Below, in pieces: positions 1-64,000 of a stretch of DNA of 64,000 nucleotides. The DNA lies in contig OZ024741.1 of NCBI GenBank assembly GCA_964016885.1, positions 92,814,001 through 92,878,000 of the forward strand, given 5' to 3'. The stretch is from Eledone cirrhosa. Its lineage: Eukaryota. The stretch's first letter is position 1. Each line of letters starts with the position of its first letter. The position numbers were made by a program, and so were the translations under genes. Under the pieces are notes generated by a model. That model did no database searches. It saw nothing but the letters and a program-made list of their open reading frames with translations, and was not told the origin of the DNA.

Positions 1-27731: not shown

Positions 27732-29419
27732 TAATTTTTATAGGTTTCGTTTGCACTACGGACTAAAGCAGCTGTTGCTATCACATTATTGAAACGAAAC
27801 ATAAGACAGGCGTTAATAAAATATCATTTACATTTGATAAACGTCAAGAAATTGAAACTTTAAACGTGTATTGTTGACATCTCACTAGTCTTTTCTTCAT
27901 ATTACTGCACAAATATCCGGTTTTAACCGACGGAGTCATAAGTATCGGATGGCATTAAACAATCATAACCCCCATATTTCACAATGTCTCATAAAAAAAA
28001 AAATATACTGCTTAATTAGATATATTCAAATAAAAGAACTGGAAACAGCACCTACCTGGTCCACAGAGGGGAAAATCCTCTAATTTAAGAATCAGCGAAC
28101 CATTAAACCTAAAGACCTATAACTTACCTTTCTATAGCTTAGAAAGCTTTAACTACCATAACATTATGCTGGGTAAATAATTACCTGGAAAAATATAATT
28201 TGTTTCCTGAAGAACAGAATGTCTCTGCAAAGACTCATCTGAATGGAAAGATAAGTTTATTATCAATAATGCTATAACTGAAGACTGGAGAATCTGTGAA
28301 CTACTTTGATTGACTACCAGAATGCTATTGACACTGTTTCCCACATATGAATCATGGAAACATTAGCCATAAGACAGCACTAATTACAAGCAGATACACC
28401 GAACACGTTATAAATAAGCACAAAACTGGGAAATATAACAGGTACAAACAAAGGAGGGGTTTATAGAAACAAATATAATTTTATTAAAATAATATTTAGG
28501 GTAGATATGTAGCGAGATAAGATTTTGATGATTTTTGCATGTTTGGTTTGTTCCTTTGGTGTACTCACCAATAGGTTGCTTAGTGATGTGGTCGCTGTTG
28601 TGTAGAGTGTAGACGAGAAGAAATTGATGTGCCTGTGTGTAGGTGACCAGATATTGCGGGTGTGCAAGTGAGTAACACTGTTCATTATGATGATGATGAT
28701 GATGTGGTGATTCTTTGGGTAAGAGGTTTACCTTGATCACATGGCTAATGAAATATACAAACAAGAATTACAACTTAACTAATGTTATTTAATAACCTGG
28801 AATCATACCGCATCGTTCTTCGCACGGTTAACAAGGGACGTGTTCAGGCCTTAGGTAGAGAGGCCTGTTCGAAAAATATATTGCAGTTTCCATTTTCTGC
28901 CGTAAAAAACTGGCGATGGGCCTGTGACTTGTCATCTTTTGTATATGGATCCTCAAGATACACGCTACAGATAGTAAACAAGAATCCCTATTACGGGTTT
29001 ACTAGATTTCATATGAAATTCGATTTAGAAAAAATGCTCAAAGGTAACCATTGAAAGAGAAAAATTAACTAAAAACAATAATGTCTTATTAGACAAAGAG
29101 ACGAAAATAAGTGAATTAGACCAAACATAGAATTGCAAATTACTAAGGAATTTATGAATTAAACATAGCACAACCTAAACAAATAGAAGCAATGATTGGG
29201 AAGGAATGTTATAAATGCATTATAAATGCCATAAATAAGTTAATGGATATCATTAAACTAGTTGTTCCAGTTATGTGTTATAGTTACAATATTCCCGACA
29301 GGACGATTAATACATTAATAAGACTGGACCTGGAAAACAAAAAATAATGAGTGCGTTTAGAATAAACCTCAAAATTCGACAGAACGATTATATTTACTAA
29401 GAGTATAGGGTACAGTGAC

Positions 29420-30725
29420 CTTATTAGAATTATGTTCTGGTAATGGGCTCTCTATTATGAACACCTTCTTCCAGTACAAAGACATCCATAAGTACACATG
29501 GTATAAAGGGAACCACTAATTGATTTTGTTATTGTCTCTGATCTCTTCGATTGTGTTAAATATTCGTTTTAAGAGAGAGGGCTAGCTGTCAAATGATTGC
29601 CATCTAGTTATATGCATCCTGAAACTACCTAAAGCCAGAAAAGCCTACAAAGCTGGTAGGTCCAGCTCGACTAACAGGATAGAGTGGGAAGCGTTGGCAG
29701 TTAAGTAAGTCAGGACCATGTATGCAGATAATATTGCATCCGAATTCATAAAATGCCCTGTGCAAACTGAGGACGTTGAAATTGTTCAGCTCGGCAGTTT
29801 CTGCTTCAGCTGTTAAATGCTGCATACGAATGCGGCATAGTGCGATGCTGAGTGACAGGAGGACCTCTTGGTTCAATCAAGAGGTCAAAGATGGCATCAG
29901 AGCAAAGAAGGCGGCTTACAAAGCTTGGCTAGAAAATAAGTCCTCCTTCTTATACTTGCGGTACAAGCAGGCGCGAAAAGTCACAGCAAAGACAGTAGAG
30001 ACGTCCAAAGTTATGGCATGAGGAGACTTTGGGATTAAACTGGAATCCAACTTTAGATCAGCAAATAAAGTATTCTGGCAGATCATCCGATGACTTTATA
30101 ATAAGAAGTCCCCTTCAACGCCTGCTATCAGGAACGCGTATGGGGTTCTCCTCTCTGCAGAGAGATGCATCTTCACAAGGTGGAGAGAATAATTTGCTGA
30201 TCTCCAAAACCCAGTCACAACAGCATCTTATTGTGTACAGGTGGTGCATCTGGGATAGATGACTAATCTCTCAGAGGCTGAGGTCACACGAACAATTAAA
30301 GTGTTTGAATGTGGCATGGTATATTGGGTGGGTGAGGGGATAAAATTCGGCCTGAAAGTAAAAAGCTATAAATAGAGAAGGTATTCTCTGGCTGACTCAT
30401 GTATGCCAGGTGACCAGGATCTCGGGAAGTCACCTAAGCAATGGCAATCGGGAGTGGTAATCCCAATTTTCAAAAAGGGAGACAAGAAATATTGTTCCAA
30501 TTACAGAAGTATTTCTTTGTTAACCCTCCCCGCTAAAGTCTATGCTAAATGTCTGGCAAAGAGATGTAGAGAGATTGTCGTGTCCAATCGAACTGATGAA
30601 TAGTGTGGTTTTCGCCCAGATACAGCACAGCCGACCAAATATTCACACTACAGTAGGTCTTCGAGAAATCGTGGGTTTATTGCCAAGGGCTGAGTGCTTG
30701 TTTCTTAGACATCGAAAAGGCACGA
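29420..30725 (+). mobile_element. Decayed RTE-like LINE fragment (EN to RT)
   Basis: IMNTFFQYKDIHKYTWY, WFNQEVK and PIFKKGDKKYCSNYRSISLL. Same family as 33900-35140. Confidence 0.75.
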
Positions 30726-30780
30726 GTGGGGTTTGAACTCAGTGAGCCGGAATATATATTGCAACACATTATTTCGGACG

Positions 30781-30965
30781 GTAGATTGACAGTATCGGTA
30801 GAGCATCAGACACCATGCTTTGCAGCATCGAGTTATGGCCCCTTACGTTCTGAGTTCAAATCACGTCGAGGTTAACTTTGCCTTTCATTCTTACGGGGTC
30901 AATAAAATAAAGCACCAGTAATGCACTAGGGTAATTGTTGGCCTTGTGCCAAAAATAGAAATAAT
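30781..30965 (+). mobile_element. SINE family A
   Basis: Similar to 11029-11203. Confidence 0.85.
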
Positions 30966-31189
30966 TATTTCGGGCGCTCTAACGACTCTGCCAATTGACT
31001 GCCTATTAGTTAGCCAAGTAGAAAATAAGGAAAGAATGTGACAAGTGATGCGATTTATTGTTGTGGACTTCTCAACAATCTGAACTGAATCTATACAAAA
31101 TGTTCATGTAAATAAACATTTTACAGCCTTGCTATGAAATTTAGAAGTGGTGAAATTCACCACTGGTCTGTAGCAACCAAGGAAGAGTA

Positions 31190-31230
31190 CCCTAATAGCT
31201 GTTTCTGGTTCCTTAATCATCTTCAGAGGG
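31190..31230 (-). ncRNA. Decayed hammerhead motif
   Basis: CCCT-CTGAAGA-TGATT(AAGG)AACCA-GAAAC-AGCT-ATT^AGGG, with mismatches in stems II and III. Confidence 0.45.
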
Positions 31231-31908
31231 GCTAACTCCGCTTGGCTACTAAGACGAAAATAAGCTAAAAACTTATAGTATTTATATTTATGAACATCGC
31301 CTAATGAAACTCATTTGCATACAGAGCAAAATCCCATTTACATCGCCAGTCATATACAGGGGCAGTGGAAGCATTTCTGAATTGGGGGGAGGGCAAATAT
31401 GGACAATTTAGTTGTAGTGATTAGTTTAGCTCTTTGTACTCTAAAATGGTCAGAAAACTTCGATATGCGATAAACATAACATGTATATAAATTGTAGCGC
31501 ATATACAAATAGATGTGTGTTTCGGTAGTTCTACCGCCACTGCATATATATAATTTTTTTTAAATTATGTCCGTGCCCTTTCCTAAGGGGTTAATATATC
31601 GAGTTTCTTCGCATTTGGTAAGAAACTAGTATTATACCCAATGTATTCATTTCCTATATACCTACATATATATATATATATATTTGTTACTCTAAAGTTT
31701 CACCTACGCATTCACAGAATTACCAGTCTTGTTTGGTGAGTACGACGGTAAGTCTCCAGAGTAACAAGGCTTAGCCATAATAAATGAATATTTAAACTCT
31801 ACTTCGGTATTGAGTTTTCATTCTTACGTCTGTCAATAATTCACGTACTCTCACACTCGGTTTTTATTCCACACCCACCCACACCCGCTTATTGACTGGT
31901 CGGTCAAG

Positions 31909-31973
<65 letters not shown>

Positions 31974-32078
31974 TGGCTGAACTTGCCTGTAGAACAATGA
32001 GGGAGTGGGTGGAGTCGGTCAAGCGTTGAAAGTGAATTCTATACAGCAAAAGAGATAAAGAGAAAAAAGAAAAGAAGT

Positions 32079-32217
32079 ACATCTACCTATGTATGCTGGA
32101 GTTTCCCCTATCTTGTTTGGCAAGTGGGGAAAAGAAGGATCTTACAGCCATTGTCTACCCACTCGAACAAGATAGGGGAACAAGATAGGGGAAACTCCAG
32201 CATACATAGGTAGATGT
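32079..32217. repeat. Perfect 39-bp inverted repeat with 61-nt spacer
   Basis: 32079-32117 vs 32179-32217, with a 13-nt tandem duplication at the right arm. Confidence 0.85.
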
Positions 32218-32520
32218 GCCTCGATAATATGAAACACTTTATCCAACTATATAACTCTAGTAACGTTTTAATGGTGGGGAAAGGTGTGACTTCACCTTTC
32301 TATAAGTAGATTGATCTAGAAATCCAGATAAAGCATCAATAGAGACACTTTTCGGTTTTATGGGCGATTTTTGTCCTACCTCGATTCGTGCTAGAGCCAA
32401 CGAAATGGCCTAGTGTTAAACAACCACGCTTGTACTATCCACAGACCTGTCAACTCTCCCCGTCCGATGGGTGGGTAAGAGATGTCTTCTCTTGTGAAAA
32501 TGGGTATAGCTTTCATTATG

Positions 32521-32705
32521 GTGGATTGGCAAGTATCGGTAGAGGGTCGGACGCCATGCTTTGAAGCATAGAGTTACGTCCCTTTATGATCTGAGTTCAA
32601 ATCCCGCCGAGGTTAACTTTGCCTTTCATCCTTATGGAGTCGATAAAATAAAGTACCAGTAATGCACTGGGTAATTGTAGCCTTGTGCCAAAAGTAGAAA
32701 CAATT
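32521..32705 (+). mobile_element. SINE family A
   Basis: Similar to 11029-11203. Confidence 0.88.
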
Positions 32706-33514
32706 ATGTAAAATCTCTCTATTTTTATGATACTCCCCGTTTGGGTTTTTAGAGTTGGCAGATCTGTATCCATAATGTCTCAACTAAAAAGAAATTTTCT
32801 CTCAGACCATGACATGGCATTCAGTAACCTGGGTCTCAATTGCAGTGATAGTAAATACCCAGGCGGGAATATTGGTGTGCCACACTTTCTCTAGTGCCAG
32901 CCTCACTGCTGCAAACGCAAAGGAGCGGAAGATGGTAAAATGCTAGGCATTGACTGAACGTTTCTTTTCGTGTCGATCGCCATTGAAACCTCCTGTCTGT
33001 CGTTTTTCTCCGCAGTCACGTTTGCAGCGGATATCGCTAGCTGAGATATACCGCCCACCCAAAGGTGTAGAGTTCACCGCCACCCATTTCGCTCCCCGCT
33101 TTTTTCTTTCTTTTTTCATTGTTTTTCTTTTTGTCATTATGTTGTTATAAACGTATTTTGCAATTAAAATTATTCTTCCCACATGATTCTGCAGAAAACT
33201 AACTGGGGAGCAATTAAACATTACCTATGATTGGTCTTTTACACTTATTTCCCCTAATATCAAAGTATCTTGGCAGCTATTTGGAGATACAGTTACTAAC
33301 ATATGCTCAAACCACACCCCGTTACGTCACGTGAACAAAAATAGACACAGGCTCCCAAGAGAGAAAAAAAATCTTCATTAACAAAAAAAAAAAGAGTAAA
33401 CAAAAAAAAACTCAATCGGTTAAAATACCGCCAGTAGTAGCATCCCCATTCGACGAAAATAACAACGATGGCAACAACAAAAATTGTCTCCCGGTCAGTG
33501 CGAAGGCTATTAAC

Positions 33515-33828
33515 TGACACTCCGTCAGTTATAACGATGAGTGCTCCAGCTGATGCAGTCAAAGGAACGGCTTGCCAGTGAAATTAACATGCAAGTGGCT
33601 GAACATTCCAGATACGCGTATCTTTAACGTAGTTCTCAGGGAGATTCAGCGTGACACAGAATGTGACAAGGCTGTCCCTTCGAATTACAAGTAGAACTCA
33701 TTTTTCCGATTGAGTGGACTGGAACAATGTGAAATAAAGTGTCTTGCTCAAAGACACAACACGCCACAGGAAATCGAACTCACGAACTTACGATCGTGGG
33801 CCGAATACTCTAACCACTAAGCCATGCG
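33515..33828 (-). mobile_element. tRNA-derived SINE family B (CORE-like)
   Basis: Minus strand has TGGCTTAGTGGTTAG (A box), GAGTTCGATTTC (B box) and GTGTCTTTGAGCAAGACACTT core-like motif. Confidence 0.75.
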
Positions 33829-33899
33829 GTGAAAGCTATACTTAATAGTCTAAGAGCTGTTAGGGAAAACTAGAATTTCTCTTCTTCTTCTTCCAATCC

Positions 33900-35140
33900 G
33901 ACTGAAAATAATGAACAGGAGAGGTGAGAGTACGCACCCTTAGCGGAGTCCGACTCCCACGTATGGTTTCCATTTAGCACCATTTATCCAAACACAAATA
34001 CACAGGGCAGCAAGAATCTGACAATCGATCCCGCAGAGCCTTCTACAACATACCCGGTGGAACGTGGTCATATGCCTTTTCGATGTCTACAAAACAAGAA
34101 TTGGCAATACCCCCACAATTTCTCGAAGACCTGCCACAGTGTGAATATTTGGTCGGCTGTGCTGCGTCCAGGGAGAAAACCACACTGTTCGTCATTTAGC
34201 TTGGACTCTACAATCTTCCTACATCTCTTTGCCAGACACTTAGCATTGACTTTACCGGGGAGGATTAACAAGGAGATCACTCTGTAATTGGAACAATCTT
34301 GTCTCCTTTTTTAAAAATTGGGATTATCACTCCTGAATTTCATCTTCCCAATAGGCCATGCCACATTTGAGCACTTTAATTGTTCTTCTGGCCTCACTCT
34401 CCAAGAGATTAGTCATCACTCCCAGATGCAACTTGTGTACATCAGAAGCTGTTGTGACCAGGATTAGAAGATCAGCAAAGTATTCTCTCCACCCCGTGAA
34501 AATGCACCTCTCTGCAGAGAGGAGAACCCCAAACGCGTTCCTGATAGCAGGTCTGGAGGGGGACTTCTTATTACTAAGTCAGCAGGTGGTCTGCCAGAAC
34601 ACTTTATTTGCTAGTCTGAAGTTGGATTCTAGCTTAACCCCAAAGTCCTCCCATGTCTTAACTTTTGACGCCTTTACTGTTTCTGCTGCGATTCTTTGTG
34701 CTTGCTTGTACCGCAAGTGCAAGAAGGACCTATTTCTAAGACAAAGTTTGTAGGCTCCCTTTTTTGCTCAGGTGGCATATTTGACCTCTTCATTGAACCA
34801 AGGAGTCCTCTTGCCATCCGGCGCCACACCAAGCCTCTTTCGCCCGCAGCATTTAACAGCTGAAGCAGACACTGCTGCGCTGAACAATCTCCACTCTCTC
34901 TCAACATCCTCAGTTTGCTCAGGGAGTTCTCTGAATTTGGATGCAATAGTATCTGCCTACCTGGTCCTGACCTTCTTATCTACCAACGCTTTCCACTTTA
35001 TTCTGTAGGTTGCCCTGGACCTACAAGTTCCATGGGCCTCTTTGGTTTTAAGTAGTTTCAAGTTGCAGATAACTAGATGATGATCAGTTGACAGCTCAGC
35101 CCCTCTCTTAACACGAACATCCAGCACAGAATCGAAGGTT
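33900..35140 (-). mobile_element. Decayed RTE-like LINE fragment
   Basis: GAELSTDHHLV, EQCGFLPGRSTADQIF and GCVLSPLLFII. Confidence 0.8.
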
Positions 35141-35574
35141 TGAGAAAGTACCAGATTAGTGAGAGGCACGAACAAGACCATCAAAACTGTAATATGGTCA
35201 GAGGAACGAAAAAAAAACATACTGCATTGTCCTTCGTGCGGGTTAACAAGGGACGCGTTTAGACCTTAGGTAGACGGGCTTGTTCGAAAAATAGATTTCA
35301 GTCTCCATTGCATGCCGCAAAAACTGACGATGGGCCTGTGACCTGTCCTGGGAGGCGTGGGATGGATGCACAAATATTGTGTATCTCGATACCCCAAGAG
35401 GTAGAAACCCTCGTCTATATCTTTGGCATTATAGTGGAGAATATTGTTTTCATGTATCAATGAACCGGTTGATGAAGCAGATTCTCTATATTTGTTTGTT
35501 TTTTACATCACTGATTAGAGCATTTTGTGGTTATGTTTAATGTTCTTAATGGTGTTACTTAACTCGCCAATAGG

Positions 35575-36158
35575 TGATCTCTAACATGCACTTGATAGGT
35601 TTGATGCTGAGTGCTCCATGGTTGGTATGAAAATAAGTGCTGAGACACTCGTCCTCTCAAAGAAGCCTGCGCAGTGCACTCTACATTTGAATGCAGTTCC
35701 ACTGAAGCAGGTGGAGAAGTTCAAGTATCTCGGGGTGGTGTTCACGTGTGATGGAAGACAGGAGACTAAATTAAGTGCAAGAATTGCAGGAGCTGGTGCA
35801 GTAATGCGCCAGCTTCAGCATTCGGTAATCAGAAGAAAAGAGGTACGTATAAAAATCAAACACGCAATCTTCAATTCGGTATTCGTGCCAATCCTGGGCA
35901 TGTGGTTAGAATGTCTCAGGAAAGAATCTCTGGACAGATTTTACGAGCAAAATCAACCGGTAGGAGAACCAATGGTAGACTCCGAGTAAGATTGGTGGAT
36001 AAGATCCATGAGCTCGGCTGTATCAATTGGCGATGGTTGCATCTGACAGGACCCGCTGGAAGGAGTGTTTGAGGACTCTGACCCTCTCAGGAAGAAGAAG
36101 AAGAAGAAGAAGAAGAAGAAGAAGAAGAAGAAGAAGAAGAAGAAGAAGAAGAAGAAGC
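35575..36158 (+). mobile_element. RTE-like LINE 3' fragment with (GAA)n tail
   Basis: LKQVEKFKYLGVVF.. followed by (GAA)n. Similar to 54420-55050(-). Confidence 0.75.
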
Positions 36159-36279
36159 GGTGCATATCTTGTGCGGTGTGCCTAGGTTGCGTACAGACGA
36201 CGACGCCTATGTATGAAAATTTGGGCCCGTTAGATGGATTGAACCTCTAATTCAAAGGTCCATCCTTGTTATATATTAT

Positions 36280-36707
36280 GTCACGCTGATTCTCGGTGAA
36301 CACCGACAAAATTATTAACCATCTTGCCAACAACAACCCTGAGCGCCTTTTTGAATTCCATGTGTCTAACACACGTGGGCATGCCTACAAAATCAGAAAA
36401 CAGCACAGCTCCCATGACTTTCGGAAACATTTTTTCACGCTCAGAGTTGCTGAAGCATGGAACAAACTACCTACATCAGTTGTTAGCTGTCGAGACACTG
36501 CATTCTTTAAAACGTCCATGCTTCCTGAGATTCGCCAACACTACACCTGATATCCCCCCTCTATACACACGCACACATGTATATCATGACTCATACACTG
36601 TCCACTTTCTTGACATTTGTACATTATTCTGTGTACTATATATGCACCTTTAATGAGTTGTAGTGCACCTGAGCACTGTATACAATAATTTCATTATTAT
36701 TATTATT
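36280..36707 (+). mobile_element. CR1-type LINE 3' end
   Basis: TRGHAYKIRK..RKHFFTLRVAEAWNKLP..FK, followed by a (TTA)n tail. Confidence 0.75.
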
Positions 36708-37029
36708 GGCTGTCAGTGAAGACGTGTTTTTGGAGCACCGCAAAAGTAGCAAATTTTCTGTTTATTTTCATTTACAATAATTGTTGTATTCTTTGAAAAG
36801 GGTCGTAAAACTTCCGTCTTTGCCTTGTGAAGGGATGACTGTGTAATAATTGGGCCTTTTGGCCCAAATATTTGAACCTTTTTGTATTTAAAAAAAACAT
36901 TCACGAAAAAAAAGACATGACTGAGCCACGCCCCCCCCCCCCCCCCTCCCACTTTAAGTCTGCTGTCGTGTGACAGAAGCCTAAATATTGAGAGGAGAGA
37001 AGCGGCAAACACATTGATTTATACTACAA

Positions 37030-40000
37030 ATACAGTTAGCAGCACCACCACAAACAGCATGGACGGCTACAACAGTAACACCAATAGTGAGAACAATAAC
37101 CTTTAAAAAAAACAATGACAATACCAACCACAGTAGTAACAGCGACAACCAAAAGACAGACAACAGAAATGATGACAACAAAAACAACGAAATTAACACC
37201 ACTAACAAGAATATAAACAGCGACAGCACCAACAGCAACAATACCAACTGCACCGAGAATACAACGGCGGCACCAAAGATATAACCAACTGCAACAGTGG
37301 TAACAGCAACAACACCAGCAAGAACAACGACAACAACACCAACGACAAGAACACTTTCGCTGAAGCAGCAACCAAAAAGAGGCCATGCTTCAGAATGAAC
37401 TTCTCGAGCAAAGATGAAAAGTTAGCCCAGGCGTGGAAGCTCGTCAAGCAAGAGCAAACCTGGGCTAACTTAACTGTCCCGTTAGAAGCTATTGAAGCAG
37501 TGGAGCGCAGAACGGTGTATTGCAGGTGCATCTCCGCAGAAACCAAGAGGGCAGGTTTAATTGCAGGTGGATGTGTGAGGCCTTTCGCCAGCATTTTGCT
37601 CGGTTGTTCGGGGGAAGTGGCGGGTCAGAGACGGTGGCGGACTTCAGTCCCTACCTCGATGGCTTGCCGTAGCTCTCGACGGCCGACGCTGAGCGTTGCG
37701 AAAGGCCGATAACTTCAGCCGAAATTCAGGATGCCCTTATCGTCTGTATGAGGCGCAATTCACCTGGTTTGGATGGTCTGCCCTACGAGCTTTACGTAAA
37801 TATGCCAGACTTGTTCTCCGATCTCCTCGAAGCGCTCTACTGCAACTGGCAGCAGAACGGGAGTATTCCCAGTTCTGTGAGCCGGAGCGTAGTGACGCTG
37901 ATAAGGAAAGACGAGAACAAGAGGGACATATTAGATCATTTTAGGCCCATAATTCTGCTCAACACAGAGTTTAAGATTTTGGCCAAGGTATTAGGGAAGA
38001 GGTTGGCGCTTGTCGTAGAAGATTTGGTTGAGGAGGCGCAAACTTGCGCAATCCCGACCAGGTCCATACATGACAACCTCCACCTCAAGCGATACGTCAT
38101 AAAGAGGGTAGGGTGTAAACCTGGCTTCGGTGGGGTTCTGATCAATTTAGATCAATCGAAAGCATTCGATAGGGTCGACCATCGGTACCTGGAGGCTGTC
38201 CTCAAGGCAGCTGGCTTCGACCCCGTCTTCAGAAGCTGGATCGCTGCAATGCACAACGGCATCTGCTCAATGGTCAAACTTAATGGCCACCTCTCAGAAC
38301 CGTTTCAGATCGCCCGATCGGTCCGTCAAGGGTGCCCTCTCTCTTCCACATATTGACTCTCGCGCCTTTACTGCGGAAGTTGGAGCTGTTGCAGGGCATC
38401 CCGCTCGAACCGGGACGCGGAAAGGCTGTGTCGGCTTGTGCGGACGACATCACCGTGATGGTGTCGGACACCTCGGAAATCGAGGTGGTCGGCACCTTAT
38501 TGAAGGAATATGAAAGGTTGATAGGAGCGAAACTTAATCCGGAAAAGTCAGTGGGCTTGCAGCTCGGCACCTGGAGAGGCAAGTCCATGCCGTCCAACAG
38601 CGTCGTGGGGCGCTGGACAGACGGATGGGTAAAGTTACTCGGAGTTTGGTTCGGACCAGACTTCCAGGTGGAAAAGAATTGGATAAGGTAACGAGCAGGG
38701 TAGCCAGTCTCACCCAGAAATGAGCTGCGAGGAAGCTATCACTGAAAGGTCGCGAGGAGGTGGCGAATGCGTACATCGCGTCCGTCATCTACTACCGCCT
38801 GACCGTCATGCCTTGCCCCCGTCCGCGCTTCACCAAGTTGGAACGGCTCCTCTTCAAATTGTTGTGGAGGGGACAAGTTCCGTTGGTGAGGCGATCCATT
38901 TGCTGCCAGCACCCTCTACGCGGAGGGCTGGGCATGCCGTGGCTAATGATGCGCAGACATGCGCTGAGGCTGCAGCATCTCTAGATATTCTGCCTAAACG
39001 GTGAACAGGTGTGGTTGCCGTTTATCAGACGGGCCTTCTTGCAGCTCATCTCTTTGACTGAGCTGCAGTCCTGGATCAAGAAGAGACCAAGACTAGGTGA
39101 TTGGCATCTGGAATATTGCCAGACACTCACTGTCCCCTACCAGGTGGAGAAAGCGGTCAGTGGAACTTCCACTCTCTAGTTCTATAGAGGATTAGTGGTG
39201 GGCGAGTGCGTCAACGCACTCGGAGAGGCTCTGGGCGTCGACGAAGTCGAACTAATCTGTTCCGGAGGACTTTCGAGCCGGGGACGATGGATAACAAAAA
39301 TGGGTAACAAAGATCCTTCGCTTGGCAGTGCTACCGGGGGGCACTGCCGGTTAGAGGTAAAATCTACAGGCACGGGAGGGCTATCAGACGGACCTGCCCG
39401 AGATGCACGCAGAGAGACGAAACCGTTCTGCACGCACTCGTCCAGTGTCCATGCATTACTGGCGTGTGGCGTTATGGCGAACAGCTCTTGTCGCGTGTAG
39501 AACGGATCCGGCTGAGTCCATAGTGAAGATCGACCCAACGCCTTCTTTTGACCAGGAAGGGCAGGCAATTTTCCTCTGTCTGGTGGCAGTTGCGAAAGAG
39601 ATTATATAGTGGACCAGGATGAAAGGACTGAAGAGAGACACTTTTCTCTTCAGCCAATCCCTCATCAACTTTTCCAATCCCACATCCAGTTTCACTTGGA
39701 AAGGAAGGTGAGGATGGAAAGAGAAGTGTTGCCGCCCAGTACATTTGCTGAAAGGTGGGTGAATGTGGCGAGAATGACCCGTGTGAGTGGGCCTACTCTG
39801 ATCATGCTCCTGTAGGTGGGTGAATTTGTTGAGGAGAGGGCTGCCCTTCCCGGGTGCTCTCGAAGCGTCGGGTGGTTCAGGATTGGTGGGGTACCTGAGT
39901 CAACCCTGGGTGGTTATCCCCCCTATTGGGGAATTTTTCATTGTTGTATTTTTCTTGTTTATTGTTATTGTTTTCCTATTTTTACTCGATTTTGATGTAA

Positions 40001-40075
40001 CCCCCCACTGTCCCTGTCTAGTGTATCGTCCCCTATTTGTCTGCCCTTGTGGCCAATAAATGAAACCATTATTAT
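37030..40075 (+). mobile_element. Tx1/L1-clade LINE, decayed (RT and 3' end)
   Basis: SPGLDGLPYELY, FRPIILLNTEFKILAK, LDQSKAFDRVDH, VRQGCPLS and CADDIT, with a 3' AATAAA and (TTA)n. The 5' boundary is uncertain. Confidence 0.85.
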
Positions 40076-40560
40076 TGGATTGGCAGTATCAGTAGAGGGT
40101 CGGACGCCATGCTTTTACGCATAGAGTTACGGCCCTTTCCATTCTGAGTTCAAATCCCGCCGAGGTCAACTTTGCCTTTCATCCTTACGGGGTCGATAAA
40201 ATAAAGTACCAGTAATGTACTGGGTAATTTGCTGGCCTTGTGCCAAAAGTAGAAACAATTATTATTATTAGAAGAAGAAGAAGAAGAAGAAGAAGAAGAA
40301 GAAGAAGAAGAAGAAGAAGAAGAAGAAGAAGAAGAAGAAGAACCACGTATAGAATGCTCTGCTGTATTCGTTCCAGCAATTTGGGTCTTAGCTCAGATCT
40401 CAGTTTGTCTTTCACCCTTTCGAGATCTATAAATAAAGAAGAAAAAGAAGAAGAAGAAGAAGAAGAAGAAGAAGAAGAAGAAGAAGAAGAAGAAGAAGAA
40501 GAAGAAGAAGAAGAAGAAGAAGAAGAAGAAGAAGAAGAAGAAGAAGAAGAAGAAGAGCCA
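40076..40560 (+). repeat. SINE family A followed by two (GAA)n tracts
   Basis: SINE at about 40076-40262; (GAA)n at 40270-40341 and 40436-40556. Confidence 0.85.
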
Positions 40561-41207
40561 CTTCATCATTGGATGTAATGCTGTCATAATGCTGCTTTGT
40601 AATTTTCAAGAATGACTTGCTAACACGGTTTCGTGTCTTCAAGAATGTTAAGAATTAAAGTTCTCTAATGTGCCTCTCTGAGGTCTGCGCCTTATACGGC
40701 TACCTAGTTTACTCAATGCTGGCATCAGCCCTGCCCGGCGCTAATCACAATTTACAGGATTAAAATGTGAAATCCGTGAAGGTTAGAGATGTCAACCTGC
40801 CTACAAAGTTATACAAAGCACAAGGGAGTTGTCATTTACAAATAGAGATATTTATACAGTGGGAAAACAACGTGATCTCTATATAACCCATAAAGGCCTG
40901 TGCAACCCTAAACTTGCCTTTTGATAAGAATTTGATGATATTTGAAATTAGAGCAAAGAAAAATACCTGACATTTGATTAAAAAAATTACATCGTTTGTG
41001 GGCGAAATATCACATCTCAATGGTGGAAGGAATTTTGTCTAAGTTACTTTGCTCTCTAATGTCTTTTTTATACATATATTGACATAATAACAAGGTTATA
41101 CACACTTCTATGCACATACGCATGCGCGCGTACAGAAACCTCTAAACACATGAGTGTGTGTGTGCGTGTGCAGTTGTATATGTGAATACACATAAATAAA
41201 TAAATAT

Positions 41208-41276
<69 letters not shown>

Positions 41277-41310
41277 TAATTTTGTTTCTTGCCTACGTAT
41301 GCATACTTAC

Positions 41311-41360
<50 letters not shown>

Positions 41361-41627
41361 GAGAGAGAGATGTGTGTGTGTGTATGTATGTATGTGTGTA
41401 TAGAGAGAGAGGGGTGGAAATAGGCAGAGATAGGGGAAATAGAAAGAGTGTGAGTGTCGTTTTAGTATTTTTCGTTTATTGTTTAATGAATTTGTTCTTT
41501 AATTCCTGAAGGAATATAATAATTACCTGCCCTGGGGTCAATAAAGCTTGATAAGAAACTATAGTACACATACATGTACATACAAAATACATACATACAA
41601 ATACACACACACATACATGTGTGTGTG

Positions 41628-41724
<97 letters not shown>

Positions 41725-41779
41725 CAACGTGTTAATGTATTTTGACAGTGCGTTTGATAAGCTCCACTAAACAATCGTT

Positions 41780-41890
41780 ATAAAGTTCAGTAGTTGAATT
41801 GTGTGTGTAAAACTCGCTCAGCAAGTTTATTAAAACAGTAAAACAATCAAACAGGCAACTTCTGCCTCTAGAAGTAAATATAAGCAACAA
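41780..41890 (+). promoter_or_regulatory. Putative promoter of aquaporin first exon A
   Basis: GTTCAGTAGTTG..AAAACTCGCT (41809) followed by TATA-like TATTAAAA. The motif order is shared with 45860-45945. Confidence 0.4.
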
Positions 41891-42051
41891 ATCTGTTGAC
41901 GTTGTTAATTAGTAGAAAAGAAAAAAAAGCACAAATTGAATAACAGTAAATAACCTCTTACATTTTTAAAGTGAACAACATTTCTAGAGAAAAAATCTGC
42001 TCTGATGTTTAATCGATTTCTCATTGAAAACTTTCAAATGCCTGTTATTTA

Positions 42052-42723
42052 ATGGCTGATCTTAAAACAACCGAAGCAGATTTCAAATCTTCCACTGAGA
42101 ATCTTAAAAAAGAAAACGAATTTTTGACCAGGAAAGCAGCCTATTACAATAAAGATTATTGCGTTGACAATTGTAAAAAATTCCTGATGGAAGAAATTGA
42201 GGACATAAAACAGCCAATATTTTGGCGAGCAGTGATGGCAGAATTTCTTGGAGTCACTTTTCTTGTTTGTTTCGCAATCGCTACTGGAATGAGTAACGAG
42301 AACTTTCAACCAAATGGATTGATCTTCCCCTGCATTGAAGCAGGTATATTTATCGCAATTATCGTCGGCTCTTTGGGCCACATAAGTGGTGGTCATGTTA
42401 ACCCTGCTGTCAGTTTAGGTTTCGCAATAGTCGGTGAAATCAGTTGGATCCGTTTTGTATTCTACACTCTCGCTCAAATGCTCGGCTCCATTGTTGGAGC
42501 TGCAATCATTCGAACTGTTGCACCGTCCTCAATGTATCGAAATTTCGGAGTTATTGCTCCTGGACCTGACGTTACTGATGTACACGCTATGATGATGGAA
42601 CTGTTGATCACATTCTTACTCCTCTTTGGGATTTTGGCAGCCGTTGATAAAGGTCGTAAAGATTCCATCGGGTCTGTTCCACTACACATTGGCCTTATAG
42701 TATCTGTCAATATGTTTGCTTCT
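42052..42723 (+). CDS. AQP: Aquaporin (MIP family, AQP1/AQP4-like lineage), first coding exon A (N-term to TM5)
   Basis: FWRAVMAEFLG, GHISGGHVNPAVS, YTLAQMLGSIVGA, MELLITFLL and AVDKGR..IGL. The open frame of 224 codons ends at donor GTAAGT (42724). Confidence 0.92.
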
Positions 42724-43019
42724 GTAAGTATTGTTCTCTTCTATATTTATCTCAGGATTTAATTGTCAATCTAGTGTTTATCCATCTGTATTTATCAAAG
42801 CTATTTATCAAAGAGACACAACCCCGGTTAACCTGGATATATACTTATACACAGGCATGGACACATTCTTTTATTCTTCGTTGCATAATCAGCAGGCCTT
42901 GAGTTTATTTATATATGATCGAAAGTGTGTGTGTGTATGTGTGAGTGTGTATATATATATATATATATATACAAGGTGTCCCCAAAACATGTATTCACAA
43001 AAAATCTTTAAAAAGTGCA

Positions 43020-43188
43020 TGAGCGTCAGACACCATGCTTTGCACTATAGAGCTATGTCCCTTTACATTCTGAGTTCAAATCCCGTCGAGGTTAAATTTG
43101 CCTTTCATCCTTACGGGGTCGATAAAATAAAGTACTAGTAATACACTGGGGTAATTGCTGGCCTTGTGCCAAAAGTAGAAACAATTAT
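43020..43188 (+). mobile_element. SINE family A (5'-truncated)
   Basis: B box and conserved body present. Confidence 0.8.
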
Positions 43189-43519
43189 TTAAATTATGTA
43201 AACATTTTTGGATGTTTACATACAATTGAATTATGTCTATAGATCATTTTATTTTGGGGAATGGCTATGCATTCTAATAAATATTTCCTGCACAAGTAAT
43301 CAAAGAATGTATACATTTTGGGGGACACCCTCTATATACATATATATATGTGTGTGTGTGTGTGTGTGGCAAGGTTTTTTATATGAAATCGTGTGTTGAA
43401 ACAAATATTGTTATATTTGGGGAGGGTCATATTGTTATAATATTGCCAGAAATATATAATAAAACACATTCACTGTGTTTTATTATGTATTACTGGCAAT
43501 ATTATAACAATATATACCA

Positions 43520-44560
43520 CCTCTGTATGGACTCCGCAAAGACCATCAAACAGCTAACGACCCTATAACAGGACCACCAACAAGACCTGTATGCGGAGCC
43601 AAATTAACTAGCAACTAAAGGATCTGATACTTCCTTTCTATGATTGTACGCCCCATAATTAAGATGTCTCCAGATGCATGTGACAGCACAGAGGACCTCC
43701 TCAGCAGAATCAATGACTGCAACTACACCGAAGATTTGACAAACTGCATAATAGGCAGTATGGATGTAGTGTCCCTGTACCCATCCATTGACATTGATTT
43801 TGCTGAGGGAAAATGTGTGGAAATAATCAGTGAGAATGAGGTTGAGTTCCGTGATGCTGACACAGACAAACTGGGCCTCCTACTTACATATGACGGAGAA
43901 TATGTAAATAATTATGACCTGAGCAGTTTGTCCAAGTAGACCAATAAGAGGTAGACCCCCCACCACCACCACCATAACTTCGATGGCTAAAAAGACTCCC
44001 ATAGGAAGATGTAATGGATGGACCAAAGCCATACGGACATCCGAGATAATGATCAGGTGAGAAAAATGAACCCATATGCGGAAGGGGCTAGTGTTAAAAC
44101 TGCCCAAAAGGGTCACATGTTCAAATTTAATCAGAAAATTTACACTCAAGATGAAGGAGCAGCCACTGACATCAGCATAGCTGGCGAGATTGCCAACCTA
44201 TTCATGGTATGGTAGGAAAACAGACTCAGAGAACGCCTAGCAGAGAACTCTAAAGCCCTCGTCATGTATTCTCGTTACGTAGATGATATCAATATAGTAA
44301 TAAAAACACTCCCACAAGAGAGTTCGGGTTTATTGGTACTCCCACAAGAGAGTACCAATAAACCCGAATTAGAAACACCATGGAGAGCATCCAGCAGATA
44401 GCTAATTCCATACACCAGAGCATCACAGTAACTATTGACTACCCTTCCAAACACCCTAAAAATAGACTACCAGTATTAGACACTGAATTCTGGTTACACA
44501 CTATAAACGAGAAAACCCAAATTCTCCACTCACATTACGCTAAAGCCATTGCCTCCAAAT
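43520..44560 (+). mobile_element. Penelope-like reverse transcriptase fragment, decayed
   Basis: IIGSMDVVSLYPSID, FKFNQKIYTQDEG..IANLFMVW, YSRYVDDINI and TIDYPSKHPKNRLPVLD. Confidence 0.8.
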
Positions 44561-44562
44561 AG

Positions 44563-44825
44563 ACAGCCTGGACGAGCTTCGTGTCTCCATTGCCCTCAGA
44601 GTGTGAGCTGACGTCTATACAGGTCTGAAATGTCGGTCTATCGTGCTGCCTGAGTGTCGGTCGCTTCGCGCGTCACACTGAGCTAAACCTCATCATCAAG
44701 AGAGCTTTGGCACGGGCAAACATCGCCTTAATTTTGGAACCGTTTGGGTTGTCCAGAATTGATGGGAAAAGACCTGATGGCCTAACGGTGTGTCCCTGGA
44801 TAAGAGGCAGGTGTCTTATCTGATA
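44563..44825 (+). mobile_element. CRE-clade LINE fragment (RLE domain)
   Basis: [44 protein letters not shown]. Confidence 0.75.
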
Positions 44826-44850
44826 GATGTTTTTTTTCTCCGAAGATAAA

Positions 44851-45344
44851 TGTATAGGTAGATACCTATAGGTAACTGCTGTCCTACAACTGACAATCTA
44901 AAGTGTAGATAAGCGGGAAGAAGCTGTAGCGGTTGTCTCTCTTGTTTTGATTGGGATCTAGACGGGAAGTGGAACCCTTTCTGCAACTTCCGGTCAGAAC
45001 CTTATAAAACTAACAACTTTAAGCTCTCATTCTCTCATTGCCTTTTCGGCACCAGGTCAAGAGCCTCTCATTCGGCTCTGCCATTCATTTGGCCTTCCTG
45101 GCGCCTGGCTGGCCTTAGCCAGGCGTCCTCTGCCAGCCGCGTTTGCCTGGCAATCAAAACGGTAACTACTAACTTTGCTTCATTCTAACAATATCCTCAT
45201 CTTTGACATGTCAACTATACTATCTACCATTGTTAATTAAATATTATACACCCAAACCATGTATTCCTTGTTACATTCATACAACCCAGTATCTTCGCTA
45301 TAAAGCTATTAAAACCATTCCGTTTCTACCAATGTGAAAGTACA
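44851..45344 (+). mobile_element. Probable solo LTR
   Basis: TGTA...TACA termini, internal TATAAAA (~45003), ATTAAA (~45308) and near-TSD ATAAA/ATATA. Confidence 0.5.
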
Positions 45345-45377
45345 ATATATATTTATTTACAGTCATAATATTAATAA

Positions 45378-45730
45378 TGGTTTCTTATATAGGCACAAGG
45401 CCAGCCATTTGGGAGGGGAGGCAAGTCGATTAAATCGACCCCAGTGCATTACTGGTACTTTATTTTATCGACCCTGTAAGCATGAAATGCAAAGTTAACC
45501 TCGGCGGGATTTGAACTCAGATCATAAAGGGCCGTAATTCTATGCTGCAAAGCATGGTGTCAGACCCTCTACCGATACTGCCAATCCACCGCCCTAATAA
45601 TAACAACGATAATGGTTTCTTATATAGGCACAAGGCCAATAATTTGGGGGGATGGGATGGTTGATAAAATCGACCCCAGTGCGTTACTGGTACTTTAGTT
45701 TATCGACCCCGTGTGGATGAAAAGCGCCGC
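45378..45730 (-). mobile_element. SINE family A, one full copy plus a tandem partial copy
   Basis: Reverse complement of family A. Confidence 0.85.
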
Positions 45731-45859
45731 CCTAATAATAACAACGATAATAAAAAAAGAAAAGGAAACAAAAGAAAAAGTAGGTAAATATAGAGAAAAA
45801 AGAGAAAAAGAAGCGCACAGTGATTGTTATATAACATAACACTCGCGTTAACTAGATCT

Positions 45860-45945
45860 TACGGTTGAGTGGTTGCGAAATGTTGCCTCAAAACTCGCTT
45901 GTCCAGTGCATATAAGTAGTTGAAACGACTCCTGGCAGTCAGATC
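45860..45945 (+). promoter_or_regulatory. Putative promoter of aquaporin first exon B
   Basis: GTTGAGTGGTTG..AAAACTCGCT (45890), TATAAG (45911) and initiator-like CAGTCAGA 25-30 nt downstream. Confidence 0.45.
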
Positions 45946-45986
45946 TGTGCATCATCCTGTCAGTGAGTTTAATTCGTATCGATCAG

Positions 45987-46652
45987 ATGGGTGACGAGAA
46001 TTCCACGACCACCATGACTGATGTCAAGTCTACTCCTGACATCTTGAAAAAGAGGGAAAATTCTATCCATGATATCAGGAAAATTATTTCGTGGATAACT
46101 GTAAAAAAATTCCTGATGGAACAACTTGAGGACATGAAAGACCCATTATTTTGGTTAGCGGTGATAGCCGAATGTTTTGGCACCATGTTTCTTGTTTGTT
46201 TTGCAATCGCTGCTAATATGAGTGATGAAAATGCTCCACCAAATGGAGTGATCTTTCCCTGTATTGAATCAGGTATATTTATTACAACAATCATCGGTAC
46301 TTTAGGCCACATAAGTGGTGGTCATGTTAACCCTGCTGTCAGTTTATGTTTCGCAATAGTAGGTGAAATCAGATGGATCCGTTTTGTATTCTACACTCTC
46401 GCTCAAATGCTTGGCTCCGTTATAGGAGGTGCAATCATTCGGAATGTTGCACCATCCACAATGTACCGAAGTTTCGGGGTTGTTGGTCCAGGACCTGGAG
46501 TTTCTGGTACTGATGCTATGGTGATGGAATTGGTGATCACGGTGTTCCTCATTTTTGGCATTCTGGCAGCCGTTGATAAAGGTCGTGAAGATTCCATCGG
46601 ATCTATCCCACTGCACATTGGGCTTATAGTATCTCTCAATATGTTTGCTGCT
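45987..46652 (+). CDS. AQP: Aquaporin, first coding exon B (N-term to TM5), paralog of exon A
   Basis: ATG at 45987; FWLAVIAECFG, GHISGGHVNPAVS and MELVITVFL. The 222 codons end at donor GTAAGT (46653), the same position and phase as exon A. Confidence 0.92.
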
Positions 46653-46783
46653 GTAAGTATTATTCTGGTCTTAATTTTATCTCATCATTTATATATAGGA
46701 AAAAAGTAAACAGAAATAACGAAGCAAGTGACATAGTACAATGAAGAAATATATTTATATACATATATTTATATACATATATA

Positions 46784-46894
46784 CCCACTGATGAAGCCAC
46801 ATGCGCCAATTATGCATTGTTGCATAATATATGCGGACAGAGGGTGCAGTGCACCCTACTGCTGCATTAAGTGTGACCGAAGCTCGAGTTAGGG
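46784..46894 (+). ncRNA. Decayed hammerhead with branched, extended stem II
   Basis: CCCA-CTGATGA-..CACAT....GTGTG..-GAAG-CTCGAG-TT-AGGG. Internal hairpins ATTATGCA/TGCATAAT and AGGGTGCA/TGCACCCT. Core A15.1 is mutated. Confidence 0.5.
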
Positions 46895-47037
46895 AACGAC
46901 TACAGGTATCCGTTTACGTGTGTTGTATTGAAACGAATAACTATGTGTATACTCTGGGAGTTTATTTAACATTACCTATTGAGTACGCTGAGATACAACC
47001 GGTCCTAGCAGTGAAACCTATGCTAGGTCCGTCAACT

Positions 47038-47125
<88 letters not shown>

Positions 47126-47299
47126 TTCGTTTCTGAATTTGTTTAGCAAGATTCTTTATCTGAAATCGTGTGTTGAAACCGATATTGTTATACTTTGGGA
47201 GGGTCATGTTGCCAATAAGAAACACACGCACCAGTTGCTTTCACTTCAATTTATTATATATTTATAAATTTATAAATTTACAAATCTACAAACTTATAA

Positions 47300-47815
47300 A
47301 TTTCTGGTTGGTTGGTTGGTTCCACAACCAGATAGTTGTTTATATATAGTCATAGTCCTTTCGTCACACACTCTGTGATCTCTTCAGTGACTGGGGATTC
47401 CTTTCTTTGTTTCTGTGCCTTTCCTTTCTTCTGTCCTACGCCATTTTGTTTCTGTGTGTGTGTGTTGTGTGCTCAGTTTGCGCATGCGCCACATCCGGGT
47501 GTCTGTGTGTGTTTGTGTTCATTTATCTATTTGTTTATTTATTTATTTATTTATTGTTGGTTGGTTGTTTGTTCTATGTGTGTGTGTGTTTTCATTTTGT
47601 CCTTAATTGTAAGTTGTGATGTTGCTGTTCCACTCATATTTTCTATTTAATTTTGGTTGTAATTCTTTTATGCTTACTGCCTCTGTAATTTGCCTAAACA
47701 TTGCATCTTTTCTGTGTGTGGATTCTATTTTTATTTCTATGTTCTCTAATCTACCCCTGTGTTCTATCTTAGCATGTTGGTAGAGCACAGATGATTCTTT
47801 ATTATCTATTTTAAT
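47300..47815 (-). mobile_element. Penelope-like 3' end (GIY-YIG C-terminus, 3' UTR, hammerhead)
   Basis: LYQHAKIEH..DAMFRQITEAVSI..LNRKYEW (47603..47788). Confidence 0.75.
47348..47392 (-). ncRNA. Minimal type I hammerhead
   Basis: AGTCA-CTGAAGA-G(A)TCACA(GAGTG)TGTGAC-GAAAG-GA-CTA^TGACT. Confidence 0.75.
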
Positions 47816-48146
47816 TACAGTCGATACTCGACCAAATCATCAGAATACATGATAAGGTGCGCTAGAATTTATACAGTGCGCCAGTATCTTACGAACAGCG
47901 ATTTTTAGACACCAGACTAATGAAACGATTGTTAATACTTTGAATAAACCCTATTGTACAATGTGTAAAACCCAATTGGAAAATGGGTAAAATCCTTGGT
48001 ACAGTTAGGTATATTTTAAAAAAAGGAAAAGAATGACTTCACTTGTAGTTCTAAACAATTTGATTTAATTTTTATAATATTATGAGTTGGTAGATCTAGT
48101 AAATTATTTTTCTAAATATTATATATACTGTATATATATATATAAT

Positions 48147-48260
<114 letters not shown>

Positions 48261-48402
48261 GAGTTTATGTTGGTTGTATACCAACACCTCAGTATGCAGG
48301 CTGGAGCACTCGACGAAGTGCGCAGGTTGGTTTGGTTACTCCGGAGTAGTGTAAAATAAAGTTAAATAAAAGTCAAATGATTAAAATTTAGCTTCGTTTA
48401 TT

Positions 48403-48457
48403 ACTGCTATATATATTTCAGTGACAGCCATCTTTGGCTGTGACCTCTTCAGGCAGT
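48403..48457 (-). ncRNA. Minimal type I hammerhead
   Basis: Reverse complement of 48598-48652. Confidence 0.8.
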
Positions 48458-48597
48458 TTGAATTAGTATGGTATAGAGTCATATGACTCCAGTTCCCCAG
48501 TGAATTAACAACCCAACAAGGAACTGGGCATATCAGAGTATTGACAATATCATACACCTAAACAACATATGTACTTGTCTATACCATACTAATTCAA

Positions 48598-48652
48598 ACT
48601 GCCTGAAGAGGTCACAGCCAAAGATGGCTGTCACTGAAATATATATAGCAGT
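48598..48652 (+). ncRNA. Minimal type I hammerhead
   Basis: ACTGC-CTGAAGA-GGTcACAGCCA(AAGA)TGGCTGTcACT-GAAA-TATAT-ATA^GCAGT, with palindromic stem III. Confidence 0.82.
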
Positions 48653-48721
48653 AATAAACGAAGCTAAATTTTAATCATTTGACTTTTATTTAACTTTATT
48701 TTATATATATATATATATAGT

Positions 48722-48955
48722 GACTCCCATTCTTGCCTTGACTTTACCTCTTCCCATCCAAGCCACACCAAATTCTCCATATTCTACTCCCAATTCCTCC
48801 GTGTTCGTCGGCTCTGTAGCCAGGACCACGATTTCGAAACTCATTTCCTTCGCATGGCGTCCCGCTTTATCCAGTGTGGATATCCCCCCACGCTGATCCA
48901 AGCTGCTCTCACCTACGTCCGTGAAACCGACCGTACCATAGCCCTCTCTCTCCAC
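48722..48955 (+). mobile_element. Penelope-like RT thumb fragment
   Basis: DSHSCLDFTSSHPSHTKFSIFYSQFLRVRRLCS..FIQCGYP. Confidence 0.8.
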
Positions 48956-49379
48956 CTTTCAGCTGAAGAAAGTTAGGCCAATATGAAATTGTAGCGATAT
49001 TGGATTTTTTTTTTTTTTTTGTATATTTTATGAATTCTCTGGAGGTACATGACTGAGTTAAATAATGGCTAACGGTAAATTCCTGAAGTCAATGATCAGA
49101 TTCTAATATGTAGACACATTTCGATATATTACTGATGTAGCTTGAGCGAGATTTTCAACATTTCCTTTTTTTCATAATTTTTTAAACATGTCTTCTTCGT
49201 TTTCTGATTTTTATTCCTGCCGTGCGGCACTTAGCAGCAACCCTGTCAAATACATGTCAGAGATCACCGTCTGATGAGTAAAGTAATAGAATTCCGTTCA
49301 CAAATTCCAGCTGACTGATTCTACACCCGCCAGTCTTGATACAACTTCCAACCCAGCTACACATGTCAATCCTGTCCTG

Positions 49380-49920
49380 TGGTGGTGGCGGGGATGCGTA
49401 TGTTAGTGTTTGTGTTGTGTGTCTTGTGACTTTTGCTTTTTTCGTCCCCTTTCTTTGTCGGCGAAGTCAAAATATTTTTTTTCTCTTTTTTTGTTAGGAC
49501 TGGTTTTCCACTCCTCCACAATCCATGTCCGATTGTGCCGAATTGGGGAGAGGCATGTCCACCTCTTGTTGATGTTGTTGTTGTTGTTGTTGGCGCCGAT
49601 GCTGATGTTGCTGTTGTTTTGGCATTTGTAATTGTTGGTGGAGTTTTTTCTGCTGTTGCTGTGAACGCTGCTGTTTGTGTTGTTCAGTAGGGAATTTGGT
49701 GTTGGAAGGAGACAGGGCCTTGTCTCATTCGTCGTCTATTGTGGGCAGAAAGCATTATGGTGGGTTTTTGCCCCACAGGTATGACATTTTGGCTTTCTAC
49801 CTTCCACGATTATAAAAACGTGGATGCCATCCGTGAGATTTATTATATCGAGGATGACCTCAATGCACTCTTGGTCCATTTGGCAAAGGTCCTGAGCACA
49901 AATCCTTCTTTTAGACCTAG
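49380..49920 (-). mobile_element. Tx1/L1-like ORF1 fragment with CCHC knuckle
   Basis: Minus strand reads IIVEGRKPKCHTCGAKTHHNAFCPQ (CX2CX4HX4C), followed by an AAC-rich low-complexity tract. Confidence 0.6.
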
Positions 49921-49929
49921 CAAATAATA

Positions 49930-50145
49930 ATTTTCTATTTTAAGCACAAAGCCAGCAATTTGAAGGGGAGAGAAAAGTCGATTAAATCAATCCTAGTACT
50001 TACTAGTGCTTTATTTTATTGATCCCATATGGATGAAAGACAAAGCTAACCTCGGCAGGATTTAAACTCAGAACGTAAAGGACTATAACTCTATGCTGCA
50101 AAGCATGATGTCTGACGCTCTGCCGATACTGCCAATCCACTGCCC
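49930..50145 (-). mobile_element. SINE family A
   Basis: Reverse complement of family A. Confidence 0.8.
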
Positions 50146-50863
50146 TTACCTAGCAAATAATAATAATAAGTATAACAACCAACATCCACTACCACAGCAA
50201 TACATAATGAACCACATACTACTACTACCACCACTGCCACCATACCACCTCTCCCACACTTCCCCATACCACTTCACCATCAGCACCACACAACGCTACC
50301 ATCCCCAACACACCATCCCACCATCCCCACCATACCATCCACCATTCACCACAATTACCACCACACCACCCCACCCTCACACCAACATCACCATTAAACA
50401 AACACATCAACAGAGAATATACCACTGCCAGAACTTAGGGTTAATGTCGATGCTCTTTATTGTCTGTTTCAATTAATTTTTGTAGTATTGCTTGGGGTGG
50501 CTACATGATCTGTTGCCTGTGCTAAGTGCACTGTAGAGGATTTAACTTGGCATCTAGTGCTATTCATGGAATGGCTGTGACTTGTTCATCTAAGGTGATG
50601 TTTGATGCTGTTGGCTTTGCCCTGTTCAATGATTGCAAAGTTGCTGACATACACGTCCCATTTGATGCTCATAATTGATCGAAGTTTTTGTTGATAAAAT
50701 CACTCCAGTTTTTGGATATCCTGGCAGTACAAAGTTCATGTTTCAGAACCATAGAGTAAGGTGGAAATAACCAAGGCTCAATACACCACAAGCTTGGTTT
50801 GTAATTAGGTTCTTGTTTCTGAAAACACGATGGAAGAGTTTTCAAAAAGTAACATAGTCAGCT

Positions 50864-50896
<33 letters not shown>

Positions 50897-50899
<3 letters not shown>

Positions 50900-53720
50900 A
50901 AGGTTAAACAATGTTCAATGAATAAATCAAAGAATGAGTTTTACAATAGATTGGAAGCACTCCACAGTAATGGTTTTCCGGAGTTATTAATATTAATTCA
51001 AAATATTAACAAAAATAGACATTCGTGTGATCAAGTATATTTTATTATACATATTTCAGAGGTACTGAGCTATCTTCAACAGTACGTCCTCATCAGATAA
51101 AATAAGATGATGCATGATATACCCTGACTTAGTAGATGGTTAAAATTCAGTCATGGTAGTGAATAATATGACAAAACTCAATATGTATATACCTTAAGAT
51201 TGAGACATGAAAAAATTACATATAATACAGAGGGTGCGTGTGAGAAAGCTTAAAAAAACATAATAGCAATTTACATAACTGTTAGAGATTCAAATAATTT
51301 AAATTATTGAAGAAAGAAGAAAGACATAGAGAAACAGATGAGGGAAAATATAGTTACTAGAAGTATAGAAAGCAAAAGAGAATTGATCAAGGATAGAGAG
51401 ACAAGGAGGAATAATTTTTATAGTATAAAGCATAGGGAGGGAGATTTGTATTGTCGTGGATAAAAAGCATGTGATTAGATGATGCAAATATATATATATA
51501 TATAAAAACATAAATATACATTTGGGCATAGCTTTGTGAAAGAGAATACTCGAATCTTTGAATTATCTAGAAATAATCAATCAATCTAAATATTAAATAT
51601 ATCTGGGTGTAATTATAAGGGTTTAATTTCGAGTCCTTAATTAATTAGAAATATACTAACAATTAACTATATACATTATATATATCCAAACGTATCCGGA
51701 TGACCGTTAAATTTCGAATCATTTATGTTAGTTCAGAATAATGAATTAAACTAAAGGTATAGTATTTCAGTCTATAAAAATTTATAAGTATTTATATTAA
51801 AGTATACCATCATATTTATAAAATCATATTTAAAGTATTTGCAAACATGAGAAAGAAGAGACTTAATATTTTCATCCTCTCGAAGGTAATCCATATTAAA
51901 TTATATTAAAAGAATTTTATATTAAAATAACAATCATTATATAATTTAGAAAGTAATTACAGTTATAACTTTAAAAATTTAAAATTAACAATTAGAATGC
52001 CTTAAAGTATCTAAAGGCCTTATAATTATACTTAAAAATGGTATTATTAAACTAGATATATGCATTTGTCTAAATTTATACAAAGAGTATATTGTCTAAA
52101 GTTCAAGACGATATTAGTCAGTTATACATAACATAATATAATATAATAAATAAGTTACTGTTAATATTGTTAAAATTAAGGTTTTAGATCAATAATTATA
52201 TTAGGATCATGTAATACATATATACTATATACAACTATATACAAATCAAACTTCATGAATCATAAGGATAAGAACCAGATTCAAAATAAATAAGTAAATG
52301 GTTTGCGATCTTATAAGTGCCAAATATCTAAGCTGTATAATTTAAAAATACAAGAAAACTTTTTTATTTTAAGGATCTATATTGTAGTATAATATCATAT
52401 TTAAAGTGTTTGCAAACATGAGAAAGAGAAAACTTAAGATTTTCATCGACCCGAAGGTAACCCGAATTTACTTATATTAAAAAATAATAATCGTTATATA
52501 ATTTAGAAAACATTTAACAATTATAACACTAGAATTATAACACTATAATGTCCTAAAGAACTTATAAAAGTAGCTAGAAGCATGTTATTAAACTAGATAT
52601 ACACATTTGTCTAAATATATACAGAGTATTCTGTTCGGAACTCAAGACGATATTAGTGATCAATATACATATAATAAATAATAAATACAATCATTGTTAG
52701 TAAAGTTATAATTGAAGTTTTACATCAAGTTAAGTGGGAAAAGTTTGTCGACTAGGATCGTGTGCGACGCATATACCATAAATATATATAAACATATAAA
52801 TCAAACATCCTGAATCTTAAAACCAACATACTCCAAATGAATAAATACATAAATATATAAATACATAAATACATGAATGGTTTACGGTTCCTTACAACTG
52901 TTAACGATATAAGCTATATATTTAAAAAAATACAAGAATCCCGATCAAATTAATCAATCAAATGATATGCATATTCATCAAGAGATCATGTTAACAATCT
53001 ATATGTTTATATATCTATATAGAACCCTTAATCTAAGATTAATTATATTATAAATGAATAAAAGTTATTATACGGAACAGGAAAGACAACCGTATGAACG
53101 CGCATGCGCAGAAACGGTCACTTCACCCAGGCAATACAAAACTGCGTGCGAGAGGTGTAAGGGAGATAACTGCGAAAGTCCGAAAAGTTCTAGTTGATAA
53201 GACAATTAGGATGTTGTTGTTATTCAATCCGGAGCTTTTTAGTTATGTAAGAGGTGTTTCCAGACATGTGGACAACGTGTGAAGAATTCATTTCTTGAGT
53301 TTAGCCAATCGCTATTGCGTAATCTCTTTAGAATATTTATCCGTTCGTCAATACATAGTCCACATGACGGATTGCCCCTTGCGTATGGCTTGGACTTGGT
53401 GATGGCTTTCCATTAAATGGAGTAGTCTATACTTGAGTCCTTGAGGGACCATACGTGGCTCGCGAGTTTCGTGGATGATCGTTTGTTCGGGTACCTAAAG
53501 GTCGACTGGTGGTTCAGGAAGCGTTCCTTAAATCGGCTCTCCGCCATACCCACGTCGGATTTGACCTCCTGTGGTTGATTTGGTCGGTTGGAAGTGACCA
53601 CAGCTTCATAAACTACAGCGGGTGTGTTGCATTGCTGTTGGAGGGGGACAAGCTTCAGGCTTTCGGCAAGAGCACCCTGGTGGGGTGTTGGTGATGTGGG
53701 TCTTCATATTCTTAGCGTAG
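50897..53720 (-). mobile_element. Penelope-like element 3' part: GIY-YIG fragment plus ~2.3 kb AT-rich 3' region ending in a hammerhead
   Basis: 53413..53601 reads VGMAESRFKERFLNHQSTF..KLASHVWSLK, continuing WKAI..PY..CGLC. Hammerhead at 51040-51102 on the same strand; ends at (AT)n. Confidence 0.7.
51040..51102 (-). ncRNA. Minimal type I hammerhead
   Basis: TTTTAT-CTGATGA-GGAcGTACTG..CAGTACcTCT-GAAA-TATGT-ATA^ATAAAA. Confidence 0.75.
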
Positions 53721-54419
53721 GTAACTGTACTCGCTCCTTTCGAGGCGGACCTTCTTGACTTAGCCGCTAATAAGTCCCATGATAGGCTTCATACAATGGG
53801 ATCCAGTTTAAGGTAACGTTTTAGAGCTAGATGGCGTTCCTGGTGCCAACCCTTTTAGTTACCTATTACAGCACTAGGTATGTTATACTTTATTCGCAAC
53901 CAGATACACACAGCATAAAGAGATGTAAGTAAATACCACAAGGAATTTTGTCTGATATCCTAACGATTCTACCAATCAGCTGTACCAATTAATTGTTGCC
54001 AGGTAATTATCAAATGGACACTACAAATATTTGGCAATGGTTCAATAGCTTTTCCACCTTGTTTGGAAACAAATATTATAATTTTACTTGTGGACTCAGC
54101 CATAACATTTATGTAGTCATTGGTTTACTAATTGCCAGACACTCGTATGGTTGGCTCTGAACCGCAGCTTAATCACGTCTTGTTTGAACATGATGTTCAC
54201 ACCAAACAACGGCACACACTTGTTTAAAAAATGTATTTAATTAACCCCTTCACTACCATAGTTCTAATGAAAGATGCTGCCTTTGATATTGACGGATTTA
54301 CGATAGTAATATAACTAACCTTCTCATTATTAAGAACACTAGCATGTGTAGTGTGCATATTGGTATTATAAATATATATGCATATAGATATATGTAAATT
54401 GAAAAGTAAATTGACAATA

Positions 54420-55050
54420 TCTTCTTCTTCACCCATTTATTTCTGAGAGGGTCGTGGGCGCAGAGTTCTTCTCAAACACTCCTTCCAGCGAGTATGTCAG
54501 TAGCAAACATCTCTAACTGATCCAGCTGGATTCCAAAGCGTGACCAGCCAAGCTCATGGATGTGATTCAACTATCTTGCTCAGGGTCTACCTCTGGGTCT
54601 CTTGCCGGTTGGTTTTGCCTGTAAAATGTGCCCAGCGATTCTTTACTGAGGCACTCTAACCACATGCTCATAATATCGGAGTTGTGATCTCTCTATCCAG
54701 AGAAGTAGCGGCTCTACCAGGAGTGACTCTCTGGTCTCTGAGTTACGCACTTCATCGAGTAACGTTACTCCAAAGACTCTTCGGAGGAATCCCATTTCTG
54801 CCGCTTTTATTTACAATTTGGTCATTACTCAAGATTCACGATCCTCGGTAAGAGTTGGCAGGAATACCAGGAAGACAGCGAGTTTGGCTTTTACATCTAC
54901 CCCCCTATCTGATTGCTGAGGATGGCGTTTTACTGCATCAGCTTTTGCAATTCTTGCACTTAATTCAGCCTCCTGCATTCCATCACTCATGAACACGGCT
55001 CCAAGATACTTGAACTTCTCTAACTGCTTCAGTAGAACTCCATTCACATG
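54420..55050 (-). mobile_element. RTE-like LINE 3' fragment with (GAA)n tail
   Basis: LKQLEKFKYLGAVF..; same family as 35575-36158. Confidence 0.75.
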
Positions 55051-55202
55051 TATATAAATTTGAGGGACTTCTGTCCACTCGTCCATCACGCAATGTGTAT
55101 GTGTGTTTGTGTGAATGTATGTGTGTGTAAAAGGAAGGAAAGGGATACACACATAAATGTCTCTAACTTAAAAACAGTGACACACACACACTGTCCTATT
55201 AC

Positions 55203-55802
55203 CACTCAAGAGCTTTGGCCCGGGCAAATATCCCCTCAATTTTGGAACCGTCTGGGTTGTCCTGAATTAATGGGAAAAGACTTGACGGTCTTACTCTGTG
55301 CTCCTGGTCAAGAGGCAGGTGCTTTACCTGGGACGTCACCGTTAGTGACTCTTTTGCTTCTTCCCACATTCTGGTTGCAGTGGTAAGGGTGAGAGCTACA
55401 GCATCCGCAGCTGAACGGAACAAAATCCTAAAATACCGTGTTCTGTCAGCTAACTACATTATCCAGCCTGTGGCGTTCGAGACGTTTGAGGGAGTCGGGC
55501 TACTGACAGCGAGGTTCTCATCTTCACTGGCAGCTCGCCAAACAGAGGTAACTGGTGATACTCGTGAGAGCACTTGGTTGTTCCAGTACCTCAGCCTCGC
55601 CATCACCCCAGGTAACGCTGCGAGCGTGCTGGCTTGCCTCAAAAATTATTAGAGAGGTTTCCCAGTGCTCCTCATTATATTGCTATCTTTTGCTCTGGTA
55701 GCGGCTCGTTTTACCACTCTTTCGCCTGCATATTGTTCTGTGGTCTAAGATGTATGTATTACCTTCTTGTGTATTATTTCTCTTTCCTTTGTATATATTA
55801 TA
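55203..55802 (+). mobile_element. CRE-clade LINE 3' fragment; its tail resumes at about 58879-58908
   Basis: AAERNKILKY..PVAFETF..WLFQYLSLAI.PGNAASV. Matches 44695-44820. Confidence 0.75.
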
Positions 55803-56962
<1,160 letters not shown>

Positions 56963-57787
56963 CTAGCAGCTGAGCCCGGTTGCACCCGGGACCACTTTTT
57001 ATTAAGTTAATAATTTGAAAAATATTATTGAAAGTTTATTATAAAGAAGCAGTTTCAGGAAAAAAAAATAGAAATATGCACTTGGGGCTGGACGGCGTAC
57101 AATGAGAAGTGGAGCGACGTGAAAAGCGTTGTTTATTAACAGCGAAATATCAATGTCGATGATATGCAATTTGAAAAATACTACTTACTGTTAGTGGTGG
57201 TTAACATGTATTTGAATTAAAATAAAAACACGCGTCCCTTCTTCGCAATTTAAGGGTTTTATTTCTTTTGATGGAAAACAGTGACCGTACTGCAGAATCG
57301 ATTTCATAAAACGGTACTGTATGATCGTTAAATGTAGAAGGATGATAGTTTATTAACAGCGAAATAGCAATGTCGATGATATGCAAGTTTAAAAATGCAT
57401 ATTATGAAGGTTTGTATGATAGTTTACACTTTTTCCTGAAACTGCTTCTTTATAATAAACTTTCAATAATATTTTTCAAATTATTGGTACTGTATGTTAA
57501 CAGCGAAAGAACGTTGATGAGTTTTAAAATGTGTATGAAATTGTAAAGAACTCAGCCAAGTATTAGAACAGGGGGAAATAACTCACCGAACGCGATAGTA
57601 AATAGACCGTTTGGGGGCCCTAGGGACCACATTTTTCAAGTTAGAGATTTGAAACCTCGTCTATTTGCTTCCTTGGCACTTTTTACATAAGTGTGTAAAT
57701 TTTCATGTCCATCCGACCACGTCTACTACCATTTAACTGTGCACATCTGAATTTCAACCACCACCCATTTCACAAATATATATTAGA
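56963..57787 (-). mobile_element. Non-autonomous Helitron 2 of tandem array
   Basis: Hairpin CCCGG/CCGGG next to CTAG, 5' TCTAATATAT, and an internal 55-bp inverted repeat (57009-57063/57431-57485). Confidence 0.8.
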
Positions 57788-58878
57788 CTAGGAGCGGTAC
57801 CCGGCGTTGCTCGGATATTAAATAGCAGTTGTGTATACCATTTATGTCAATACTTCAGTGCTGCTTCGAAAACTATACTTTTACAAAATCATCGGCTTTT
57901 TCCAAAAGGGGGTTCCTGCCCCCAGGAGTCCCCTACTCAATATGTGCCAATTCTGAGAGTTCACATTCATCTGTAGGACAAACGTAGCCCATGTGTCAAG
58001 TTTTGTGAAAATCGGTTGCGAACTCCAGAAGTTATGACGTTTTGTTGCATTGCACTGCAGTGCTTCAGTCGACTCCAAGGAAGTGGTTAAAGTGGTTAAA
58101 GGGGTTATCTGCCGGGGGGCCCTATAATCAATATCTGGAAAAATGACAGTGCCCATGACCATCCGGAGTACATAAGTAACCTATGTCTTAGGTTTGGTGA
58201 AAATACTGTAGAAATGCATAAGATTTATACATACGCGCGTGCGTTCGTGTGTGTGTGTGTCTGTGTGTGTGTTTGTTTGTGTGTGTGTGTGTATGTATTT
58301 GTGTGTGCGTATGTATGTGTACGACCGTCGGGGCATACGTATGTACTGGTCTAAATCTTCACTATTTACTTTTACTATTTTAATAACCTCTGACATTTTC
58401 GTTTTCAATTTTATTTACATCATTCTTAAACTCCGGGGCTGGAAATCATTCTGTTATTTAAAATAGAATATTAGTCTAACGACTCCATTTATACCATAAA
58501 CTTGGTCTTGTCTTTGCATGAAATTGTTCTACATGCTTCACATAACGACGTATTATCCTCGCTTTTTTCCCGTTCATCGCCAGGGAACGTCTTCACGAAC
58601 AAAATATCGTCTTCCTGTTTTCGTTCGGTTGCAACGTTTCTCGAAATATTTACTTCTGCGTTCACAGATTACTCTCAGTTCAATTTGAATGGGAAATTCC
58701 TGTTTCATCGATTTTCTCCGTAACCATAGAGGCTTGTAGCTTGAAAGTCGACCCAACGCCTCCTCGGGTCATTCTGCACAACTGTGTAAATTTTCGCTGC
58801 ATTCCACCAAACCGTTTCGACGTTTTCCGACTACACCTGCATATACAACGTCCGACCACTTCCAATTTATATAGTAGA
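57788..58878 (-). mobile_element. Non-autonomous Helitron 3 of tandem array
   Basis: The 3' ~740 bp is shared with Helitron 1, but the 5' part (TCTACTATAT) differs. Confidence 0.8.
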
Positions 58879-59847
58879 TTTGTTTATATATGAATGACAA
58901 AAAAAAAAGTACAAAACTATACATGAATTGTTTCTACTAAACCTTCAATTTAAGACACAACCTACATATTTGATAGGACTCCAGCTCACACCTTCTTCTT
59001 CTTCTTCTTTTGCTCCCCCTGAAACATTGGGCTACGAGCCATCCCCACACAACGCCATGTTCTGAATCTGCTTTTCAACTCCACCGTGATGCACGGTGCA
59101 TTCATGGTGTATCTAACCATTTTTTTAGGTCTTACTACGGCTGATTTCTTCCAGAGAGAAAGAAAGAGATGGAAAAAGGCAGAGAAGATTCATCCCCGGA
59201 GGAATAAGATAAATGTTTACACTGCACATTTCATTTTTTCAAAGCTAAAGCTGCCGATCCAAAATCAGTAATTCAACTCCCTGAAAACTTTCAAATATAT
59301 GCTGTTCTAGCATGAATATTATGCTAAGGGACAGCTGTCCACAAAGTACGATTTACTTGCATATCCCCGCTCATATAAACACATAAATACATGCATACAT
59401 ACATTACAGTTGATATTTTTTTTAATTAAAGCGTTTTCATATTATATATATATATATATATATATATGTATTGAAGTTTCCGTTGAAAATAGAAAAAGTC
59501 ATAGGAGTGAAGAGTGCTCTATGTAAGTACCAGAGCCTTCATATTCTTATAATGTATCTAATACCCTGTTTTTTCTGTATACCTGTCAACCAGACATTCA
59601 CATCATGTCATGTCTATGTCTATCGTTACATATACACAGATATACTTGCCCTCATAAATATATTTACGCACACATTTTCACTATACACACACATTTGTAC
59701 ATACATGCTTGTGTATATCTGTGAGTGTATATACATACATATACACACACCTAACTATATTTTTTAAAAGATCTTTTTATATATTTTATATGTCTATTTT
59801 TCTTGCATTTCTTGAGGAGACTTTCCAAATATTTATCTATGTTTTAT

Positions 59848-59925
59848 ATTGCCTCGTCCGACGAACGAATGAAGACGTTTCTTTCGTATTCGTCTTATTC
59901 GGGAAACCTCTGATAATGAGGTAAT
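59848..59925 (+). ncRNA. Decayed hammerhead motif
   Basis: 10-bp stem I ATTGCCTCGT/ATGAGGTAAT, core CCGACGA (U4 mutated), stem II CGAAT-AAGACG/CGTCTT-ATTCG, then GAAA...ATA. Confidence 0.5.
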
Positions 59926-60097
59926 TATTTTGTATTGTTTCTATACATTATATATATATATATATATGCAAAAGTTCTATTTAAATTGTTGGGATACAAC
60001 AAATAAATATTTTTATAACTGATATAAAGCACTCGACAAGTATTTGGAGTAGATATACGATATTAACAAATGGAAACTATATTTATAAAACCATATT

Positions 60098-60160
60098 TAT
60101 TTCATTATACATATTTCAAGGATACCAAGTTAAATTATGGTATGCCTTCATCAAACAAAA
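60098..60160 (-). ncRNA. Decayed hammerhead, relative of 51040-51102
   Basis: TTGATGA-AGGcATACCA..TGGTATCCTT-GAAA-TATGT-ATA. Flanks resemble 50950-51040 and an AT-rich tract follows. Confidence 0.5.
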
Positions 60161-61739
60161 TACAATATATACCAGTTTTATAAATAAACATTGACGTACC
60201 CTTTCAAAATGCGACCGTTACTTTTGGAAGACATCAGGATAGTGGTTTGTTTACTTTAGTAAATCGTAGTGTTAAGGATAAGTAAAAAGACGGAGAGAGA
60301 GAGAAACGTGGAGAAAAGAAAGGGAGAGATAAATAAAGAACAAGAGGAAAGAAAAAAGAAAACAGAGGAAAACAACAGAGAGATGTCAAACCACCAGACA
60401 GAGAGAAAAAATTCAAGAGAGAGAAATATAGAGATAGAGAGAGGGGGAGAGAACGAAAACCTTAAGTCATGTCATATTAAGTTTAGTTAACAATTGAGAT
60501 GAAATGAATAAATAAAATTAGAAATATTAATATTCATGAATGGAATATACGTATATAATATGAGAAATTAATCATTGTTTAATTATGATTAGATATTTAG
60601 TTTAAAAATTGAGATCAATATATTAAAAATTGGAATTTAAACATCACAAAATATATATATTGCTAGAGAAATTACCTATCGTATAGCACGTACATATAGG
60701 CAAAGATACATAAATATATATATACACACACACACTCAGAAAATACACACTATATCTACTCCCGCATATAATATATACATACAAAGCATAAGTGATTTTT
60801 TTTATTACTGCTATACATTCCTTGTGTTATTAAATAAAAAATTTTAGTATATATATATAAATATATAGGATTAACTTTCATGCATTTATGGCTGTTAAAA
60901 TCATGCATATCTGCAATCAAAAGTGCATGGGTAAGCATGTACATGTACACACACAATTCCTAGCTATACATATATAAATATGTGTGTGCATCTTCACCCA
61001 ATTGGTAGACACGCGTCACTCATGCATATATACAGACAGACATATAATCATAAAAAGCATATAACACATGTATATGTATGTTAATACACATATATAGATA
61101 CATAGTCGTATAGAGATAAGTACATCAATATATTACATAGTACAATTGAGTATATAAAATACAAAAGGATTAAATTTTGGAAATATAATTGTATCAATAT
61201 AACTTAAAAGACAAACGAATTCTACAAATATCAAAATATTAAAATATTATAGAATATCTTAAGTTAAAATAATATGTTTAATAGATTTAGTATAGAAATT
61301 TATCTTACGTATATTTTAATCAAGATATTGAAAGGATAAACTTTTGAAAATTATGAGAAGCTATCAGAATAAAAACAAACCTAATAAAAAAATAAATAAA
61401 ATATTATATCAATATAACTTAAAAAACAAGGATTCTACAGATATCAAAATATTAAAATATTTTAAAATATTATAGAATATTTTAAGCTAAAATAATATGT
61501 TTAATATATTTAGTATAGAAATTTATCTTAAGTATATTTTATTTAAGATATTGAAAGGATAGACATTTCTAGAGTAGTTTATTATATCTATATTTATATT
61601 TAGGAAGAAAATTTATACTTGAGTATTTAACCAAAGAAAATGAAAAAGGTGAAGGAATATAATGATTTATCGACAGGTTTCATATATTAACCAAATTACT
61701 TAATTAATTATACTACATTTTAAATTTATATTTATATTT

Positions 61740-62185
61740 ATGTCTGGTGGCTGTGAGGGAGCCTCTCATGCAATCAGGCAGTTCTTCAGCAGCTGCCCAT
61801 CGGTACTGGCATCCAGGGACTCCAGGCACCTCATTGTCAAGCTTGACATGAGGAATGCCTTTAATTCTTTACACCGGGATCATCTGCTCGAGGCCTGCCT
61901 CAGCCGAGCCCCCTCTGCCTACCCGCTGGCCTACCTATCATATGGAGCCCCGAGCATGCTCCTAGCTGCTGATACGGTTATACCCTCGGCTACTGGGGAC
62001 CCCTCCTGTTCGCCCTTGGTATTGACCACATCGCCCAGAGTATCACAGCCCCTCTCAACATTTGGTATCTGGATGATGCTACATTGGGCGGGCGCGTACG
62101 GACGGTCTGCCAAAACCTTCAATCGGTCAACTCGGCCAAGTCGGAGGTGGTGAACGTCAGCCTCGATGCTGCGAGCTTTGCGGCC
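61740..62185 (+). mobile_element. CRE-clade LINE RT fragment
   Basis: GGCEGASHAIR..KLDMRNAFNSLHRD..; LNIWYLDDATLGG in another frame. Confidence 0.8.
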
Positions 62186-62315
62186 TCGTCTATTTGGTTC
62201 CTTGGCACTTTTTACATAGGTGTGTAAATTTTCATGTCAGTCCGACCACGTCTACTACCATTTAACCGTACACATTTGAATTTCAACCACCGCCCATTTC
62301 ACTAATATATATTAG
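62185..62315 (-). mobile_element. Helitron 5' fragment
   Basis: Near copy of 57655-57787. Confidence 0.7.
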
Positions 62316-63326
62316 ATTTGTTAGTGTTTTCGTTCTGTAACCATTATATTAAATGAGTTTTTAAAAAAAAGTTAATAAATAAATAAAACGTTATACTTGT
62401 TTTACCCTCCCATTTCCACTTCACCGAACGCTATCATGACTGTATGTGTGTGTTTGTGTAAATGTATATGTGTGAATGTATGTATATTTGTGTGAAAGTA
62501 TGTGTGAATGTATGTATATTTGTGTGAAAGTATATGTGAATGTATGCGTGTTTGTGTAAATGTATTTGTGTGAAAGTAGGTGTATTTGTGTGGATGTATG
62601 TGTATTTATGTGAATGTATGTCCGTGTATTTTTATAAGTTTGTGTTTGCGCGATTATAGTTATATACTCATACATATAGATGTATGTATGTATGTACACA
62701 CTCATACGCGACAGCGTGTAGAAAATCATAATCTCTCTATCTCTCTTTCTATATATATGGTAGCTGTGGTGGTGGTGGCAACGATATACCGGAAGTACAA
62801 CTTTGAAAAGAAGTCAATTTTAAATTATTTATTTTTACGAAATTATTTGTTTACGAGATTTAGTACATAAATTATGTAATATTCATTCATTATTTATTCA
62901 AAGTAATCCAACTTATTTTACTAACTGGATTAAAAGAAATAAACCGTATGCAGTCCTGCAGACCTTAGTTTATTATAGTTTAGATAACAAAGGTCCTGGC
63001 ATAAAATTATGATGGAAGGTTTTATATAAATATAATCATTTAAAAATAAACAGCTTTATATCATAGTGGTACATGATAGATGATGGTAATGGTGATAATA
63101 ATGATTATGTTTAAACTTAGATCAATGATAAGAAGTGTTCCTGCTGTTAACAGAATACCTTGTGGTTTTTTTGGTTTGTTTTCGGATGTAGTCTATCTAG
63201 GACTACATTATCCAATGTGTCCTTGCTTCTTAAGATGGTATACTATGATTTTAGAACAGCAGTTTTCCAGCCTTTATGAAAACCTTTTGAAAGCAGGGCC
63301 CCATGGTAAAATTCATTTAACCTTTC

Positions 63327-64000
63327 TGATAGTAAACCACATAGGGCCATCCATGGTTCTATGATAGCAAACCACCTAAGGCCATCCCTGGTTATATGAT
63401 AGTAAACCACCTAAGACCATATCTGGTTCTATGATAGTAAACCACCTAATGCCATCCTTAGTTCTATGATACTAAACCAATTAAGGCCATCTCTGGTTCT
63501 ATGATACTAAACCACCTAAGGCCATCTTTGGTTCTATGATAGTAAACCACCTAAGGCCATCTCTGGTTCTATGATAGTAAACCACCTAAGGCCATCTCTG
63601 GTTCTATGATACTAAACCACCTAAGGCCATCTCTGGTTCTATGATAGTAAACCACCGAAAGCCATCTCTGGTTCTATGATAGTAAACCACCTAAGGCCAT
63701 CTCTGGTTCTATGATAGTAAACCAGCTAAGGCCATCTCTGGTTCTATGATAGTAAACCACCTAAGGCCATCTCTGGTTCTATGATAGTAAACCACCTAAG
63801 GCCATCTCTGGTTCTATGATAGTAAACCACCGAAAGCCATCTCTGGTTCTATGATAGTAAACCACCTAAAGCCATCCCTGGTTCTATGATACTAAACAAC
63901 CTAAAGCCATCCATGGTTCTATGATACTAAACCACCTAATGCCATCTCTCGTTCTATGATAGTAAACCACCTAAGGCCATCTCTCGTTCTATGATAGTAA
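63327..64000. repeat. 35-bp minisatellite, about 19 copies, runs off the window
   Basis: Unit GTTCTATGATAGTAAACCACCTAAGGCCATCTCTG. Confidence 0.95.

What the first reader, a model, noticed from the sequence alone, without database searches (positions are those of the whole stretch)
41780..46660. Two tandem aquaporin first exons with no downstream exons between them: candidate variable-exon/constant-exon channel gene
Seen: two intact, diverged ~670-nt exons, each encoding the N-terminus through TM5 with the first NPA. Each has a homologous upstream motif set and ends at an identical phase-0 GTAAGT donor. The 3.2 kb between them is mostly recognisable SINE, PLE, CRE and LTR sequence, and I find no exon with the second NPA(R) there or in the 17 kb downstream. 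Known: this donor matches the intron that precedes the loop-E/NPAR exon in vertebrate AQP1. Inference: both exons splice to shared downstream exons, an alternative-promoter design like clustered protocadherins or UGT1A. That would give channels differing across five of six helices from one locus. Both frames staying open despite divergence argues against exon A being a dead duplicate.
Basis: partly seen in the sequence, partly recalled or inferred. Interest (0 to 1): 0.82.

Follow-up and report, generated by a model that had tools for sequence, protein, structure and literature searches.

The report
Octopus aquaporin with swappable first exons
An octopus water-channel gene has two different copies of the exon that encodes five of its six membrane helices but only one copy of the remaining exons, so it likely makes two different channels from one gene, a design we found described for other gene families but not for a water channel.

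Summary

Exons A (42052-42723) and B (45987-46652) each encode TM1-TM5 with the first NPA and end at a phase-0 GTAAGT donor. In 414 kb around them there is one 81-nt loop-E exon, 34.6 kb beyond B, and one TM6 exon. Genome-wide searches found no second set.

RefSeq models in Octopus sinensis and O. bimaculoides show the same design: isoforms X1 and X2 with 73% identical first exons and identical tails.

A and B are under purifying selection (dN/dS 0.43). B, not A, is the faster-changing copy. B is the orthologue of Octopus X1. No X2-type exon was found here, so the variable exons appear to turn over.

No RNA run was listed for this species, so splicing and separate promoters are inferred. The channel has a Maqp-like filter without Phe or His.

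The variable-first-exon design is known from UGT1A, protocadherins and sDscam. Our searches found no paper describing it for an aquaporin core.

The parts
42052..42723 (+). Variable first coding exon A: N-terminal tail, TM1-TM5, first NPA (42400-42408); filter sites Ala (42340) and Met (42712)
42724..42762 (+). Phase-0 GTAAGT donor of A; about 33 nt of intron start resemble those behind B; read-through stop at 42760-42762
   Evidence: (p=0.03 against shuffles)
45987..46652 (+). Variable first coding exon B, orthologue of Octopus isoform X1: TM1-TM5, first NPA (46329-46337); filter sites Ser (46269) and Met (46641)
46040..46109 (+). Compensated frameshift in the N-terminal tail of B: about 23 codons are read in a new frame; the old frame still aligns with A and now holds a stop
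   Evidence: letters confirmed without gaps by DNA-run contigs
46653..46709 (+). Phase-0 GTAAGT donor of B and read-through stop
41745..41914 (+). Upstream region of A, weakly collinear with the upstream region of B; candidate promoter or 5' UTR
   Evidence: p=0.098; 0 of 1000 shuffles, post hoc
45817..45978 (+). Upstream region of B; candidate promoter or 5' UTR; an AG directly precedes the ATG at 45987
42909..45815 (.). Repeat-rich interval, including a decayed reverse-transcriptase frame at about 43630-44540; no aquaporin exon
46653..64000 (+). First half of the 34,634-nt intron that runs out of the window to the two shared exons: the single 81-nt loop-E exon with NPC-R (G000:C2:92895287-92895367, 17.3 kb past the window end) and the single last coding exon with TM6 and tail (G000:C2:92905313-92905513)

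Best explanation
This is one octopod aquaporin gene with two tandem, diverged first coding exons (each TM1-TM5 with the first NPA) and a single loop-E exon and a single TM6 exon 35-45 kb downstream; each first exon is likely spliced separately to the shared exons, likely from its own promoter, which would give two full-length channels of 317 and 315 residues. The layout arose by tandem duplication of the large first exon alone (inferred). The phase-0 intron after TM5 lets either copy join exon 2 in frame (shown from the sequence). The variable exon carries two of the four filter residues and both lack the usual Phe and His (shown by alignment), so both products are predicted to be Maqp-like wide-filter channels. 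They likely differ mainly in where or when they are expressed and in their N-terminal tails, and only modestly in the pore.
For: Shown here: 2 first exons against 1 exon 2 and 1 exon 3 in 414 kb, with no assembly gap between A and exon 3 (the only N run is 139 kb further on). Genome-wide searches with the MIP family (32 of 32 candidates scored), an X2 first exon (13 of 13) and the tail (11 of 11) found no further close copy. Long first introns are normal here: about 149 kb at the C1 paralogue and 95 kb at the C4 paralogue.

Selection: dN/dS between A and B is 0.43 (bootstrap 0.26-0.69; 1 of 1000 resamples at or above 1). With an equal synonymous clock assumed, A is about 0.23 and B about 0.59, both below neutral (Poisson p 6e-12 and 1e-3). 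Frames stayed open in only 9-12% of substitution-only neutral simulations at dS/2.

Relatives: XP_029641698/XP_029641699 (O. sinensis) and XP_052826461/XP_052826462 (O. bimaculoides) are named isoform X1 and X2. They are identical over their last 95 and 96 residues, yet their first-exon cores are 73% identical, and the tails differ between the species (86 of 92). An older O. bimaculoides annotation had the two first exons as consecutive truncated models and the tail as a separate 86-residue model.
Against: No RNA junction was seen in this species. RefSeq may also merge whole-gene tandem duplicates into 'isoforms': the Crassostrea virginica X1-X3 set (95-99% identical) looks like such a case.

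A and B are not the one-to-one orthologues of X1 and X2, so use of both exons in Octopus does not prove use of both here. B has 31 derived residues against 13 in A (p=0.01) and differs at 8 of 93 columns invariant in 9 related rows, some radically (Phe to Cys, Ser to Arg). O. vulgaris and Argonauta yielded only an X1-type protein.
Confidence: 0.7

Rival explanations
1. One copy is a stranded or decaying duplicate, and the gene makes one channel. B is the more likely candidate by sequence, A by position.
For: B has about 2.4 times as many derived residues as A, changes conserved residues and carries two frameshifts in its tail. Lone first-exon pseudogenes are described in Pacific oyster and Chilean mussel (PMC8925068 passages; PMC12771848 section 16). 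Recent loss of function would leave little trace.
Against: Both branches fall below the neutral expectation. The two frameshifts cancel and keep the frame from ATG 45987. Both donors are intact. The mussel paralogues are dispersed among chromosomes; the oyster pseudogene lies 100 kb downstream of its gene. Two Octopus species are annotated with both first exons in use.
Confidence: 0.14
2. Both exons are used, but as mutually exclusive exons behind one shared non-coding 5' exon and a single promoter.
For: An AG lies directly before the ATG of B. Related abalone genes have several RefSeq transcripts for one protein, which suggests variable 5' UTR exons (inference).
Against: The AG before B has little pyrimidine tract compared with the acceptors of exons 2 and 3. 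The regions upstream of A and B look weakly homologous over about 170 nt, as a duplicated promoter would.
Confidence: 0.12
3. A is spliced to B in series, giving an 11-helix fusion of about 539 residues.
For: The donor of A is phase 0 and the AG before the ATG of B would be in frame.
Against: No fused form appeared among the 24 hits at E<=1e-60 in a search admitting 164-578 residues (8000 candidates scored). RefSeq models in both Octopus species are alternative, not serial. An odd number of helices would invert the second repeat (inference).
Confidence: 0.02
4. The pair is an assembly artefact (two haplotypes in tandem, or a collapsed second downstream set).
For: Exons 2 and 3 were not covered by the read check, so their depth is unknown. 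The three runs may be the sample that was assembled.
Against: dS of 0.33 is far beyond allelic divergence. Contigs of three DNA runs hold both copies with 0-3 differences and at similar depth. The same 2:1 layout is implied in two other species.
Confidence: 0.02

Closest known systems
RefSeq aquaporin isoforms X1/X2 of Octopus sinensis (XP_029641698.1, XP_029641699.1) and O. bimaculoides (XP_052826461.1, XP_052826462.1)
   Same: Orthologous gene; two homologous first exons ending at the same position and one shared tail. The layout is therefore already in automated annotation.
   Different: Here neither exon is X2-type. B groups with X1 (98/95), A branches outside that group, and no X2-like exon was found in this assembly. 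No paper in the library names these accessions.
Variable-first-exon clusters: UGT1A, UGT2A, GCNT2, clustered protocadherins (PMC1885805, passages seen)
   Same: Tandem homologous first exons, common constant exons, birth-and-death turnover of the variable exons. UGT2A also has just two.
   Different: Those vary mainly soluble or extracellular domains. Here the variable exon holds five of six helices of one channel fold, and the constant exons complete the pore. Separate promoters are described there and only inferred here.
Chelicerate sDscam 5' cassettes (PMC4835542, abstract and opening seen)
   Same: An invertebrate case of tandem 5' variable units used through alternative promoters.
   Different: Large arrays of Ig-domain cassettes for cell recognition, not a two-copy channel exon.
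Salmon louse glp1 and glp3 proximal/distal first exons (PMC4539701 section 7 and passages); barnacle AQP1/AQP2 C-terminal variants (PMC5513457 passages)
   Same: Aquaporin isoforms from alternative terminal exons; in the louse one glp1 variant is retained inside the cell.
   Different: Described as N- or C-terminal variants. The text read does not describe duplicated exons carrying most helices; the figure and supplements that give exon content were not seen.
Malacoaquaporins (Maqp), oyster Aqp4L1/L3, mussel Aqpc1/c3 (PMC8925068 and PMC12771848 passages)
   Same: Classical-type aquaporin with a long first exon, an 81-nt second-NPA exon, and Phe and His missing from the filter. Gastropod and bivalve proteins are the next hits after cephalopods.
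   Different: Filter here is Ser or Ala / Met / Gly / Arg with NPC as second box. In bivalves whole genes are duplicated or lone first exons are called pseudogenes.

Membership tests
MIP/aquaporin family | Pfam PF00230 above cut-off | tested here: met
   132 and 124 bits against 25; exon 2 matches at 33.5 bits
MIP/aquaporin family | Two NPA-type boxes and six helices | tested here: met
   NPA in each first exon, NPC-R in exon 2, TM6 in exon 3; the O. bimaculoides orthologue aligns to AQP4 structures without large gaps. The AlphaFold model was too poor to use.
Molluscan classical aquaporins | Long first exon followed by an 81-nt exon with the second NPA | tested here: met
   Exon 2 is exactly 81 nt and 27 codons; hallmark stated in PMC8925068 and PMC12771848
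Malacoaquaporins (Maqp) | Phe and His of the ar/R filter both replaced | tested here: met
   Sites aligned to AQP4 F77 and H201 are Ser or Ala, and Met; AQP4 filter positions are recalled
Malacoaquaporins (Maqp) | Groups with the Helix pomatia Maqp in a tree | not tested
   No Helix sequence was fetched; only Lottia and Haliotis relatives and an own paralogue were used as outgroup
Malacoaquaporins (Maqp) | [quoted passage not shown] | not testable with these tools
   Reported for relatives in PMC8925068 and PMC12771848
Variable-first-exon/constant-exon genes | Tandem homologous first exons ending at equivalent donors | tested here: met
Variable-first-exon/constant-exon genes | One set of downstream constant exons | tested here: met
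   1 exon 2 and 1 exon 3 in 414 kb; no second close copy in the genome searches
Variable-first-exon/constant-exon genes | Each variable exon is spliced separately to the constant exons | tested here: inconclusive
   The three runs laid behave as DNA; supported only by RefSeq models of two relatives
Variable-first-exon/constant-exon genes | Each variable exon has its own promoter | not testable with these tools
   Only weak upstream similarity; needs CAGE or 5' RACE

The most novel reading that the evidence does not exclude
The octopod Maqp-like aquaporin locus is a variable-exon cassette in birth-and-death turnover. At least three distinct TM1-TM5 exons (X2, A, and B/X1) have arisen and been swapped on one constant loop-E/TM6 module in different octopus lineages, giving isoforms that differ in permeability or trafficking and could mix within one tetramer.
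Probability: 0.3. Interest if true: 0.72.

Novelty: new variant of a known kind. Interest (0 to 1): 0.55.

Why it matters
Aquaporins usually diversify by whole-gene duplication or by changing their tails. Here most of the channel fold appears to be exchanged on a fixed loop-E/TM6 module. That gives a natural test of how much of permeability and trafficking is set by TM1-TM5 when the second NPA box and the filter Arg are held constant.

Surveys that keep one isoform per gene would miss the second channel; one large aquaporin phylogeny did keep only the longest isoform (10.1101/2022.07.25.501387, passages). Lone first exons called pseudogenes in other molluscs deserve a check for splicing to a downstream neighbour.

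The limits: only two copies, a known architecture, and a layout already present in RefSeq models.

Tried and rejected
RNA evidence: no RNA holder listed. The three listed runs (one sample, one study) cover introns continuously, so they behave as DNA.

AlphaFold2 on a 7-sequence alignment gave mean pLDDT 41.6 and was not used.

Gene conversion between A and B: the stretch around the first NPA (codons 66-99) is nearly identical, but synonymous-site clustering was not significant (p 0.07-0.40). Not claimed.

A as the orthologue of X2: not rejected by the AU test (p=0.066), but A shares 0 of 14 derived X2 residues. A+B as one clade was rejected (p=0.022), as were B+X2 (0.002) and Octopus X1+X2 (0.009). 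These groups were named after a first tree had been seen, and support for the deeper forks is modest (87/88).

No protein above 75% identity to A or 68% to B was found (468 and 365 candidates), so no transcript-derived protein of this species turned up.

Literature: ten searches. None listed a paper on this gene or on duplicated first exons in an aquaporin; 'aquaporin + mutually exclusive + exon duplication' and the six accession numbers each gave 0. The library lacks most subscription journals, and no supplements were read; the gene tables of the oyster, mussel and terrestrialization papers may bear on this.

Earlier findings of this scan: three look-ups, nothing shown. The repeat finder output was swamped by microsatellites.
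Full report
Observation. The window lies at G000:C2:92814001-92878000. The best named relatives are octopod proteins, so the organism is taken to be an octopod (inference). Exon A runs from ATG 42052 to 42723 (224 codons) and exon B from ATG 45987 to 46652 (222 codons). Each is followed by GTAAGT in phase 0. Both match Pfam MIP positions 3-177 of 222, which by alignment of the O. bimaculoides orthologue to AQP4 structures is TM1 to the end of TM5. The 181-codon core aligns without gaps at 83.8% DNA and 75% protein identity. Similarity extends about 33 nt past the donor (p=0.03) and weakly upstream (p=0.098; 0 of 1000 shuffles in a post hoc test). The interval is mostly high-copy repeat and holds a decayed reverse-transcriptase frame.

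The missing exons. I took 150 kb upstream and 200 kb downstream. Profile searches over these 414 kb gave two first exons, one loop-E exon (52.6 bits; next 5.5) and one TM6 exon (47.4 bits; next 2.4). A sensitive DNA search found no decayed copy. Exon 2 is 81 nt at C2:92895287-92895367, with a CAG acceptor and a GTAAGT donor, and encodes NPC-R. Exon 3 is at 92905313-92905513. The introns would be 38,563 nt from A, 34,634 nt from B and 9,945 nt between exons 2 and 3. No assembly gap lies between A and exon 3. Genome-wide searches found no further close first exon or tail; they score only the best candidates, so these are lower bounds. Paralogues on C1 and C4 each showed one first exon, with exon 2 about 149 and 95 kb away. 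The 81-nt exon after a long first exon is the stated hallmark of molluscan classical aquaporins (PMC8925068, PMC12771848; passages). That human AQP1 has the same 27-codon exon is recalled, not tested.

Not an artefact. Contigs of three DNA runs from one sample hold both copies with 0-3 differences, at similar depth apart from one thinly covered bin inside B. They may be the assembled sample. A dS of 0.33 rules out alleles.

Relatives. O. sinensis XP_029641698.1 and XP_029641699.1, and O. bimaculoides XP_052826461.1 and XP_052826462.1, are named isoform X1 and X2. Within each species they are identical over the last 95 or 96 residues, starting three residues before the exon boundary, while their first-exon cores are 73% identical. 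The tails differ between the species (86 of 92 identical). An older O. bimaculoides annotation held the two first exons as consecutive models with aberrant ends, one of them reading on into the intron, and the tail as a separate 86-residue model. Against generality: O. vulgaris and Argonauta gave only an X1-type protein, and three unnamed, more distant clusters (probably squids or cuttlefish, inferred) show a single N-terminal type. The oyster X1-X3 set is a warning that near-identical tandem genes may be merged as isoforms, but 73% protein identity is too low for mis-mapped reads (inference).

Selection. Pairwise dN/dS is 0.43 (0.26-0.69). Of 46 differing residues, 13 are derived in A, 31 in B and 2 are unclear (p=0.01). 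Assuming equal synonymous rates, omega is about 0.23 for A and 0.59 for B, both below neutral; part of B's branch is shared with Octopus X1 (9 of 31 changes), so this does not isolate recent history. B differs at 8 and A at 3 of 93 otherwise invariant columns. B also has a compensated frameshift in its cytoplasmic tail (46040-46109): the old frame still aligns with A and now has a stop, while the frame from ATG 45987 stays open. B is thus relaxed or changing function; A is the conservative copy.

History. In a 14-row protein tree B groups with Octopus X1 (98/95). A and Argonauta fall just outside that group (87/88), and X2 is further out. A+B is rejected as a clade (p=0.022); A+X2 is not (p=0.066), but A has none of 14 derived X2 residues. 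The best tree implies at least two duplications of the first exon and loss of different copies in different lineages. One duplication followed by conversion or fast X2 change remains possible; a conversion tract was not significant.

How it likely works. Shown: two in-frame donors, one acceptor in the same phase, one tail. Inferred: transcription starts before A or before B, and the chosen exon is spliced to exon 2, giving channels of 317 or 315 residues. If the intron were retained, the products would be five-helix fragments of 236 or 240 residues lacking the second NPA box, which could not form a pore (established aquaporin structure). The filter sites aligned to AQP4 F77, H201, A210 and R216 (positions recalled, alignment) are Ala/Met/Gly/Arg in A, Ser/Met/Gly/Arg in B and X1, and Ser/Leu/Gly/Arg in X2. 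[quoted passage not shown] The main gain is probably separate regulation and separate N-terminal tails, with small pore differences.

What is known. The architecture is that of UGT1A, UGT2A, GCNT2 and clustered protocadherins (PMC1885805, passages) and of chelicerate sDscam (PMC4835542, abstract and opening). Aquaporin terminal splice variants are known in copepods and barnacles (PMC4539701 section 7 and passages; PMC5513457 passages). Also seen as passages only: PMC6796509, PMC7339444 and 10.1101/2022.07.25.501387; none described this gene in the passages seen. Ten literature searches found no description of this locus or of a duplicated TM1-TM5 exon in any aquaporin (listed under Tried and rejected). 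The layout is, however, implicit in RefSeq.

Verdict. Real, shared in layout by at least three octopods if the RefSeq models are right, and likely functional. It is a new variant of a known gene design. RNA proof in this species is missing. Interest 0.55.

Noticed in passing
window 42038-42052: A four-codon upstream ORF whose TAA stop overlaps the ATG of exon A; it could tune translation of A.
   Followed up: no
window 42376-42477 versus the matching stretch of B: Near-identical DNA around the first NPA while the flanks differ; possible conversion tract, not significant (p about 0.07-0.08).
   Followed up: yes
P0049-P0053, P0032 (Crassostrea virginica): RefSeq isoforms X1-X3 mix two slightly different first exons with two different C-termini; possibly tandem genes merged into one model, possibly real shuffling.
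   Followed up: partly
G000:C2:92447655-92461295 (L009, L017): Another MIP gene, aquaglyceroporin-like by its loop-E sequence, about 400 kb upstream on the same strand.
   Followed up: no
G000:C4:244784356-244911727 (L002, L019, L063): Closest paralogue (about 41% to A), one first exon; its second NPA box is followed by Leu in place of the filter Arg.
   Followed up: no
window 11330-12382 and 16741-17793: A 1,053-nt inverted repeat, 90% complementary, 4.4 kb apart, partly microsatellite.
   Followed up: no
about G000:C2:92899300-92901950, minus strand (intron 2; in L023): A LINE-like element with a 547-residue open stretch sits in the intron between exons 2 and 3.
   Followed up: no
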